From Promethearchaeota archaeon (GTDB lineage Archaea; Asgardarchaeota; Lokiarchaeia; Sigyniarchaeales; SOKP01), in NCBI GenBank assembly GCA_019058245.1, contig JAHPZJ010000024.1, positions 1 to 64,000 on the forward strand: a stretch of DNA of 64,000 bases. Reading direction: 5' to 3'. How positions within the stretch are numbered: position 1 is the stretch's first letter; every line of letters begins with the position of its first letter. The notes beneath the pieces are model-generated. The model saw only the letters and a list, made by a program, of their open reading frames with translations, did no database searches and was not told the DNA's origin. Of this stretch, positions 1 through 64,000 are shown piece by piece. The translations under genes and the position numbers were made by a program.

Positions 1-67
1 TTAGAATATGAATATTTATGTATTTTGGATTAATGCAATTTAAAGAAAAAAAAGAAGGAAATTGAAT

Positions 68-592
68 ATGTCTGCTTTTAATCTAAAAATAATTTTACTA
101 AGATGGTTTGGTGTAGGAAAAATTATAGACAAGATAGTTAAAAATAGATATCGTGCCAGTTATAAATTAAGTGTTGGTGTAGATATTTTAACGAAAGATG
201 TTAATTTTAATAAGAACGAATTTGCTGCATTAAGTATTTGGGATATTCACCACCATCAACGTTTTGAATTCATAGAAAGTACTCTTTTTAAAGGTACAGC
301 GGGGGTTATCATTATTTTTGATTTAATAAATGAAAAGACATATAGAATTGCAATTGAAAAATATAAAGAAATTAAAAACATCGCAGGGGCAATTCCTTTT
401 CTATTAATTGGAGATAATTATCAGCGAATTGAAGATTTTGGACGTTATATTGATGAGGAGGAGACACGTTTATTTGCCCAGAAAGAAGGAGGGATATACA
501 TTGAAATATCTCCCCAAATAATTGATTTATTAGAAGAAGCAATCAAGAAAATGACTATTAAAATTATTGACAATCGTTTAAATATTAAATAA
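68..592 (+). CDS. Rab-like small GTPase-fold protein with degenerate G motifs (pseudo-GTPase)
   Basis: KIILL..GVGK, SVGVDI (G2 region), LSIWDI..QRF, GVIIIFDL, IPFLLIG, YIEIS in Rab order. G1 lacks T/S after GK, G3 lacks GG, G4 lacks NKxD. ATG at 68; ORF track starts at TTG 62. Confidence 0.7.
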   Translation: MSAFNLKIILLRWFGVGKIIDKIVKNRYRASYKLSVGVDILTKDVNFNKNEFAALSIWDIHHHQRFEFIESTLFKGTAGVIIIFDLINEKTYRIAIEKYKEIKNIAGAIPFLLIGDNYQRIEDFGRYIDEEETRLFAQKEGGIYIEISPQIIDLLEEAIKKMTIKIIDNRLNIK

Positions 593-862
593 ATAATTAC
601 ACATTTCTCTCCATAATCTTCTATAGGATATTTCTATGATTGTATCTGGTAGTAAGATGTTTTTAATGCTAAGAAAAGAAAATTAACAGCTACCTTATAA
701 GAATATTAAACATAAAGTAGACGAAAAATGGTACTTGAGTTTGGGATCAAAATTAATGAATAAAATGCACGCAAATTACAGAAAAAGGCTACCGAGAAAA
801 CTTAGAAATTTCAAATTAAGGAGATATAAATTTTAATATCAGTTCAGAATTTTTATGAATAA

Positions 863-991
863 GAAGACAATTTATAAATAGTATGGGAAATGCAAATTTC
901 AAATATAGCCGAAATTTTTCAAGTGCGGTATTACACTATTGCGTATTTATGAGAAGAATGAAATATAGAAAGATCTCCTCAAGGCTATTAG
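863..991 (+). pseudogene. Decayed small HTH-like gene remnant
   Basis: One frame reads EDNL*IVWEMQISNIAEIFQVRYYTIAYL*EE*NIERSPQGY*, resembling the VWxxPxxxIAxxFxVS...NIxRPPxGYW pattern, with four in-frame stops. Confidence 0.35.
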
Positions 992-1107
992 AATCAAAAT
1001 CTTTTCTTAAAAAACTAAAAATAAAATCATTAGATAAATGGATAGAAATAAATAAATAGACTAACTTTTAATTAGCAATATATAATTTTGGAATTATTAG
1101 TGATCTT

Positions 1108-2868
1108 ATGGCGACAAAATTAGAAGAAGAAGATTCACTTAGAAAAAAAGTCTGGAAAATCATTAATTTGATACAAGCAAATCAGTTATTCGTCCATTCC
1201 AAGAACTTGGAAATAAGATACTATAATGAAAAAAATAAGAAGATTGAACTAAAAAATTTGCCCGAAATTTTAACTTTAAATGTTTTAAATGCTCTAGTTC
1301 CTAATTCTGCGATGTTATTGATTGGTGGACATGGTGGGGGGAAGACCTCAATCTGTAAATATCTTGGTCGGATGTTTACTTCCAATTCCCTTAATGAAAT
1401 CGAGAACTCAATTATAAGAGGACATCCACAATTAACTGAAGAGAAACTTATAGGTACTTTAAAACTTGGGAAATTAATGAAGGAAGGAAAAGAAGAAGTA
1501 GTATGGCGTCAATTTGTTACTAACTTTTGGAAAATAATCGATGAAGTAAACCGTCTAACTCCATATGCTCAAGATATATTACTCTCTTTGCTTGCAGAAG
1601 GTACTGTTAAATATTATGACACAATTACTACTATAAATAAATACTGTCTGTTTGCCACAATAAATCCTCATGATGTTGGTACTTTTGAATTATCTCAACC
1701 ATTTTTAGACAGATTTGGAATCTCTGTGCCTATTTCAATGCCTGGAAGTCATGATTTGCGACTAATTTTAACTGGCAAAGATGAAAAATACAGTGGGTAT
1801 GATGAATTAATCCAAGTACCTAAAGTTTTAAATATAGATGAGTTAATGGAAATTCACTTCTATATTAATAGAATTTCTTTCCCATCTGAAGTTAATAACT
1901 ATATCCATGCTATAGTCAGAGAATTTACGTTATGTGATCGTATTGATAAAGGGAATACAGAAGACTTAAAACCCAGTACAGGGCTATGTTCAGGATGTCA
2001 TTTTAATACGGCTCAAAATGTTTGTAATAAAATTGATTCGATTTTAAGTGTGAGAGTTGCCAAGGATCTATTAAGATATTCCAAAGCCTTAACGTGGTTA
2101 TTAGGGTTTAATAAAGTTGACATTCATATTGTTAATACAATTGCTCCTTACGTAATATCGCATAGAACGATATATGTGAAAAGAGAGTTAGATAAAGCGC
2201 CATATTTTGGAAATAAATATGAATTTTCCAAGAATCTTTTGAATAAAATTTTAAAAAGATTTAAAAATCGTGAAACCTGTTATATCATTACAGAAAGATT
2301 TCGAGAGGGAAATCCTAAGGATAATGACTTAATAGAATTGAAAAAGTTCGAAAAGAATGATTTAATTGTAAAATATGATTTAATTCCATTTGTAAATTCA
2401 GTTAATAATAAAATATATCCTCTATTAGCTCAACAAATTCAAGAAGCCTCTAAAAAAGGTAATATTACAAAATTGGCTGAAATCAGAAATAACCTTATGG
2501 AAGAAATTGATTTCCCTAATAGAGGTGACTTAATAGAATGGATAAATCGTGAGTTATTTAAACAAACTGTTACTGATTATGTATTCAAATTTTCTTATTG
2601 GAAGGAATTATGGGCGGATATTGCAGCAGAGTTTTCTGAATTAGATCAACCAATAAAGGAAGCTTTCAGTCAAAGACAAACAAAACAAATCCGAACGGAA
2701 GATCTTTTAATAGAAATAAATGTAACTGGTACTAATGATGATTCATTAGTGAATATTCAGGTCTCAGGAGGTTCTGAAGCTTTAAAATTGAGAAATATAA
2801 TTAATAATTTAGGTTATATTCAGAAAGAAGAAAAAATAGTATTAGATCAAAATGGTACAATCAAGTAA
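1108..2868 (+). CDS. MoxR-family AAA+ ATPase with C-terminal extension
   Basis: Walker A GGHGGGKT, Walker B IIDEVNR, FATINP sensor, FLDRF arginine finger, SVR lid motif; overlaps a downstream vWA gene. Confidence 0.85.
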   Translation: MATKLEEEDSLRKKVWKIINLIQANQLFVHSKNLEIRYYNEKNKKIELKNLPEILTLNVLNALVPNSAMLLIGGHGGGKTSICKYLGRMFTSNSLNEIENSIIRGHPQLTEEKLIGTLKLGKLMKEGKEEVVWRQFVTNFWKIIDEVNRLTPYAQDILLSLLAEGTVKYYDTITTINKYCLFATINPHDVGTFELSQPFLDRFGISVPISMPGSHDLRLILTGKDEKYSGYDELIQVPKVLNIDELMEIHFYINRISFPSEVNNYIHAIVREFTLCDRIDKGNTEDLKPSTGLCSGCHFNTAQNVCNKIDSILSVRVAKDLLRYSKALTWLLGFNKVDIHIVNTIAPYVISHRTIYVKRELDKAPYFGNKYEFSKNLLNKILKRFKNRETCYIITERFREGNPKDNDLIELKKFEKNDLIVKYDLIPFVNSVNNKIYPLLAQQIQEASKKGNITKLAEIRNNLMEEIDFPNRGDLIEWINRELFKQTVTDYVFKFSYWKELWADIAAEFSELDQPIKEAFSQRQTKQIRTEDLLIEINVTGTNDDSLVNIQVSGGSEALKLRNIINNLGYIQKEEKIVLDQNGTIK

Positions 2869-4573
2869 AAGAGGAAAAAGTAAAACTAGTAAAAAAGAAA
2901 TTACAGAAAATGAATTAAAGATCATTGAATTAGCGAAGATCGCATTTGATAAAGCTCTTGCTGAATTTTATTTCCCTCCGTTAAATGAGCCTAATTATGT
3001 ATTTGATTATACACATTTAGAAGGTTTTTATATCGATCCTGAACATAGATGGCAGATTACAATGAACTTAGCCAATACTCCTTTATTCAAAGATAATAAT
3101 GAATATATAGACTATTTTCATATTATTTCACTTCATGAAATATCTCATTATCAGATAATACCTTATGATGGATTAATTAATGCAAAATTACTTAGAGCTG
3201 CTATGCTTCATGTAAACCAGAAATTTGCCCCTATAATTGTAAATATTTTTGCTGATCTTATAATAGACACAAAGTTATATCAAAAATATCCAAGTCTCAT
3301 CAAATGGGAGATGGAGGTAACCTATAAACATCTTAAAAGTAAGGGTTCAATTAGTAATTTGACAAAATTCCTGTTTCGAGCGTATGAAAAATTATGGAAG
3401 GAAGATGTATTACATGATGAAACATTAAAAGAAATGGATTCCTTAGCTGAAAAAGTTACTAAAACAATTCTAAAGGATTTCGAGGATGAGACTACCTGGG
3501 AAAAAAAAGTATCTCTAATTGCTAAATATTTAAATAATTTAATTCAAGATACTTTCACCTTAATAGGTACGGGAGGTATCTTGGATAAAAATAAAGAAAA
3601 GAGAAAAGGTCCAGGTGGAGTTTTTATAGAAGTTCCCAAAGATGTTTTAGAAGTAATGGATAATCCATTAGAGAATAAAAATGCTGATAAATTAAAACAA
3701 GGAAATGAAGATGATTTAAGACAAAAATCAGAAGATTTTGCAAAAGATATTCCATACTCCGAATTTGGTGGACCTGCTAGACAAGCAGGGATCTTGATTG
3801 ATGGAAATGCGTTAGCTACTTGGTATAGGGGATCCGCAAAAAATTTAATCGAAATAAAGATATTTGAGCAAAAGCCAGGAGGTCAGTTACCTGTTTATCC
3901 TGAAGTGTGGCGAATTGGAGATAGAATCGAACAATTGGACGTAGTTCAGAGTCTATTAAATAGCCCCATAATGATTCCGAATATTACAACAAGAAAATGG
4001 GCGTTTAGAGAGGGAACTGGGCACTTAGTAGAAAAGCAGATTCCTGATCTATTAATTGTTTTGGATTCTTCAGGTTCAATGGGTTGGAATTATATATCTA
4101 GATCTACCCGTGGTAAAGGACCTTATCATACCGCTTTAATAGCTGCATTTGCTTCTCTACACTTCGCTGCAAGTAAAGGAGCAAAATTTAGTATAATTAA
4201 TTTTTCAAATAGAGCAGATATTTGTCAATGGACTTCTGATTATAAAAAGGCTGAACACACTTTACTTAGATATCAAGGAGGTGGTACATTCCTGCCCATA
4301 AAACAAATTTCGAATCAATGTGGAAAAGCAGATAGAAATGTGCTTGTTTTTATTATTACGGATTTTGGCATTTATAATTGGAGTAAAGCTAAAAAAGTTA
4401 TGATAGATTTAGCTCAAAAAGGGCATAAAATTGTAGGTTTCTTTATTGGGTCAAAAAAAATTCCAATAAACAAATTTAAGAATTTACTTGATAAAGTTAC
4501 CTTCTATGGAATCGGAAATCCTAAAGATTTAATTAATCTAGTTATACAAGAAGTTAAAAAGAATTATTTATAG
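2852..4573 (+). CDS. HExxH metallopeptidase-like plus vWA (MIDAS) domain protein, MoxR partner
   Basis: LHEISH then NIFADLIID; C-terminal LDSSGSM MIDAS, GGGT, IITD; 17-bp overlap with the AAA gene. Confidence 0.85.
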   Translation: MVQSSKRGKSKTSKKEITENELKIIELAKIAFDKALAEFYFPPLNEPNYVFDYTHLEGFYIDPEHRWQITMNLANTPLFKDNNEYIDYFHIISLHEISHYQIIPYDGLINAKLLRAAMLHVNQKFAPIIVNIFADLIIDTKLYQKYPSLIKWEMEVTYKHLKSKGSISNLTKFLFRAYEKLWKEDVLHDETLKEMDSLAEKVTKTILKDFEDETTWEKKVSLIAKYLNNLIQDTFTLIGTGGILDKNKEKRKGPGGVFIEVPKDVLEVMDNPLENKNADKLKQGNEDDLRQKSEDFAKDIPYSEFGGPARQAGILIDGNALATWYRGSAKNLIEIKIFEQKPGGQLPVYPEVWRIGDRIEQLDVVQSLLNSPIMIPNITTRKWAFREGTGHLVEKQIPDLLIVLDSSGSMGWNYISRSTRGKGPYHTALIAAFASLHFAASKGAKFSIINFSNRADICQWTSDYKKAEHTLLRYQGGGTFLPIKQISNQCGKADRNVLVFIITDFGIYNWSKAKKVMIDLAQKGHKIVGFFIGSKKIPINKFKNLLDKVTFYGIGNPKDLINLVIQEVKKNYL

Positions 4574-4587
4574 TTACTTGTGAATTA

Positions 4588-4860
4588 TTATCGTTTGTTT
4601 ATTTCGCGTAGGTACTGCTTCATAAAATAACGTTGACTTTGGCAATAAAGAAGTTTATCTTTATCCGTTAAATGCCTACACTTCTGCAAAACATTTTGAA
4701 TATCAAAAAGTAATTTAAAATTATCATATTTTGCTTTTTGTGGAATTTCTTCTCTCTGCTCATTAATGGTTTTATTAGCAATTTTTATATCATAGAATAG
4801 ATCTCTAAGATTAAGAATAACTTCTGAGTCCTCAGTTTTTGAAATCATCATTTCTTTCAT
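4588..4860 (-). CDS. Hypothetical helical protein
   Basis: 90-aa ATG ORF with no competing frame; no motif recognised. Confidence 0.55.
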   Translation of the reverse strand: MKEMMISKTEDSEVILNLRDLFYDIKIANKTINEQREEIPQKAKYDNFKLLFDIQNVLQKCRHLTDKDKLLYCQSQRYFMKQYLREINKR

Positions 4861-5086
4861 CTGTTTTTAAAATTTATAAAATTCATTCAAGTCATAGTGA
4901 ATATCTCTATAATAGTGGAGAGATATCTACATATATATTAAAAACATATGATCAGATCTTTTGAAACTAAGTAATATATAGGTAATATGCTCAGGAATTT
5001 GATATTTGACATATCATTTGAAGTCATAAATAAAGAAAAAGAATTAATAAATAAATGAATAGTAGATTCAAAAGTAAATCTAAAAA

Positions 5087-5602
5087 TTAAAGTACAGAAA
5101 GAATGCTATCAATATCGAGCCACCCTTTCAAAGCATGTATTATTTTTCCTTGTTCATCGACAACAAATTGACCCGGTCCTTGTTTTTCCCATCCTTCATA
5201 TTCACCATGTTTAAAACCTAATTTCATAGCTTCTTTAAATTTTTCTTTAACTTGTTTAACCGCTTCCACATTCATTAATCCAAGGCCATATTCCTTATAT
5301 AATTCATCTTTAGAACTTGGTATAACAGGAAAATTAATATTTTCTTTCTTAATGTATTCTTTTGCTACTTTTTCACCAGATTGAGTAATGTATAAGATTT
5401 TTGCTCCCTTATTTTCAATCTCATTTTTCCGTTTCATTAATGTGGAGAAATCAAGTAAACAAATTGGACATCCAAAATATCTTGAAAATATCAAAACAAC
5501 TTTTTGCCCTTTAAATTCTTCTAAATTAATAGTTCCGGAGTTATAAGAATTTAATTTAAATTGAGGGGCATCATCTCCTTCTTTTAGATCGATATCTCCC
5601 AT
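5087..5602 (-). CDS. AhpC/TSA peroxiredoxin-like thioredoxin-fold protein
   Basis: GDDAPQFKL, FSRYFGCPIC (CxxC), QFVVDEQGKI. Confidence 0.85.
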   Translation of the reverse strand: MGDIDLKEGDDAPQFKLNSYNSGTINLEEFKGQKVVLIFSRYFGCPICLLDFSTLMKRKNEIENKGAKILYITQSGEKVAKEYIKKENINFPVIPSSKDELYKEYGLGLMNVEAVKQVKEKFKEAMKLGFKHGEYEGWEKQGPGQFVVDEQGKIIHALKGWLDIDSILSVL

Positions 5603-5694
5603 AATCTTCCCTATATAATAATTTATATATTCTTTAGTTCTAGTTTTTATAAAAAATTTATTAGTATTAACTATAATAGATCTATTTACATATG

Positions 5695-6483
5695 TTAATC
5701 ATGGCTTTCCTCAAAAGACATTAAGACAAAACCTAATAGGATTGGAGTGAGAGAAAGTAAAAATAAAAAATACCAGAGATAATACAAATAATAAACTTCT
5801 TCAAAGTGCCATGGAGCCCATCCATGATAAGATATCATAAGAATAAAGAATCCTAAACCTACTAATTTTGGTCCAATTTCTTTAGCCTTATACCCATAAA
5901 AAGTAAAAATATATGCCATAGTAAAACAGACAGGAATCCAAATTGTATAAAGGAATAAATACATTGTGACTTCAATAGGATCTTCAGATGGTATTATGAA
6001 TAATCCTAATATTAACCATAAAAATCCAAGTATAAGCACAGAAATACTAGGAATTTGCTGTAATTTTTTATTGTCGGTTAAAATCTCTAAAATACCATAT
6101 AAAATTCCCGCCGAGAAACATGGCATTCCCCATCTCCAAAGAAAAAAATGAAATACAGATAAATTTTCATTAGCAATAGGAAACCCTATAGCTCTGAAGA
6201 TATGTGCAACAAAAGTTATACTATAGACAAGAAACGAAATACTCCAGATTAATAAAGATTTATTTTTTTTATTTGTTCTAATCCATCTTAATAATAAGTA
6301 TCCTGAAATCGTCCATAATAATATTGTACTATTTAATCCAAGACCAAGCAAATAGAAATGTTCTTGTAATTGAGGTACTGGTACTCCGTGTGGTAATACA
6401 ATCAGCACATAAACAGATATAATTGAAAGAATTATAAGTCCAGCAATATATAATAAATGACTCTTTTCCAAATTAATTACCAT
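5695..6483 (-). CDS. Polytopic membrane protein (~8 TM), no catalytic domain
   Basis: About eight hydrophobic segments; start overlaps the stop of the upstream gene by 7 bp. Confidence 0.75.
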   Translation of the reverse strand: MVINLEKSHLLYIAGLIILSIISVYVLIVLPHGVPVPQLQEHFYLLGLGLNSTILLWTISGYLLLRWIRTNKKNKSLLIWSISFLVYSITFVAHIFRAIGFPIANENLSVFHFFLWRWGMPCFSAGILYGILEILTDNKKLQQIPSISVLILGFLWLILGLFIIPSEDPIEVTMYLFLYTIWIPVCFTMAYIFTFYGYKAKEIGPKLVGLGFFILMISYHGWAPWHFEEVYYLYYLWYFLFLLSLTPILLGFVLMSFEESHD

Positions 6484-6971
6484 TTAAATTGTTTAAACTT
6501 TTTAACGATTTTCTCATCTTTAATTTTTTCTGTCGACCTTTCTCTTAAGACATCGTAAAATTCTTGAAGTATTTCATGTAATTCTTTTACTTTTAACTCA
6601 ATTTCAGGATCATTTTTATTTAGATAACCTTTAGTGTAGAAAGCTTTATAGATATTCACAATAGATTTTATTTTCGTCGAGTAATTTTTCATTGTTTCAT
6701 AAAGTAATTCACCTTTGAAATCTCTATCAGTTATTATTGAAAACATTAACATTTCTTTATTACCACGAGCCCAACAAGAAGTAATTTCAAAATACATATT
6801 TGTTATCTTTAAATCTTCCTCAATTAATATAACTTCAAAGAATTCCTCTGACATATCTAAATCAAAAAAATTTAACATTTTTTTGCTAATTTTCTCTAAT
6901 ATTGAACCTGGATGAGAAAAAAAAATCTCTGGACCAACAACTGTATTAAAATATAACAAAGCTAGTTGCAT
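6477..6971 (-). CDS. Longin/uDENN-like small protein
   Basis: N-terminal LALLYFNTVVGPEIFFSHP beta-hairpin and later ARG..EMLMFSII pattern, typical of Asgard longin/uDENN-like domains. Confidence 0.6.
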   Translation of the reverse strand: MQLALLYFNTVVGPEIFFSHPGSILEKISKKMLNFFDLDMSEEFFEVILIEEDLKITNMYFEITSCWARGNKEMLMFSIITDRDFKGELLYETMKNYSTKIKSIVNIYKAFYTKGYLNKNDPEIELKVKELHEILQEFYDVLRERSTEKIKDEKIVKKFKQFKW

Positions 6972-7163
6972 TATTTCAACTTTAGTAATGATAATTTTAT
7001 CTTATTTTGATTTTTTATAGGTATAATTACTTTTTATTAATTTAGTTATTCGAATATATAATAATTATTGTTTCTAAATTACCAAAATTGATAAAATAAC
7101 CTATAATAATTATCATTCTAATTTTAAGAAAGAAAAGATTACCTACAATAATTATAGGTTTTC

Positions 7164-7817
7164 TTAAAAATTCTGCTTAATCCAATCTTTAAATTTTATC
7201 TTTCTAAGCTGTTCTGCCCATAAAGCTTTTATATTAGGTATATCAGGTAAAATATTTTCTTTTTTGAGATATTTATAAAGATTTTCTGTTGCTTTTTCAA
7301 TTAATATTTCATATAAAGGAGTTTCTTCATTTAAATCACCTATTTTTTCAACTTCTTCTCTTAATTGCATAATAATTTTTATCCAATTTTCTGAAAATTT
7401 CTCAATGTATTTTTCTAATTTCTTGGAATGTTCTATTGATAATATTGGGATAGTTAATTGATAATTTTTATCTACTAATTTAACTAAATTATACCATTCT
7501 AAAGTCATTAAATGATTTTCAACAGTTTCTTTTGTCCATTGATATGATATCTTACAATCATAATCTTCTTTTGTAATTAACAAAGGATCTGGAGAAAAAT
7601 TAACTCTTTCATGTATTTGTTGAAATGATTTTTCCCCATTAGCAAGCATTATTAAAATTTCACGTCTTACCTTATTATCTAAAATCCATGGAATTTCGGG
7701 ATCATCCCAAGGTTTCGCTGTAGTAAAATCAAACCAAGGTTCAATCTCATCTACATTTATTTTCCCTATAAAACGATAATTATGATATTTTGTATTTTCT
7801 CTCATAGTCATTCTCAC
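7164..7817 (-). CDS. ArsR-like winged-helix protein
   Basis: LDNKVRREILIMLANGEKSFQQI ... TVENHLMTLEWYNLV. Confidence 0.6.
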   Translation of the reverse strand: MRMTMRENTKYHNYRFIGKINVDEIEPWFDFTTAKPWDDPEIPWILDNKVRREILIMLANGEKSFQQIHERVNFSPDPLLITKEDYDCKISYQWTKETVENHLMTLEWYNLVKLVDKNYQLTIPILSIEHSKKLEKYIEKFSENWIKIIMQLREEVEKIGDLNEETPLYEILIEKATENLYKYLKKENILPDIPNIKALWAEQLRKIKFKDWIKQNF

Positions 7818-7850
7818 TATTTTTTAATTTTTAATTTTTTCCTATTCTTT

Positions 7851-8813
7851 TTATTCTTCTTGAAGCATGGCTTCGATAAGAATTTGAGTAGCTTCTTCTT
7901 CAGTTAAGCCTTTAGCTTGAAGTTCATCCAACCATTTTTGTGGAAATCTTCCCAATGAAGCTTCATGTGAAACGCTTGATGTTGGATCTATAGCTCTGAT
8001 AAAGGGACGAGCTCTACAAATTGATCCTTTTCCTAACACAATTTCATTACATTCAACATGTCCGTTACATCGGGGAGCATTCCCTTCAGTAACTCCATAC
8101 ATCAATACTTCCCCTCCATCTTTAGCAGCAGCTTTCATTTTAATTATACTTCTTGCGTTTTCACCTTCAAGAAAAACAGAATCTCTAATTCTAATCGAAT
8201 CTTTTTTACATTTTCCAAAAGCTCTGATATTTGATTTAATAACACTATTTTTCATTGCATATATATCAATTAATATTTTTACCTTACCAGGTGTTCCTCT
8301 TGTAAGAGTAAAATTATTTTCGAAAATACTATTTTCACCAACATACATGTATCCCACTGGAGCAACTAATGCACCTGAATTCTCTCCATGATAATGGGTT
8401 TCACTATAAGTAAAATTACAATTTTTTCCAATATAAAAATGTCCAAACATTTTATGAATAAGTCCATTTGCTTTTGGAAAACTGCAGTGTGCCTGTACAG
8501 TAACATCTGTATTATCCTCAGCTATAATTCTTGGAAAGATTTCTTGAACACCCGTTTCTTTATTAACACCAAAACATAAATGAATAGGTTCTTCAATTTT
8601 TGTACCCTCTTTAATTATAATGTCCGCTACAATTCCATTTTCGATTTCTCTCCCCTTTAAAATAACTCCTTCAACTTGTTCGACACCACTTATCCGATTA
8701 AAATCTAATAAAAGTTTGGCTCCTTTCCCGTGTCCTGGTAAAAAATCTCTAATATCAATATTATAATCTTCAAGACTTTCTAATATTTCTTCTGGATATT
8801 CTACATTATTCAT
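7851..8813 (-). CDS. sufB: SufB/SufD-family Fe-S assembly protein (SmsB type)
   Basis: PIHLCFG, GHVECNEI, VSHEASLG, LQAKGLTEEEA; 4-bp overlap with sufC. Confidence 0.9.
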   Translation of the reverse strand: MNNVEYPEEILESLEDYNIDIRDFLPGHGKGAKLLLDFNRISGVEQVEGVILKGREIENGIVADIIIKEGTKIEEPIHLCFGVNKETGVQEIFPRIIAEDNTDVTVQAHCSFPKANGLIHKMFGHFYIGKNCNFTYSETHYHGENSGALVAPVGYMYVGENSIFENNFTLTRGTPGKVKILIDIYAMKNSVIKSNIRAFGKCKKDSIRIRDSVFLEGENARSIIKMKAAAKDGGEVLMYGVTEGNAPRCNGHVECNEIVLGKGSICRARPFIRAIDPTSSVSHEASLGRFPQKWLDELQAKGLTEEEATQILIEAMLQEE

Positions 8814-9607
8814 TGTCCTTGCTCCTCTTTAAATATTTTATCAATATAATCCTCATCGAAACATTGTTGCTTCCCATTGAATAATTTTCTTTTGCAAAAT
8901 TCCTTTAAACCAGCTTTTGCACAATATCTTAGCATAACTTTTGGAAAAACATCAGTCATTAATGAATCTCCTCTCCAGATAAGGGTTCCATAATCTGCAA
9001 CCATCCCAATATCTTCTCTGTGGGTGATTAATAAAATAGTCATATTTAATTCCTTGATTTTTCCAAAAATATTAAGAAAATCTTCAATTACAATGAAATC
9101 TAATCCAGAATCAGGTTCATCCAATATAATCAATCGAGGTCTCATTGCTATAGCTGCAGCTAACTCTACTCTCTTTCTTTCTCCACCACTTAGAGATTCA
9201 TCAATATTTCGCTTCATATATCTTTCAGGCTCTAAATTTACAATATTTAAGGCTTCACTAATGATTTCTTTGGTATTAACTTTGTCCTTAATTCCAAGAG
9301 AAATATATTTTGGAATTGATAATCCATCAATTCTAGCGGGTTCTTGCCATGCTAAAGTTATCCCTAAATTTGCACGTTCAGATATACTCATATTTGTTAT
9401 GTCAATTCCATCAAAATAAATCTTTCCACTTGAAGGTTTATAGTTATTTAATCCCATTATAGTATATGCCAACGTTGATTTTCCAGAGCCATTCGGACCT
9501 ATAATAGCATGTATAGATCCCTCTTTAACACCAAAAGAGACCTTATTAATTATAACACATTTTTCATCTATTGTTGGTATTGTTAAATCATGAGTTTCTA
9601 AAATCAA
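8810..9607 (-). CDS. sufC: SufC-family ABC ATPase (SmsC type)
   Basis: GPNGSGKST, LAWQEP, LSGGERKR, LDEPDSGLD; three C-terminal Cys. Confidence 0.9.
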   Translation of the reverse strand: MILETHDLTIPTIDEKCVIINKVSFGVKEGSIHAIIGPNGSGKSTLAYTIMGLNNYKPSSGKIYFDGIDITNMSISERANLGITLAWQEPARIDGLSIPKYISLGIKDKVNTKEIISEALNIVNLEPERYMKRNIDESLSGGERKRVELAAAIAMRPRLIILDEPDSGLDFIVIEDFLNIFGKIKELNMTILLITHREDIGMVADYGTLIWRGDSLMTDVFPKVMLRYCAKAGLKEFCKRKLFNGKQQCFDEDYIDKIFKEEQGQ

Positions 9608-9844
9608 TTTATTTCACTTATAGATCATAATTGCATATTTATCTAGAAAGCATAGTTAAGATATTAAATTATTTTTTTAATAAAAACTTAAATTTTCTTT
9701 AGTTTTCTAATATTTGAAAAACTTACTGATCTAACTTATAAATAGAAAATAGTACATAAATTAAAATAGACCTTTAATATTATAATCTTAGGTTCCATAA
9801 TAAAATTTAACAACAACCATACACAGTTTTTATTTATTTTATAG

Positions 9845-10648
9845 GTGAAAAGAATGGTTAAAAAAGAATATATTTGCGAGAAGGGGAAAAGAAGTTCAAT
9901 CGTCATAGATGATTTATCTGTTGAAATTAAAGAAGGAGCTACTTTTATTTTAGGATTTGCGGGAATTGGTCTTATAGGACCCATAGTTGCTAATACTCTA
10001 ATAGAACAATTACCAGATGTCAAGGAAATTGGTTTTATTACCTCTGAGTATCTTCCACCTATTTCAGTATTTTATGCAGGTGTGTTAAAACATCCGTTCA
10101 GAATTCTTTATTCTCCTCAAAATAACTTGATTATAGGGATTTGTGAGGTTCCTTTTCAGATACCGACTGCTTACAACGATCTAAGTAAAACAATATGTAA
10201 TTGGGCTCTTTCAGAGGATGTTAGAGCAAAGGAAATTGTAATCTTTCAAGGAATCCCTCAGAGAGGTATTATTGATGAATATCCCGTATATTATGCTGCT
10301 GAAGAAATAATGATGGAACATCTTGAAAAATTTGGAATTAGTAAAGTTGAGAAAGGGATCATTGTAGGACCAGAAGCGACTGTTTTGAATGAGGCGTTAA
10401 CAAATAGATTGCAAGCATTTGCGTTATTTACTCCTGTATTAGAAATTCCCACTCCAGAGGGTGCTGCTAGCATTTTAGAAGTATTAAATAAAATGTATAA
10501 TTTAACGATAGATACGGCACCTCTTATTGAACAAGGAAAAGAAATAAAAGCAAAAATGTTAGAATTAGCAGAAAAAGCTCAACAATATCAGAAGCAGCAA
10601 CAACAATTACCAGGTACCAAAGAAGGATATACCCAGTATTTTCAATAA
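9845..10648 (+). CDS. PAC2-family proteasome assembly chaperone
   Basis: LGFAGIGLIGPIVAN, PFRILY, PTPEGAA, IDTAPLIEQGKEI. Confidence 0.85.
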   Translation: MKRMVKKEYICEKGKRSSIVIDDLSVEIKEGATFILGFAGIGLIGPIVANTLIEQLPDVKEIGFITSEYLPPISVFYAGVLKHPFRILYSPQNNLIIGICEVPFQIPTAYNDLSKTICNWALSEDVRAKEIVIFQGIPQRGIIDEYPVYYAAEEIMMEHLEKFGISKVEKGIIVGPEATVLNEALTNRLQAFALFTPVLEIPTPEGAASILEVLNKMYNLTIDTAPLIEQGKEIKAKMLELAEKAQQYQKQQQQLPGTKEGYTQYFQ

Positions 10649-10722
10649 AATATATTATTTATTTTTTCATTTTAAAATTATTTTATATGAATTATTAAAC
10701 TTAAAATTATTTAATTGTCATT

Positions 10723-11241
10723 ATGAAATATACTAAAAAACACGCAGCAGTGTGTGGTCTTTATTGCCCTGCTTGTACGATATTTATTGGTACCCAGGAG
10801 GACCCAAAACGTCTTGAAATGCTTGCTAATCAATTTGATATTTCACCTGAAGAAATGAAATGTTATGGGTGTCGGTCTGAAAAACGTACTCCTTATTGCG
10901 ACACTTGTAAACTATATTCTTGTGCCCAGAAAAAAGGAATTGATTTCTGTGGATTGTGTGAAGACTATCCATGTGATAATTTAAAAGAATTTCAAGCAGG
11001 AGCTCCTCATCGATTTGAACTATGGAATGCTCAAGATCAAATTGTAAAAGATGGATATGAAATTTGGATGGAAGATATGAAGAATTACTATTCATGCGTA
11101 AAATGTGGGACCATAAATTCTGCCTACGATGCTAAATGTAGATCATGCGGGCACCAACCAAGTAATCAGTATATAAAAAACCATAGTGATAAAATATTAG
11201 AATTCATTCAGAAACACCAAACTAGATTAAAAAAAGAATAA
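10723..11241 (+). CDS. DUF3795 Cys-rich protein with C-terminal zinc ribbon
   Basis: CGLYCPAC, CYGC, CxxC, FCGLCEDYPC, CVKCG...CRSCG. Confidence 0.8.
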   Translation: MKYTKKHAAVCGLYCPACTIFIGTQEDPKRLEMLANQFDISPEEMKCYGCRSEKRTPYCDTCKLYSCAQKKGIDFCGLCEDYPCDNLKEFQAGAPHRFELWNAQDQIVKDGYEIWMEDMKNYYSCVKCGTINSAYDAKCRSCGHQPSNQYIKNHSDKILEFIQKHQTRLKKE

Positions 11242-11371
11242 ACAACTCAATGCAAATCATTTTTTCTTAAAAGAAAGAATTCATTTTAATTGATAATTAA
11301 TAGAAATGAATTTTAAAAGATTCCAACTGTTATACTTTTTTAAGATTTAATATTTAAATTTGTGATAGAAT

Positions 11372-11821
11372 TTGGGAAGATTCAAAGAAAAATTTATTCC
11401 TGTTCAAATCGATCAAGAAATGTGTACTAGATGTGAACGTTGTTTTAAAGCATGCAAAGCTAAAGCTATTTATTTTGAACATGGAATTAGAAAAGTTGAT
11501 TATGCTAAATGTAAAGCGTGTTTGAACTGTGTTCAAGTCTGTCCTAGGAATGCTATAGAGGTAACTTCTATTACAAGTCCTGATCAAATAGTAAGTATTA
11601 AAATTGATCATGAGATATGCACTATGTGTGAAAAATGTCTTGAAGATAACGGAATATTCTGTCCAAAGGACCTTTTTTATAAAGATATTGTCAAAAAGAT
11701 GGGAAGAGAGGAAGAAGGAATTAGGTATAAATATAAAGAAATCGCAAAATGTCAAGGATGTTTAAAATGTGAGTTATCTTGTCCAGAAGGAGCAATAAAA
11801 CCTGTAAAGTTTAAAGCGTGA
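11372..11821 (+). CDS. Polyferredoxin (4Fe-4S binding protein)
   Basis: Multiple CxxCxxCxxxC motifs; TTG start. Confidence 0.85.
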   Translation: MGRFKEKFIPVQIDQEMCTRCERCFKACKAKAIYFEHGIRKVDYAKCKACLNCVQVCPRNAIEVTSITSPDQIVSIKIDHEICTMCEKCLEDNGIFCPKDLFYKDIVKKMGREEEGIRYKYKEIAKCQGCLKCELSCPEGAIKPVKFKA

Positions 11822-11824
11822 TGA

Positions 11825-12388
11825 TTATTTTATATTATCTGGTTTTATATTTAATTTTTCAAGAATAAGGTCTTTTATTTCTGAAAAATCAGAAATTACT
11901 ACAATTCCTTCCATTTCTTTTAGTTTTTTAATATTTTCAAGTTCAATATCTCTAATTTTTAAAACTAAAGGAGAACCATCCGGGCGTGTGGTAACTATAG
12001 GTTCAGTATCTTGATCTGATGGAAAAATATAAACTGTTTGTCCACCCTTTATAGCTTGAGCAATACAATTAGTAATTAAGGTATCTGCAATTCCATTAAC
12101 AATTTTAGCGACCGAATTTGCAGAAACAGGACAGACTAAGAAAAAATCGAATTTTCCTATCTGTAGTGGTCCCGCATAAAATGGAATATTTGGTGTTTTT
12201 TCTATTTTCACTTTTTCAACGGCTTCAGTTAACGCTAACCATTTTTTATACCATTTAACAACAGCAGCACCTTCTTTAGAAAGAATTACAGTTAAATTGA
12301 TATTATGTTTTATTTGCAATTCTTTCATTAAATCAATTGATTCTTGAAGGACATAGCCAGTTCCAGTTATTCCCCATATAAGCTTCAT
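11825..12388 (-). CDS. afpA: Archaeal flavoprotein, AfpA / dihydromethanopterin reductase family
   Basis: WGITGTG, PVSANSVAKIVNGIADTLITN, PSDQ. Confidence 0.8.
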   Translation of the reverse strand: MKLIWGITGTGYVLQESIDLMKELQIKHNINLTVILSKEGAAVVKWYKKWLALTEAVEKVKIEKTPNIPFYAGPLQIGKFDFFLVCPVSANSVAKIVNGIADTLITNCIAQAIKGGQTVYIFPSDQDTEPIVTTRPDGSPLVLKIRDIELENIKKLKEMEGIVVISDFSEIKDLILEKLNIKPDNIK

Positions 12389-12398
12389 TTTCTTCTAC

Positions 12399-12911
12399 TT
12401 ATTGTTCTTCTTCATATAATTTTGGTAAAAATTCAGTAAAAAATTCTATTTCTTCGATATTATGTTTTCTCAAATGTTCAATGAATGAATTTGGGGCTTG
12501 AGCAGATAAACGAAAAGTTGATCGTAAGACAGTTCCCTTTGGAATTGAATGGTATTCATGTAAAACCCAAGTAATTGGTTCATCTTTATCATTTATAACG
12601 CTTGCGGCATTTTTATGCTTAAACTCCGCTTTTATAGGTATTGAGTCAGAATTTTCCCATCGAATTCTTAATGATGTAGGTCTACCTTCAATTGTTTCAA
12701 CAACGCGTTGTATTGCTCCCACATGTCCCTTTATATTTTCAGGAGAGATTTCCCATTCAAATGATTTATGATCTTTAGGATGCCATAATTTGTAGCGTTC
12801 TGAATTATCAATATGATCCCACCACCAATCAATCATTTCAGGGGAAACTCCAGAGAGTTCTTGTTCTATGATTAGATCAACAGTTTCCTTATTTGATTTT
12901 TTATTATTCAT
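12399..12911 (-). CDS. PhlG-like DAPG hydrolase family protein
   Basis: GVSPEMIDWWW...RYKLWHPKDH, LRSTF, HNIEE. Confidence 0.7.
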   Translation of the reverse strand: MNNKKSNKETVDLIIEQELSGVSPEMIDWWWDHIDNSERYKLWHPKDHKSFEWEISPENIKGHVGAIQRVVETIEGRPTSLRIRWENSDSIPIKAEFKHKNAASVINDKDEPITWVLHEYHSIPKGTVLRSTFRLSAQAPNSFIEHLRKHNIEEIEFFTEFLPKLYEEEQ

Positions 12912-13007
12912 TCTTATATTTCAATTAATAGTTTTAATAGCTTAAAAAATTCTTAATTTATAAAAAATTAGCTTTATATATAAAACCTAATGAAAAGAAT
13001 TAATACT

Positions 13008-13061
13008 TTAATTTAAAACATATCCTGTGCCAGTTATACCCCAGATTAATTTGTATGTCAT
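13008..13061 (-). pseudogene. Truncated afpA 5' relic (MTYKLIWGITGTGYVLN*)
   Basis: 13 consecutive residues (KLIWGITGTGYVL) identical to the N-terminus of the 11825..12388 protein, but codons differ at most synonymous sites. Confidence 0.85.
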
Positions 13062-13197
13062 CTTGACCAACTTATTAAATATAGGTGCAATTTTAACATA
13101 TAATATTTTAAGTTTTATATTTTCCAATATAAACAATTAAAAATATTTTTGCTTTAAATTTATACTAGATTATGAACTTATCTTAAATTGATTATAA

Positions 13198-14391
13198 ATG
13201 AGTAAATCTAAATATATTTATCTGGATAATGCTGCTACTACGCCAATAGATCCAAGGGTTATTGATGAGATTAATAAACATTTTTTAGAAACTTATGGAA
13301 ATTCTTCAAGTTTACATTCTATAGGACAAAAAGCAGGGCAGGTATTATTAAAATCACGTGAAATAATCGCATCATTTATTAATGCAAATAGAGATGATAT
13401 TTTATTTACCTCTTCGGGAACAGAAGCAGATAATCTCGCTATTTTTGGTGTAGCATCTAAAAATAAAGAAAGAGGTAATCACATTATTACTTCCTCAATT
13501 GAACATCATGCTGTAGAAAATCCCTATAAAGAATTAGAGAAAAATGGATTTGAACTTACTTTTCTACCTGTTGATAAATATGGTTTAATTGATTTAAAAG
13601 ATTTAGAGGATGCAATTACAAGTAAAACATTACTGATAAGTATCATGTTTGCGAATAATGAAATTGGTACTATTGAACCCATCAAAGAAATTGGTATAAT
13701 AGCGAAAAAATATAATGTTATTTTTCATACTGATGCTGTTCAAGCATTTGGAAAAGTTCAAATTGATGTTAATGACATGAATATAGACTTATTATCTGCT
13801 TCTGCTCATAAGCTCTATGGACCTAAAGGTGTCGGTCTTTTATATATTCGCAATAAAGGGATAAGAGAAGGATGGGGGAAATTTATTGATCCTATCATGT
13901 ATGGTGGAGGTCATGAGAGGAATATGAGACCAAGTACGGTAAATGTTCCTGGTATTGCAGGTTTTGCTAAAGCTGTTGAAATTGCTAAAGAAGAAATGGA
14001 AGGGGAATCTAAAAGACAGATAAAATTGAGAGATAAAATCATTAAATGGGTTACAGAAAATATTGAAGATACATATTTGAATGGACACCCCACTCAAAGA
14101 CTCCCAAATAATGTGAATTTAATTTTTAAATATATTGAGGGAGAATCAATTGTATTAGATCTTGATATGGAAGGGATTGCCACATCTACTGGTTCTGCTT
14201 GCTCTTCTGATTCCTTAGAGCCTAGTCATGTACTTTTAGCAATAGGAATAAAAACAGAGGATGCTCATGGATCATTAAGAATTTCCTTAGGCAGATTTAC
14301 ATCTGAGGGAGATATCGATTATTTTCTCAAAAAATTGCCTCCAATAATAGAACGACTTAGAAAGATATCTCCCTTAAAAAAAAAAAATTAA
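13198..14391 (+). CDS. iscS: Cysteine desulfurase IscS/NifS
   Basis: YLDNAATT, FTSSGTEADN, HTDAVQ, SAHKLYGPKG, STGSACSS. Confidence 0.95.
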   Translation: MSKSKYIYLDNAATTPIDPRVIDEINKHFLETYGNSSSLHSIGQKAGQVLLKSREIIASFINANRDDILFTSSGTEADNLAIFGVASKNKERGNHIITSSIEHHAVENPYKELEKNGFELTFLPVDKYGLIDLKDLEDAITSKTLLISIMFANNEIGTIEPIKEIGIIAKKYNVIFHTDAVQAFGKVQIDVNDMNIDLLSASAHKLYGPKGVGLLYIRNKGIREGWGKFIDPIMYGGGHERNMRPSTVNVPGIAGFAKAVEIAKEEMEGESKRQIKLRDKIIKWVTENIEDTYLNGHPTQRLPNNVNLIFKYIEGESIVLDLDMEGIATSTGSACSSDSLEPSHVLLAIGIKTEDAHGSLRISLGRFTSEGDIDYFLKKLPPIIERLRKISPLKKKN

Positions 14392-14875
14392 CAAAATTCT
14401 TTTTAATTATAAAATTAAAAACCATCAATATTAGAAGCTAAGCATATTTTTATTCTGTTCTTTATCCAAAAAATAATGATAAAATTTTCTCTTTAATGCA
14501 ATTTTGAAAGAATAAATATTTTCGATTATTCCATATATATTTATTTTGAATGCATTATAATCAAAAATTCATTCCAAATTATTAAAGGATTTATTAATAT
14601 AATGAATTATAAGATTTTCATTTAAAATTCAACCCAATTGTCAATTAAAGTAAAAAAAAGTTTACTTATTAATCAATCAAGGTTAATCAATAAAAAGTAT
14701 TATCAATTTAAATGCTACATTCAAATATTTTTTGCGTTCCATAATTGTCTTAAACCCTAATTATTATTTTTAATATTAGGAATATTTAAATATAGGTGTA
14801 GTTTTTTTTCGTAATTGACAATAATAAAAATTTATAGTGTATATAAAAAAAATAAAAAATTGGAGATAGAAAAAA

Positions 14876-14989
14876 ATGGTACCAAAAAAGAAAGACACAG
14901 AAGATGATGATGAAGATTGGGATGATGATGATGATGATGAAGAATGGGATGACGACGATGAAGAATGGGACGAAGACGATGAATATTGA
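14876..14989 (+). CDS. Uncalled 37-aa hyperacidic peptide with three Trp-acidic repeats
   Basis: ATG..TGA ORF MVPKKKDTEDDDEDWDDDDDDEEWDDDDEEWDEDDEY; GGAGA SD-like motif about 9 nt upstream; mixed GAT/GAC codons; sits in otherwise AT-rich spacer. Confidence 0.7.
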   Translation: MVPKKKDTEDDDEDWDDDDDDEEWDDDDEEWDEDDEY

Positions 14990-15689
14990 TGATTGAATAA
15001 TTCAAATTCTAAACTTAATCATTATCTATTATTAGAAATAAGATTAAATCGAAAAAATGATTTTTTTTGAACTTAATATTTTGAATTTTTTTTTAAAGAC
15101 TAAGATTAAGCTTGCTAAAAAAATTAAGAAATACAAATCTCTATTAATAAATTCTATTAATTTGAAATTTACCTTCATCAATTTTTCTCATAAGATAAAG
15201 CCTTTACTCTGAATTGGAAATATTCAGAGAGAGATAATTTTCTATTCCTTTTTTAGATTTTATGAAAAAATAATGATCTTTCAAAAAAAATTATAGACTT
15301 TAAAATTTGATTTAAATTTACATTAAAATTACGTATATTTCAGTTGAAAAATATATTTGACTATAAAATAAACATTAAGAGCATTAGTCTAATATGAATT
15401 AGCCTATTTATATTATTAAGATTGTTAAAATTTTTAACTTTAATTGCTGATATTTTCTTTAGATATTGCTTTAGATTAATCCATTTGATTTAATCCTAAA
15501 TTCCTTTATAAAATCTTAGTTTCATTAATATATTTAGAAGTTGATAAATTAGATGAATTTAATATTAGTTTTACTATTACTTTGAAATGTTGATAATAGA
15601 TAAATTTATTAAGATTAAATTCTATTATCAGAACTCAAGATAAAAATATATTTTTTTGTTATTATATTCCTTAGAACGTGATTATATAA

Positions 15690-16607
15690 TTGAATAATAA
15701 TGCTAAATATTTGAAAAAAGAAGAACAATTCGAAGAAAAATGTTGCAAAAGACCTTGTATTGAAATTAAGGCAGGTAATAAAGTTTGCATAAATTGTGGA
15801 ATGGTATTAGATATTCATTTAGTAGATCAAGAAAGAAGAGCATACAGTACTGAGGAAGTTAATGAAAGAAAACAAACAGAACCAAGATGGAGAGAATTTG
15901 GCTCAAGAACCATGCTTTCTGATAGTAAAATTGATTATAAAGGGCATTATTTGTCAGCAGAAAAAAAAACTTTATTTTCAAGATTGTCAAAAATTCAAAA
16001 TTCTCTAATTTCAGGTATAGAAAGAAATTTCTGGGAAGCTAAACCAAAAATAAAACAACTTGCCTTGAAATTAAATCTTCCAGATCACATACAGGAAACA
16101 GCATGGAAGGTCTATGCTTTAGCAGCAAAAAAAAAGTTAACAATGGGACGATCAATAGAGGGATTTATAACTGCTTCTTTATATGTTGCTATTAGAATAC
16201 ATGAATTTCCAAAATTACTAGAAGAAATTAGCGATACGGCTATGATCCCTCGAAGATTAATTATACATTCTTTAGCATTACTACTTAGAGAAGTTTTGCC
16301 TGAATTAAATTTTAGTTATAAGCCAATTAATGTTAAACAGCTAATTTTTAAATTTGGATCTGATCTAAATCTACCTATGGACGTTCAAAAACTTGCTCTA
16401 AATATGGTAACAATATCCGCTAAGAAGGGGCTTTCATTAATAGGTAAAGACCCAAAAGGATTTGCTGCTTCTGCACTTTACTTAGCTACAAAAGAATCAA
16501 ATCAAAAGAAGACTCAAAGTCAAATTGCCAAAGCTGCAAAAATAACAGAAGTTACTTTAAGAACTCGAATAAAAGAAATGAAAAAAAAGATATCTTTAGC
16601 GATTTAA
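15690..16607 (+). CDS. tfb: Transcription initiation factor IIB (TFB) paralog
   Basis: N-terminal zinc ribbon (CC...CINCG), E-R-R-A-Y B-finger, two cyclin repeats (GRSIEG; GKDPKGFAASALY; TQSQIAKAAKITEVTLR). Confidence 0.92.
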   Translation: MNNNAKYLKKEEQFEEKCCKRPCIEIKAGNKVCINCGMVLDIHLVDQERRAYSTEEVNERKQTEPRWREFGSRTMLSDSKIDYKGHYLSAEKKTLFSRLSKIQNSLISGIERNFWEAKPKIKQLALKLNLPDHIQETAWKVYALAAKKKLTMGRSIEGFITASLYVAIRIHEFPKLLEEISDTAMIPRRLIIHSLALLLREVLPELNFSYKPINVKQLIFKFGSDLNLPMDVQKLALNMVTISAKKGLSLIGKDPKGFAASALYLATKESNQKKTQSQIAKAAKITEVTLRTRIKEMKKKISLAI

Positions 16608-16709
16608 ATTTAAACAAAATAATTTACAAAATATATAATATTAGCTTTTTTTGATAAAAGGAAAAGAATTTTTTGGTTGTACAAAAATTAAAAATAATTC
16701 AAGACCTTT

Positions 16710-17306
16710 ATGATAAAATTGACTTTATTTAATGTAATCTTGGAAAATCCATTCTTTTCTCTCATTATTTTACCATTATTAATATTTATTGCCCGAGTTT
16801 TAGATGTAACACTTGGAACACTGAGAATTGTTTTTATTTCTCAAGGCAGGCAAAAATTAGCACCAGTTGTAGGTTTTTTTGAAATTTTTATTTGGTTATT
16901 AGCCGTTGGACAAATTTTTAGTAATTTAACTAATATTATTTATTATTTTGCTTATGCTGGAGGATTCGCAACAGGCAATTATGTAGGATTATTAGTTGAA
17001 AATAAAATATCTTTAGGATTATTAAGTTTGCAGTTAATTATTCGTGAGAATCCGGAAAAATTAATTAATTTATTAAAAGATAATGGATATAGCCTTACTA
17101 TTCTATCCGCTGAAGGGCTTCAAGGAATAGTTAAATTAGTTATATTGATTATAAAGCGTAAAGATTTGCCAAAAATTCTTGAAATAATAAGATCTAATAA
17201 TCCTAAGGCATTTATTTCAGTAGAACAGGTAAAATCTGTGCGTGGTGGTAATTTTCCAACTCGTCCAAAAACGAGATGGGAGTTATTATTAAGAAAAAAA
17301 GTTTAA
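16710..17306 (+). CDS. DUF5698/DUF2179 membrane protein (UPF0316)
   Basis: IFIARVLDVTLGTLR, YAGGFATGNYVG, PKAFISV. Confidence 0.85.
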   Translation: MIKLTLFNVILENPFFSLIILPLLIFIARVLDVTLGTLRIVFISQGRQKLAPVVGFFEIFIWLLAVGQIFSNLTNIIYYFAYAGGFATGNYVGLLVENKISLGLLSLQLIIRENPEKLINLLKDNGYSLTILSAEGLQGIVKLVILIIKRKDLPKILEIIRSNNPKAFISVEQVKSVRGGNFPTRPKTRWELLLRKKV

Positions 17307-17570
17307 AAAACTTTAATTAGAATTGATTAATAAAATCTTATTTTATTAAAAAGCAGAATTTTTTATAATTTTATCATAGAAAAAAAGAGATTTTTATCTA
17401 TATTTAAAGAGAAATTTAAAATTAAATTAAATTACTCTTTCTAAAATATCTTTTGAATCATTTAAGAGAAGATATTCATTTTAACTTAATTTTATTTATG
17501 AATTTGAACCTTTCTGATTAAAAAAAAAAAAGCGTAATGGTTTTTTTACTTGATGTATATCATTAAATAA

Positions 17571-19865
17571 ATGATAATTGAGGAATTTAAATTTTCAGAT
17601 AAGACTATAACCATTGAAAGAAAAGAAGAAGTGAATTCTTCCTATAAAATTAAATCGTATAATAGTAAATTAAAAATGATAGAAGAAAGAAAAATTCCTC
17701 AAAAGAGTATCGATGACGTTATAAATCATTTTTTTCATAAAAATAAAAATATCTCAAATAAAACAAAGAATTCTATTACTAAAATTATTTATTGTCAAAA
17801 AGATAGAATTATAATTTTAACCACTAGCCATGGTAAAGAAATTATTTTAAATCGAGATAGATTGATAAGAGATTATGGATGGTTCTTTTTCATAGAAAAG
17901 CCAGTAAAACAATCAAAAAAGAAAAAAAGTAAAAAAAAAGAAGAAAAAAAAGACGAAACTACCATAACTTCAGAAGAATTTCATTTTGAGGAAACAATAA
18001 TTCCTTTGAAACAAAAGGAAAATATGAGAGCATTATATAAAACAAAAGAATATAATTATTTCCTAAAAATAATTAATTCTAACGAAATAAGACAAATTCC
18101 AATAAAGGAGGTTCTTAATAATTTCTTTTTTAATGATAATCTCGTTCCGCTTGACGAAAAAAAAAGTATCAGAAAAATTATCTATTATTTTAAAGAAAAA
18201 GTTATAGTTATTAAATCTCTAGTGGGAGATGAGATGTATGAAAACTTAGAGAATTTAGTTAAAAATTATGGATGGTATTTTTATATTACTGGTGTTCCAG
18301 TAGGAAAGAGTGAATTGTGTATTGCCATCGATAAAATTGAAAAAAGATTTGATATTGATTATTTTTCAAATACAACTCTTATAAATGAGTCTAACAAAAA
18401 TAAAGATATTAGGGTGACTATCTATCCAATTGTACTCAAACCCAATCATAATTGTCATGTTTTGGGATTGGGAAATCTAAATATCTTATTGGATTGTGGT
18501 CTTTCAGAAAAAGATGAAGAAAATGAAATTGAAGGAGATTTAAGGCATATAGAAGATTATCTTCAGAATTTACCAAGAAATATCTTAGAAGAAGTAAAAA
18601 TTAGAAAGAATATAGAAACAGATGATCAGGATAATATACCTATAGAAGAAATTCAACAAGATCCTAAAATTGATGCCATTTTTATATCACATAGTCATTA
18701 TGATCATATTTCTGGGTTAAAGGAATTAATCAAGTTATATCCGGATGTTCCTATTTTAAGTTCTAGGATAACAATAGATTTATATCTTCTTAGAGATTCA
18801 AACTTCTTAAAACAAGAGAATCATAATGAAATTGAAGAAGAGGACTACCAAAGTATTGTCAGAAATGTAATTTATGTTGAAAATGGTACTAAAATCGAAT
18901 TTAAAGAAACAAATTGTTTTCTTTCCTTTTTTCATGCAGGTCATATGCCGGGTGCCTTGATGATGTTGGCAAAAGTAAATGATTTTAGATTTTTATATAC
19001 AGGAGATTATACATACATTGATATTACTCCATTTGCTGGCACAAAACGTTTTTTAGAACAAATATCTCGTCCTATAGATTATTTATTAATTGATGGTACT
19101 GCTGCTCAAGATGATTATGGGGATTTATCTGATCAATTTCATAGTTTAATCTTATTTTTAGAACAAAAAGCAGAGTATGGAGACAACTCTTTAATTGGGG
19201 CAGATCCATCAAGTTTAGCTATAAGTTTCATGTTAATTTTTTGGAGGTATTTTAGAAAACTTCAATTAAGGCGAAATTACAAAAAACGACCTAATATCTA
19301 TGTAGACATGATGGTAAGGAAAAATATCCAAGTTATCAACCATCGCTATGAATATATTTACGGTCCAATTTCAAGATTAATTCGAGATAAAGCAAATCCT
19401 TTCAATAGTATAAAATTTAGATGGTTTGATCATACTAATTTAGATTTTATCCGTAAGAAAAATAACATAATAATTTCGCATCCACCTGATCTTTCTTATG
19501 GATTAATAAGAAATATTATTAATATCGTAGGTCGAAATCCACATAATTTTATTTTTTTGGCAGGTTCGATTCATGAATCACCTGGAGCAGAATTAATTGA
19601 AGGAGCAGATGAAATAGAGTTCTCTGAAACATGGAAAATCCCATTTCGTGCATTTTTGCTTAATACTTTTGCGCCACATATTAAAATAAAACTGCATGCT
19701 GATAAAAATCAACTAAGAGAAATGATAAAAAATTTGGAACCAAAAGAAGTCTGTTTTTTCCATCAGTCTGCTAAAAAATTAACAGAAGTTGTAGAGTTTG
19801 TGAAAGAATTAGGTGTGGAAAAAGTTACTTTACCTATAAAGAGGAAACTCCTAATATTAAATTAA
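17571..19865 (+). CDS. Beta-CASP MBL-fold nuclease with duplicated N-terminal domain
   Basis: LLDCG, SHSHYDH, AGHMPGA, YTGD, LHAD, FFHQ motifs; internal repeat in the first ~240 aa. Confidence 0.8.
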   Translation: MIIEEFKFSDKTITIERKEEVNSSYKIKSYNSKLKMIEERKIPQKSIDDVINHFFHKNKNISNKTKNSITKIIYCQKDRIIILTTSHGKEIILNRDRLIRDYGWFFFIEKPVKQSKKKKSKKKEEKKDETTITSEEFHFEETIIPLKQKENMRALYKTKEYNYFLKIINSNEIRQIPIKEVLNNFFFNDNLVPLDEKKSIRKIIYYFKEKVIVIKSLVGDEMYENLENLVKNYGWYFYITGVPVGKSELCIAIDKIEKRFDIDYFSNTTLINESNKNKDIRVTIYPIVLKPNHNCHVLGLGNLNILLDCGLSEKDEENEIEGDLRHIEDYLQNLPRNILEEVKIRKNIETDDQDNIPIEEIQQDPKIDAIFISHSHYDHISGLKELIKLYPDVPILSSRITIDLYLLRDSNFLKQENHNEIEEEDYQSIVRNVIYVENGTKIEFKETNCFLSFFHAGHMPGALMMLAKVNDFRFLYTGDYTYIDITPFAGTKRFLEQISRPIDYLLIDGTAAQDDYGDLSDQFHSLILFLEQKAEYGDNSLIGADPSSLAISFMLIFWRYFRKLQLRRNYKKRPNIYVDMMVRKNIQVINHRYEYIYGPISRLIRDKANPFNSIKFRWFDHTNLDFIRKKNNIIISHPPDLSYGLIRNIINIVGRNPHNFIFLAGSIHESPGAELIEGADEIEFSETWKIPFRAFLLNTFAPHIKIKLHADKNQLREMIKNLEPKEVCFFHQSAKKLTEVVEFVKELGVEKVTLPIKRKLLILN

Positions 19866-19956
19866 ATATGATAGTTTATAGAAAATTAACCAAAAATCTT
19901 TAACATAATAACTTCTTATTCTTCATCGAATTATAAATATAATAAGGTGATTAGAC

Positions 19957-20334
19957 ATATACTCTGAAAAAGTAATGGATCACTTTAGAAATCCCAGAAA
20001 TATGGGTGAAATGAAAGATGCTGATGCGGTAGGTGAATATGGTAATCCTACATGTGGTGATTTAATGTATATATACATAAAAGTAAAAGAGATAAATGGA
20101 CAAAAAATAATTGATGATATATCTTTTCAGACATTTGGGTGTGCTGCAGCCATTGCCTCATCATCAATGATTACTGAGATAGCCAAAGGAAAAACGTTAG
20201 ATGATGCTATTAAAATTACTCGAGATGATGTTGCTGATGCATTAGATGGTCTTCCCCCTATTAAATTGCATTGTTCAAATCTTGCTGCAGATGCTTTACA
20301 CGTTGCTATAAAAAAATATAGGGAAAATGAATAA
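19957..20334 (+). CDS. iscU: Fe-S scaffold IscU/NifU
   Basis: GNPTCGD, TFGCAAAIASSS, LPPIKLHCS. The conserved YSEKV lies upstream of the ORF-track ATG (19975), implying an ATA start at 19957. Confidence 0.93.
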   Translation: MYSEKVMDHFRNPRNMGEMKDADAVGEYGNPTCGDLMYIYIKVKEINGQKIIDDISFQTFGCAAAIASSSMITEIAKGKTLDDAIKITRDDVADALDGLPPIKLHCSNLAADALHVAIKKYRENE

Positions 20335-20369
20335 TTTTTTTTTAACTGATAATTCATTAAAATTGTTTT

Positions 20370-21137
20370 CTAAATCTCAACTGAATTGCTTCCATCAATC
20401 ACTTTTACATTTGAAATGTAAGATATTTTCTGAACTTCTGATAATAAACCCGCTTTTGAGTCCAATTCATTTGAAAGTTCACTTTTCTTATTGAAAGACA
20501 ACATTTTTGATTTTTTTTTAAAAGTAACTATGAAACTAATGTGATTTGTCTCCTCATCTATTGAATCAATTCCAAGGATCGTAAAATATTTCAAATACCT
20601 TCTAAAAATTGGACTTAAAGTTTGCGCGTAATCTTTAGAAACAGGAAAATCAAGTTCTAGAATGTCTTGTGCTAAGCTTTTTTGCCCAAATTTAGTATAT
20701 GTCATGAAATACATTAAGCTACAACCCACAGTAGTGAGCATTATTCCTACTAAATAAAATCGAGTACCACAAGCCATTCCTACAGCCATAACAAAAAAGA
20801 TAAAGCCAACATCTCTAGTTTCTTTTAGAGCATTTCTAAATCTAACAATGGAAAGGGCTCCTACTAATGTAAAAGCTCGAGCAATATCTGTTCCTATAAT
20901 TATCATAATCATCCCTACAATCATCCCCAATAGAATTAAAGTCTGAGTAAAATTTTGTGAATAGGATATGCTTCGATGTGTTCCTCGATAGGTAATTCCA
21001 ATGAGGATTGATAAAACAATACTCCAAAAGAAAACAATAATTACATCGGATACTTCTATTGGTGAAATATTAGTACCTAAAGTGAAAAATGAATCTTCGA
21101 TAAATTTTATGAAAAAGTCATCTAACCACATATGCAT
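20370..21137 (-). CDS. DUF4956 membrane protein
   Basis: YSQNFTQTL, AFTLVGALSIVRFR, GMACG; downstream of a VTC-domain gene. Confidence 0.88.
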   Translation of the reverse strand: MHMWLDDFFIKFIEDSFFTLGTNISPIEVSDVIIVFFWSIVLSILIGITYRGTHRSISYSQNFTQTLILLGMIVGMIMIIIGTDIARAFTLVGALSIVRFRNALKETRDVGFIFFVMAVGMACGTRFYLVGIMLTTVGCSLMYFMTYTKFGQKSLAQDILELDFPVSKDYAQTLSPIFRRYLKYFTILGIDSIDEETNHISFIVTFKKKSKMLSFNKKSELSNELDSKAGLLSEVQKISYISNVKVIDGSNSVEI

Positions 21138-21221
21138 GAATAATTTTCTTCATAAAATAAATTTTACATAAAAGAAAAAAATCTAATTAACATAAACAAA
21201 TGATAAAAAAGAATAGTATTA

Positions 21222-21974
21222 TTAGACTAAAGCAAAGTTTTTGTTTTTTTTTATTCCAGTTGCGAATTTCGAGATTTTGTATTGTATGCAATCGTTTTTT
21301 TGAATAATTTTTATGGCCCAATTTGGAATGAAATTATTAAATTTAACTTCCATTATACAAATCCTTTGTGGAACAATAAATTTCGAACCACCACCTATCT
21401 TAAGGTTAAGATTATGATTCCGCACCTTTACATTTGTATCAAATGTAATCCTAAAAGTTTTTTCAAACCTTGATAGGTAAGGTCGCCTTTTATAGGAAAC
21501 AATACATACTGGTTTTAAATTGTATTTCTTATAAAGAAACCAGATTTCTTTCAAAGTTCCCTTATCTTGTGTCGATGCGTTTTCATAGAAACTTTTAGCT
21601 ACTTTATGATTACTATTTAAAATATTTAAGGAATTTTCAAGAGGTACATAAATCCTCCTCTTTGCAACATTCTCATTAAATTTTTTCTTGATTTCAATAA
21701 AAGCAAAATCTTGATTATCTCTAGTAAAATTCGGGTAAAATCTTATCCTTAATTTTTTCCGAATACCAATTCCATTTTCTTTCTCGAGAAATGAGTGTTT
21801 GAAATTAGAATCAAAATATAAGCTCCTTACCTCATAATCATAACTATTTTGAACATAAGGATCCAATCTTATAAATGGTTGAATATACCTAAGTAAATTA
21901 TCTCTTTCCTTTAATGAGATTTGATATTTTATCTCAAATCGGTTGAAATACTTCTGATATTTCTGATAGTTTAT
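21222..21974 (-). CDS. VTC-domain polyphosphate polymerase-like (CYTH) protein
   Basis: RFEIKY upstream of the ORF-track start 21866 in the same frame, VRSLYFD, RKKLRIR, EIKKK, RITFD, MEVKF, SKF. Start inferred at ATA 21974. Confidence 0.85.
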   Translation of the reverse strand: MNYQKYQKYFNRFEIKYQISLKERDNLLRYIQPFIRLDPYVQNSYDYEVRSLYFDSNFKHSFLEKENGIGIRKKLRIRFYPNFTRDNQDFAFIEIKKKFNENVAKRRIYVPLENSLNILNSNHKVAKSFYENASTQDKGTLKEIWFLYKKYNLKPVCIVSYKRRPYLSRFEKTFRITFDTNVKVRNHNLNLKIGGGSKFIVPQRICIMEVKFNNFIPNWAIKIIQKNDCIQYKISKFATGIKKNKNFALV

Positions 21975-22006
21975 GACTTTTTACACCATTTTTTTTTTAA
22001 TATTTT

Positions 22007-24661
22007 TTATAGTAATTGTGACCTAACAAATTCTGCTCGGGTTTCTATAAAGTTTAGAACTCGGGTCTTATCAAAATAAAATGCTATATAGGGGATTTGA
22101 TTTGGATACTCTATAGAAGAATTTGGATCTGTAAAATGATATGGTGTGATAACTGTTGACTGAATAAGATCAAACCATTCTTCAAGTTGTATAATTAATG
22201 ATTCCGTATTATTTACAATTTTCTCATGTTCATTTAGATATTCTTCTACAAAATCTGTATCATTAATTAAATTATCCCAAAGAGGCCTTGCAACAGGATC
22301 AATTCCAAATTTTAAACTAGCCTCATCATACCATCCTTTATATCCTGAAAGTAAGGGAGCATTCCGATAATCAGGAGCTCCAAACGGGATTACTGATTGA
22401 TTACTACCACTATTGAAGCTATGTTCAATATCCCATGGTAAAAGCACAAAACCAAAATTAGGATCAGAATACAACCAAAAGTTATGAGGGATAAAAATAT
22501 AATCATCCCAATTACCTATAAATACACTTGCGGCAAAATATTTTGCGAGTAGGGTTATATTTGCAACTTCATGAATATTGCTCCAGTTATAATTAATATA
22601 TCGTATAAATTTTTCCAAATCAGAATAATCATCAAGATCTTGGTTAGTCCTCAGTTCATAAACTCTATGTCCATCTATAGTTAAATACTCTTTTAAGTTT
22701 GAGATGTATTCAAGAGTAGCTACACCAGCATTAACCTTATAGAGGTTTGCTTCTGGATTTTTAAAATTACAGCGAAGAAATGTTTTATCAATGTCTTCTG
22801 TAAGTAAATATAATCCTTTGTATTCCTTTTGCTTAATAATCTTTCCGTCTTCATTTGTTTCAGTAATATAAAGTTTGGCCCAAGTTATTCTAGGACAAGG
22901 AATTCCAAGAATTTTAAAAACTTCATAACCCGCAACTTCATTCATTAATGAGAAATCTAATGGAGCTGCTCTTAAATTTAAACGTCTTAATCCAAGAAAT
23001 CGTCGATTTTCATTTTCAGGGACATATTTATATAATCCATCTCCTATATACAATTCTGTTTCACTAAATTTTAATTTAAAAGAGTCTTTAGGAAATCTCC
23101 TATTAAAATTACCACGGATTCGAAATCCTGTATTATCCATTGAATAATTATCAATTGAAACATCAGAAGGCATATATAATTGGTCTGACCATTTATTATT
23201 ATCATGTTTTCGCTCCATCATATCATAAAAGTAATCACTCTGAATTACAATGCTAACTTCATGAATTTTTTGGGTTGAAAATAGTGATGATGATTTGTAA
23301 TAATATCTTCTTGCAGTAGGACTAGAGAATCCAAATATTGCGTCATCCTCTTGATAAGGGGAAATAAAATTATTATAGAAAACGTTTTTTTGCGCAATTA
23401 TTATATTATTAAGTAAATCACATCGAGTTCTTATCCAATTTTCAATGGTTTCGACCAGTCTATCAAAGAAATCTTCATTTTTCGTGTTTCGTATAAGTGT
23501 ATTTTTAATAGGAATATAAAGTTCATTAAAATATGACACTAAGCTATTAGTATTCCAAAAATTAGTACTAATATAAGTCCATCTATTAATAATCTCTGTT
23601 ATAAACTCATTATTTTTAGAAGAATTTTCAGGAAAAAGCAACCGATAATATAATTTACTCCATACAACAGAATCGATAACATTTTCATCTTTATTTAACC
23701 ACAGTTCAATCGGAATCGTGCCAAATTCACTATACCCCCAACTTTGAGCAAAATTCCAAGGTAGAAAAAAGAAACCTGATTCAGATTCTTGGTTTAAAAC
23801 TAAATAATATGAAGAACCCTCAATAATTTCATGTCCTACAAGTAAACCAAATAAAAGATTATCTATTAACGAATTCTTATCCAAGATGGTAAAAATACCC
23901 TTTTCTTCATCGAAAAACTCTATTTCTGAAGTATTATAAATGAATTCTGTGAGATTTTTGAGTACATTAGAGCAATCTATTATATTTGGGTATAATTGTT
24001 CCCATAGTGAATCTATACTATTTGGATAAGTGTAAAAATCTCCATCCCAATTAGTGGACTGAAAAATCATATCATTTTCTTCAGGATTTTGAATATTTTC
24101 TTGTTCTAAATTCATCATTTTTCGATCAATTCTTTCAGAAAGCAAATATAAACCTTGATAATCACCATTTACATATACATCTACTAATTTAGAATATGGG
24201 AGTCTATAATTTGAATTGTCATCTATAACCATATTATAAACATCAAACGCCATCTTTGTTCTAACAGCATCAAAGTTTTTTGCAGGTGGTAAAAGAATCC
24301 AATCATCATCATTACGAATTTCAAAGAGATTTTCATTTTGAGATAACTCAAAAGAAAAACCACCATCAGAATTTCGTTTTCTAAGATTAGCAGATAGAAA
24401 ATGATTTGCCCAAGGGGCTGCTACAAATTCACTTGATATAGGAGAAAATTTCAAAAAACATTGTTGAGAGGAATTGGTTATTTCACCTGCTATTTCAATA
24501 TTAATTATTGGTACTTCTGGAGAATAACTTATTGAGCCTATGCTATCTTGATATATAAAATAGGAAAGTGATGAAATTGTAATAACTGAAATAAGAATTA
24601 GAGGAATTAATTCTTGTTTAATTCTCGAAGGTCGTAATTTTTCAAACGAATCTGATATCAT
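22007..24661 (-). CDS. Membrane-anchored tandem CotH kinase-domain protein
   Basis: N-terminal TM; domain 1 DDWIL, YQGLYLLSERID, LPWNF; domain 2 IRGN, YKGLYLLTEDID, NWDDY..HNFWLY, LPWDIEHSF. Confidence 0.85.
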   Translation of the reverse strand: MISDSFEKLRPSRIKQELIPLILISVITISSLSYFIYQDSIGSISYSPEVPIINIEIAGEITNSSQQCFLKFSPISSEFVAAPWANHFLSANLRKRNSDGGFSFELSQNENLFEIRNDDDWILLPPAKNFDAVRTKMAFDVYNMVIDDNSNYRLPYSKLVDVYVNGDYQGLYLLSERIDRKMMNLEQENIQNPEENDMIFQSTNWDGDFYTYPNSIDSLWEQLYPNIIDCSNVLKNLTEFIYNTSEIEFFDEEKGIFTILDKNSLIDNLLFGLLVGHEIIEGSSYYLVLNQESESGFFFLPWNFAQSWGYSEFGTIPIELWLNKDENVIDSVVWSKLYYRLLFPENSSKNNEFITEIINRWTYISTNFWNTNSLVSYFNELYIPIKNTLIRNTKNEDFFDRLVETIENWIRTRCDLLNNIIIAQKNVFYNNFISPYQEDDAIFGFSSPTARRYYYKSSSLFSTQKIHEVSIVIQSDYFYDMMERKHDNNKWSDQLYMPSDVSIDNYSMDNTGFRIRGNFNRRFPKDSFKLKFSETELYIGDGLYKYVPENENRRFLGLRRLNLRAAPLDFSLMNEVAGYEVFKILGIPCPRITWAKLYITETNEDGKIIKQKEYKGLYLLTEDIDKTFLRCNFKNPEANLYKVNAGVATLEYISNLKEYLTIDGHRVYELRTNQDLDDYSDLEKFIRYINYNWSNIHEVANITLLAKYFAASVFIGNWDDYIFIPHNFWLYSDPNFGFVLLPWDIEHSFNSGSNQSVIPFGAPDYRNAPLLSGYKGWYDEASLKFGIDPVARPLWDNLINDTDFVEEYLNEHEKIVNNTESLIIQLEEWFDLIQSTVITPYHFTDPNSSIEYPNQIPYIAFYFDKTRVLNFIETRAEFVRSQLL

Positions 24662-24907
24662 AATCGCCTTAATATTATTATATTACTAAAATAAAAAAAA
24701 TTGTGTAATTTGTATAGGGCACCATATTTTCTTGTTTTTATAGCCTACATGTGAATAGACTCTATGATGCTATAGCTTTATTTCGGGAAAAGAAGATTAA
24801 GTACGGATAATTACTTTTTATTTTTACAATAATAAAATCTAAGGTATTTATGTAAAAAACATTTATTTTAAATATACATATTTTTATGTCTACTTTCAAA
24901 TATCATC

Positions 24908-25756
24908 ATGAATTTTACTAAACCAATTCTTGAGATAATTCGAGAGCGAACTTCTAGTAGGACATATTCTGGAGTTTCACTTGATGAAAATATAAAGGAA
25001 AAAATAAAAGAATTATTGGAAAGTCTTGAATTAAAAAGTCCCTTTAACAGCCAAGAAGGAAATATTAGATTTGAGCTTATTAATGTTCCAGAATTTAATC
25101 CCAACGAAAAAAAGAAGCTAGGAACATATGGAATAATTAAAGGAGCCCAAAATTTTATAGTTGGAGCGGTAAAGAAATTTCAGTTTAATCGTGAACATTT
25201 TGGGTTTCTGATGGAAAAAATTATCTTACATGCCACTGATATGGGATTAGGTACTTGTTGGTTAGGTGGAACCTTTAATAGAAGTCTATTTTCAACGAAA
25301 ATTCATAAAAAAGAAGATGAAATTGTTCCCGCAATTACTCCTATTGGTTTTTCAGTCAAAAGGACAATTAAAGAGAAGGTGATTCGAAGATTTATAAAAG
25401 CAAACAACAGATTATTGTGGAACCAATTATTTTTCAAACATGATTTTAACACTCCGGTTCATCCTGAAGAAATACCAGATTATAAAGAACTACTTGAAAT
25501 GGTTAGAATCGGACCATCTGCAGGAAATAAGCAACCTTGGAGAATTATCAGGGATACTGAAAGAAAGAATTTTAATTTTTATATAGTTAAGGAAACAGGA
25601 TCATATAACCAATTTCCTCCTCTCGACATTGGAATAGCAGTTTGTCACTTTGATTTAACAGCAATGGATTTAGGTATCAATGGAAACTGGATTTTTAGCG
25701 AACCTCAAATACCAAGAACTGAGAATTATAAGTATATTATTTCTTGGTCTATATAA
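24908..25756 (+). CDS. Nitroreductase family protein
   Basis: RTSSRTY, GLGTCWLGG, PSAGNKQPW, DIGIAVCHF. Confidence 0.9.
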   Translation: MNFTKPILEIIRERTSSRTYSGVSLDENIKEKIKELLESLELKSPFNSQEGNIRFELINVPEFNPNEKKKLGTYGIIKGAQNFIVGAVKKFQFNREHFGFLMEKIILHATDMGLGTCWLGGTFNRSLFSTKIHKKEDEIVPAITPIGFSVKRTIKEKVIRRFIKANNRLLWNQLFFKHDFNTPVHPEEIPDYKELLEMVRIGPSAGNKQPWRIIRDTERKNFNFYIVKETGSYNQFPPLDIGIAVCHFDLTAMDLGINGNWIFSEPQIPRTENYKYIISWSI

Positions 25757-25785
25757 ATTAATGTAGAATACTTAAATTTCTTCTC

Positions 25786-26220
25786 TTATAGAGAAGTTTT
25801 ATAAGCTTTTGCGTAATGCTTACAGCAAAAATTTAGTTTCTTTCCATTAATCATTTCTGTATAGTAATCTTTATAAAGCCTCACGCCACAACTAGAGCAA
25901 ATCTCTAGTCTCGATTGAATAGCTACATCAATTAGATTATCAAATCTTGAAAAAATTCTATCTGTAAATTCGGAACCTAAGGAAGTTAATCTATAACCTT
26001 TTGACCGTTCATTCTTTTTTGTAGTTATTTCCTCAATATATCCTTTTTCTTTTAGTTTTTTTAAAAAATCATAAATATATGTTGGGCTTGAGGTTTTTCC
26101 TAAGTCAGAACCTAATCTTTTTAAAATATAATAACCCGTAACAGAATCTTTTGACCTAAGTAATACCAATGTATATAATTTAGTTAAATTTTGGACTTTT
26201 AGGTCAGTATTAATACCCAT
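25786..26220 (-). CDS. PadR-type wHTH regulator with C-terminal TRASH metal-binding domain
   Basis: TGYYIL...IYDFLKKLKEKGYI...YRLT; CSSCG...FCCKHY. Confidence 0.8.
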   Translation of the reverse strand: MGINTDLKVQNLTKLYTLVLLRSKDSVTGYYILKRLGSDLGKTSSPTYIYDFLKKLKEKGYIEEITTKKNERSKGYRLTSLGSEFTDRIFSRFDNLIDVAIQSRLEICSSCGVRLYKDYYTEMINGKKLNFCCKHYAKAYKTSL

Positions 26221-26342
26221 TAATATCTCACATAGAAATATATTATAATATTATAAATAAAAATCATAATATTTAAATATATATCTTTTTGTATATATAC
26301 TCAAAAGTAATATATTTTAGTTTATAATATAAAAGTGATTTT

Positions 26343-26657
26343 ATGTTGTTGGATGGATATGATCATCAAATGATGGATTGGCAGTTTTGGGGCGCTTTTA
26401 CTTGGTTATTTATAATAGGTGGAATAATTATTCTATTCATATTGATAACAATAATACTTTTCTATACTTTAAATAGAGGAAAACATCAAATTTCCAAAGA
26501 TCTTCAATCAAGAGTTAAGATAAATCAAAATATGAAACTTAATAACAAAATTGATAGTATTAATCGTGACATGCTAAATTTCTGTCCAAATTGCGGAGAA
26601 AAAGTATATATTTCTGATATAAAATATTGTCCTAATTGTGGATGGGAATTGAAATGA
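26343..26657 (+). CDS. Single-TM protein with C-terminal double zinc ribbon
   Basis: Met/His-containing N-terminus, TM helix, FCPNCG...YCPNCG. Confidence 0.75.
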   Translation: MLLDGYDHQMMDWQFWGAFTWLFIIGGIIILFILITIILFYTLNRGKHQISKDLQSRVKINQNMKLNNKIDSINRDMLNFCPNCGEKVYISDIKYCPNCGWELK

Positions 26658-26842
26658 AAATATCGATAATTCATAGACTACTCTACATTTTTCAAAATCT
26701 CTAAAAAATAAATATTTTGTAAATCTCTCAAATATTTGGATAAAAGGAGACATAAATCATTTTCAAATTATAATCAAAACATATAACTAGTAAATTTAGT
26801 GTATTAGTATAATAATCATAGAAAAAAAATAGTTGATTAAGT

Positions 26843-29722
26843 ATGCAAACAGAAGAAATTCAGAAGATTAAAATAAAACTTGGAGGAATGACGTGTGCTT
26901 CTTGTGCACTTAAAATAGAAAATAAACTAGGAAGTCTTTTAGGTGTAAATAGTTCAATAGTGAATTTTGCTAATGAGGAGGCAAATGTAGAATATGATCC
27001 TAAGACTTTAAACTATTATGATTTTAATAAGGCTATTAGAGATTTAGGATATAAAGCGTCTTTATCAAAGATAGATTTAATTGTCAAAGATACGTTAAGT
27101 GAAAAAGATTTTGGCGATTTTGTTGAAAAAGTAAAAGATATTAAAGGAATTTATGAAGTACGAGGTAATTTTACTGCATCTAAAATTTTTATTGAATTTA
27201 ATGAAGCAGAAATCGGAGAAGCTAGAGTCTATTCTAATATAAAGAAGTTAGGTTATAATATAGAGAAATCTGCTGGTGTAATAGATAAGGATATAGAACA
27301 GCATAAAAAGGAAATGCGTTATCGTTTGATTATTTTAACGATTTCATTAATTTTTTCTGCTTTTATAGCTCCTATAAATTGGATTGTTCCCGCTTCTTTT
27401 ACACGTAACCTTATTTTAACGATTTTAGCTACTGGGAATTATGGTGTAGCAGGTTCATTCTTCTTAGGAGGAGCCTATAAATCATTAAGGAACAAATCTG
27501 CAAATATGGATGTTTTAATTGTTCTTGGAACAACCACAGCATATATATATTCATTCTTAACAACTTTTTTCATTTCTGGAGAAGTGTTTTATGAAGCTAT
27601 GAGTTTAATTTTTTCCTTTATTTTAATTGGAAAATATCTTGAACATAAAACAAAAGGACAAGCATCCGAAGCAATTAAAAAATTAATTGGGCTACAACCA
27701 AAAACGGCAACTTTATTAAAGGATGGTAAAGAAATAGAAATCCCAATTGAAGAAATTGAAAAAGGCGATATCTTAATTGTACGTCCTGGTGAAAAAATAC
27801 CAGTTGACGGAAAAGTGTTAAAAGGTAAATCAAAAGTTGATGAATCAATGATTACAGGTGAGAGTAAATATATTAAAAAAGAAGTGGAAGACGCAGTAAT
27901 CGGAGCAACTGTTAATCAAACGGGTTTACTTCAAATTATAACAGAGAAGGTAGGTAAAGAAACCATGTTATTCCAAATAATTGGATTTGTAAAGGAAGCT
28001 CAATCACGAAAAGGTTCAAAACAACGTTTAGCAGATAGAGTAAGTAATTATTTTGTTCCCATAGTTGTAATCATCGCTTCAATTGCTTTTGTTTATTGGT
28101 ATTTCATAGCAGGAAGTGGTATTGAAGTAGCTTTACTTGTCTTCACATCAGTAGTTGTAATCTCATGTCCTTGTGCACTTGGTTTAGCGATCCCAACAGC
28201 AATAATGGTGGGTACAGGAAAGGGTGCTGAAAATGGGTTATTGATTAAAGGAGGAGATTCTTTGGAAACAATCAATACTATAAATAGCATAGTTTTTGAT
28301 AAAACGGGGACTTTAACAATTGGGAAACCAAAAGTTTCTGGGATTTTTGCAGATAATAATCTGAAAGATTCTGGACTTTCTGAGAATGATCTATTATTTT
28401 ATGCTGCAAGTGCTGAAATGGGTTCTGAACACCCTCTTGGTCTAGCAATAATTGAAGAAGCAAATCAAAGGGGTTTATCTCTTGAAGCACCAAGTGAATT
28501 TGATGCTATCCCTGGTAAAGGTCTCATTGCTACTGTTAAAAACCAGAAGGTTATACTGGGAAGTCCTAAATTATTTGTTGAAAATAATATTAAAACAGAT
28601 GATTATATTGAGGAATTTAAAAAATATCAACTATTAGGAAGAACAACTATATTTGTAAGTGTTGATAACCAAGTAAAAGGAATAATTGGCATATCGGATA
28701 AAATTAAAGACCAAGCTCCATACGCTCTTGAACTCTTAAGAAGTATAGGATTAGAAATTTATATGCTCACAGGAGATAATAAACAAACAGCATTAATCAT
28801 AGGTGACGAGTTAAATATTGATGAAACGCATATTTTAGCAGAGGTTTTACCTAATGAGAAAGCTTTAACAATTAAGAAACTTCAAGAATCTTCAAAAGAT
28901 AGAATAGTAGGGATGGTTGGAGATGGAATCAATGATGCTCCAGCATTAGCACAAGCGGATGTTGGAATTGCTGTAGGATCCGGTACGGATGTTGCTATTG
29001 AAACTGCAGACATAGTGTTAATGAGAGGAGATCTAAGAAATGTTGTTTCTGCAATTAAATTGTCAAAGAAGACATATAAAAAAATGATTACAAATCTATT
29101 TTGGGCATTAATATACAACTTAATTGGCATACCTCTTGCTGCGGGATTGTTATATTATATTACAGGTTTCTTTTTGCCCCCTTATCTGGCAGCAATTTTT
29201 ATGGCTTCTAGTTCAGTTTCAGTTGTAACAAATGCTTTGTTTTTAAAAAGATATGAACCTAAAACACCTCAACAAATTGAAGAAGAAAAATTATTAATGA
29301 CTCAAGGAAAAGAAGTTGTAGATCCAGTATGTGGAATGAAACTTGACTCTAGAAAGGCAATTGAATATGAGTATAAAAACAAAATCTATTACTTTTGTAA
29401 TCCAAATTGCGAAGCACACTTTAAATTAGATCCTGAAAGATATAAAAATTATGATGCAATGGATCCAAAATTAATGCAAATTAAAAGTCCTGAAGTAAGT
29501 AAAAATAAAGAAAAATCAATAAAAATTAAACAAAAAAAAGAGGATGATAAAAAAATGGGAAAATTAAGATGTACAGAATGTGGATTAGAACAAGATCTTC
29601 CAATGCATTGTGGAAAACCAATGCATAAAGAAAATGATCAATTAGTATGTTGGATGGGTGCTTCATGTGGTGTTCAAGAAATCCCTAAACATCATGATAA
29701 ACCTATGGAAGTAATTGAATAA
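26843..29722 (+). CDS. copA: Copper-translocating P1B-type ATPase with HMA, YHS and C-terminal Cys/His domains
   Basis: [39 protein letters not shown]; DPVCGM...YFCNPNC YHS domain. Confidence 0.95.
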
Positions 29723-29748
29723 AATTATTAAAAAGGAGGATATAAAAA

Positions 29749-29919
29749 ATGACCTTATATAAGTGTGGAAAATGTGGAAAATCTATAGACACAATTCCTA
29801 AGCACTGTTCAGAAGATATGATATTTAATGAAGAAGAAAATCGATTTGAATGTTATATGGGACCAAATTGTGGCTATCTTCCATTAGATGATTTGAGATG
29901 TGAAGAATGTTGTAAATAG
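29749..29919 (+). CDS. Uncalled 56-aa Cys-rich metal-binding protein
   Basis: Strong AGGAGG SD; MTLYKCGKCGKSIDTIPKHCSEDMIFNEEENRFECYMGPNCGYLPLDDLRCEECCK; homologous to the CopA C-terminal tail. Confidence 0.85.
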   Translation: MTLYKCGKCGKSIDTIPKHCSEDMIFNEEENRFECYMGPNCGYLPLDDLRCEECCK

Positions 29920-29935
29920 TAATCAATCTTAACTA

Positions 29936-29950
29936 CCTTTTTTCTCTTTA
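29936..29950 (+). terminator. Oligo-T/pyrimidine tract after the copper operon
   Basis: CCTTTTTTCTCTTT directly downstream of the last + strand gene; typical archaeal terminator composition. Confidence 0.35.
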
Positions 29951-30030
29951 TATTTATGTATTTGAAAAAAAGGATTGTCTTTATAAATGTTCCAGATAAT
30001 ATCATATCTAACATATATAATCTTAGAATA

Positions 30031-32484
30031 TTAGTTAGAATCTGTTAAAATTTGTTTCTGTTCAATGATTTTTTTCCATTTTTCTAACTGTTTTAACAAC
30101 TTTTGAGTATCTGGAACTTGGGTAATTTGTTCTTTGTATATTGGATAGTATTTATACAAATTATTAAGTAGCTCTATCCAAGATTTTTGATTTTCTGTTT
30201 GACTTGGTATATCTTTTTTTAATTGGAAAATTATTCTTTTTTCTCTTTTCGTTTTGATAATTCTCAAGAAGTTTTTCATCACTAGATTTTTAAATTCTGA
30301 ATATTCTACTGGTCTAAAACTAGCTAATGAGTAGCTCATATTATCATCAGCAAATGGGAAGAATTTTATTAATTTATCTTCTGGAACTTCAGGATTATCA
30401 AGTAATTCCAGTTCGATATCAGATTTATTAAGACTCTCTAGAATAAGATATAGTTCTCCAGGATTTGTTTTTGTTTTTCGCTCAATTTGGTTCGAGATTT
30501 CAAAAATTGGGATAAAGAATTTAGGAAATTTCTCAGGATTCTCGATTCTATATATATATTCTTCTTTTATTATATTGATAATTTGAGTTTCTGTATCGAT
30601 AGCCAATTCATCAGCTGTAAAAGTTAACTGAGTATCTTTCATTTTTTCTTTATGCAATGCTTTAGCTTCTTGTTTTTTACTATAACCCGTAGAAAGAGAA
30701 GTTATAAAACCATTTGCGGCTTCACCTTCTTCTTCTCTTTTAACTAACCTGCTAGTCCTACTTTCACCTTCTAATGCTCTTTGATATATTCTTTCACTTA
30801 GATATTTTCGAGCTTTTTGTTCAGCAACACCTTTCTTTTCAAATACTTCAGTAACTGACATGAAGTCAATAATCTTTACTGACCTTCCTGATTTCTGTTT
30901 TTTTTCTGTTATCATAATATCCATATCTCTTTTTGCCAATTGATTAAGAAGATCATATACTTTTCCTTTAGATAATTGAGTAGCTTTAATTAATTCTCGT
31001 TCAATTATTTCAATAGGATAAGCTTCGCCTCTTCTTATATATTCGCTTCTAATAATTTTATATACTTTATCGAGACTTTTTTCTACTTCACTAACAGTTT
31101 CTTTCTGTAATCTCATAAACATTGAAGTTTCATGAGGTTTTATATAGTAGATTAATAGTGTAGTACCCAAGAAGAAGATCATAAGTATTGAGATGATGAA
31201 TTTATCCCACATTAAGAAAACTCCAATCCCCTCTACTTTTTGAAGTGTTATATTAGTTGCAAGAGCGAAACGTGTTAGAGTTTGAGCAAAAACGCAACCT
31301 AAACACAACAGAATTAATCCATCCTTTTTAAAGATAAATATACGCCATCCAAGGGACTTACCGAGTTTCTTTACTATACGATAAAGAAAATACATTGATA
31401 TAATAAACTCGAAAATGAAAACAAAAGACACAACAGAGCCAGTTGTACCTATTGTGGATTTAAATGCAGCTATAGTTTCATTTCGGAGCAATAAAAAGAT
31501 ACTGATTTGTAGAATTTGAAAGAAAAAAATAAAAAAAATAATCAATGAAAAAGTAAAATTATCAAAAGTGCCAGCTCTTTTAGTTTCAGCTCGTCGTCTA
31601 GTAGATACATATTCAAATATTATAAAAACTAGTGTTAAAACTAAACTAAAATAAATTAATGGCATAATCCGTGTCATTTCCATTTCATAAACAGCAACAG
31701 CATTACTAGGTTCTGGATCATTTAACCCAAAAAAATCTAAAGATAAAAAAACCAAGAAACTTCTATAAAACAATGAAATCACAACAAGCAGAGTTAAAAT
31801 AAAAAATGGAAGTATAACAGCAAAAATATATCTTGGAACTGAATACCTTTTGATGAATCTTGCTTCGATTTTTGTTGAAAATTTTCTAGAATATATATAG
31901 AATCTACTGCTTAATAGAATTAGCCAAATCATCGATAATGCTAATAAATATGTCATATAGTTAATTCCTGTTCCAATATACAGAAATATGATATATAATA
32001 TTGTAAATAAACCGCTATATGCTATTATTTGCTTAATAACAGTATGTTCTTCGAAAATATAGATTCTTATTTTATCAACACTAAAAATAAATGATAAAAC
32101 CAGAAAAAGGGCCAAAATTGTATTTGAAAACACAAAGGGACGCCCAAACATTAAGATATCAATCCATTCTGCACCTGGGAAATTAATTTTTAAAATTAAA
32201 ACCAGAGAGTAAAAAATAAATAAAATATAAAGACCAAAAAACTTTTTTTCATAAGAATATGATTTGGGTTCTTTACCCTCAATATATACTTCTTGATGAA
32301 TTATTTTATCATATATATGAGTTTTGAGTTTTGATTTAAAAGCAAAAAATTTCAATCTTAACTTAGAAGAAAATTTGTTACTCTTACTTTTTGCTCTCGG
32401 TTTATCCATTATTAAAGTTTTTGATTGGCTTTTCGCTTCAGAACCCCTTGACTTCTTTGAAGAATTAGATTGTTTATCGGACAT
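30031..32484 (-). CDS. Polytopic membrane protein with tandem C-terminal winged-helix-like domains
   Basis: About 10 TM segments over residues ~80-450, then two similar units IIRSEY...VYDLLNQL and IIKEEY...LYLILESL. Confidence 0.7.
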   Translation of the reverse strand: MSDKQSNSSKKSRGSEAKSQSKTLIMDKPRAKSKSNKFSSKLRLKFFAFKSKLKTHIYDKIIHQEVYIEGKEPKSYSYEKKFFGLYILFIFYSLVLILKINFPGAEWIDILMFGRPFVFSNTILALFLVLSFIFSVDKIRIYIFEEHTVIKQIIAYSGLFTILYIIFLYIGTGINYMTYLLALSMIWLILLSSRFYIYSRKFSTKIEARFIKRYSVPRYIFAVILPFFILTLLVVISLFYRSFLVFLSLDFFGLNDPEPSNAVAVYEMEMTRIMPLIYFSLVLTLVFIIFEYVSTRRRAETKRAGTFDNFTFSLIIFFIFFFQILQISIFLLLRNETIAAFKSTIGTTGSVVSFVFIFEFIISMYFLYRIVKKLGKSLGWRIFIFKKDGLILLCLGCVFAQTLTRFALATNITLQKVEGIGVFLMWDKFIISILMIFFLGTTLLIYYIKPHETSMFMRLQKETVSEVEKSLDKVYKIIRSEYIRRGEAYPIEIIERELIKATQLSKGKVYDLLNQLAKRDMDIMITEKKQKSGRSVKIIDFMSVTEVFEKKGVAEQKARKYLSERIYQRALEGESRTSRLVKREEEGEAANGFITSLSTGYSKKQEAKALHKEKMKDTQLTFTADELAIDTETQIINIIKEEYIYRIENPEKFPKFFIPIFEISNQIERKTKTNPGELYLILESLNKSDIELELLDNPEVPEDKLIKFFPFADDNMSYSLASFRPVEYSEFKNLVMKNFLRIIKTKREKRIIFQLKKDIPSQTENQKSWIELLNNLYKYYPIYKEQITQVPDTQKLLKQLEKWKKIIEQKQILTDSN

Positions 32485-32906
32485 TTTTTAAACAAAAAAT
32501 GTTTTTATTATAATTAGTTGTATACGAGAACTTTTAAAATTTCATAAAACAAGAATTTAAATTAAAAATAATAATTTAGTTTAAAATTATTTATCTTTTT
32601 TTAAAGATTCAAAAACATAAAATTTCGAAAATCTTAATATATTTTAAGCAATTGGTTAATCTTTAATATATACCTTGAAGTATTTAGTATTAAAATATCA
32701 ATATAAGGATTATTATGAAAATCTTTTATGATATTTTGGTACCAGCTTATATTATTTATGAGATATCTCTTAAGTGATATAATAATAGAATTATTATGTA
32801 ATAAATTAGTATCCGTATATTAAAAAACATGCAGTGTTTGAATGTAAATTTTAAAAATCTTCGGATATAAATTTAAATATAAACAATGTAATATGAAAAA
32901 TTAAAA

Positions 32907-33185
32907 ATGAAAGCAAAAGATCCTGAGAGTAAAGAAAGCTTAATCAAATTAGTTAAAAAAGCAATCGAATTACTTGCTGAAAGAAATATATCTAAAACGG
33001 TAATTTTATCTTCCTATAAGATTAATTCTGTTTTAAAAGAAAATTATGGAGTAAACATTAAGGTTGATAAAATTGGTAGAATTCTAAGTAAGATAGCGAC
33101 GTTGAATGAACTAAAGAGGCTTAATACTAATATTCCAAAGTATAAATTGCAGATAACGAAGGTTTCAAGTTTACGGTTCTTTTAA
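32907..33185 (+). CDS. Small basic winged-helix-like protein
   Basis: 92 aa; SSYKINSVLKENYG...VDKIGRILSKIA...PKYKL. Confidence 0.55.
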   Translation: MKAKDPESKESLIKLVKKAIELLAERNISKTVILSSYKINSVLKENYGVNIKVDKIGRILSKIATLNELKRLNTNIPKYKLQITKVSSLRFF

Positions 33186-33192
33186 ATTTTCT

Positions 33193-34560
33193 TTAGTTTA
33201 AGTTTCGAAAGCTAGTAATTATTTTTTGAAGTTTTTCAAGCAAATTCTTTATTTCGGAATTATTTTCTTTGAAAGGAGTTAATTCTGTATTTAATTTTTC
33301 AATTTTTTCGTCTATATTTTTCTGTAATGGTAATAGTGAATTGTTTATTTTTCGTTCAATATTTCCAGATAATTTATTTATCTGTTCGTTAGTATCTGTT
33401 AATAATCTTTTATAAATATTGATTAATTCATCAATTTGCACAATTGTTTTCTTTCTTTCCTCTGCGTTTTCAGATATAGAATTTCTTAGAGTCTTAAGTT
33501 CCTCTTCAATACTAACTAAATTTTTTTCAATTGAGATCTTTAGCTCTTTAATTAGTTTTTCCTTGAATTTACTAATATGTTCTTTTAATTCTTTATTAGC
33601 TTCAATTCGAGTATCAACATATTTAGAGACATTTTTCTTGAATTGGTATACTGTTTCATCTAGAGTTCTTTTAAACCAATTGTCTACTTTTCCAAGTCCT
33701 GAAGATATTGCTTCTTTCATTTTACTCAAAACCTTGACAATATATTCAGTTCCTTTAGAAGTTCCTTGATTCAGTCCTTCAATCCAATCTCTCATTTGAG
33801 TATTTAGCATCTCTGTAATCTCCTGAGAGAAATTTTCAGTCCCCTGTTGAAAACTTGAAATAATTGTTTTTATTTGTGAGTCACTTCTTAATTCTTTATC
33901 GATCTCTGATGGTTCTTCTGTGATAGGTATTTCTTGCAAATCTCTTGGAGGAGCTTTAACAAATTCATTTACTTCTTTGATAAGAATAGGATCTTTTTTC
34001 TGAACATCTTCTGAAAATTTTTGAACCCATTTATAATACTCTAATGAGGTTGGTTTTTCAATTCCATATTGTATCTTATGATATTTCTCAGCTTTCGAAA
34101 AATCATCTAATCGGTAGATTTCGAATCCAAGTTCTTCATTTTTGCCCATAAGAGTATGATCAAAAACAATAGCAAATCCATAAGGAAATTTTTCACCCTG
34201 AAAATATTGTAAATTCTTTGTATCACTTTCAGATAAATATAAACCCCAAGAAGGGTGAGAATGATAGTATCCTATTAAATCCGAGGAATATTTCTTTCCA
34301 ATTTCAATAAATAAATCATAAATATCTTTATCAAAACCTATTTCTACTTTATCTCCATGAGATAATGGAACTGCATTTTCCACGATAACAATATCTTCAG
34401 TAGAGTCATATTTTCCTATACAAATTCCCATTACTTCTATACTTTGTTCTAATGCTTCATTACCAAACCGTAATACATGAGTGAGCATATTTCTAAAAGC
34501 TTCCTTTTTAATGAATATCTTTCCTTTTTCACTTTTTCCCTTTGATTCCATATTCTCCAT
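33193..34560 (-). CDS. JAMM/MPN+ metalloprotease (Rpn11/CSN5-like) with long helical C-terminus
   Basis: MLTHVLR...EVMG, GYYHSHPSWGLYLSESD, AIVFD; ~240-aa amphipathic helical tail. Confidence 0.85.
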   Translation of the reverse strand: MENMESKGKSEKGKIFIKKEAFRNMLTHVLRFGNEALEQSIEVMGICIGKYDSTEDIVIVENAVPLSHGDKVEIGFDKDIYDLFIEIGKKYSSDLIGYYHSHPSWGLYLSESDTKNLQYFQGEKFPYGFAIVFDHTLMGKNEELGFEIYRLDDFSKAEKYHKIQYGIEKPTSLEYYKWVQKFSEDVQKKDPILIKEVNEFVKAPPRDLQEIPITEEPSEIDKELRSDSQIKTIISSFQQGTENFSQEITEMLNTQMRDWIEGLNQGTSKGTEYIVKVLSKMKEAISSGLGKVDNWFKRTLDETVYQFKKNVSKYVDTRIEANKELKEHISKFKEKLIKELKISIEKNLVSIEEELKTLRNSISENAEERKKTIVQIDELINIYKRLLTDTNEQINKLSGNIERKINNSLLPLQKNIDEKIEKLNTELTPFKENNSEIKNLLEKLQKIITSFRNLN

Positions 34561-34566
34561 TTTTTC

Positions 34567-36033
34567 TTATTCCTCTTTTTTGTTTAATTTTTCGATTTTT
34601 GTTATTAGATCTTTATTTTTCTTTTCCAATTCAATTACATTTTTTTGGAGAGTTTTGATTTCAATTTCTTGTGATTCTAATTTATTCTGGAGTGGTGTTT
34701 TTAAACTCTCCAATAAGATAATAGCCGCTTTTAAATTGGAAAGGAAACTTTTAGTGTCTTTATTTGAATTTATAAAATTACCAACAATTTTATTACAACT
34801 CCTAACAAAATTTTCGGATATCTCTTTAATATTTGTATCTAATTTGTCTGCAATTAACTCCTCTATAGAATTTATATTATTAGATACACTTTCTAACATA
34901 GAGTTTTGTTGATTTAAAGAGTCAGAAGATTTTAATTCCTTTATATTGATATCAGTTAGATCATCTATTTGTTTATTAAATTGATTTAGTATTGCGTGAA
35001 AACTTTCTTCTAATCTTTTTTCTATCAATAAAGAAAATTCATTATCTAGTTCTGATTTAATATTTTCAAATGATCCCTTAAAAAATTCTTGGTATGAGTC
35101 AAATTCTTCGAATTTATCATCAATATACATATCTAATTCATTTAGTTTCTCCTTAATTGAGAATTTAAAATCTTTCTGAAGTGTTGAAATGCTTTCACTA
35201 AGAGTATTTTTTATTATAATTACATCTTTCCTCATCTGTAAGTTCTTCTCAACAGTTTTTTTTATGATATCTTCACTCCAAGAATTTAAAACTGAAATTA
35301 ATGGGTCAATAGATGCTTCTACGAATTTTGTCAAACCTGCTTTTAGGGAGGATAAGATCATTAGAGAATTCAATTCTGGTTTTTTTGTTAGAATTTGACT
35401 TTCACTAGGGAATGTTATATCCCCAAATAAATCAGGCATTTCGTTAATTTCTAGTATAGGTGGTTCTTTTGAATGAACAGAATTAATTAATTCAATTAAT
35501 TTTATATAATATTGCAGACTATCAGGAGGTTCGACAGTAGTTACAACTTCATGATAACCAGACATCTGACCTTTTGCTGGATTATCTAATCTAAATGCAC
35601 GATATCCCATATCTCCAGGTTTTTCTAAATATACATGATCGAAAACAATCCCAATAGCACTTGGATTTGGGGTTTGCCACCCTAATTGGTTTCTAATATC
35701 AGTAGAAGAAAAGAATATATCTAATCCGGGATGAGAATGATACCAACCACAACTGAACCAATTTTTTTCAGCATATGCAGCATCGACCATAGAAAATGTT
35801 ATATAATCTTCTGGGGCAAAAGCAACTTCTATTGCTCCACCATGTGAGATGGGGACTGCATCTTCAATAATAAGCTCTCTTATTCCTTTTTTATCAGGCT
35901 CACCCTCTAACCTACCAATTAATATCCCCATAACTTCTTTAAACTGTCTACGGTCTCTTGCCTTATTCCCAAATCTAAGGACATGCACCAGCATTTTATA
36001 ATAAGCATCTGGTTTAATAATAACAGACGGCAT
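34567..36033 (-). CDS. JAMM/MPN+ metalloprotease (Rpn11/CSN5-like) with long coiled-coil C-terminus
   Basis: KMLVHVLR...EVMG, GWYHSHPGLDIFFSSTD, GIVFD, AFRL; helical/coiled-coil tail. Confidence 0.88.
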   Translation of the reverse strand: MPSVIIKPDAYYKMLVHVLRFGNKARDRRQFKEVMGILIGRLEGEPDKKGIRELIIEDAVPISHGGAIEVAFAPEDYITFSMVDAAYAEKNWFSCGWYHSHPGLDIFFSSTDIRNQLGWQTPNPSAIGIVFDHVYLEKPGDMGYRAFRLDNPAKGQMSGYHEVVTTVEPPDSLQYYIKLIELINSVHSKEPPILEINEMPDLFGDITFPSESQILTKKPELNSLMILSSLKAGLTKFVEASIDPLISVLNSWSEDIIKKTVEKNLQMRKDVIIIKNTLSESISTLQKDFKFSIKEKLNELDMYIDDKFEEFDSYQEFFKGSFENIKSELDNEFSLLIEKRLEESFHAILNQFNKQIDDLTDINIKELKSSDSLNQQNSMLESVSNNINSIEELIADKLDTNIKEISENFVRSCNKIVGNFINSNKDTKSFLSNLKAAIILLESLKTPLQNKLESQEIEIKTLQKNVIELEKKNKDLITKIEKLNKKEE

Positions 36034-36209
36034 TTGTTATCACGATTTATGTTTTAGATTTAGTTTGTTAATGATATATATATAATTTAATTGGTTTTAA
36101 ATATTTGAATAAAAGAATATAATTTAAATCTGATTTTATTGTCATTTCTCTCAATATATTTATAGTTAAGAAAAAATAAAATCAAAAATAGAAAATATAT
36201 GTTTAATTA

Positions 36210-36857
36210 CTAATCGTGAGGTAAGGGTTTACCACAGAAGGGACAGAATCTAAATCCCAAATCTTTTCCACAAAAAGGGCAAAATTCACTAGCTTTACTT
36301 TCAGAATCTTCTATTTCAGCCCCTTCCTTAGGTATTGAAGGTAATTGCCTTGTTGTTCTAACAGTTGGGGCTGATGATTGAGCCTCTGCCTTCCTTGCAG
36401 CTACTGTTGCTTTAAAGGCTTGTCTTCTCTCCTCCTCAAGTTCTTGTTGGCTTTTTATCTCTTCAGTTTTTACCCAACCCTGAACTTTAGGCCTTTTCAA
36501 TTCACTTTCAGGAACACTCTCTAATTCAACTTCTTTTGTTTCTGAAATAGGAGCCATAACTTTTCTCTCTTCTTTTCTCTGCAGAGATTGTTTAACAAGA
36601 GCTTGAGTAGTTTTCATAACTTGATGTGGATTAATATTAGGTATGGCTACAGTTCTAAGAACCCATCCTACAATAATATTTTGATTTGGAAAATCTCCTT
36701 CAACATCCTCATCTTTAAAAACATAGGAGTCAATAATATCCTGTCCTTTAAGCATCCGTACAGCCCATTTTTCATTAATCAGTCCTAATTGAAGTCGGTA
36801 GCTCGTTCCTGGCACACCAAGCTGACCAGATAGGGGAATAAAACCAATTTCAGTCAA
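36210..36857 (-). CDS. Hypothetical protein with C-terminal double zinc ribbon
   Basis: Globular N-terminus, charged linker, FCPFCG...FCPFCG. Confidence 0.75.
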   Translation of the reverse strand: MTEIGFIPLSGQLGVPGTSYRLQLGLINEKWAVRMLKGQDIIDSYVFKDEDVEGDFPNQNIIVGWVLRTVAIPNINPHQVMKTTQALVKQSLQRKEERKVMAPISETKEVELESVPESELKRPKVQGWVKTEEIKSQQELEEERRQAFKATVAARKAEAQSSAPTVRTTRQLPSIPKEGAEIEDSESKASEFCPFCGKDLGFRFCPFCGKPLPHD

Positions 36858-37069
36858 TATAAATCACATTTTATCTCTAAATTATATGTTTTCTGTAATA
36901 TTATAATGATAAATTCGGAATTTAAATTATTTTTTATTTACAGTAAAAATTTATCTTATAATTAAAAATTTTTATCATCACTTTAGCTATCAAAAGGCAT
37001 AAATACAAAAATTTGTATTAAATTTGCATATATTTTCCTCAGAAAAAAAAATTTAAAGAAGATTTTACT

Positions 37070-38020
37070 ATGGTTGTTATTATTCCTAAACAATGTTATC
37101 TGGCAGTGGTAGCTGCTGCGGTTAGATTTGCAAATACACGTATTCCTAAAAATGATTGGTTAGAAGTGAGCGGAATTTTCATAGGAAAGAATCAGGGCGA
37201 TGATGTAATAATTACACAAACATATCCAATAATGCATCAAGAACTGGATAAAGATGCTGTAATCGATCAATATAAATGGTCTGATGAGGATTATATTGCT
37301 TTTAGTATTATTGATGATGAAGCTTTTGAAAGAGGTGAATTTACAGTAGGATGGTGGCATTCTCATCCAGATTTTAAAGTAATGATGTCCCATATTGATA
37401 TACAGACTACTCTTTCCTATCAACAAAATAATCCAAAAGCAATTTCTTTAGTATTTAATCCTACGAGATTAATTCGACAGATTGAATTAGCTGATAAAAA
37501 AGGAGATCCGGATAAACAATTAAAAAATGATCCTGGCTTTAAAATATTCAGATTAGATGATGTAAATTCTGGTGTAGAGGCTTCATATCATACTGCAGAT
37601 TACAGAATTGAAGGATATGATAGCATGGAACAATTAATTGCGCAAACTCAGAAATTTATTATTGATATCACTAATTTTTTTCCTAAAGATAATGTACCAG
37701 ATACATATAGCAAATTCATTGATGAACGCATAGAAAAATTGGAGTCTCTCTTTCTTGGTACTGAAGAGTATTTGACCACCTTAACACATCGAGGAGAAAA
37801 ATCAAGAATTCCAGAAGTTTTAGAAAATCAAAGTCAAGAAATTCGCAAATTTGTAGCAGATACATCTGTAAAGATAGAAAATATCCGGGAATTTATGAAC
37901 TATTTAGAATATAAAGAAAGAGAAGTAATATTTCCTCAGATAGAAGAAATTATAAATAGATGGGATGAACATGTTTCTGGATTAGATAAAAGATTGAAGC
38001 AGCTTAAGAAGAGATTTTGA
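37070..38020 (+). CDS. JAMM/MPN+ metalloprotease with helical C-terminus
   Basis: EVSG, GWWHSHPDFKVMMSHID, ISLVFNP, FKIFRL. Confidence 0.85.
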   Translation: MVVIIPKQCYLAVVAAAVRFANTRIPKNDWLEVSGIFIGKNQGDDVIITQTYPIMHQELDKDAVIDQYKWSDEDYIAFSIIDDEAFERGEFTVGWWHSHPDFKVMMSHIDIQTTLSYQQNNPKAISLVFNPTRLIRQIELADKKGDPDKQLKNDPGFKIFRLDDVNSGVEASYHTADYRIEGYDSMEQLIAQTQKFIIDITNFFPKDNVPDTYSKFIDERIEKLESLFLGTEEYLTTLTHRGEKSRIPEVLENQSQEIRKFVADTSVKIENIREFMNYLEYKEREVIFPQIEEIINRWDEHVSGLDKRLKQLKKRF

Positions 38021-38144
38021 ATTAAATAATTTTCATCCTATTTTTAGTTTTGATAAATTTTTATTTGATTACGCTTTTTTTTTGATTAATTATTTGATTT
38101 TTTTAAATATATTTTCATAGAACTTATAGATCACATAAAGTATT

Positions 38145-40349
38145 ATGAAGAAAATAAATTTTCCTTTTACAGCGATTCTTGGTCAAGAGAAAATGAAAAT
38201 GGGGTTAGTATTGAATGTTATAGACCCTCAAATTGGTGGTATTCTTCTAACAGGACAACAAGGTACAGGGAAAAGTACAGCTGTCAGGTCTCTTGTAGAA
38301 TTGATGCCCCAAATCGAAGTTATAACGGGTTGTGAATTTTCATGTGATCCACATTCTGATATTGACATTTTATGTCAAAATTGTATAGAAAAGCGGGAAA
38401 ATGGTAAAATTCGAACGGAATATAGAGATATGTGGTTAGTAAATTTACCTTTAGGAGTAACAGAAGATATGGTATGTGGGTCGTTATCTATAGACAAAGT
38501 CCTTACAGAAGGGATAAGAGCCCTACATCCTGGTTTATTGGCAAAAGCGAATCGAGGAATACTTTATGTAGACGAAATTAATCTCCTTCAAGATCATATA
38601 GTTGATGTTCTTTTAGATTCAGCGGCTTCTGGTGTTAATATTATAGAAAGAGAAGGTATTTCTGTATCACATCCCTCTAGATTTGTGTTAGTTGGATCGA
38701 TGAACCCAGAAGAAGGCGATTTAAGACCTCAAATAGCGGATCGTCTTGGTTTAGAAGTAAGAATAGAAGCACCTAGAGATCCAGAATTACGTGCTGAAAT
38801 AACTAAAAGAGTAATAGAATTTGATGATCATCCAAAAGAATTTATTCAAGCTTTTGAAAATGAACAGGAAAAACTGAGAAAGGAAATTATAAATGCTCGT
38901 CAAATTTTAAAAGAAGTTCAAATACCAAGCTCAGTTTATGAATTTGTTTCGAAAATTGTAAACGAGTTGGAGATTTTTTCTCAACGAGCTGATATCACAT
39001 TTATAAGATGTGCTCGTGCTCATGCTGCATTAAACAATAGAAAAACTATAACCGAAGATGATCTTAATGTTGCAATGGATTTGGTATTTAAACACAGAAT
39101 TCAATCACTCCATTATGAAATGACACCTGAAGAAATAAAGGCTAAGATTGCTGAAGTTTATGGAAAAATAAGAGAAGCATATGAAAATACTGATATTCTT
39201 CAACCAAATAGGGAAACTGAGGGGCCTTTAAAACATGATGACAGTTCTCAAAAAGAGTTTAAACGTCAATCTGTTGATCCTGAAAAAGTCGATATCCCCG
39301 AGACAAAAGAAGAGAAATTACCCCCTCCAAAATATCCTGATAACAGAAAACGAAATCCAAAACCTGCTGGAGGTTGGAAAGTGAAAAATATTCCTCTTAA
39401 TGAGGATCTACGATTCTTTGAAGCAAAAAATGGTTCTCTTCCCTTTATTTATAAAATGGAAAAAAAAATGACGTCTATCTTAGATAATATTAGGAAAGAA
39501 CGAAAAATTTCTGATTATGGAGGAAGAGGAATAGGTAGAAGAATTAAAATATCTTCATCACAAAAGGGAAGATATGTCTCATACAGGACTTCCATAAGAG
39601 AACAACCAAAATCTATTGCGTTAGACGCTACTATTAGGAATTATCTTAAAAATATAGTATATAATGAAACTGAAATCGATTTTCCTATCCATTTTAACAA
39701 ATATGATCTAATGGATAAGATTTATGAATATCGTGCTCCGCTAGCATTATTCTTTGTATTAGATAGTTCAGCATCTATGTTTTATGTAATAAAACAAATG
39801 ACCGATGTAATTCTGTCTTTACACAGAGAGGGATATAGAAAAAGAGATAAAATTGCCTTAATTATTTTTCGTGGGAAGGAAGCAGTTGTTCTTCAAAAAC
39901 CTACTGTTAATTTTAAAATGGCAGTTAATAAGTTGAAAAAGCTCGAGGGGAAATCATATACACCAATGGCAGCAGCATTAAAAAAAGTATCTGAATTAAT
40001 AAAAATTGAGAAGCTGAAGGATAGAAATATTATTCCAGTTGTTTTTATATGTAGTGATTGCGGAGCAAATATTTCTGTAAAATATCCTGATTTAATAGCT
40101 CAGATTGAAACAGATTATACTTTAATTACAAGGGAATTAGAAGAATTGACAAAAAAATTATCAAAACAAAATATCCATATGGTTGTTCTCGAACCAAAAA
40201 AATCTTATGCAACTCACGCTTTAGGAGTACATACGTATTCAGCAGAACTTATTAAAAAAAACTTTAAAAAATATGCTAATGCTCAGATTTATAAATTTAA
40301 CAAATATAATCCTAATTCATTAATATTAGAATTGAAGAAAATCCTTTAG
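38145..40349 (+). CDS. ChlI/ChlD-like (Mg/Co chelatase-type) AAA+ ATPase fused to vWA domain
   Basis: FPFTAILGQE, GQQGTGKST, PGLLAKANRGILYVDEINLL, GSMNPEEG, Pro/charged linker, LDSSASM MIDAS. Confidence 0.88.
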   Translation: MKKINFPFTAILGQEKMKMGLVLNVIDPQIGGILLTGQQGTGKSTAVRSLVELMPQIEVITGCEFSCDPHSDIDILCQNCIEKRENGKIRTEYRDMWLVNLPLGVTEDMVCGSLSIDKVLTEGIRALHPGLLAKANRGILYVDEINLLQDHIVDVLLDSAASGVNIIEREGISVSHPSRFVLVGSMNPEEGDLRPQIADRLGLEVRIEAPRDPELRAEITKRVIEFDDHPKEFIQAFENEQEKLRKEIINARQILKEVQIPSSVYEFVSKIVNELEIFSQRADITFIRCARAHAALNNRKTITEDDLNVAMDLVFKHRIQSLHYEMTPEEIKAKIAEVYGKIREAYENTDILQPNRETEGPLKHDDSSQKEFKRQSVDPEKVDIPETKEEKLPPPKYPDNRKRNPKPAGGWKVKNIPLNEDLRFFEAKNGSLPFIYKMEKKMTSILDNIRKERKISDYGGRGIGRRIKISSSQKGRYVSYRTSIREQPKSIALDATIRNYLKNIVYNETEIDFPIHFNKYDLMDKIYEYRAPLALFFVLDSSASMFYVIKQMTDVILSLHREGYRKRDKIALIIFRGKEAVVLQKPTVNFKMAVNKLKKLEGKSYTPMAAALKKVSELIKIEKLKDRNIIPVVFICSDCGANISVKYPDLIAQIETDYTLITRELEELTKKLSKQNIHMVVLEPKKSYATHALGVHTYSAELIKKNFKKYANAQIYKFNKYNPNSLILELKKIL

Positions 40350-40392
40350 ATTACAATTTTAATTAATAAAAAGAATTTTTTGAGATATTAAT

Positions 40393-41718
40393 TTAAGGAA
40401 CATTATCAAGGGGTATTCCAAATTTTAAAGAGTAACCAATTTTTTTAAGATCATCAGTGAAGTAGTTAGGATGCGTATACATGCTTATATGAATCCAATT
40501 ATTATTTTTTAAGACTGAAATATGATGAGAAAACATCCTCACAATACCTTGATTTAGAAATTCTATTTCTCCTTCCCTAGCAATATTTCCATCACTTAAT
40601 GTTATTTGTTTATCAGAAATAATCTTGATATTTTTCGCTGATTTCTTTAAAACACTAACAATCGCCTTTGTGGTATCTTCCAACCTTATGGATGGATCAA
40701 TTTCAGAAACACTTATATGCAGATTTTTGAAATTATCTTTAGAAGCTGCAAACATTTGAGACGTATTGGGTATAGGATTTACTTGGACTAAGTAGTCAGG
40801 GTAAGAAATTGAAAATGCAAGCGATTCGGAATTGTACTCATAAAAATTATCTTTTATTTCTCTTACAGGTGTAGGAAATTTTTCACTAATCTTTACTGCA
40901 TCATTTTTTATCCGATCAAATCTATCTTTTATTAAGTCTATATACTCTGGATGAGTCATAATATAAAATACATCATTTTGAATAGCATAAATTACCATTT
41001 CTGCCACAACCTCTGGATCCATCCCTAATCCTGACATTTTTACAAGATTTTCTATAAGTGGTCGATTTATTTCTGCTTCTTTTGGTGATGGTCGATAAAA
41101 ATCCTTAAGATCAGTCCTCAAACGAATTGTATTTTTTAAAATATTTGTATTTATTAAGCCCGGGCAAAGAACAGAAGCCCCAACATTAGTATTAAAACAT
41201 TGATGTGCAATCATTTCACTTATAGAAACAACTGCGAACTTTGACGCAGTATAAGGGCCACCTCTCCCCGTAAGATGTCCTCCTACTGATGCAGTATTTA
41301 CTATATGACATGGTTCTCCACTTTTCAACATACGTTTTAAAAAAGAAATAATTCCATGGATCACTCCAAAAAGATTAATTTTTAGAGTGTGATTCCAATT
41401 TCCTATTTCTAAAAGATGAGCAGGACCAGTACCTCCTACTCCAGCATTATTACATAGTATATTCACTTTCCCAAATTGCTCATAAGAAGCATTAGCGAGT
41501 TCTCTAACCTGATTTAGGTCGCTCACATCAGTAACAAAGGATAAAACTTCAGCACCCATCTTATTAAGACTTATTAATGCATCGTTTAAAGATCTTTTAT
41601 TAATATCTGCTATAACAATTTTCATACCTCGTTTAGCAAATGCATGAGCCAATGATAATCCAATCCCACTTCCCCCACCTGTAACTACAGCAACCTTTCC
41701 TTCAAAATTCTTTATCAT
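40393..41718 (-). CDS. Short-chain dehydrogenase/reductase with C-terminal PsbP/DcrB-like domain
   Basis: TGGGSGIG, NNAG, YTASK; extra ~130-aa tail beginning FSISYP. Likely ATG at 41718; ORF track starts at 41841. Confidence 0.82.
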   Translation of the reverse strand: MIKNFEGKVAVVTGGGSGIGLSLAHAFAKRGMKIVIADINKRSLNDALISLNKMGAEVLSFVTDVSDLNQVRELANASYEQFGKVNILCNNAGVGGTGPAHLLEIGNWNHTLKINLFGVIHGIISFLKRMLKSGEPCHIVNTASVGGHLTGRGGPYTASKFAVVSISEMIAHQCFNTNVGASVLCPGLINTNILKNTIRLRTDLKDFYRPSPKEAEINRPLIENLVKMSGLGMDPEVVAEMVIYAIQNDVFYIMTHPEYIDLIKDRFDRIKNDAVKISEKFPTPVREIKDNFYEYNSESLAFSISYPDYLVQVNPIPNTSQMFAASKDNFKNLHISVSEIDPSIRLEDTTKAIVSVLKKSAKNIKIISDKQITLSDGNIAREGEIEFLNQGIVRMFSHHISVLKNNNWIHISMYTHPNYFTDDLKKIGYSLKFGIPLDNVP

Positions 41719-41896
41719 AATTATCTTACTAGATATTTTTTTTGATTTCTTAATACGTAGAAAATATGTAAGATTATTTAAAAAGTAATTCTTCAAAACA
41801 GTAATTTGATGTATTTTCAAGCAAGTTTTAGAAGAAAGCAAATAGTAACTTGATTTTCAAAAAACTTCTTTAGTCTTTTCTTCTATTTGTTTATTA

Positions 41897-43138
41897 ATGG
41901 CTGATAAATCAATTTCATGTCTAGTTGTTGGATTTAATACTCGTCCTTTAGCTTACTCCTTAAACAGAGCAGGATATGATGTTTATGCTGTAGATTTCTT
42001 TGGTGATTTGGATTTATTTCCATATGTAAATGATTCTATTGTTATATTGCAGGTTTTAAATAGTAATTATAATTCATTGAAGGATAAATATAGCCAATAT
42101 TTAGTACAATATGCAATAAAATTATATTATAAACATCAAGATACACATTTTTTCTTAATAGGGAGTGGTTTAGATGATGATTATGAAGGAAGAAAACTTA
42201 TTTTAGATGAACTTAAAACATCTAATATTAAAAGTGTCAATAATGATTTAGAGATTATTGAAAGAGCTAGAAATATTGAATCAATTTTTGAATTTTTAAA
42301 ATCTTACGGTTATAAAATACCAAGATCTTTTTCTTTTGAAGATTTGAACATACATAAATTAAACGTAGAATATCCTTTCATATTAAAAAAAAAGAGAAGT
42401 GCTGGAGGGATTAATGTATTTAAAATTAGAAATGAAAAGGAATTATTCTCTCACATAAAATCCTTCGAAGAAAAATTTTTTAATCCAAATGAATGGCTAA
42501 TTCAGGAATATATTGAGGGAATTCCTGTAAGTTGTACAGTAATTTCGAATGGTGAGGAATCTGAAGTTATTTCTATTAACCGTCAAATTATTGGTATGAA
42601 ATGTCTAAATTCACCAAAATCTTTTATGTATTGTGGAAATATAGTCCCTGCAGGAATTTCGAAAGATCAAGAAAAAATAATATCAGAAATATCTGTTCTT
42701 TTAACCAAAAAATTAGGTTTAAAAGGGATTAATGGTTTTGATTTTGTATTAAAAGATAATTATCCATATCTTATGGAATGTAATCCTAGAATCCCTGGTT
42801 CAATTAGAGCTTCTGAAATTGCTTTAGATTTAAATCTTTTAGACCTTCATATAAAAAGTTTTATCCCAAATCAATGGAACGAACTTAAAAAACTGATAAA
42901 GAATGCTGAAATTAAGTATATTGCCACAAAATTAATATATTTTGCCCCCAAAAAAATTGATAAAAAAATAATACCAAAAATCAATAATCTAAAGTATATT
43001 CATGATAAATCTGAATCAGATAGAGATATTATAAAAGGGGATCCTTTATGTTCTATATTATATAAAGCAAAAAACCATTTAGAGTCTTATAATGGAGCAT
43101 TAAAGATTGTAGAGAAAATAAATAATATAATTAAATGA
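41897..43138 (+). CDS. ATP-grasp family protein (archaeal, C1/pterin-associated type)
   Basis: AVDFFGDLD, ILKKKRSAGG, IQEYIEG, GINGFDF, ECNPR. Confidence 0.82.
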   Translation: MADKSISCLVVGFNTRPLAYSLNRAGYDVYAVDFFGDLDLFPYVNDSIVILQVLNSNYNSLKDKYSQYLVQYAIKLYYKHQDTHFFLIGSGLDDDYEGRKLILDELKTSNIKSVNNDLEIIERARNIESIFEFLKSYGYKIPRSFSFEDLNIHKLNVEYPFILKKKRSAGGINVFKIRNEKELFSHIKSFEEKFFNPNEWLIQEYIEGIPVSCTVISNGEESEVISINRQIIGMKCLNSPKSFMYCGNIVPAGISKDQEKIISEISVLLTKKLGLKGINGFDFVLKDNYPYLMECNPRIPGSIRASEIALDLNLLDLHIKSFIPNQWNELKKLIKNAEIKYIATKLIYFAPKKIDKKIIPKINNLKYIHDKSESDRDIIKGDPLCSILYKAKNHLESYNGALKIVEKINNIIK

Positions 43139-43157
43139 CATCTTTTATTGAATTCTT

Positions 43158-43895
43158 CTATTGAATGATTGTTTTAATCTTTGCGATGTAACCGCCTAAT
43201 TTTCTACCATCTGATTCAGGAACCGCGAGTGCTAAAAGGCGATTCTCATCTAAATCATGCAATATTACTGAACCATTTTCTCCACCAATTATGGAATATT
43301 CCATATGACTTTCTAGTAATACTCCAGATAAGTTATATAAAGCTGCCACCATAGCTGAAAGAATTGGTTCAGGCATTGTAGACTGTATTTTTATTGGTAA
43401 TCCATCTTTTGTAATTATTGCTAAAACAAGAGTATTTGGTATTGCTCTTTTAAGACCTTTAAATATTTCTTCCTTAAGAATATCAGAAGTTTCAATAATA
43501 GCAGATATTTGCAGACTTAATTTTTGTAATTTATTTATATATGAATCTAATCCTTCAAGTTCAGCTAATTCTCTATTGAGATAACAAATCATAGTTAGAT
43601 TTTCTACTAAAATTGAAAGAATAATCTGATCTTTACCAGTAATTAAATTATAAGATACTTCTTGATTAAGCGAATCCCTTAACATTTTAGATGATAGATA
43701 TACAAGGCTGCTATTTGCGGCAGTGACTTCTCCAGTCGTCATCTTCATATCTTTTTTGAAAATACTCGAAATTTGTGTTCCTTCTGGAGTTCCTACATTA
43801 ATACCAATTATTGCTGATGAGGATTCCATTTCTTTTTCAACTAATTCTAAAACATCAGCTTTTAATTCCTCTAGAATCTTTTCTTGTCTTTCCAT
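43158..43895 (-). CDS. Tandem (double) roadblock/LC7 domain protein
   Basis: Two roadblock units, INVGTPEGTQISS and LAIITKDGLPI...SAMVAAL...GENGSVIL. Confidence 0.8.
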   Translation of the reverse strand: MERQEKILEELKADVLELVEKEMESSSAIIGINVGTPEGTQISSIFKKDMKMTTGEVTAANSSLVYLSSKMLRDSLNQEVSYNLITGKDQIILSILVENLTMICYLNRELAELEGLDSYINKLQKLSLQISAIIETSDILKEEIFKGLKRAIPNTLVLAIITKDGLPIKIQSTMPEPILSAMVAALYNLSGVLLESHMEYSIIGGENGSVILHDLDENRLLALAVPESDGRKLGGYIAKIKTIIQ

Positions 43896-44100
43896 GAATG
43901 AATATTAATATATATGAACATAAAAAGATATTCTAATAATTGAGTAATAATTTTAGGAATATTGATATAGAAATATGTTCAACTTATAATATAGTAGATT
44001 ACTATTTTACAAAAATTAGTAAAAAGAAATTGCAAAATAAACTTATAAAATGTAATCATTATAATAAAAAATATAAATAAAGACTATTGTGATCTTGTTA

Positions 44101-44907
44101 ATGGATAATTCATACGAAATAAAAAAACGTCTGGAAGCTAAAGACAGCTTAATAAAATTAAAGGATGAACAAATCAAAGCTCTTGAAGAAGCTCTAAAAG
44201 TAAAAGATGAACAAATCGAAACACTTGAGAAAACGATAAAAACTAAAGACGATGGAACCAAAACTTTAGAAAAAACCTTAAAATTAAAGGATGAAGAAAT
44301 AAAAAAGTTAAGCTCTGCAGCTATAGATCCAGATATTGTAAAAGAAAAGGAAGAAGCAATAAGTCAACTCAAGAAAGAACTTGAGATACTAAACGAAGAA
44401 TTAACAAAGGCAGATGAAGAATTAGAAAGCTTAGAATTAGAAAATGAAAAATTGAGACAGGATAAATCTAGCTCTACTGATTCAGCAATAGTGGATTTTA
44501 CAAAAATACAAATACCTAAATCTGAAATTCTTAAGAAAATGAGAGAAATATTAGAGAATTCAATTTCCAATGTTACTATTGTTGTTCCTACTATAGAAGA
44601 TTTACAGGAACTTTATTTATATGAACTTAGATCTTCTGTAAGCATGAAGATTGCTTGTTCAATTAATCCTGGTATTAGTGAACACTCAGAACTATTAGAG
44701 GAGTTTGAAAGTTTAGATAATATTTCAATAAGAAATTATGAAAGAGGAGATAGATTTGTACTGACTAGAGACGGAGAAGAACTCTTAATAGCAGTTAGAG
44801 GTAACTCTGAAAACAATAATTTAGTAGTCCATACAAAAGATCCGAAACATTTTAAATTATTAAATTCTATTGCCACAGAAGGCTGGATACAAAGTAGAAA
44901 AATATAA
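44101..44907 (+). CDS. Coiled-coil protein with C-terminal PLD/TrmB-effector-like domain
   Basis: 14-aa repeats (KDEQIKALEEALKV, KDEQIETLEKTIKT, ...); C-terminal VTIVVP ... RDGEELLIA. ATG at 44101; ORF track starts at GTG 44089. Confidence 0.6.
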   Translation: MDNSYEIKKRLEAKDSLIKLKDEQIKALEEALKVKDEQIETLEKTIKTKDDGTKTLEKTLKLKDEEIKKLSSAAIDPDIVKEKEEAISQLKKELEILNEELTKADEELESLELENEKLRQDKSSSTDSAIVDFTKIQIPKSEILKKMREILENSISNVTIVVPTIEDLQELYLYELRSSVSMKIACSINPGISEHSELLEEFESLDNISIRNYERGDRFVLTRDGEELLIAVRGNSENNNLVVHTKDPKHFKLLNSIATEGWIQSRKI

Positions 44908-44919
44908 ATTATCTAATTT

Positions 44920-45648
44920 TTAGAAAATAGGGCATTTTTCCTTTTCACATCTATCATTCTTATCAGAAAAAATACAATTCTTATAATTGTAATCTAATTC
45001 AATCTGAAAAGTTTCCTTTAAAAACTTCAAGGTTTCAAAAATAGAAAGTCTTACTGATCTTTTACAACAATGTTCTAAATTATCAGCAATTTTGTTAAGA
45101 GATCTTGATGTAATTTGATTTGCTAAGGTTCTAGGATAATTTTTTGAAGGGGTTGCTCCCGTAAATATACTTATTGCCACTCCAGATCCCATCCCTGCAC
45201 CACAAGAACCATAAAATCCACACCAGCCACCAGGAATTTTAGATGCTCTTCTAATTGCTTCTTTTATATCAAATAAAGTAATTTCAGTTCCATCAGGTTT
45301 TTTTATATCATTATTCTTAAGTGCTGTAATAATAACAGCTGGCGTCAAAACATGATGTTCTGGACCATAAACTTTGAAATTTGGATGTTTCATTATGGTA
45401 TCAGCTAATTCAAATGGATCCTTAATTTTGGTCTCACTACAAATTTTTTCAATGATTTCAATTGGACCTTTAGAATGACATGCATCACAAATATAATGTC
45501 CATCCTCACAGTAAACATTAGAATTAAATATTTTCCCACAAAATTCGCAGTTCAGTTCCTTATACTCTTCTTGTTTTATCGTATAAATTAAATTTCTACC
45601 GCAAATTTCACATTTATCGCTTTTTTTTTCCCCCATTATCACTTTCAT
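44920..45648 (-). CDS. DUF5714 Cys-rich protein
   Basis: CEICG, CEFCG, CEDGHYICDACH, GPEHH, GGWCGFYGSCGA, HCCKR. Confidence 0.85.
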   Translation of the reverse strand: MKVIMGEKKSDKCEICGRNLIYTIKQEEYKELNCEFCGKIFNSNVYCEDGHYICDACHSKGPIEIIEKICSETKIKDPFELADTIMKHPNFKVYGPEHHVLTPAVIITALKNNDIKKPDGTEITLFDIKEAIRRASKIPGGWCGFYGSCGAGMGSGVAISIFTGATPSKNYPRTLANQITSRSLNKIADNLEHCCKRSVRLSIFETLKFLKETFQIELDYNYKNCIFSDKNDRCEKEKCPIF

Positions 45649-45656
45649 CCTCTTAA

Positions 45657-46520
45657 TTAACTAATTTCTATATATTTTCTTTTTCTTTTATTAAAATGAG
45701 CTAATTCAGAAAAACCTATCTTTTTCAACAATTTTATCATTTTTTTAAATTTATAACCAAGATCTTTAGGACGATGAGCATCTGAACCTAAGAGAACTGG
45801 GATTCCCAATTCATAAATTTTTTCAATAATTTCAAAACTAGGATATTGTTCTTTTATTTCTTTTCTTAGACCTCCAGTATTAATTTCCATTGTTAAATCT
45901 CTCTTTTTAATAAGCTCTAGAGTTGCAATAACTTCATCCATAACCAAATCATTGTTAATTGCTCTTTTATTGTATTTTTTTGGTAAATCAAAATGACTAA
46001 CAACATCAAAATCAAATTCTTTTGATTTTATCATATCCTGTAATTTACGATAATATTCCAGATAGATTTTATCTATACTCTCAAATTCTTTATACATACT
46101 TAAGAATCTTCTATCATCAATAGCAAAAAGCTTTGATTTTCCATGTAATATATGAACAGAACCTAAGATGTAATCTAAATCATTCAACTTATTTTTAAGC
46201 TGTAAATTTAGAAAACTCTCATAGCTTTTGAAATAATCAACCTCAAATGCAGTTCTTACCTGTATTTTATTTTTATATTTATCCTTTAATTCTTTTATCG
46301 TTGAGAGATATATATCTACTTCATTTAAACGCATAGAATATTCTTGATAAGGAACTTCCTCAATTAAGATAGGGCTACTCTTAAGATATTCATACGGAAA
46401 ATGATCACTAATTCCAATAAGATTCAATTTCTTTTCAATAGCTTTTTTAATATAATCCTCAATTGAGCCAACTGCGTGATTACACATTTGATTATGAGTG
46501 TGATAATCTTCTAAAACCAT
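45657..46520 (-). CDS. PHP-family histidinol-phosphatase (HisJ/HisK)
   Basis: DYHTH..CNHA, ISDH, GSVH, SHFDL, EINTGG, LGSDAH; ATG at 46520. Confidence 0.85.
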   Translation of the reverse strand: MVLEDYHTHNQMCNHAVGSIEDYIKKAIEKKLNLIGISDHFPYEYLKSSPILIEEVPYQEYSMRLNEVDIYLSTIKELKDKYKNKIQVRTAFEVDYFKSYESFLNLQLKNKLNDLDYILGSVHILHGKSKLFAIDDRRFLSMYKEFESIDKIYLEYYRKLQDMIKSKEFDFDVVSHFDLPKKYNKRAINNDLVMDEVIATLELIKKRDLTMEINTGGLRKEIKEQYPSFEIIEKIYELGIPVLLGSDAHRPKDLGYKFKKMIKLLKKIGFSELAHFNKRKRKYIEIS

Positions 46521-46675
46521 ATTGTATTTTAAAAGTATTTTAAAAAAGATAAAATTAATTATAACCAATTATAAGCTGATTTTTTAGAATTTAAGAATAA
46601 AATATTTGATGATGAATGTGAAGTATTTACTTGCATTTTTGGTAAAGACGTAAAAGAAGAGTCTTAAAAATTGAT

Positions 46676-47461
46676 TTAATTATTTACACACTTAAAAACT
46701 ATCTGCCAACAATACTGCTTTAAATAATTTATACCATATAATGGGGATTCAATCTTATTTAGAATCTTATATAATAACCTAAAAAGAATGGGTTTTCTCA
46801 AAAAATTCCTGAAGAACATAGCTAATGGAGATAAAAGATAATATTCATAATGAACTAAATTTCCAAAAATTCTTTGTGATCTTAAAACATCTTTCATGAA
46901 TAAGGGATGTTCGTATTTAGTTCTGCTTTTTGGGGCAAAATACTTTCTATTTAATTCTACTATTGGATTTTTTTTTAATGGTTCTATAAAGGAAATAAAA
47001 CCTTTTTTCTTAAGCAATCGTTTACATTCTCGATAAAATAGATTTATGTCAGGTAAATGATGAATGATCCTTGATCCAACAATTATATCAAATGCATTAT
47101 CTTCAAAGTCAGGAACTTGTGCATTCATAACTATAAAATCTATTTTAAGATGATTTTCCTTGCTCCTTATATTACATAAATCAATGTAATTTTTTGAAAG
47201 ATCGATACCTGTTACAATAGCTCCTTTTTGAGCAAGATATAAAGAAAGATCACCTTTTCCGCATCCAACATCTAAAATTTTCTTATTTTTAACTTTTCCA
47301 ATTAGATTTTTAAATTTTAAATGAGCTAATCTAAAAAAACTCTCATCTTCTAAGTCCTGAATTTTTCCTGATTGTAGTTTATTTTTACTATAATAAGATA
47401 CTTCATTCTTGAAAATATGATTATATTTAGAAAGGGTTTTGGTTCTATCTATATCATTCAT
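46676..47461 (-). CDS. Class I SAM-dependent methyltransferase
   Basis: ILDVGCGKG, GIDLS, FDIIV...IHH, LLKKKG. Confidence 0.9.
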   Translation of the reverse strand: MNDIDRTKTLSKYNHIFKNEVSYYSKNKLQSGKIQDLEDESFFRLAHLKFKNLIGKVKNKKILDVGCGKGDLSLYLAQKGAIVTGIDLSKNYIDLCNIRSKENHLKIDFIVMNAQVPDFEDNAFDIIVGSRIIHHLPDINLFYRECKRLLKKKGFISFIEPLKKNPIVELNRKYFAPKSRTKYEHPLFMKDVLRSQRIFGNLVHYEYYLLSPLAMFFRNFLRKPILFRLLYKILNKIESPLYGINYLKQYCWQIVFKCVNN

Positions 47462-47586
47462 AAATATCGAATCTAAAAATATCAGTTATTTTAGATAATT
47501 ATTTCTGAGTTTTTTATATTATTATCTTATTAATTGTTTTTATTTGAAGGTAATTTAAAGAATTAAAATACAAGGAAAAGAATTCC

Positions 47587-48243
47587 CTAATTTTTAATAT
47601 ACTGTTTGATATATCTTTGAACTTCGCTTGCAGGTTGAAATATTCCAAAATGCCCCTCACACAAAATATCTGCCTTCAAATCTAATAACTTTTTTAAGGA
47701 ATTTTGATAATCTTGGAAATCACTCACACCAGGAATTATAGGGCCATGCAAATCTTGACCAAATAATATTTTTTTTTTCTTATCTTCTGTTTCAAGTAAA
47801 ATAGAGATAGATCCGGGAGTATGACCAGGAGTATGGAAACATTGAAAATCATAAATTCCAAATTTCAATAGTTCAAAATCTCCTTTCAATCTTTTTTCAA
47901 GCTTAACAGGTTTATAGTATATTCCATACCATCCTGCAACAGTTTCATTGTCGTGCCCTTCTTCTTCTATTGCATAAGCATCTAATTCATGAGCATAAAA
48001 CTTTACTTTTTTATTATATTTTTTAAGATCTGAACAAGCTCCTATATGATCGATATGAAAATGCGTAATAATACAATGTTTTATATCCATAGTATTTAAT
48101 CCAAGTATACTAATTCTTTTTAATAAATCTAAACTCATCCCACAATCAATTAGGATAAGACCATCCTCACTCTGAGAATTAACTAGATATACAGAACAAC
48201 CAACGTCTCCAACATGATATACATCTTTATAAACTTCTTTCAT
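47587..48243 (-). CDS. MBL-fold hydrolase (glyoxalase II-like)
   Basis: IDCG, THFHIDH, TPGHTPGS, CEGH. Confidence 0.88.
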   Translation of the reverse strand: MKEVYKDVYHVGDVGCSVYLVNSQSEDGLILIDCGMSLDLLKRISILGLNTMDIKHCIITHFHIDHIGACSDLKKYNKKVKFYAHELDAYAIEEEGHDNETVAGWYGIYYKPVKLEKRLKGDFELLKFGIYDFQCFHTPGHTPGSISILLETEDKKKKILFGQDLHGPIIPGVSDFQDYQNSLKKLLDLKADILCEGHFGIFQPASEVQRYIKQYIKN

Positions 48244-48309
48244 AATACAATCATTTTTTTTTAATGATATTAAGCCTTTTTTATATAAAACTCGTTATTT
48301 TTATATTAA

Positions 48310-49035
48310 TTATTCTTCCATAATTAAATTAAAAAGTTTGTCAGGATAGTCCGTATAAATGGCAGCTACTTTTTTATTATAATTATTTAATTTTAGAACT
48401 TTCTTCATACCCAATTTCGTATTTACACCCCATACATAACAATTAAAGTCATTTTCAACTACAATTTTAAATAAATCTTCAATATGTCTTGAAAATTTTA
48501 GATTAATTATATTTATATCTAATTTTTTTAATTTTTTAAAGCTCTGAGCTTCATATTTAATATTACTAATATTTGATGTTAATGTGTATATAAGCTTAAC
48601 TTTTTTGTTTATATTTCTAAGGTGAGATAATACTTTCAATCTACGGTCAGTTATTACTATTTTATTTAGGAGCGCGTATTTTTCTGCGATAGTTAAAAGT
48701 TTAACCCCTACTTCTTTATTTTCAATATCAAAACTAAATCTTATATTATTTAAGTTATTTTTAAATACTTGAAAAACTTCATGAACCAATGGAATTACTC
48801 TTTCATCTGCAAATTTGATTTTTTTTATCTCTTCAAAAGTAAATTTTCTAACAGGATGGTATTTATTGTCTATTTTGAAATATCTATCATGAAAACAAAT
48901 TAATTTTTTATCTTTTGTTGCTCTAATATCTGTTTCTATTCCTGCTCCCATACTTATTGCCTTTTTGAAAGAAATCATTGTATTTTCAATCTCATAACCT
49001 GAAGCTCCTCGATGAGCAAAAATATAGGGTTTCAT
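48310..49035 (-). CDS. Glycerophosphodiester phosphodiesterase
   Basis: AHRGASG...ENT, ETDI...KD...HD, VWGVN, YTDYP. Confidence 0.88.
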   Translation of the reverse strand: MKPYIFAHRGASGYEIENTMISFKKAISMGAGIETDIRATKDKKLICFHDRYFKIDNKYHPVRKFTFEEIKKIKFADERVIPLVHEVFQVFKNNLNNIRFSFDIENKEVGVKLLTIAEKYALLNKIVITDRRLKVLSHLRNINKKVKLIYTLTSNISNIKYEAQSFKKLKKLDINIINLKFSRHIEDLFKIVVENDFNCYVWGVNTKLGMKKVLKLNNYNKKVAAIYTDYPDKLFNLIMEE

Positions 49036-49143
49036 TTTTAAATTAAATATCTGATCAATTTGTTAAGAATTGTTGAAAATAATAGTTTTTATAGAAATCA
49101 AAATTACTAATATTACTTAATATTTACCAAGATTTTGATTATT

Positions 49144-49956
49144 ATGGAACAAGAGGATAATAATAAACAACAAAATGAGAATCTCTCCTTTTCAACAAGA
49201 CTGAAAAATTATTTCAAGAATTTATTAGATTTTTCGCATTATGAAACAAAAACTCTAATATTCATTATTATATTTTTAATTTTAGTCATTCTCTCATTAT
49301 TATTAGTAATTTACAACTATTTCATTGATCCCACCTTTTTATATTCAATTGTAGTCAATTTTTTTGTCAACCCAGTTCAAGCCCTAGGATTTTTTGGAAT
49401 TCTATTTTTCATTGCTATAATGGCGCTTCAAGGCTTAATTATACCTATCCCTAGCGAAATCGTTCTTTTAGCTGCTGGAATGATTTGGGATGTTTTATAT
49501 GGAGGAATAATGGGGATTATTGGATCATTAGCAGCAGGATTATTATGTTTTTATCTTAGCAGAAAAGGAGGTCGTCCCCTCGCAGAAAAACTTGTTGGAA
49601 AAAAAGCTATAAATATGGCGGATGATTTTATTGAAAAATACGGTATTTGGGCAATTCTAATCTCAAGAACACTTCCATTTATCGCTTTTGATCCAATCAG
49701 TTATGCATCTGGGATTGTTGATATGGATGCAAAAAAATATACATTAGGAACTCTAATAGGTGCAATTCCTCGTGCATTCTTCTTTGCTTGGCTAGGCTCT
49801 CTCTTTGGAATTGATCCTTCGAACACTAATATTAAAGCTCAATCTACTTTATTTAATTTGATCTTTTTAATCATAGTGGCTGTTTTAGGTGGAATATTCG
49901 TTATATATTACCTTTTGGGAAGATATTATGAAAAGAAGAAACAACAAAAAAATTGA
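49144..49956 (+). CDS. DedA / TVP38-TMEM64 (VTT domain) membrane protein
   Basis: PIPSE, SRKGGRP, SRTLPFIAFDPISYASG. Confidence 0.88.
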   Translation: MEQEDNNKQQNENLSFSTRLKNYFKNLLDFSHYETKTLIFIIIFLILVILSLLLVIYNYFIDPTFLYSIVVNFFVNPVQALGFFGILFFIAIMALQGLIIPIPSEIVLLAAGMIWDVLYGGIMGIIGSLAAGLLCFYLSRKGGRPLAEKLVGKKAINMADDFIEKYGIWAILISRTLPFIAFDPISYASGIVDMDAKKYTLGTLIGAIPRAFFFAWLGSLFGIDPSNTNIKAQSTLFNLIFLIIVAVLGGIFVIYYLLGRYYEKKKQQKN

Positions 49957-50078
49957 TTACCTAAATTCTAAATTACTATTTGCATTTTTTTCTGTAATAA
50001 ATTTTGTTTAGGATAAATGTGAAAAATAATACTGTGATATTATTCCCCTTTTTAATTTAAGCCAATTTAAAATAGCGT

Positions 50079-50252
50079 ATGAATGAAAATGAAAAATATT
50101 TCAAAAAAATTGATTTTGACAGTAATTTTGAATTGAACTTGACAGAATTTTATAAAGAACTCAATAAAGCAATAAGTACAAGTAATCTCCAATCGATTTA
50201 TGAGCTTTCAAAGATTTTCACGAGATATTTCTTTAAAAAAATGGATAATTAA
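50079..50252 (+). CDS. Uncalled 57-aa hypothetical protein
   Basis: ATG..TAA ORF MNENEKYFKKIDFDSNFELNLTEFYKELNKAISTSNLQSIYELSKIFTRYFFKKMDN in an AT-rich spacer; amphipathic helical pattern. Confidence 0.45.
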   Translation: MNENEKYFKKIDFDSNFELNLTEFYKELNKAISTSNLQSIYELSKIFTRYFFKKMDN

Positions 50253-50526
50253 AAATTTTCTAACTCAAATCTAAAAATACTGAGTTTACTCCTTTTTCTT
50301 GAATAGTTTATATTAGGATCTGATATATTGATAACTATAGACTTTTATTTATTTAAAAATATTTTATAGTTTTTGTAAAAAAAAAATCTTTTTTGTGTAC
50401 AAATATGGATTGTCCGTACTACTGTTATAAAAATTTTTCGATTTGCGTTCATTTAAAAATTCAAATTTTTATTATCAAAACATAGGTATAATAGATTAAT
50501 AAACTACTAAAAAAAGAGGAAATAAT

Positions 50527-50784
50527 ATGACAGTTAGCCCACAAGACTATGAAAAAATAATAGAAGATAACCTAAAAGATGAATTAGATTGGTTAGTCGA
50601 AGAATTTGACCAACTTTTTAAAGAAAAAAATAGAAAATATACTCAAGAAGATATCAATATTGCTAATCGAATTCTAGATCAAATAATCGACGGTATTAAG
50701 ACCAATAATAGTGAAGAGCTTCTAAATCTATTAGCCATTACATTAAACAGACTTGAGACTAGATTCCCAGAATTTTTTAGATAG
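50527..50784 (+). CDS. Small acidic helical hypothetical protein
   Basis: 85 aa with GAGG SD upstream. Confidence 0.7.
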   Translation: MTVSPQDYEKIIEDNLKDELDWLVEEFDQLFKEKNRKYTQEDINIANRILDQIIDGIKTNNSEELLNLLAITLNRLETRFPEFFR

Positions 50785-50986
50785 GTTATAAAGTTAGATT
50801 TACTCCTATACCTAAATTATAAAATCCAAAGGATAGAAAATCCAAAAAAAATCAAAGTCCTAACACTTTTCTAATAATATTTTCTTCTTTAGGAAACAAA
50901 ATCCCTAAAAATTGTGGAATAAATATATAAATAATTTAAATAATAGATTTACTAATCATCAATATATAATTATAAATATCTTACCA

Positions 50987-52072
50987 ATGGAAAGAATAAT
51001 TTTAACACATTGGTCCACCTCAACAGGTCCAGAGCCTATATTGCAGTTTCCTCCTGAGAAATCTTTCCCTCCAAAAGATCTCTTCTTAAAGATATGGGCA
51101 AAACATGAACTAAACAAAGAAAACTCCGTAATTGAATTCACTCCCGAGGATAATGATAATAGTTATGTATCTGTTATACAGCAATTTGAAGGAGAAGTTT
51201 ACTTCCTTATTTTGGAGTATAATAAAGAAGATATCCATGATGATATTGTTAAAGAATCCCCAGAAATTTTAGCTCTTATAAGTAAAAATTTAGTTGAGTT
51301 GATCAATACAAATAAGATCACTCGAACAATATCAGAAGCTTATAATACTATAAGAAATTATTCTAAATTAGATGAAGAGGAAAATTTGATAAATTTTTTT
51401 CAAGATAGAATCAAATATACAATATTACAGATACTTCGGAATGGGGCAATAACTAAATTAGAACTTACCAATATTTTAAGGCATGATTACGGATTTTCTA
51501 CTATAAATATTGATTTAATATTAATTTCATTTTTTCATGAAAATTTATTAAAAAAAAAAAGTGTTCCTGGAAGTAAAGAATGTTTTTTTCTGATAAGAGA
51601 TCTTTCCTGTACTAGAATCCCTCCTATTAATTTGCCTAAAAATCAAATTAAAGAAAGTTTGTTAAAAAAACTTAAAAACTCTTTAACAAATTATTACCAA
51701 GATTCCAATATGATTTCAGATTTTGAAAACAAAACGTTGCTTCAAACGGTTCTCTTTAATAAAGAGGTATTTTCTTTAATTAAAACTCTAAGAGATCAAT
51801 ATCTAACCGTAAATGAAAGTTTAATTGTGTTAAATAATAATGAAGAACTTTTCAATGAGCTTATTGACAAGAAATTTATTTATGAAGCAGAGGGTTTTGT
51901 TTTTCTTTTTTCAGACGTTCGGTTTATTAAATTTAGTCCAAATTATATCATAGAGAAGTTAGTAGAAAGATATCAAAATCAAGATATATCTTTAAATGAA
52001 TATATAGCACATTTGAAGCTATTAACAGAACAATTTGAGGACCCTTTAGTACTAGATTATGAAATTGTCTAA
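50987..52072 (+). CDS. Longin/uDENN-like N-terminal domain plus winged-helix repeats
   Basis: IILTHWSTSTGPEPILQFPP hairpin; ILQILRNGAITKLEL and LIKTLRD...ELIDKKFI wH-like units; ATG at 50987. Confidence 0.6.
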   Translation: MERIILTHWSTSTGPEPILQFPPEKSFPPKDLFLKIWAKHELNKENSVIEFTPEDNDNSYVSVIQQFEGEVYFLILEYNKEDIHDDIVKESPEILALISKNLVELINTNKITRTISEAYNTIRNYSKLDEEENLINFFQDRIKYTILQILRNGAITKLELTNILRHDYGFSTINIDLILISFFHENLLKKKSVPGSKECFFLIRDLSCTRIPPINLPKNQIKESLLKKLKNSLTNYYQDSNMISDFENKTLLQTVLFNKEVFSLIKTLRDQYLTVNESLIVLNNNEELFNELIDKKFIYEAEGFVFLFSDVRFIKFSPNYIIEKLVERYQNQDISLNEYIAHLKLLTEQFEDPLVLDYEIV

Positions 52073-52102
52073 TAAATAATTTTCTAATACCTTTTATATA
52101 TT

Positions 52103-52819
52103 TTAATGAATCAAAATCGAGGATTTTGAGGATTTTTCACTTTTAGGAGCTCTCCCATCTCCATATAAATGATATAATCCAGCTCTTCGAGCAGTTTCAT
52201 AAAAACTACGATATATATTTTTCTCTTTATTAAACAAAGCACAAGTCTTATAAATTAAAGGATTCCATATATATAATTCGTGTCCAGGATCATACCATAG
52301 TCTTTCCTGTTTTAAAATCTGAATGAAATCTTTATCATCGATTATTTCCCTAAGATCTTGTTTATTAAGCATGAGTATTAACGGAATTTCTTGTATTAAT
52401 CTGTTGTTCGTTAAATTTTTTAATTCTAATAAGAATTCTATATTATCCTCAAAGAATTTTGTTTGAGAATCAATAACAAAAATTACAGAATCAGTTTCAG
52501 CATCAAGTTTATTAAAAACCTTAAATCTTAAAGAATGTAAATTTCTTTGCCCTGCTACTGTATATACTCTATAATATACTTTTTTCGTTTTTGTTGATTG
52601 AAAAATTCCTCTATCAAAATAAAGCGTAGCACCACTAGTTCTATCTATTTTTTGCAGATCGCTAACAGGAATTATTTCTCTATTACCATCCTTAGTTAAC
52701 TTATAGAGAGTCTCCAATATTGTAGTTTTTCCACATCCCGCCATCCCATAATAAACAATTTTAAGAAAGATGTTGCCATCAATTATTTGAACCATTAAAA
52801 TCTTTGTCTTTAGAAACAA
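52103..52819 (-). CDS. MglA-like small GTPase
   Basis: KIVYYGMAGCGKTT, TLYFD, YTVAGQ, FVIDSQ, NKQD. Confidence 0.85.
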   Translation of the reverse strand: MFLKTKILMVQIIDGNIFLKIVYYGMAGCGKTTILETLYKLTKDGNREIIPVSDLQKIDRTSGATLYFDRGIFQSTKTKKVYYRVYTVAGQRNLHSLRFKVFNKLDAETDSVIFVIDSQTKFFEDNIEFLLELKNLTNNRLIQEIPLILMLNKQDLREIIDDKDFIQILKQERLWYDPGHELYIWNPLIYKTCALFNKEKNIYRSFYETARRAGLYHLYGDGRAPKSEKSSKSSILIH

Positions 52820-52973
52820 TATATTTATTTAAGATATTATATGGAAATTTATAGATTTAAAGATATTGTCTAGTTTATATTAATTTTAGAAATCCAATAA
52901 TTTTTTTACAATGAATAATGATTCTCCCATAGAAAAAGGACTTATGAAATTAAAAGCTGTAAAATAAGAAATC

Positions 52974-53489
52974 ATGGATAAATATACTGATGCAGACTGG
53001 AATTGGGATTTTTTTAAGGAGCTTGTAGATGATGTAGATGAAAATAAAAATATTATTGCCTGTATCAGCTGTGGAAAATGTGTAGGAGATTGTCCAGCAT
53101 CTAAGATATCTAATTTTAATATCCGGAAAATTATTCAAAAGATCCTTAGAGGAGATAGGAGTGTTTTAAAAGACTCTGATATATGGTTCTGTTTTCTTTG
53201 TGAGCGCTGCAAGCGTGTGTGTCCCAAAGAAAATATTAATATACCACTACTCATTTTAAATTTACGGAATGAATCATTTAAGAAAGGTTATGGCCCTAAA
53301 TATAATGACCTTACTAAATATGTAGAAATGTCGGAAAGGTTTCTAACAAATGGAACTGTTTTGGACAATCCTTTAGGTAAAGAACTTCCGCAAGATCGAG
53401 TTGATGAGTTAAATGAAATTTGTAATTTTGCACGTATTAAATATGTCTTTAAGGCAAGTAAAAACAAAAAACAAAAAAAGAAAAAATAA
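52974..53489 (+). CDS. hdrC: Heterodisulfide reductase subunit C-like
   Basis: CISCGKCVGDCP, WFCFLCERCKRVCP; upstream of hdrB. Confidence 0.85.
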   Translation: MDKYTDADWNWDFFKELVDDVDENKNIIACISCGKCVGDCPASKISNFNIRKIIQKILRGDRSVLKDSDIWFCFLCERCKRVCPKENINIPLLILNLRNESFKKGYGPKYNDLTKYVEMSERFLTNGTVLDNPLGKELPQDRVDELNEICNFARIKYVFKASKNKKQKKKK

Positions 53490-53521
53490 ATAACTAAAAA
53501 TTTAAGATTAAAAAAAAAATA

Positions 53522-54535
53522 ATGGAATCTCAAAATTTAGTATTAGATCTTGAAAAAATTGAGAAAGCTTATCCAGAAAATCCTATAGAATTCTTTAAAG
53601 GAAAAAAATTATGTCTTTTTAAAGCGTGTCTTGAAGCCTATTTCCCAGGCGTAAGGTGGGGTATCCAAGATTTATTAGAAGCGTTAGATATTGAAGTTGT
53701 CACATGTTCTCAGCAATCATGTTGTAGTGGAACATTTTTCCAGCGGAATTTAATCACAAGATCACAGTTTTCAGCAATAAATGAAAGAAATCTAAATGAG
53801 ATGAATCATCAGGCAGATATTGTCTTGTTTAGTTGTAATGGATGCTACAATTCGGTGTTAAGAGGTCGAGATTTTCTAAAAGTCCCAGAAGTTAAAAAAA
53901 AGACTCAAGATATTTTAGAGAGCCTTAAAAAGAAAGATTTAGGCGAGAATTATCCGGGAAAATATGATATTTTAGATAATACAGAATTAAGACTTGTGCA
54001 TGATTTGGATTTTTTATATTTATTAAAAAGTAATGTTCTTGATTCCCTAAAGTTTGATTTAAAAGGTCTTAAAGTGGCAGTACATTATGGATGCCATTAT
54101 TTAAATTTGGAAAGAGATAAAGATACTGTTGAAAGCTATTTAAAAGATAAAAAAAAATTAGATGAATTTGTATCTTTATTTGGTGGTGTTCCTGTTGATT
54201 ACCAAGAAAAAGAATCATGTTGTGGATGGGGGGCATCTCAGATAGTCTTAAATCCTAAAGATGCATTAAAAGTTACTTTTAATAAATTAAAGAGTGCTGA
54301 AGATGTTGGTGCTGATTTTATATTAATGCCCTGCCCAACTTGTTTATATACTCTAAGTAAACCCGAATACCGAGAAAAAATGTTTAAGTGGTTTGGAGAA
54401 ATGTTAGATATTCCCACTATCCATCTAAATGAATTAATAGCGATATTACGTGGATGTGAAGAAGAACGCTGTATTACACTTAGACGAAAAACTCCACGTC
54501 TTGAAGAAATTTTTAATATTATTACAAAAGAGTGA
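53522..54535 (+). CDS. hdrB: Heterodisulfide reductase subunit B-like (two CCG domains)
   Basis: SCCSG..SCNGC; VHYGCH..CCG..PCPTC. Confidence 0.88.
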   Translation: MESQNLVLDLEKIEKAYPENPIEFFKGKKLCLFKACLEAYFPGVRWGIQDLLEALDIEVVTCSQQSCCSGTFFQRNLITRSQFSAINERNLNEMNHQADIVLFSCNGCYNSVLRGRDFLKVPEVKKKTQDILESLKKKDLGENYPGKYDILDNTELRLVHDLDFLYLLKSNVLDSLKFDLKGLKVAVHYGCHYLNLERDKDTVESYLKDKKKLDEFVSLFGGVPVDYQEKESCCGWGASQIVLNPKDALKVTFNKLKSAEDVGADFILMPCPTCLYTLSKPEYREKMFKWFGEMLDIPTIHLNELIAILRGCEEERCITLRRKTPRLEEIFNIITKE

Positions 54536-54712
54536 TCTGTAAGAAAAAAGGCTTTTTTTAAATAGCAATGCAAAATAAAAGATTATTTATTAGTTTTACT
54601 CAGTAAATCTTATTTAAACTTTTGCTGACCTGATAATTTAAAATAAATTTCTTTTTTTAAATTAATAATATTAAAAAGAATATTATTAAATTCATTAAAA
54701 TTCTTAGATTTA

Positions 54713-55858
54713 ATGAAAAAGAAATTAGATACCCACTTTGCCCCTGCAGAACGGAAGAGTTTAGAAGAAATTAGGGAAGAAGTAAAAGAATTTTTTAAAT
54801 CTTATTTTGAGGAAGTTCTTAATTCAATTCCAAATATGGCGCTTATAGTTAATAAAGAGCGCCAAGTAGTTTTTTTAAACCAGACTGTTATTGAACTATT
54901 AGGTCTTAAAAATATAGAAGATGTCATGGGTTCGAGACCAGGAGAAATATTAAAGTGCATTCATTCACAAGATTATATTCATGGTTGTGGTACTAGTCAA
55001 AATTGTCGTTATTGTGGTGCTGTTAATGCGGTAATTGAGAGCTTGAAAACCAATAAAAAAGCATCATGCGAAACACGTATTACATCTAATTTTGATGGAA
55101 ATATAATTTCATTTGATCTGAATATAACAGCACAACCATTCAATTTAAAGGGAAAAAAATTTGTTATTGTTTTTCTATCGGATATTAGCAATCAGAAACG
55201 TCGAGAATTATTAGAGACAACATTTTTACATGATTTACTAAATTTATTAACAGTTATAAAAGGCTTTATGGACATTTTTCCACTTGAAGGCTTAAATTCA
55301 ACACAAAAAGATTATTTAAGTAGAATAAAGAATTCTCAGCAAATTTTAGTTGAAGAATTCATAGCTCAAAGGGATCTTATAGCCGCCGAAAAGAATGAAC
55401 TTGTTATTCATTTCAATAATTATAATTCCTAAGAAATTATAAATTCAAGTCTAGACCTCATAAAATGTCAGAACATAGCTAAAGGAAAAGAAGTTAAACT
55501 TGATAATAATTCTGCATCAGTCACGATCCAAACAGATTTTAGATTATTATCTCGTGTATTGTTAAATCTTCTCAAAAATGCATTAGAGGCTAGTACTACT
55601 GGAGAAACTATAGACATTGGGTGCTCTCTCTCAAATCAAACTATAGTTTTTTGGGTCAAAAATTCGGGTGCTATGACAGAAAGTGTAAAGAGTCAACTCT
55701 TTCAGAGATCTTTTTCAACAAAAGGATCCGGAAGAGGAGTAGGTACATATAGTGTGAAATTACTTACAGAGCGATATTTAGGGGGAAAAGTCGATTTTCA
55801 ATCCTCAATACAAGAAGGGACTATTTTTTATATATACCTCCCATTAAAAAAAAAATAA
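54713..55858 (+). pseudogene. PAS-domain sensor histidine kinase interrupted by one in-frame TAA (55430-55432)
   Basis: ORFs 54713..55432 and 55559..55858 share a frame and the gap is open. PAS + FLHDLLN (H box) precede the stop; NLLKNALEA, FSTKGSGRGVG (HATPase) follow. Confidence 0.85.
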
Positions 55859-55903
55859 CTTTATAGAGATATTCCTCTATTGTTTAATTTATATTTAAAG
55901 ATT

Positions 55904-56299
55904 TTACATTTCTTCTATTGCATATCTAGGACAGGAATCTAGACATAATAAACATCCGATACATCGCTCATAATAAAATTTTAATCTTTTTTCACTGTCA
56001 AAATTCAAAGCATCAGTAGGACATAATGAAATACAGGCACCGCAATCAATACACTTCTCCGTATCAATAATTATTCTACCTTTTTTATTTACAATAATAT
56101 TATTTTTCTTCAATGATTCTGTTATAGATTTTATTTTATCATCTGGAATATCAATTAAAAGATTAATTCCACTAGTACCAGTGGAAAACTTAAGAATATT
56201 TAGAGTAATATCAAATTTTAAAATTTCATTTATAAATCTAGAATAATCACTAATATCTTTTATTACACCAAAAGGTAGGGTAATGTTCATTACAGTCAT
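55904..56299 (-). CDS. NIL-domain ferredoxin, partner of homocysteine synthase
   Basis: NIL motif, CIDCGACISLCP, CIGCLLCLDSCP; directly downstream of DUF39-CBS. Confidence 0.88.
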   Translation of the reverse strand: MTVMNITLPFGVIKDISDYSRFINEILKFDITLNILKFSTGTSGINLLIDIPDDKIKSITESLKKNNIIVNKKGRIIIDTEKCIDCGACISLCPTDALNFDSEKRLKFYYERCIGCLLCLDSCPRYAIEEM

Positions 56300-56304
56300 T
56301 TTTT

Positions 56305-57777
56305 TTAGATCAACTCCTCTGAAGTTATGATACCTACTACTTTTTTATTTTCATCAATAACAGGCAACGCGGAGATATAATTTTGCTTCATTCTTCTTGC
56401 TGCGACATCAATTGGGTCATTATCAGATGTAGTAATTACCTTTTTTGTTATGATTTCCTTAATATCCGTTTTTTCTTCAGCAATAGCTTTTGTGATATCA
56501 AAACTCGTGACTATTCCTTTAAGGGTATTTTCTCTGTCTGTAATAACGATGTGATTCATATTATGGTTGATTATTCTTTTTGCGATTGTTTTTAATTCAC
56601 AATCATCATAACAGATTATTGCCTTTCGTTTTAAATCTTTTACAAATTTTATTTCCAAGATTTGCTTCATTGGTTTAAAAATGGTATCAGTAGGCAATGT
56701 TTCTGCTGGTTGATTTAAAAAGAATTTTCCTTCTTGAATCCATTTTTTAAGGGTTTCAGCGATTTTTCTAGCATAATATTGTGAGGACATTGATGAGCAT
56801 TTTACTTTTTTGCCATTCAATTCAATATATTCATTTCTCAATTCTTCATAGGTAATTTGTCTGAGTTTTGGTCTATCTCTTCTCGGTATACCATAATCCA
56901 CGATATCAGTTAAGAGTTCAGAATCACTAATAGCTGTTTTTTTAGCTAATCCTTCATTTAAAATCGGGATTGGTATTCCAAGACCTACAAATAAAGATGT
57001 ACCATACTTCTCAAAAGATACTCCTCTTAAATATTCGGAGTTCATTTGTTTCAAATCACCCTTAACAAATAGAGTTCCAAATTGGTTTGTAGGGCTATGT
57101 TGTGTACCTTCTCCAATAATATACCCACTTCCACCGCCTAAGAATATCTTCGTTCCAATTCCTATTGTTTCGTAGTCAGGATCATTGCTTAATGGACTTA
57201 AACACCCAGCTCCCGCATAATGAGCATTTCCATAATGAGGTAACAACTTCCCCATGTAAGTATATAAAGACCTATCAGAACTATTTACAGCACATACATA
57301 CCTCTGATATGCATTTCTGGGATTTAGTAAGATCGCTTGGTTTATTTCATCCAATGTAAATTCAGTATCTATTTCTGCTAAAGGATAACAATCTGTAGTA
57401 TAGGAATTTCCTCGTAACCTTATAGATTTTCCAGAAACAAGATCTTCAATTACGTGACCTCCACCATATTCAAACCGTCTTACATCTGACATTCTAGTAC
57501 AACCGATATAACAATCTACCGCAGCATTTCCATGATATGCTTTAACATCATTTAGCCATAAATGTTCAAATTTAATGGGAGGATCTGAATGTCCAAAATT
57601 TAAAAAAGCGCCACTAGAACACATAGGTCCAAAAGTACCGGTAGTAACTACATCGATATCTTCAGCAGCTACCTTAATTCCATCTTCTTCTACTATTTTT
57701 ATCATCTCTTCAGCTGTAACAACAACAACTTCACCACTTTTTATTTTTTGATTAATTTCATTATAAGTTTTTGTCAA
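56305..57777 (-). CDS. DUF39-CBS L-aspartate semialdehyde sulfurtransferase (homocysteine biosynthesis)
   Basis: VDVVTTGTFGPMCSSG-like motif, YGGGHVIEDL, NPRNAYQ, LYTYMG, NDP..TIGIG; C-terminal CBS pair. Confidence 0.92.
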   Translation of the reverse strand: MTKTYNEINQKIKSGEVVVVTAEEMIKIVEEDGIKVAAEDIDVVTTGTFGPMCSSGAFLNFGHSDPPIKFEHLWLNDVKAYHGNAAVDCYIGCTRMSDVRRFEYGGGHVIEDLVSGKSIRLRGNSYTTDCYPLAEIDTEFTLDEINQAILLNPRNAYQRYVCAVNSSDRSLYTYMGKLLPHYGNAHYAGAGCLSPLSNDPDYETIGIGTKIFLGGGSGYIIGEGTQHSPTNQFGTLFVKGDLKQMNSEYLRGVSFEKYGTSLFVGLGIPIPILNEGLAKKTAISDSELLTDIVDYGIPRRDRPKLRQITYEELRNEYIELNGKKVKCSSMSSQYYARKIAETLKKWIQEGKFFLNQPAETLPTDTIFKPMKQILEIKFVKDLKRKAIICYDDCELKTIAKRIINHNMNHIVITDRENTLKGIVTSFDITKAIAEEKTDIKEIITKKVITTSDNDPIDVAARRMKQNYISALPVIDENKKVVGIITSEELI

Positions 57778-57839
57778 ATAATCACCAGAATTTTTCTATT
57801 ATCATATTATTGATTTTTATTTTTATGAGAAGAATAATA

Positions 57840-57889
57840 TTATGCATCTTAATAAATAGAGAGTATAATAATATTCCCTAGATGCATAA
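57840..57889 (-). promoter_or_regulatory. Inverted repeat / hairpin upstream of the homocysteine biosynthesis operon
   Basis: TTATGCATCT (57840-49) and AGATGCATAA (57880-89) form a perfect 10-bp inverted repeat, with an imperfect inner stem on the minus strand. Confidence 0.5.
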
Positions 57890-58002
57890 ACTATGCACGA
57901 GATGACTATTTGTTTCTATAATAAAGAAAAAATAATTGTGAAGAATTATTTATATTCTTATTAAATTTTCCATATTTACATCGTAGATAAAATGAGTTTA
58001 CT

Positions 58003-58920
58003 ATGACAAAAGAAAATGTTAATAATATCTCTTCGAAACGGAAGATAATTGCTATATTCTTATTGATTCTTACTACTGTACTTTGGGGAACTTCATTTAT
58101 TATTACAAAAAATATAACAGAAGATGTCCCGATTTTTCTCTATCTAGGTATTAGATTTCTAATTGGATTTATTGGATTCATTCCTTTCTTTCCACGTTTA
58201 AAAAATCTTAATAAAAAAATTATTCTAATGGGATCTATCACAGGATTATTATATTTTTTTGGAATGGTTTTTCAAACTTATGGACTTCAATCAACTACTG
58301 CAGGTAAAACAGGTTTTATCACAGGTTTAAGTACCGTGATTGTTCCTTTTATCACATGGATCGGATTTAAAAAACCAATTAGAATAAGAGTATGGTTTGC
58401 AGTTATACTTTCAATCATTGGAATGGCCTTTTTATTATTAGAAGGTGCCTCTAAATTTATTATTGGAGATCTTTTAGTATTAGTGTGTGCAATTATTTTT
58501 GCTTTTTATATCGTGCTAAATGATAAATATGTTAATCTCAGTGATGTTTATCTTTATTCAATTGTCCAGGTTTTAATAATTTTCATATCCAGTTTTATTT
58601 GTTCTCTATCCCTCCAAGAATCTTATAATTTAGCATCTGCTCACCCCTCATTTTGGTTTGTTATGCTTTATATGGGTATTGCTGTTATGACACTTACAAT
58701 TCTCTTTCAAAATTGGAGTCAGCAATATCAAGGACCAACGACAACTGCAATCATTTTCACGCTTGAACCTGTATTTGCAGCTTTATTTGGATATATAATA
58801 GGAAATGAGATGTTATCAACATTCGGTTGGATAGGTTGTATACTAATTTTTATAGCAATTCTTATTACAGTTATTAAAAATAAAAATAGTAATTATAAAA
58901 ACAATAAATTCACCCTTTAA
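58003..58920 (+). CDS. EamA/DMT family transporter
   Basis: LWGTSF, GDLLVL, IFTLEPVFAA; ~10 TM. Confidence 0.9.
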   Translation: MTKENVNNISSKRKIIAIFLLILTTVLWGTSFIITKNITEDVPIFLYLGIRFLIGFIGFIPFFPRLKNLNKKIILMGSITGLLYFFGMVFQTYGLQSTTAGKTGFITGLSTVIVPFITWIGFKKPIRIRVWFAVILSIIGMAFLLLEGASKFIIGDLLVLVCAIIFAFYIVLNDKYVNLSDVYLYSIVQVLIIFISSFICSLSLQESYNLASAHPSFWFVMLYMGIAVMTLTILFQNWSQQYQGPTTTAIIFTLEPVFAALFGYIIGNEMLSTFGWIGCILIFIAILITVIKNKNSNYKNNKFTL

Positions 58921-59138
58921 TAGACTCTGGACTTTTTAATTTCGTATCTTCTTTCATTTTGATATATTGAATTATTAGTACGTGAGGAAATCCAAAAGAA
59001 TTTACTTAACGATTTATTTAAATAAATATATCTTTATATAATAAATAAGGGTCGGTTTATCGGTAAATTAATATAATGTCGGTATTATTTACTGATCAGA
59101 CTTTTTGATAGAAAACCTAAATATTCGTGATATCTCCT

Positions 59139-59297
59139 ATGACCGCACCTAAATTAAAAGCAAAAGATTTATCTATATGTACAAAGTGCGGTAATGTAAT
59201 GGTAAATAGAGTAATACGGACTACCAATTCGGATGAAGTAGTATTCCAAAAAGTATTACAATGCATCGTTTGTAGATATTGGATCGCTCAAGATTAA
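59139..59297 (+). CDS. Uncalled 52-aa zinc-ribbon protein
   Basis: MTAPKLKAKDLSICTKCGNVM...VLQCIVCRYWIAQD; two CxxC motifs; GTGA SD-like motif upstream. Confidence 0.78.
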   Translation: MTAPKLKAKDLSICTKCGNVMVNRVIRTTNSDEVVFQKVLQCIVCRYWIAQD

Positions 59298-59462
59298 CTT
59301 CTTTAGCAGATCTTTTAAAAATTCTTAAATTAATTGGAATCTAATAATCTATAATTTGGATTAATAATATTGTTCAAAATACATAGTCATTATTCCGTAT
59401 CATTGACACATAATAAAATATAATAGGATAATTTTTATATTAATAAAACTAATATTTAGTAA

Positions 59463-59609
59463 GTAAGGGAATCTATCAGACAATTTGCGTAAACATTGGA
59501 TAGATTATCTCATGTCGGGAGATCGCCAAAATTCGCCCTCTATTAAACTCGAATGAGTTTAATTCTCTCCCTAATTTTAAAAAATTGGCGCAAATTTCTT
59601 TTCCCTTAC
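59463..59609. ncRNA. Candidate structured non-coding RNA (~150 nt), family unrecognised
   Basis: Several complementary segment pairs including a 9-bp closing stem; 36% GC over 59461-59610 versus 13% in the preceding 60 nt (hand count); lies between convergent genes. Confidence 0.6.
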
Positions 59610-59692
59610 CTTTTCTTAAATATATCAGAAAAAAAAACTAATTTTTAGAGTTTTCTCTCTCTAAGAAATAATTTTTGAGAAGCGGATTAATT

Positions 59693-60499
59693 TCATTTTA
59701 AAAGTTCTCTAATAGTTATTTTTAATCCATCTTCAGCAGCAATAACATTTTTTATATTAGTATTATCTTGAAGTTTTTTTACTTGGCTAGGGACATAATT
59801 TTTTGTCGATCGAGGGCTATCCATATAGGATCCAAAGTGATTAATGATAAGAGTATCAAGAGGAGGGTCAATATTATTTAAATATGGGATAACTTCATCA
59901 GTACATAAATGTCTTTTACAGACAATTGAGTCTGGTCGTAAAAGATTAAGGACTAATACATTTACTCCTGAAAACTCTTCCGAAAATCCATCATATACCA
60001 TTGTATCACTTGAAAATGCTAACGTATAATTTTTAAGCTTAAATATCACTCCAAAGCCTTCAGTTGTAGGAGAATGAACAACCTTAGTTGCTTTAATTTC
60101 CACTCCATTATAAGTAAATATATCTCCTTGTTTGAATCTAATAATTTCTTCAAGCATGTTAAGATGATAATCAGAAATATATTGCAGCATTTCATTTGTG
60201 GTAATTAGAGTGCCTTTCTTATAGTAATTATATTTTTTATCATGCAACATTTCTCTTGAACTTTCTATTATAGCACTTAAATCGTTATAATGATCAACAT
60301 GGGCATGAGTAACTATGAAAAGTTCAGTTTTAGTAGGATCCTCTTGATATTGATTTATTCTTACTATAGCTCCGGGTCCAGGATCTATATGAGACTGAAT
60401 CTTATTGAATTTATATAAAATTCCTCCAGTGGCTCTATATTGGGTCCTAATATGATGTCGACCACCTCCAGAACCAAGAAAAACTAACTCATCATTCAT
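59693..60499 (-). CDS. MBL-fold hydrolase (RNase Z/PhnP-like archaeal family)
   Basis: FLGSGGGR, IDPGPG, THAHVDH, SSDT, HL, NHFG. Confidence 0.85.
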   Translation of the reverse strand: MNDELVFLGSGGGRHHIRTQYRATGGILYKFNKIQSHIDPGPGAIVRINQYQEDPTKTELFIVTHAHVDHYNDLSAIIESSREMLHDKKYNYYKKGTLITTNEMLQYISDYHLNMLEEIIRFKQGDIFTYNGVEIKATKVVHSPTTEGFGVIFKLKNYTLAFSSDTMVYDGFSEEFSGVNVLVLNLLRPDSIVCKRHLCTDEVIPYLNNIDPPLDTLIINHFGSYMDSPRSTKNYVPSQVKKLQDNTNIKNVIAAEDGLKITIRELLK

Positions 60500-60511
60500 G
60501 ATATAAAATAT

Positions 60512-61030
60512 CTAATATCTGCTAATGTTAATTAATTGTTTTATAATTCTTTCAAATACTAATTCAACATTGTAACCCGTTTTCGCTGAAGTTTTGATAT
60601 AATCTATCATATTAAAGGTGTTTTTTAGATTTATAGCACTTTCATCATCAACAGCAATTACATCGTCTAAATCTAATTTTGTTCCTACAAGAATAATTGG
60701 TAAATTAATATCATGCAATCGAGCAATATTTACCCATTTTAAAATATCATTTATAACAGGCATTCGGGTTAAATCAAATAAAAGAAGTGCGGCTCGAGCG
60801 CCCATTACAAAATTTTCAAGAAGATATCTAAAGCGTTCTTGACCTCCTAAATCCCATAATTGAAGTAAGCAATGTGAATTATTAAAATTAATTTCTTTGG
60901 TAAAAAAGTCAACACCCACCGTCATAATTGAACTTTGATCGAACATTCCGTCGACATATCGTCTTAACAAAGATGTCTTTCCTACTGAGGCATTTCCTGC
61001 TACTAAAATTTTAAAAATATAGTTCTTCAT
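60512..61030 (-). CDS. Rab-like small GTPase
   Basis: FKILVAGNASVGKTS, TVGVDF, WDLGGQERF, GTKLD, TSAK; no C-terminal prenylation Cys. Confidence 0.92.
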   Translation of the reverse strand: MKNYIFKILVAGNASVGKTSLLRRYVDGMFDQSSIMTVGVDFFTKEINFNNSHCLLQLWDLGGQERFRYLLENFVMGARAALLLFDLTRMPVINDILKWVNIARLHDINLPIILVGTKLDLDDVIAVDDESAINLKNTFNMIDYIKTSAKTGYNVELVFERIIKQLINISRY

Positions 61031-61105
61031 GTTTAAATGGGTATATAATATGAATGTAAACTCACATATTTATTTTAATACTTAAAATTATATTGAATTC
61101 AAATC

Positions 61106-63370
61106 TTAATTAATCTGTAATTCTTGCATCAATATTTCATCAATTTCTTGTAAATGGGGTTTTAATATTTGATTTAATTGATTTTGGATTTTAAATTTAG
61201 TATAATTCATATTGTTTTTCTTGATAAAAGTATTAGTTGAATTTTTCGCAACTAATTGAATACTTTTGCCTAATTCTGCTAATCTATTATGAGATGGAGT
61301 CCTCCTATCAAATTTTTTAATTGGAAAATTTAGTGGAAGTTTAAAGATATGTCTTGAACTTTTTAAAATTTTTATTTGTTCTGTCATTAGATTAGAATTT
61401 AAGATAGCGGACAAATAATGAGCTTCTTCTATACTATTTGTATCGAAGAAACTCAAGTCTCCTGTGACTAAGAAATTTCCTTTTATTACTGCCGCACTTA
61501 ATATAGAACCTGAATTATTATAAACCACTTTTATTTTAGATTTCTGTCTTTCATTTATCAGTTTTGACCATCGATTCAAGTTATCCATTAAAGTTCTATG
61601 TTTGGTCGTGGCTTTTTTATTTTCTTTGTATACTTGGTTGATTTTATCATAGAAGAGTTTTGCATGGTATTTTAAATCATTATATATAAATTTTAAATCA
61701 GATTTTCTAAGTGGTAAAAAAACATTATAGAAGTTGTAAACATGGAACTTTACTAACTCAGTACTTTTAATGACTTTAAATAAATATTCTTTTTCTAGAA
61801 TTACATCTTTAAATTCGTTTTTATTCCAAGGTGCTTTAGCTCTCTTAAAAATTCTCATATCGGGATTAATTTTTATTAAACCATCAGATAGATTCTCAAC
61901 TTTAACAAATATTAGATTTCGTGGGTTTAAATCTGCTCCCTTATGAAAAAGTGTTTTATAATGACTTTCTTTTATGGTTAATAAATTCTTAATTTCTTTT
62001 TCTGAGAGAATTTTTGATACATAGGCTTTCCCACCTTTTTTTTCAATTGAATATGGCAATAGAGGAATTTTCTTGTCCAGTTTTAATTTTAGCGGCATAA
62101 AATAGTCTACAAATTTAAAATCTTTATTTATTATGTAATGATATGACATAATTTTATTATCCCCATTTTCAAAATTCTCTTCTGTTTTTACTCCAAATAA
62201 ACAAATAAAGTCAATTTTAAACACATTTTCTATTTTTTTATCAAATGTCCAAATTTTTATATTTGAAAATCCTTTAAAATTACGGAATCTAGAAGCATGA
62301 GAACCAGTAATAACTCCTTTCGTTATGACAAAAAAAATTTTAGCACCATCTTTCATAAATAATTTTCGAGCATTTGCAAAAAATAAGGTTGATATTTCTA
62401 GATTTAGAAGATTTTTAGGTAAGGGTTTTATTTCTAATTCTTCTGCTAGCCTTTTAACTTTCTCTTGAGATGAAGTAGAATCAATATCTCGATATGTATA
62501 CCAAGGTGGATTTCCTATTACTAGATCAAATGTGTCTTTCAGATTATTTTTCATTTGAAAAAGTGAATCCGCGACTTTTAAATTTAACTTAATATGCGGA
62601 ATCGTATCTTTTAATAAATACAAGAAGTTAATTTTAGTTAAGAAAATAGAAATTGGATTTATATCATAACCAAAAATTCTATTTATTGCATTAATTTTAT
62701 TTTCCTTTGATTCATTTCGAGATTTAATATTTTTTATAATAGCAATTAGAAAATTACCAGTACCACAACATGGATCAATAACAAATTCACCAAAAGAATA
62801 AGATTCTCTAACCATTTGTTCAGCCAAAAAAGGAGGGGTATAATATTCTCCAGAATTATGTCTTGTAAGCGGAGAAATTATTTTTTGAATTAAATAATCA
62901 AATATATATTCGGGTTTTAAACTTAATTGAAGGATATATTCAAATACACTCTGAACTAGTTCATAAAAAACAGTTAAATCTTGTTGTTCTGATTCTGATA
63001 ATAATATAAGCGGATTAAAATATCTAAAAGAAAAAACTGAATAGTTATTGCAACTTAAATTAACCTTATCTTCAATTTTTCTAAAAGATTCTCTATTAAT
63101 TTTGCGATTATTGAATAGATTTTGATTTTTTAGGATAAACCAATAAATAAAAATATAACCTATAAGATAGATTAAAGCTGAAATTATATATAGCTGAAGT
63201 GTAGTTTGTTTTTTACCGTATATCTTTATAAAATCTTTCCTCCATAGCTTAAATTCTTCTTTCTCGAATATTTCATTTTCTCTTAAAATATCTTCAATTT
63301 TTTTCAGATTTTCAGTTATAAAATTGAAATCTAAGCCATTATTTTCTTTTGGACTCAGTATAAACGCCAA
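61106..63370 (-). CDS. N6-adenine DNA methyltransferase (gamma class, Type IIG/IIL-like, with target-recognition region)
   Basis: GEYYTP, DPCCGTGNF (motif I), GYDINP, GNPPW (motif IV), YLSAILNS. Confidence 0.88.
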   Translation of the reverse strand: MAFILSPKENNGLDFNFITENLKKIEDILRENEIFEKEEFKLWRKDFIKIYGKKQTTLQLYIISALIYLIGYIFIYWFILKNQNLFNNRKINRESFRKIEDKVNLSCNNYSVFSFRYFNPLILLSESEQQDLTVFYELVQSVFEYILQLSLKPEYIFDYLIQKIISPLTRHNSGEYYTPPFLAEQMVRESYSFGEFVIDPCCGTGNFLIAIIKNIKSRNESKENKINAINRIFGYDINPISIFLTKINFLYLLKDTIPHIKLNLKVADSLFQMKNNLKDTFDLVIGNPPWYTYRDIDSTSSQEKVKRLAEELEIKPLPKNLLNLEISTLFFANARKLFMKDGAKIFFVITKGVITGSHASRFRNFKGFSNIKIWTFDKKIENVFKIDFICLFGVKTEENFENGDNKIMSYHYIINKDFKFVDYFMPLKLKLDKKIPLLPYSIEKKGGKAYVSKILSEKEIKNLLTIKESHYKTLFHKGADLNPRNLIFVKVENLSDGLIKINPDMRIFKRAKAPWNKNEFKDVILEKEYLFKVIKSTELVKFHVYNFYNVFLPLRKSDLKFIYNDLKYHAKLFYDKINQVYKENKKATTKHRTLMDNLNRWSKLINERQKSKIKVVYNNSGSILSAAVIKGNFLVTGDLSFFDTNSIEEAHYLSAILNSNLMTEQIKILKSSRHIFKLPLNFPIKKFDRRTPSHNRLAELGKSIQLVAKNSTNTFIKKNNMNYTKFKIQNQLNQILKPHLQEIDEILMQELQIN

Positions 63371-63485
63371 AAATTCATACTCCTTTTTCTTTTTTGCCTA
63401 ACATAATCAATGAATTAATATTTAAATATTAATTAAATATTTGTATATTAATTATTAAACCTAAAAATATACGAATAATTACACC

Positions 63486-64000
63486 TTGACATCAATAGAT
63501 ATAAAAATTTCAAAAAAACTTGAGAATGGAATTGAATTTACGTGTCAAATGTGCGGTAAATGTTGTCGAGGCTTCAATGAAGGAGAAGTTTATTTGTATA
63601 AAGATGATATTCTCAGATTAACTAAATTCTTTAGAATTAAGGGGAAAAAAGGTTTAAGTGATTTTGCTGATAAATATTTTAAACTTGTTGATGATTCTTT
63701 TTTCTGGAAAGAACCAGGTGCACAGAGAGGAAAAACTTATCACTACAAAACAATTGGATATAAGTTTACAGGAGAAGATGAAAATTGTCATTTTCTTGTA
63801 AATAATAAATGTAGTGTTCACAAAGCTCGACCTTTCCAGTGTAGATCATTTCCATTTTGGCAAATGATGGTATCAAGTAGAAAAAATTTTGAGGATTATA
63901 CCAGAAAATGTAAAGGTTTACAAACTCTAAAAGGAAAATTTTATACAAAAGAAGAAATCTTAGATTGGGCAAAAAAAGAATATGAAATTGAGAAGAAATA
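63486..64000 (+). CDS. YkgJ-family CxxCxxCC Fe-S/Zn cluster protein (truncated by window end)
   Basis: Not in the ORF track; TTG 63486, FTCQMCGKCCRG...CHFL...CSVHKARPFQCRSFPFW...CKG. Confidence 0.88.
   Translation, partial: MTSIDIKISKKLENGIEFTCQMCGKCCRGFNEGEVYLYKDDILRLTKFFRIKGKKGLSDFADKYFKLVDDSFFWKEPGAQRGKTYHYKTIGYKFTGEDENCHFLVNNKCSVHKARPFQCRSFPFWQMMVSSRKNFEDYTRKCKGLQTLKGKFYTKEEILDWAKKEYEIEKK

Follow-up and report, generated by a model that had tools for sequence, protein, structure and literature searches.

A hyper-acidic tryptophan micro-gene of a Lokiarchaeia genome belongs to an unannotated Asgard family and may encode a free polyanionic ligand

We describe a micro-gene for a 37-residue, hyper-acidic peptide, P0001, which lies between a NifS-type aminotransferase gene and a TFB paralog in a 64,000-nucleotide stretch of DNA (the window) from a Promethearchaeota archaeon of the class Lokiarchaeia. 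Comparison with related genomes shows that this is a real gene, under coding selection and with a putative promoter, ribosome-binding site and terminator of its own, and that P0001, judged by its sequence architecture and gene order, belongs to a large Asgard family that has so far gone unannotated. The best explanation of its function, to which we assign a probability of roughly 0.45, is that P0001 would be a free disordered polyanion, acting in trans as a non-covalent ligand with its Trp residues as anchors on a basic protein surface.

Results

A micro-gene in an AT-rich spacer

The host genome has a size of 3.09 Mb, a G+C content of 29% and a completeness of 76%. When the window was re-read, the open reading frame was found exactly as it stood in the original prediction: a Shine–Dalgarno motif and an ATG start are followed by a basic, Lys-rich head (MVPKKK), the peptide contains 26 Asp/Glu residues and three Trp, in the contexts DDEDW, DDEEW and DDEEW, and a terminal Tyr precedes the TGA stop codon. 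The computed properties of P0001 are a mass of 4.66 kDa, a pI of 4.05 and a charge of about -23.5. Cys is absent from the peptide, and hmmscan gave no Pfam match at E-values up to 10. AlphaFold2, supplied with an alignment of the family, returned a model with a pLDDT of 62, a pTM of 0.15 and no secondary structure, and thus predicts that P0001 is disordered. The features of the locus are collected in Table 1.

Table 1. Positions of the micro-gene, its putative expression signals and its neighbours in the window
Feature	Position	Strand	Basis or remark
Class-V aminotransferase (NifS/cysteine-desulfurase type), upstream neighbour	13198..14391	+	Pfam Aminotran_5, E 2e-86
Putative BRE-like purine stretch and TATA box, TTTAAATA	14778-14784 and 14785-14792	+	Conserved in upstream alignment
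Conserved block TCGTAATTGA	14809..14818	+	Nearly invariant in 11 orthologous upstream regions
Shine–Dalgarno-like GGAG	14862..14865	+	10 nt ahead of ATG
Micro-protein CDS (P0001), stop included	14876..14989	+	ORF, codon-position bias, conserved Trp, Lys head and terminal Tyr
T8 run, putative terminator	15061..15068	+	72 nt past stop; second T9 run at 15086-15094
TFB paralog, downstream neighbour	15690..16607	+	Pfam TFIIB repeats, E 3e-33; syntenic partner within the genus

The acidic tract is built at the DNA level from imperfect tandem units of 21–27 nt. Within the 1.3-kb spacer, which has a G+C content of 16–20%, the micro-ORF tract forms the only island of raised G+C and strong purine skew, in agreement with the earlier claim that it is the only coding-like stretch there. 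A search against Rfam gave nothing real in the 1.3-kb spacer. Unusually long AT-rich spacers (500–800 nt) without a conserved ORF flank the micro-gene, both in the window (14392–14875 and 14990–15689) and in the Lokiarchaeia loci L258–L287.

Coding selection and expression signals

Among 14 orthologues, differences at codon positions 1, 2 and 3 numbered 398:372:1814, with 70% at third positions, and the codon changes were mostly synonymous or exchanges between Asp and Glu. The third-position bias and the Asp/Glu exchanges therefore indicate that the micro-ORF is under coding selection. A tandem 21–27-nt repeat that is open in several frames might also be no gene at all, but a GAN-rich repeat left open by chance. 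This reading is close to refuted by the codon-position bias and by the conservation of the start, Shine–Dalgarno motif, promoter, terminator and stop position. The view taken originally, that the tract is coding sequence and not the result of microsatellite slippage, is supported by the same bias and by the conserved start, frame and Trp residues. A His-rich frame on the reverse strand was also considered and rejected; GAN repeats lack stop codons in more than one frame, which alone explains why it is open, and none of the conserved start, Shine–Dalgarno, promoter or terminator signals belongs to it.

Alignment of 11 orthologous upstream regions revealed a block, AGAAAyATTTAAATA, that is invariant or nearly so. 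From the established promoter consensus we infer that this block is the archaeal BRE/TATA promoter of the micro-gene. The TCGTAATTGA block sits about 20–25 nt past the TATA box, a spacing at which it is probably the transcription start region, opening a 5′ UTR of roughly 60 nt. The start codon is preceded by GGAG or GAGG in nearly all family members, and an SD-like motif lies no more than 15 nt from the start in 53 of the 67 Asgard peptides collected below. Past the stop codon, at a distance of 30–77 nt and ahead of the next gene, a run of T6–T9 was present in all 16 of the 16 loci examined; the T8 run of this genome is probably the oligo-T terminator of a monocistronic transcript. Together, the putative promoter, the Shine–Dalgarno motif, the coding selection and the putative terminator would thus make up a complete monocistronic archaeal transcription unit.

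A family of micro-genes in Asgard archaea

A direct protein search of relatives with P0001 gave no matches and a word-indexed profile search was likewise empty, probably because of low complexity, and homologues were therefore sought by synteny and by DNA patterns. For the former, orthologues of the TFB paralog were fetched and their flanks were scanned, and micro-ORFs were found there. For the latter we used a strict pattern derived from the P0001 ORF, consisting of two Trp codons each flanked by acidic codons. Matches were obtained in 26 of 54 genomes of the genus, 68 of 161 of the class and 151 of 400 of the phylum, and were spread over 44 of 85 Asgard genera, while the reversed control pattern gave 2 matches in all. 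Every match within the genus was a stand-alone frame of 39–77 codons.

From Asgard genomes 67 distinct look-alike micro-ORFs of 25–73 codons were collected. The encoded peptides have a median length of 45 residues, consist of 62% Asp+Glu and mostly contain three Trp; 47 have a Lys/Arg head, and 31 end in Tyr, the last residue of the others being variable (D, E, N, F). Conservation among relatives extends to the Trp columns, the Lys head and the terminal aromatic residue, and the repeat number varies from two to six Trp units. Many homologues keep both the frame and the Trp residues, on which the original prediction had been staked. P0001 itself has the features by which the family is defined: a stand-alone frame of 25–75 codons, a Lys/Arg head, at least two Trp in Asp/Glu runs, a Shine–Dalgarno motif and positional orthology. 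The term family is used here on the strength of architecture, signals and synteny, because homology of low-complexity peptides is unprovable.

The gene had been called unannotated, and this holds for its relatives as well. Exact look-ups of ten family members in about 15 billion proteins were all empty (10 of 10), and a profile search of 1.84 billion cluster representatives returned one 45-residue relative as the sole match. There was no real match to P0001 in Pfam, NCBIfam or the PDB sequences, the one match in the ESM Atlas was to an unnamed cluster of 40 residues, at 0.85, and no description of an Asgard hyper-acidic Trp micro-protein family was found in the literature. A three-Trp version of the pattern gave matches in many bacterial and archaeal genomes; small frames accounted for 45 of 123 matches, and the others fell in the acidic tails of larger proteins. 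Of ten similar micro-ORFs taken from other phyla, nine had no entry among about 15 billion proteins.

Genomic neighbourhood

In the usual block of the genus, a PAN-like AAA ATPase gene and a methyltransferase/ATP-grasp ligase gene, both on the minus strand, are followed by an AT-rich spacer of about 800 nt and by the micro-gene on the plus strand. To the right of the micro-gene come 100–180 nt, a MobA-like nucleotidyltransferase gene, sometimes a small unknown gene, and the TFB paralog, and beyond these a DUF5698 membrane protein gene and a beta-CASP metallo-beta-lactamase gene. The length of the spacer on the ligase side is nearly constant across genomes (700–950 nt); a conserved protein gene was sought in this roughly 800-nt spacer and none was found. 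In two other genera the micro-gene and the ligase share a strand, with the micro-gene immediately 5′ of the ligase. The ligase has 643 residues and joins a class-I SAM methyltransferase to a Ddl-like ATP-grasp domain; it is present as a single copy in 79 of 135 genomes. In Lokiarchaeia its gene forms a pair (L086:3906-7084 (-) and 29 further loci, L258–L287) in which a PAN-like AAA ATPase paralog follows the fusion gene in 18 of 30 loci. The window also contains, at 17571–19865 (+), the member of the conserved block that lies beyond the TFB paralog, a metallo-beta-lactamase/beta-CASP protein of 764 residues whose N-terminal extension of roughly 290 residues has no family match.

In this genome the locus consists of NifS, the micro-gene, a 700-nt spacer and TFB, in that order. 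It lacks the ligase, the specific PAN paralog and the MobA-like gene, none of which was found in the 76% complete assembly. A degraded MobA copy was sought in the 700-nt spacer 3′ of the micro-ORF, and no such pseudogene was found. The closest relative, whose TFB is 93% identical, has 384 nt and no micro-gene between NifS and TFB, and carries the block of ligase, micro-gene and MobA-like gene on another contig. The position upstream of a TFB paralog, which the original prediction had pointed out, reflects conserved synteny in that a micro-ORF is present within about 3 kb in 12 of 20 genomes with an orthologue of the TFB paralog. However, the two genes belong to a larger block, the MobA-like gene usually lies between them, and the arrangement is absent in other Asgard classes.

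Paralogues of the micro-gene are found in at least three different conserved positions, some of them convergent with the neighbouring gene, and it therefore appears that the product, and not its position, is what matters. In some relatives a paralogous micro-ORF adjoins or follows NifS. A paralogue in this genome (contig C13:382214-382309 (+), locus L131:6215-6310) encodes 31 residues with a Lys head, two Trp and a terminal Tyr, and has its own Shine–Dalgarno motif. It is convergent with a gene for a 692-residue DUF255/thioredoxin-domain protein, and the same pairing recurs in genomes G024, G005, G053, G023, G046 and G010. Contig C13 also carries a Trp-less micro-ORF (448539-448742 (-), locus L132:6040-6243) of 67 codons, in which a Lys-rich head is followed by little else than Asp and Glu; an Hsp20 gene lies directly downstream in the same orientation.

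Discussion

Proposed mode of action

If P0001 is a free ligand, electrostatic attraction through its Asp/Glu runs would bring it to a strongly basic surface on a partner protein, such as is ordinarily occupied by nucleic acid or by some other acidic tail. Hydrophobic anchoring would come from insertion of the regularly spaced Trp residues and of the C-terminal Tyr, and the repeat number, two to six Trp units in relatives, would set the valency. This proposal, with disorder, action in trans and electrostatic-plus-anchor binding as its elements, is drawn from sequence features, the pattern of conservation and analogy. We prefer it because the putative transcription unit is complete and conserved, the frame is under coding selection, the Trp residues, head and terminal aromatic residue are conserved and the peptide is predicted to be disordered; because the gene is intact here although its usual neighbours are gone from the locus; and because acidic-Trp tracts also form the tails of PCNA and of a LysW-type zinc ribbon, proteins that dock onto partner enzymes. 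Against it, composition alone fits several other roles, and the adjacency to an ATP-grasp enzyme could mean covalent chemistry. Judged by neighbourhood, the best candidates for a partner in Lokiarchaeia would be the methyltransferase/ATP-grasp ligase, the PAN-like ATPase, the MobA-like protein and the TFB paralog. The earlier proposal of a multivalent short-linear-motif peptide is retained in part: the stand-alone gene, the acidic-aromatic motifs and the predicted disorder fit it, whereas the actin or Arp target and the kinesin-TPR target attached to it are without support.

Alternative explanations

In a covalent role, P0001 would serve the neighbouring methyltransferase/ATP-grasp ligase as its substrate, as a carrier or as a tag. 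Either a carboxylate of the peptide would be activated by the ligase or the Lys head would be used as nucleophile, and the PAN-like ATPase would recognise the product, in a scheme that would resemble LysW/LysX, ribosomal protein S6/RimK or Pup/PafA/Mpa. The micro-ORF is on the 5′ side of the ligase, 700–950 nt from its start, in 23 of 27 usable loci (30 were fetched, 3 of them with too little flank), and this adjacency outlasts an inversion between genera. Within the taxonomic family, the strict pattern and the ligase occurred together in 52 cases, the pattern alone in 9, the ligase alone in 27 and neither in 46. None of the 15 ligase-negative genomes of the genus had a strict-pattern match, and the DUF255-adjacent paralogue was missing from all four ligase-negative genomes that were checked and was found in three of the five ligase-positive genomes. 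The co-occurrence suggests a functional tie, with the qualification that the pattern is strict and that the genomes are related and not independent samples. The PAN-like gene behind the ligase and the similar acidic-Trp tail of the LysW-type zinc ribbon also speak for a covalent role. The fusion enzyme is, however, absent from the sister Asgard class (83 genomes), in which there are many such micro-ORFs, with the head MxGPKKK and EDW repeats, and with methyladenine glycosylase, PanE, a SAVED-domain protein, MutS and others as neighbours; dependence on the ligase as a general rule is thereby ruled out. In addition, the ATP-grasp half resembles D-Ala-D-Ala ligases and not RimK or LysX, the last residue of the peptide varies (Y, D, E, N, F), and the genome studied here keeps the peptide without a detectable ligase in an assembly that is 76% complete. 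Because of the sister class without the enzyme and the Ddl-like ligase half, we keep the covalent idea as a minority reading that is unlikely to be right. The more specific scheme, in which the micro-proteins of Lokiarchaeia would be the small-protein part of a carboxylate-ligation system, with the ligase modifying or ligating the peptide and the PAN-like ATPase reading the product, is more doubtful. If true, this scheme would give archaea a counterpart to pupylation or to LysW-type carrier chemistry that is built on an acidic-Trp peptide.

P0001 could also be a relocated relative of an archaeal Glu/Trp micro-protein that is encoded next to the ribosome-recycling ATPase ABCE1, and act on the translation machinery. 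A Glu/Trp micro-ORF ending in Trp is found directly upstream of ABCE1, at 50–500 nt, in seven TACK-type loci from Thermoproteota, Bathyarchaeia and Acidianus (L137, L158, L169, L193, L197, L206 and L213), and intermediates with a Lys head and a terminal Trp occur in Bathyarchaeia, Thermococcus and some Asgard archaea. Both kinds are unannotated genes, of 20–60 codons in the ABCE1-adjacent case, with a Shine–Dalgarno motif, and encode hyper-acidic peptides with spaced Trp and a C-terminal aromatic residue; no paper on the ABCE1-adjacent micro-protein was found in the literature. The two differ in that the ABCE1-adjacent peptides are Glu-rich, end in Trp and mostly have no Lys head, whereas the Asgard peptides are Asp-rich and end mostly in Tyr/Phe. 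Furthermore, ABCE1 was present in none of about 70 Asgard micro-ORF loci, and in G002 and G024, both from the genus, no acidic micro-ORF lay up to 1.5 kb from the start of ABCE1. In view of this absence we reject linkage to ABCE1 for this lineage, and we consider kinship with the ABCE1-adjacent micro-protein, with a role in translation, rather unlikely. The extreme charge density of P0001, and the Trp-less poly-Asp/Glu micro-ORF directly upstream of the Hsp20 gene in this genome, would suit a bulk physico-chemical role, as a cation or polyamine buffer or as a general polyanionic holdase with no specific partner. The conserved Trp positions, Lys head and terminal aromatic residue speak against this, since a pure counter-ion would need none of them, and we hold it to be distinctly unlikely. 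A still smaller chance is given to the target favoured originally, an actin-related protein bound through a WASP-type acidic motif, or else a TPR protein of the kinesin-light-chain type. DDW-like motifs in an acidic context and five actin-family genes in the genome (best match to the actin model, E 3e-132) point that way. Against the actin/Arp2/3 target stand the lack of a WH2 or connector element in the 37 residues and the finding that none of about 70 Asgard loci is near actin-family genes; similar peptides occur in archaea and bacteria without actin, and searches for ARPC4 and ARPC2 in five genomes of the genus, of a sensitivity unconfirmed by controls, gave no match. Equally improbable is a cis-acting leader peptide or uORF, in which stalling at Trp, Asp or Glu codons would control the downstream gene. 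In most of the genus the micro-ORF is indeed 100–180 nt upstream of the co-directional MobA-like gene, with a T-run between them, but the downstream gene differs between genera (MobA-like, ligase or none), some paralogues are convergent with their neighbour, and in this genome 700 nt of AT-rich DNA follow the micro-ORF. Conservation is seen in features of the peptide (Lys head and terminal aromatic residue), and the purine-only coding tract is unable to form alternative hairpins.

Relation to known acidic proteins

DSS1/Sem1 (PF05160) and CSNAP, which are adaptors of eukaryotic PCI complexes, are, like P0001, tiny, disordered and very acidic, with a few conserved Trp/Phe residues that anchor on basic grooves of their partners, and DSS1/Sem1 also has a short Lys-containing head. 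P0001 differs from DSS1 in having half the length, no C-terminal helix and variable tandem repeats. The DSS1 model gave no match on the peptide (hmmscan, E up to 10) or on the six-frame genome. The PCI model, used to look for partners of the Rpn3/Rpn7, Sac3/Thp1 or CSN type, matched multi-repeat, generic-looking winged-helix proteins in these genomes, and also gave matches in bacterial controls. Prothymosin-alpha and the acidic stretches of histone chaperones combine a disordered polyanion with aromatic anchors in longer eukaryotic proteins. The mode of action proposed for P0001 would be the same as that of such acidic chaperones of basic proteins; no linkage to histone genes was seen here.

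The acidic (A) motif of WASP/WAVE and the DDW motif of cortactin share with P0001 a Trp within Asp/Glu runs. The WASP/WAVE motif, unlike P0001, occurs once, at the terminus of a large protein with several domains, and depends on WH2 and connector elements. CAP-Gly domains (PF01302), whose ligands end in EEY/F, were not found in 5 genomes by a search of sensitivity unconfirmed by controls. The likeness to the system of LysX and the amino-group carrier protein LysW lies in a small acidic protein, an ATP-grasp ligase gene in its vicinity and an acidic tail on which that ligase would act; LysW is ligated by LysX at its C-terminal Glu (PMC12998189). P0001 differs from LysW in having neither a zinc-ribbon domain (PF21344) nor a conserved C-terminal Glu, and in that the ligase encoded next to it is of the Ddl-like type and forms a fusion with a methyltransferase.

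Significance

Asgard archaea are the closest known relatives of eukaryotes, to which short linear motifs of the acidic-aromatic kind, and very small acidic adaptors like DSS1 and CSNAP, are usually ascribed. A whole family of free-standing peptides built from such motifs, with conserved putative promoters of their own, is present in about half of the sampled Asgard genera and is missed by gene callers and databases, and annotation pipelines thus systematically overlook hyper-acidic Trp micro-genes. Should a specific partner be found, the peptides would represent a new small regulator or adaptor for archaeal cell biology, and multivalent acidic-Trp recognition would predate eukaryotes. The present analysis contributes the conserved putative promoter and terminator, the positional orthology, the local gene loss, the ligase/PAN-like/MobA-like/TFB neighbourhood with its co-occurrence and limits, and the PCNA and LysW-type fused forms.

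Fused and paired forms

In the Asgard genus g49, PCNA (L112–L116, L119 and L122) has a C-terminal acidic tail of roughly 35 residues with two or three DW motifs, and in the Loki PCNA (L127) the acidic tail is shorter and contains Phe. The g49 tail is merely a longer version of the ordinary acidic PCNA tail, and therefore says little on function. Small zinc-ribbon proteins with long acidic-Trp tails were found at L230:96-347 (+) and in L247 (Anaerolineae), and at L064:1482-1733 (-); the Anaerolineae protein matches the LysW globular domain (PF21344), and this bacterial fused form was the only one in which that domain was detected. Also in genus g49 (L117:1-60, L118:2396-2470 (-) and L120:1264-1371), a Lys-rich micro-ORF ending in KTAKKK is located immediately 5′ of an acidic-Trp micro-ORF, and the two could constitute an acid/base micro-protein pair.

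Follow-up and report, generated by a model that had tools for sequence, protein, structure and literature searches.

Gene content of the locus

The window, i.e., the whole 64,000-nt stretch of DNA that was analysed, belongs to a 3.1-Mb Lokiarchaeia assembly that is 76% complete, and three of the four Pfam JAB matches of this assembly fall within 4.8 kb. The initial annotation had reported three intact JAMM/MPN+ genes here, and open reading frames, Pfam JAB matches and the catalytic motif were confirmed for all of them. Gene A (33193-34560, minus strand, 455 aa) and gene B (34567-36033, minus strand, 488 aa) are sister paralogs arranged in tandem, and their separation was measured as 6 bp, as first described. 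B consists of an MPN+/JAMM head (residues 1-186), a flexible linker (190-221) and a helical stalk of 264 residues; A likewise carries a stalk. The B-A junction (34561-34575, minus strand) comprises the 6-bp gap and a GAGGA Shine-Dalgarno-like motif that sits within the last codons of B. Upstream of B lies a gene for a 215-aa protein (36210-36857, minus strand) with an N-terminal domain, a charged linker and a C-terminal four-cysteine zinc ribbon, followed by the divergently transcribed gene C (37070-38020, plus strand), which encodes a 316-aa MPN+ paralog that is always intact; in relatives, gene C carries a putative intron. A scan for promoters and terminators gave 25 sites against 32.5 expected, using a bacterial model on an archaeal host. 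Profile searches agreed with the initial annotation that the window holds no match to the ubiquitin, E1, E2 and PCI families, and the same was found for RING.

Catalytic heads

A, B and C matched Pfam JAB above the cut-off (E-values of 2e-9, 4e-11 and 2e-13, respectively), and the E...HxH-x7-S-xx-D motif is present in each. The catalytic residues are E33/H99/H101/S109/D112 in B (35698-35937, minus strand, a segment that includes an Rpn11-like Ins-1), E42/H100/H102/S110/D113 in A (34222-34437, minus strand, intact in the lineage of the window) and E32/H97/H99/S107/D110 in C. A second motif, V[LV]RF[GA]N, had been ascribed to all three proteins; C reads AVRFAN at this position, which is not an exact match.

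The MPN fold of B was recovered by Foldseek, with BRCC36 (6gvw_B) as the top match (E 3e-12) and Rpn11 at E 2e-11 (TM 0.75 by target), and that of C aligned to Rpn11 over 153 residues (Z 17.6, rmsd 3.8). For A, the fold is predicted from profile comparison, in which Rpn11, CSN5 and BRCC36 scored ~1e-11 and Rpn8 only 2e-3. The solved structures nearest to the heads of A and B are BRCC36, Rpn11, CSN5 and CsRpn11. The Pfam domains RPN11_C, CSN5_C and MitMem_reg were not matched at E 0.1.

Helical stalks of A and B

Long helical tails had been described for all three proteins, which held for A and B. In the monomer model of B (pTM 0.40), residues 223-486 (34576-35367, minus strand) form a single helix after the flexible linker of ~30 residues, and this stalk is predicted to measure ~39 nm if extended. 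The stalk of A has 228 residues (about 228-455; 33196-33879, minus strand), corresponding to ~34 nm. The hydrophobic period of the B stalk is ~3.65-3.7 in its first half and partly 3.5 nearer the end, with the same periodicity in A. The two tails are homologous and in register, with one small gap across 417 columns (HH probability 100), and each contains only two prolines, so that proline-punctuated 22-mers are absent. The tail of C (~110 aa, residues 208-316) is short and was modelled as a compact three-helix bundle folded back (pLDDT 93 and pTM 0.89 for C modelled alone). C can be aligned to A and B only over residues 2-188, and no homology links its tail to their stalks. Matches of this tail to spectrin-like and other three-helix bundles reached Z ~10, which is within the range of common arrangements, and no family was therefore assigned.

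Conservation of the B-A pair

A lies directly downstream of B in all 78 readable loci, always in this order; at 74 of them the intergenic distance falls within -10 to +30 bp, and the median is 6 bp. The linkage is also seen in a further two families of this order, and two genomes (G116 and G281) each carry the pair twice, duplicated as a pair. The Shine-Dalgarno-like motif at the junction suggests that B and A are translationally coupled. Long open frames in G116, G078, G041 and G040, considered as natural B-A fusions, were each resolved into two separate genes.

The conserved unit is the B-A pair and not an A-B-C trio. At 70 of 80 loci no more than 4 kb separates C from B, mostly with the zinc-ribbon gene in between, but three single-contig (closed) genomes in which A and B were not detected carry full-length C orthologues. 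G006, also closed, has an inversion that breaks up the zinc-ribbon gene and leaves C 1.66 Mb away from the pair, and the B-A pairs of G020, G024 and G116 have neither neighbour. C is probably an independent JAMM enzyme of monomeric type, outside the A-B unit. The 215-aa protein had been read as a double zinc ribbon, a family with four CxxC knuckles; it has only two (C193/196 and C205/208), which together make a single zinc site, and at 19.8 bits it scores below the DZR cut-off of 27.3. In this family its gene is the usual upstream neighbour of B, and its N-terminal domain is conserved. An atlas search with the protein retrieved, at 0.85, no cluster other than its own kind. The zinc-ribbon gene would be a conserved neighbour, and a candidate subunit at most.

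Loss of catalytic residues in A

All five catalytic residues of B are intact in 80 of 80 genomes, and in every full-length member among 120 homologues. A is intact in 34 of 78 genomes and degenerate in the other 44, and the motif is complete in 71 of 119 A homologues. At least 5-6 separate losses were identified. Changes were counted on a tree derived from B, into which no trait columns enter, since the A tree includes the motif columns; the motif state of A requires a minimum of 8 changes there. B, C and the A copies of G020, G116 and G285, which branch deeply, all have an intact motif, and this makes loss the likely direction. Living relatives thus carry A in intact, half-lost and fully lost states.

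Dead copies of A are under purifying selection, with dN/dS of 0.12-0.33 in 13 pairs, similar to intact copies. Their most conserved part is helix 1 (0.96 versus 0.51-0.78); this helix also packs on the MPN core, and its conservation need not signal an interface. The initial annotation had taken MPN+/MPN+ to be the design of the pair. Both heads are indeed intact in the genome of the window, but since A is degenerate in more than half of its relatives and B in none, this is better described as the state of one lineage within an MPN+/(optional MPN-) pair, with one active and one inactive member in those 44 relatives.

Evidence on the proposed A-B complex

Evolutionary rates of A and B co-vary. 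With C and the zinc-ribbon gene controlled for, the partial rho was 0.81 (103 branches); with C and an unlinked long-tailed paralog, D, it was 0.79 (39 branches, on a tree from which A and B were left out). Between the tails, rho was 0.63 beyond heads and neighbours; between the heads, no covariation was seen once the tails were controlled for (rho 0.10). Partial rho values for C in the 103-branch set were 0.03 (A-C) and 0.16 (B-C). Genes of one operon may co-vary in rate, or be transferred jointly, without physical contact. In G002, G004 and G013, A and B fall to 38-45% identity and their neighbours stay at 66-89%, a pattern that fits either case.

Complex prediction, which was run for B with A and names no interface in its output, gave a score of 0.59 against 0.00 for the best control, a weak pass. 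In the benchmark, 58 of 80 solved complexes passed, as did 2 of 110 mismatched pairs; scores of 0.60 or under account for only 7 of the 80 solved complexes, yet for both of the passing mismatches. The runs shared at least 41% of contacts, with a partner pLDDT of at least 61. Such a pass may stem from solved MPN dimers that the predictor has learned, and it is also obtained with close cousins of a true partner; the prediction therefore cannot separate B-A from B-B. It weakly supports a B-A pairing.

Ubiquitin context

Winged-helix-type PCI matches were found on other contigs of the assembly, and ubiquitin-like and RING genes occur elsewhere in the source genome. The organism's ubiquitin-like proteins include C20, which terminates in GG-F, C13, and four SAMP-like proteins with a terminal GG. 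A search of this 76% complete genome found no E2; E2 genes are present in 60 of 60 relatives. The JAMM gene adjoining E2 in these relatives is a different paralog of ~277 aa with no tail, and A and B are therefore not obvious candidates for the housekeeping enzyme of ubiquitin processing. The closest long-tailed relative in the sister order (470-500 aa) adjoins E1, E2 and vWA(-RING) genes. The substrate of the pair may be ubiquitin or a ubiquitin-like conjugate.

Origin and distribution

A and B fell into one supported clade (SH-aLRT 97), composed exclusively of genomes of this Lokiarchaeia order, in an MPN tree of non-eukaryotic sequences. Among 201 Asgard genomes, no full-length A/B-type match was found outside Lokiarchaeia (best E ~1e-26), and matches in other classes were open frames of mostly 140-370 aa in the 27 that were checked. 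Three closed genomes from the sister family yielded no such pair. Sister-order genomes carry single long-tailed relatives that have no abutting twin and are not resolved in the tree as A/B orthologues. Judged from sequence, the B-A duplication is internal to one Lokiarchaeia order among the genomes searched. This would make the pair an analogue, rather than a precursor, of BRCC36-Abraxas and Rpn11-Rpn8; the initial annotation had allowed for either.

Proposed model and alternatives

At the sequence level, B and A abut in fixed order, have in-register stalks and co-varying rates, and only A loses zinc ligands. We propose that B and A descend from one Rpn11-like JAMM gene with a long tail, duplicated in tandem within one Lokiarchaeia order, and that their co-translated products would assemble into a parallel heterodimer in which the heads meet at helix 1 and the stalks form a coiled coil of 34-39 nm. 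B would supply the indispensable zinc-isopeptidase activity. A would act as its partner, in a structural or activating role, and could do without catalysis of its own, which is retained in the lineage of the window and lost in many others; the stalk may serve as a spacer or docking rod. With C as a separate enzyme, we give this explanation as a whole a probability of about 60%. As initially suggested, a heteromer of MPN proteins that lacks PCI subunits and is held together by helical tails is the likeliest reading of the tandem pair, given linkage, rates, in-register tails and the weak pass in complex prediction; the part that concerned C and the zinc-ribbon protein was not supported.

Inclusion of C, with or without the zinc-ribbon protein, in a single complex of three or four MPN+ subunits could draw on the proximity of C to B and on an A-C partial rho of 0.43 in the smaller set (39 branches). 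The opposite strand of C, its compact and non-homologous tail, its low partial rho in the larger set and the separable loci make this quite improbable. It is also unlikely, if less markedly so, that A and B are merely co-regulated and form separate homo-oligomers, a dead A then acting alone as a ubiquitin-binding or scaffold protein. The single long-tailed relatives of the sister order must function with no abutting twin, and the complex prediction is compatible with either kind of dimer, but near-absolute abutment, fixed order, duplication as a pair and tail-tail rate covariation argue against separate oligomers.

Instead, the tails might assemble into filaments or bundles of higher order, or wrap around lipid in the manner of apolipoproteins and so place the heads on a membrane or lipid particle. 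Their 11-residue-type periodicity would fit, and profiles matched apolipoprotein A-IV (E 7e-8 for A, 8e-7 for B), A-I and apolipophorin-III. However, the same searches matched chemoreceptor, spike-repeat and designed bundles, which indicates that the apolipoprotein match reflects periodicity; the Pfam apolipoprotein score was 21 against a cut-off of 90, and the scarcity of prolines leaves no punctuated 22-mers. We regard this reading, too, as unlikely. That the pair is a surviving precursor of Rpn11-Rpn8, CSN5-CSN6 or BRCC36-Abraxas is highly improbable: the heads are of the Rpn11/BRCC36/CSN5 type, but the order-only clade in the tree of non-eukaryotic sequences, the lack of full-length matches in other classes among the genomes searched, the poor match of A to Rpn8 and the many and recent losses in A all speak against it.

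In a broader reading, Lokiarchaeia would have evolved, independently of eukaryotes, an MPN heterodimer that is obligate and sits on a coiled-coil stalk of 34-39 nm, in which A repeatedly turns into a pseudo-enzyme and the source genome is at the stage of two active heads. We hold this broader interpretation tentatively, at somewhat less than even odds. If true, natural copies of A, intact and dead, would allow the route from homodimer to a pair of enzyme and pseudo-enzyme to be retraced. The series of intact, half-lost and lost A would serve to test if a partner becomes needed, for structure or activation, before its catalysis is lost. As the pair was not found in the closed sister-family genomes, such work would need heterologous expression. 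The long stalk may indicate a ubiquitin-related assembly of Loki archaea that is so far undescribed. A literature search, with most subscription papers outside its reach, found no description of the B-A pair.

Comparison with known MPN systems

Pairs of active and inactive MPN proteins form the core of the proteasome lid, the signalosome, eIF3, BRISC and BRCA1-A. The dead partners in eukaryotes are all ancient, so their origin cannot be watched there, and the B-A pair would offer a parallel to them, rather than an ancestor.

CsRpn11 of Caldiarchaeum subterraneum is the best sequence match of B among solved structures (E 1e-10). It forms a crystal homodimer via helices 1 and 4 but is monomeric in solution. 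It has ~200 aa and lies beside a Ub-E1-E2-E3 operon, whereas A and B have 455-490 aa, are paired and lie outside such an operon in their family; the window holds no short JAMM gene beside Ub/E1/E2/E3. With Rpn11-Rpn8, CSN5-CSN6 and eIF3f-h, the pair has in common the MPN fold, the JAMM motif and the Rpn11-like Ins-1, and many B-A relatives also share the MPN+/MPN- logic, an organisation that has been described as not known in archaea (PMC6043591). Unlike these PCI complexes, in which six PCI subunits assemble with the MPN pair, the B-A locus has no linked PCI genes and none of the RPN11_C, CSN5_C and MitMem_reg domains, and A is no nearer to Rpn8 than to the active subunits.

A further likeness is to BRCC36 with Abraxas or KIAA0157 (ABRO1), the core of BRCA1-A and BRISC, which is likewise a PCI-less MPN pair of an active enzyme and a pseudo-enzyme. 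This eukaryotic type also has the accessory subunits BRE/BRCC45 and MERIT40, and K63 specificity. The interface of the BRCC36-KIAA0157 dimer is centred on helix 1 and its C-terminal helices bundle (PMC4579573). B differs from the BRCC36-type arrangement, in which helices 4 and 5 form a bundle tethered on the MPN domain, in having a flexible linker and then a 264-residue helix. The stalks of the pair have 230-265 residues in place of a short two-helix bundle, the partner A is still intact in the lineage of the window, identity is ~20%, and the origin of B-A is probably separate.

Organization of the locus

The window forms the leading 64 kb of a 94-kb contig in a 3.1-Mb, 76%-complete assembly, and the labels on named homologues are mostly Promethearchaeota, i.e. 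Loki-type Asgard archaea. All four ORFs proposed in the initial annotation were confirmed: the JAMM/MPN+ genes A (33193-34560, minus strand, 455 aa), B (34567-36033, minus, 488 aa) and C (37070-38020, plus, 316 aa), and the zinc-ribbon gene ZR (36210-36857, minus, 215 aa). A, B and C were indeed intact, each scoring above the Pfam JAB cut-off with five catalytic residues. The B-A gap measured 6 bp, as had been read, and a GAGGA motif lies within the final codons of B, ahead of A. As also anticipated, the 64-kb window gave zero ubiquitin, E1, E2, RING or PCI matches. ZR had been taken for a double zinc ribbon, but its two CxxC make one zinc site. The V[LV]RF[GA]N motif and long tails ascribed to all three proteins hold for A and B but not for C, which has AVRFAN and a tail of a different type. 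A fourth long-tailed paralog, D (529 aa), is on a separate contig of the same genome; near-complete relatives have 5-8 MPN genes.

Two usual neighbours in the family are a conserved 92-aa gene (32907-33185), convergent with A across a 7-bp gap, and a gene whose 817-aa membrane product has a weak winged-helix match (30031-32484). The block 3' of C (38145-43895), which usually moves with C, comprises a strongly conserved ChlI/D-like AAA+-vWA gene (77-90% identity in most relatives), an opposite-strand gene missing from most relatives, and ATP-grasp and roadblock-domain genes.

Conservation of the B-A pair

Synteny was surveyed in 80 loci, one per species-level genome, using search patterns without any catalytic residue. 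In all 78 loci with room, A lay 3' of B and shared its strand; the gap was -10 to +30 bp in 74 of them. C was less than 4 kb away in 70/80 loci, so its neighbourhood is real. The three-gene MPN cluster of the initial annotation thus stands as a neighbourhood, but the conserved unit is the B-A pair, from which C is separable. Two further families of the order (G020, G024, G116) have the pair with neither ZR nor C adjacent, and where it is present twice (G116, G281) it is each time B+A. In a closed genome (G006), an inversion cuts ZR into pieces of 126 and 77 aa (C1, near 2468600 and 809500; L027, L039) and parts C from the pair by 1.66 Mb. Three single-contig genomes carry full-length C orthologues (320-335 bits), and A/B were not found there.

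Branch rates also point to A-B alone: the partial Spearman correlation was 0.81 given C and ZR (A-C 0.03, B-C 0.16), and 0.79 with C and the unlinked look-alike D as controls, using a topology for which A and B were left out (A-C 0.43). This covariation supports rather than proves binding, since branches partly depend on one another and genes of one operon can co-vary without contact.

The A and B copies of three relatives (G002, G004, G013; L034-L036) share only 38-45% identity with those of the window, against 66-89% for C, the membrane gene and the chelatase-like gene, reflecting either joint acceleration or cassette replacement of the pair. Some lineages have 1-2 additional short MPN genes (200-250 aa, no recognisable motif) immediately upstream of B (L065:946-2163, L226:3-1100, L266:635 onward).

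A putative intron in C orthologues

An insert of 30-32 nt interrupts C within the JAMM motif in 11 of ~70 genomes (L173, L175, L176, L179, L185, L189, L193, L194, L196, L232, L240), at a site equivalent to 37375/37376 in the window, where C has no insert. All 11 form an archaeal bulge-helix-bulge splice motif (4-bp central helix, two 3-nt bulges), two of the central helices through compensatory change, and excision at the bulges restores the frame. On these sequence features, the insert is best read as an mRNA intron of patchy distribution.

Catalytic asymmetry

The E-H-H-S-D residues were retained in B in 80/80 genomes and in A in only 34/78; C kept its catalytic residues in 57/57 readable copies, three with S to T. 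Among A homologues, 71/119 were intact and the remainder showed many distinct patterns. Loss is the likely direction, because B, C and deep-branching A copies are intact. The B-built tree requires at fewest 8 changes (10 for metal ligands alone), and the A motif would have been lost independently at least 5-6 times, recombination and long branches allowed for. Degenerate copies are not decaying: their dN/dS is 0.12-0.33 (13 close pairs), head and tail alike, similar to intact copies. Helix 1 is their best-kept part (96% versus 51-78% elsewhere); the BRCC36-KIAA0157 interface is centred on this helix (PMC4579573), which also takes part in the CsRpn11 crystal dimer (PMC6043591). In the 24-sequence clade containing the window's A, all five catalytic residues are invariant, versus 41/86 polar positions, so A of this lineage may still bind zinc or cut. 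The proposed MPN+/MPN+ state is accordingly real here but not a general design, because B is always intact and A often is not.

Predicted structures and complex

In the B model, a low-confidence linker (190-221) joins the MPN head (1-186) to a single helix (223-486; pLDDT 73, pTM 0.40); the closest structures are BRCC36, Rpn11, CSN5 and CsRpn11. Alignment of the family profiles of A and B spans 417 columns, tails included, and has one 4-residue gap in the tails. Hydrophobic periods in both tails are ~3.65-3.7 in the first half and partly 3.5 further on, values characteristic of hendecad and heptad coiled coils. The alignment of C with B is confined to the head, and C modelled alone has a head and a compact three-helix bundle (high confidence; pLDDT 93, pTM 0.89).

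The multimer prediction proposed earlier, run on full-length B+A with alignments, gave a weak pass (0.59 versus 0.00 for the best control), with contact agreement between runs of at least 41% and partner pLDDT of at least 61. In the benchmark, 58/80 solved complexes and 2/110 mismatched pairs reached the mark; among those that reached it, only 7 of the solved complexes but both mismatches scored at or under 0.60. The pass may reflect likeness, because solved MPN dimers exist and the two proteins are cousins, and it would fit a hetero- or a homodimer.

Candidate substrates

The substrate may be ubiquitin or a Ubl. This is favoured by the Rpn11-type head with its conserved Ins-1 segment, by E2 genes in 60/60 relatives, and by ubiquitin-like, E1-like and RING genes of the same genome outside the window. 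In the sister order, the nearest 470-500-aa relatives also argue for it: they are 3' of E1 and E2 genes in G035, have E2, E1 and vWA genes on their flanks in G037 and adjoin a vWA-RING gene in G039. The E2-adjacent JAMM of the family is a separate 277-aa paralog, which counts against a housekeeping role of A/B.

Solo long-tailed JAMM genes of the sister order sit amid E1, E2 and vWA(-RING) genes (L075:3359-10368, L078:318-5082, L074:6360-9165). Candidate substrates in the window's own genome are two ubiquitin-fold proteins (C20, near 65500-65750; C13:155753-156100), one with a GG-F end needing protease trimming and one with a TAG end, and four SAMP-like proteins with GG ends. The same genome encodes a 790-aa protein with three winged-helix stretches scoring as PCI (C27:43395-45767); in G020, an SPFH gene and a distant homologue of this protein (655 aa) are immediately upstream of the B-A pair.

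Origin and proposed mechanism

In an MPN tree of Asgard domains (82 rows, all of them Asgard), A and B form one supported clade (SH-aLRT 97) with members from this Lokiarchaeia order only. C and D branch away from it, and MPN genes sampled in other Asgard classes fall beyond a branch with support of 99. The 201 genomes searched across the phylum gave no full-length A/B match beyond Lokiarchaeia; long-tailed relatives in the sister order are stand-alone and intact. With the A profile, active eukaryotic subunits score far better (E about 1e-11) than Rpn8 (2e-3). The order-restricted clade of this Asgard-only tree and the missing outside matches speak against the suggested precursor of eukaryotic MPN complexes; the origin fits a duplication within the order, probably parallel to the eukaryotic pairs.

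Linkage, homology, asymmetry, selection and covariation, as read from sequences, form the basis of a model to which we assign a probability of roughly 0.6, and in which we infer the dimer, subunit roles and substrate. B and A would be co-translated and join in parallel as a heterodimer, its two MPN heads borne on a stalk of 34-39 nm. B would be the working zinc isopeptidase and A its stabiliser or activator, possibly also cutting in the window lineage; the stalk would serve as spacer or docking device for the heads, and C would act separately.

The B-A pair is real and conserved, and a literature search found no published description of it. Its working would be similar to that of BRCC36-Abraxas, but it is not a member of that system: the inactive partner and the short bundle are both absent from the window's pair, and its descent looks separate.

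Follow-up and report, generated by a model that had tools for sequence, protein, structure and literature searches.

The RNA gene and its neighbours

The window, by which we mean the whole 64,000-nt stretch of Promethearchaeota archaeon DNA that was analyzed, carries a stand-alone, uncatalogued noncoding RNA gene on the plus strand at positions 59463 to 59617. The evidence for both the gene and its fold is strong, and we have very little doubt that they are real. Upstream on the same strand is a conserved 52-amino-acid, zinc-ribbon-like ORF (CxxC..CxxC; 59139 to 59297), for which an NCBIfam search gave no family match. Downstream, on the minus strand at 59693 to 60499, is an MBL-fold hydrolase gene (PF12706; weak RNase Z or phosphodiesterase similarity), which is the marker of the main locus of the RNA across the family. 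The hydrolase gene belongs to a single-strand run with an N6-adenine methyltransferase and a Rab/Ras-like GTPase (59693 to 63370) that is conserved beside the RNA. A second recurrent locus, represented by nine examples, places the RNA upstream of a gene for an RNase J-like beta-CASP protein; two of the commonest neighbours of the RNA are MBL-fold enzymes (the MBL hydrolase and the RNase J-like beta-CASP protein).

The RNA gene has signals of its own. A TATA-like box was located at 59432 to 59441, and a T/A profile of 105 members placed a T-rich then A-rich signal at -31 to -24, in line with the TATA-like sequence that the first-pass annotation had noticed 5' of the RNA. A motif search of 104 upstream regions found an operator-like semi-palindromic motif (consensus approximately GTTC..GATATT.GAAC) at -71 to -54 in family members; the window copy, at 59393 to 59410, is degenerate, and a genome scan for a regulon with this motif was uninformative. 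The gene ends in a U-rich tract (59610 to 59617) that is conserved in the alignment and is probably an archaeal terminator. The element forms an island of approximately 35% GC in surrounding DNA of 17 to 25%, with 17% upstream, a contrast that had been put at 36% versus 13%. When folded, the 147-nt stretch reached -41.6 kcal/mol, with z-scores of -5.2 on the plus strand and -4.0 on the minus strand relative to dinucleotide shuffles, and 0 of 200 shuffles folded as well. Rfam gave zero matches overlapping the element, even with E values up to 10, and we found no account of this RNA family in the literature. Together with the homologs and covariation described below, these results support the earlier proposal of a novel ncRNA.

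Fold, strand and distribution

At the genus level, 29 distinct homologs share a nested fold made of P1, P2, an inserted hairpin, a short lower stem, a pyrimidine bubble and P3. P1 pairs 59463 to 59471 with 59601 to 59609, and P2 (AATTTGCG/CGCAAATT) pairs 59482 to 59490 with 59588 to 59596, the 3' strands of both occupying 59588 to 59609. The inserted domain (59502 to 59531), a variable hairpin with an RNNUC pentaloop and a UUGG/CCAA closure, is missing from most family members. P3 is a 9-bp hairpin with a variable loop of 3 to 4 nt (59542 to 59563), and the short lower stem, whose 3' strand at 59574 to 59578 pairs with 59529 to 59533, closes the bubble. Every complementary segment that had been listed from the sequence was found in place, and not all of them proved to be conserved helices. 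The closing stem P1, P2, the ATCTC/GAGAT inner hairpin and the 9-bp hairpin were kept across the 29 homologs, with 94% of cells paired. Both sides had changed in 15 of the 36 pairs, including all 9 pairs of P2, a level of covariation reached by 0 of 500 shuffles, and among 52 diverse family members both sides had changed in 22 of 24 pairs, including all 7 P3 core pairs; these counts were taken over related sequences and are not probabilities. In distant members, the sequence of P3 is wholly replaced with its pairing kept. The short lower stem (helix 5) was 90% paired, with zero pairs changed on both sides. Conversely, the suggested TCTATC/GATAGA and CGCCAA/TTGGCG helices were 48% and 66% paired, which is no better than shuffles, and there is therefore no support for a pseudoknot or switch. 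The pairing of 59482-89 with 59589-96, on which that suggestion had been built, is real, but it is the ordinary nested helix P2. On average over members, the GCCCUCU and CUCUCCC segments are predicted to be unpaired (0.6 to 0.9) and GG to be paired. For the window copy, the minimum-energy fold partly hides these guide strands, the consensus-constrained fold being approximately 8 kcal/mol less stable.

The strand of the gene, which had been left ambiguous, is assigned to plus from sequence features: P1 and P2 contain 36 G-U cells, each of which the minus strand would turn into an A-C mismatch, and the TATA-like signal, the operator-like motif and the U-tract also favour plus. At the main locus, next to the MBL-fold hydrolase gene, the RNA occurs in both orientations with the same two flanking genes (58 loci versus 17), and the minority orientation is scattered over the MBL tree in approximately five or six separate positions, some of which are weakly supported. 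When the gene is inverted, its TATA-like box moves with it. Since the gene faces either way and its promoter goes along, the RNA is an independent transcription unit and not a UTR element, in line with the first-pass judgement that a 5' riboswitch for either neighbouring gene was unlikely. Such orientation changes could also be expected of a MITE-like nonautonomous mobile element or other selfish repeat, as could the imperfect terminal complementarity, variable copy number and local duplicates of the RNA. This explanation, which had been among those first offered, is highly improbable and largely refuted: there is no target-site duplication and the flanks differ, synteny is long-term, with the main locus kept across many genera, the stems covary with plus-strand G-U pairs, the promoter is external to the paired ends, the commonest annotated neighbours include no transposase, and the viral contigs searched contained no match to the RNA.

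A covariance model matched 115 of 131 genomes from 12 genera of the host family within Promethearchaeia, nearly every genome of which has one to several copies, and a DNA search gave strong matches in most of the 36 genus genomes; the homologs that had been proposed as a check in other Asgard genomes were thus found. Outside the family, where the genomes searched are incomplete, the model matched 0 of 19 genomes from other families of the same order and a second, family-wide model, applied to 26 genomes of other families, gave nothing convincing. Weak model matches outside the family were unconvincing, the best one being antisense to an ORF, and 12-mer matches in another family (f4) and in other classes fell mostly within coding sequence. 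Records containing the core motif were mostly named Promethearchaeota, Promethearchaeia or uncultured archaeon. One complete copy of the RNA, on a short contig assigned to a genome from a different Asgard class (L310), is probably bin contamination.

Within genomes, the 19-nt strand described below occurred up to 7 times when two mismatches were allowed, and the host genome has further copies on contigs C13 (complete) and C6 (partial). On contig C30 of genome G000 are two divergent copies approximately 2 kb apart (L446:1501-1619 and L447:1501-1624), which keep the P1/P2 scaffold and differ in their C-rich loops (ACCUC and CUCCCC). Near the end of the same contig (approximately 234150 to 235150), a coding sequence is repeated in tandem approximately every 369 nt. 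On contig C31 of G000, a different structured RNA of approximately 120 nt (L342:1490-1610; approximately 2488 to 2608) adjoins a tetraether synthase gene; it has the 12-nt core GAUUUCGCCCUC in common, followed by a perfect anti-Shine-Dalgarno (anti-SD) CCUCCU, and is present in other genus genomes. In four GC-richer structured elements from a genome of another family (G038), long C/U runs come after this core; these elements are possibly a distant sister family.

The invariant strand and its possible partners

The near-invariant element across the family is a 19-nt strand, ACAUUGGAUUUCGCCCUCU, around which the stems vary freely. It was whole in 107 members; in the remaining members, including the window copy, a hairpin is inserted before or after a UUC triplet, and nearly all of them keep the order of the 19 nt. 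In the window, its first part (ACAUUGGAU, 59493 to 59501) includes a CAU complementary to AUG, and its second part (UUCGCCCUCUA, 59532 to 59542) forms the 5' side of the pyrimidine bubble, is anti-SD-like and is complementary to UAGAGGGC(G) of 16S rRNA. The 3' side of the bubble (UCUCUCCCU, 59564 to 59572) has an LhrC-like CUCCC..UUUU motif and is complementary to GGGAGAGG of 16S rRNA; main-locus copies hardly vary in it, and in paralogs it drifts while staying mostly pyrimidine. The 19-mer survives in copies that lack P3, and some copies, without a pocket, have neither P3 nor the 3' C/U strand. A GAUUU/GAUUC-like motif recurs at three sites, namely the core, the loop of the insert and the 3' side. 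A ribozyme, another of the first proposals, is unlikely, as nothing but the 19-mer is invariant across the family and some copies have no distal hairpin; an sRNA or guide scaffold fits best among those proposals. We infer that the RNA probably acts by base pairing through its pyrimidine strands. From its sequence, the invariant stretch looks made for pairing with RNA, most likely at mRNA start sites and possibly with the small ribosomal RNA.

The invariance might instead reflect a protein. In a decoy or scaffold of the 6S, Csr or Lsm-sponge type, the invariant strand would bind protein and its complementarities would be accidents of C/U composition. The 19 nt are invariant across 12 genera with no clear single target, and the repeated GAUUU/GAUUC-like motif and the combination of a closing stem with a central bubble are also consistent with this explanation. 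We nevertheless consider it unlikely: hairpin insertions are tolerated at two points inside the motif, chance would be required for two separate complementarity signals, and neither CsrA nor Ro60/TROVE was found in the 5 genomes searched. Several known RNA classes were rejected. A CsrB/Rsm sponge was set aside with one GGA, mostly predicted paired, and a Y RNA with the Ro60-binding stem motif in 0 of 97 members. A 6S RNA had no Rfam match, and the distal arm here is only 9 bp. For box C/D sRNAs, the exact C box (RUGAUGA) was present in 0 of 97 members, and the D-box-type CCCUGA, in 46 of 97, is missing from the window copy. RNase P RNA and SRP RNA models did not match at the element, both RNAs being present elsewhere in relatives, and an antisense mini-ORF of the type I toxin kind on the minus strand had no frame conservation, the short ORFs there being random.

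Our main reading, to which we give a probability of roughly 0.4, is that the RNA is a trans-acting, multicopy "sibling" sRNA directed against translation initiation. The invariant strand would pair with mRNA initiation regions, CGCCCUCU covering the Shine-Dalgarno (SD) zone and CAU the start codon. G-U wobble would broaden the range of targets, and the UCUCUCCC strand would be a second purine-tract-binding site, as in LhrC. Loading of 30S subunits would then be blocked on many SD-led messages whenever the upstream operator permits expression, and leaders of the AGAGGGUGA..AUG type would be the expected targets. The complement of the 19-mer is an SD-like site, 6 nt and an AUG, which is the usual register of the host genome. 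With CAU placed on AUG, CGCCCUCU falls at -15 to -8, the G-rich SD zone; across 1287 starts of the host genome, G was enriched from -15 to -8, with GAGG peaking at -14 and GTGA at -10, positions that match the complement. The shuffle P values were 0.0125 and 0.0025 when CAU was kept on AUG, and 0.022 when any register was allowed. In the latter case CAU on AUG was again the best register, and the 16S 3' end did not score as a positive. The initiation-region test and the 16S-pairing test were both designed after the motif had been seen. Real starts of the SD-like plus AUG form exist in the family, for example those of uL10 and an oxidoreductase beta subunit, and an sRNA is unnecessary to explain them. 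A search for mRNA targets in the 76%-complete host genome, compared through counts and minima, gave a best duplex of -19.7 kcal/mol versus approximately -19.2 in shuffles, with none outstanding, and in orthologs of the top candidate generic SD and AUG pairing alone was kept, which is not specific conservation. CGCCCUCU is an imperfect anti-SD; related RNA types have the same 12-nt core and then a perfect CCUCCU, but lack the CAU. The copy number, TATA-like box, operator-like motif and U-tract of the RNA are all consistent with sibling sRNAs.

The other candidate partner is 16S rRNA, with which the RNA could pair in the manner of snR30/U17 and chaperone, delay or mark assembly of the small-subunit platform, a reading that we regard as rather unlikely. 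The form of it that we considered, in which an inverted two-strand pocket would grip the h21/h22 junction of the cell's own 16S rRNA as a nonmodifying, snR30/U17-like guide in platform assembly or turnover, is doubtful, and we found no description of such a guide in archaea in the literature. Its basis is the complementarity of GCCCUCUA to UAGAGGGC and of UCUCUCCC to the neighbouring GGGAGAGG, with 15 Watson-Crick pairs and 1 G-U pair, the two bubble strands covering 16 contiguous 16S nucleotides at the h21/h22 junction with no gap and with the junction at the lower stem. We take this target to be approximately 652 to 667 in E. coli numbering, in the uS15/platform region. It was the best site in 16S and 23S rRNA, with a score of 41 versus 29 for the best unrelated site, and no site on either strand of the genome (6.2 Mb over both strands) reached its score. 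Shuffled guides did so in 0.12 to 0.2% of trials (P of 0.001 to 0.002), but the 16S lead had been proposed ahead of its test, and because of SD-like purine tracts such matches are more probable than the shuffles suggest. A perfect site was present in 8 of 8 family 16S genes scored, and among 12 16S genes of other families, in which the RNA was not found, 11 scored 0 to 30 and one scored 40; with the target invariant in the family, however, this amounts to one phylogenetic contrast, not covariation. The near invariance of the 3' strand at the main locus favours such pairing, whereas in many paralogs this strand is drifting or missing. The pairing accounts for only 8 to 12 of the 19 invariant nt, the 19-mer alone matched rRNA no better than shuffles (P of 0.35), an ACA tail was present in 1 of 97 members, and a family-only range with variable copy number is odd for a biogenesis factor.

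Other rRNA and structural RNA pairings were discarded. Canonical pseudouridylation geometry on 16S rRNA scored 31, the shuffle level, contiguous pairing of the 19-mer to 16S h23, h24 or h44 or to 23S rRNA was not above shuffles, and no conserved complement was seen in rRNA leaders and trailers. A complement in SRP RNA was strong in the host genome only (P of 0.006 versus 0.6 in a relative). In the RNase P RNA of the genus (L031, L032), the CR-I region (GAGGAACYUCGCCC) is unusual and similar to the motif of the RNA, a likeness judged to be chance. The 16S leader contains a conserved, structured element of approximately 110 nt, with paired ends and a CUGA-ending hairpin, at approximately -200 to -90 relative to the start of the 16S gene (L102-L126). 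The 16S and 23S genes were unlinked in the genomes checked; one 16S gene (L035, contig C18 of G029) has an insertion of approximately 145 nt and differs in sequence from the 16S of the family, and three further 16S genes in these bins also look foreign (L121, L122, L128).

To our knowledge, the regulatory RNAs of Asgard archaea are almost undescribed. Should the RNA block initiation regions, multicopy riboregulators aimed at the SD sequence and start codon would be in use in a near relative of eukaryotes; should its partner be 16S h22, it would bear on the origin of the rRNA-chaperoning snoRNAs of eukaryotes.

Comparison with known systems

The eukaryotic H/ACA snoRNA snR30/U17 pairs through the proximal part of its internal loop and guides platform assembly (PMC2664660, PMC12095548). 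The likeness to the archaeal RNA is that opposite internal-loop strands pair with the central domain of small-subunit rRNA, here as a computed bipartite complement, in an orientation opposite to that of a pseudouridylation pocket. The RNA differs in having no ACA tail or K-loop, in its variable copy number and in its predicted target, which is the contiguous core h21/h22 rather than two separated ES6 motifs. Judged by eye, P3 is a simple helix whose loop varies freely, unlike the K-turn or K-loop of archaeal H/ACA RNAs.

Among sRNAs, sRNA162 of Methanosarcina mazei is an archaeal example in which a single-stranded region masks a ribosome-binding site (PMC3510493), although its fold differs and it has specific known targets. 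The Cuckoo/CcsR sRNAs of Alphaproteobacteria (PMC4615179) resemble the RNA in their invariant, anti-SD-like single-stranded motif, compensatory stems, multiple copies and lineage-restricted range. Their motif, CCUCCUCCC, lies in 2 to 4 hairpin loops, whereas CGCCCUCU lies in an internal bubble; hairpins with CCUCCUCCC loops were missing from our alignments and there was no Rfam match, and membership in the Cuckoo family was rejected. As in sibling anti-SD sRNAs generally, genomes often have several homologous stand-alone genes with their own promoter and a conserved, C/U-rich motif that is predicted to be unpaired and able to pair with SD regions. Compared to LhrC1-5 of Listeria monocytogenes (PMC4132741), the RNA is archaeal, its ends are clamped by long P1/P2 stems, it has one invariant 19-mer with CAU, and its mRNA targets are candidates. 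It is nevertheless like LhrC1-5 in its several copies, its exposed C/U-rich sites, the low GC content of its host, the proposed occlusion of SD sequences and the CUCCC..UUUU motif, which in LhrC is the SD-blocking motif (PMC4132741).
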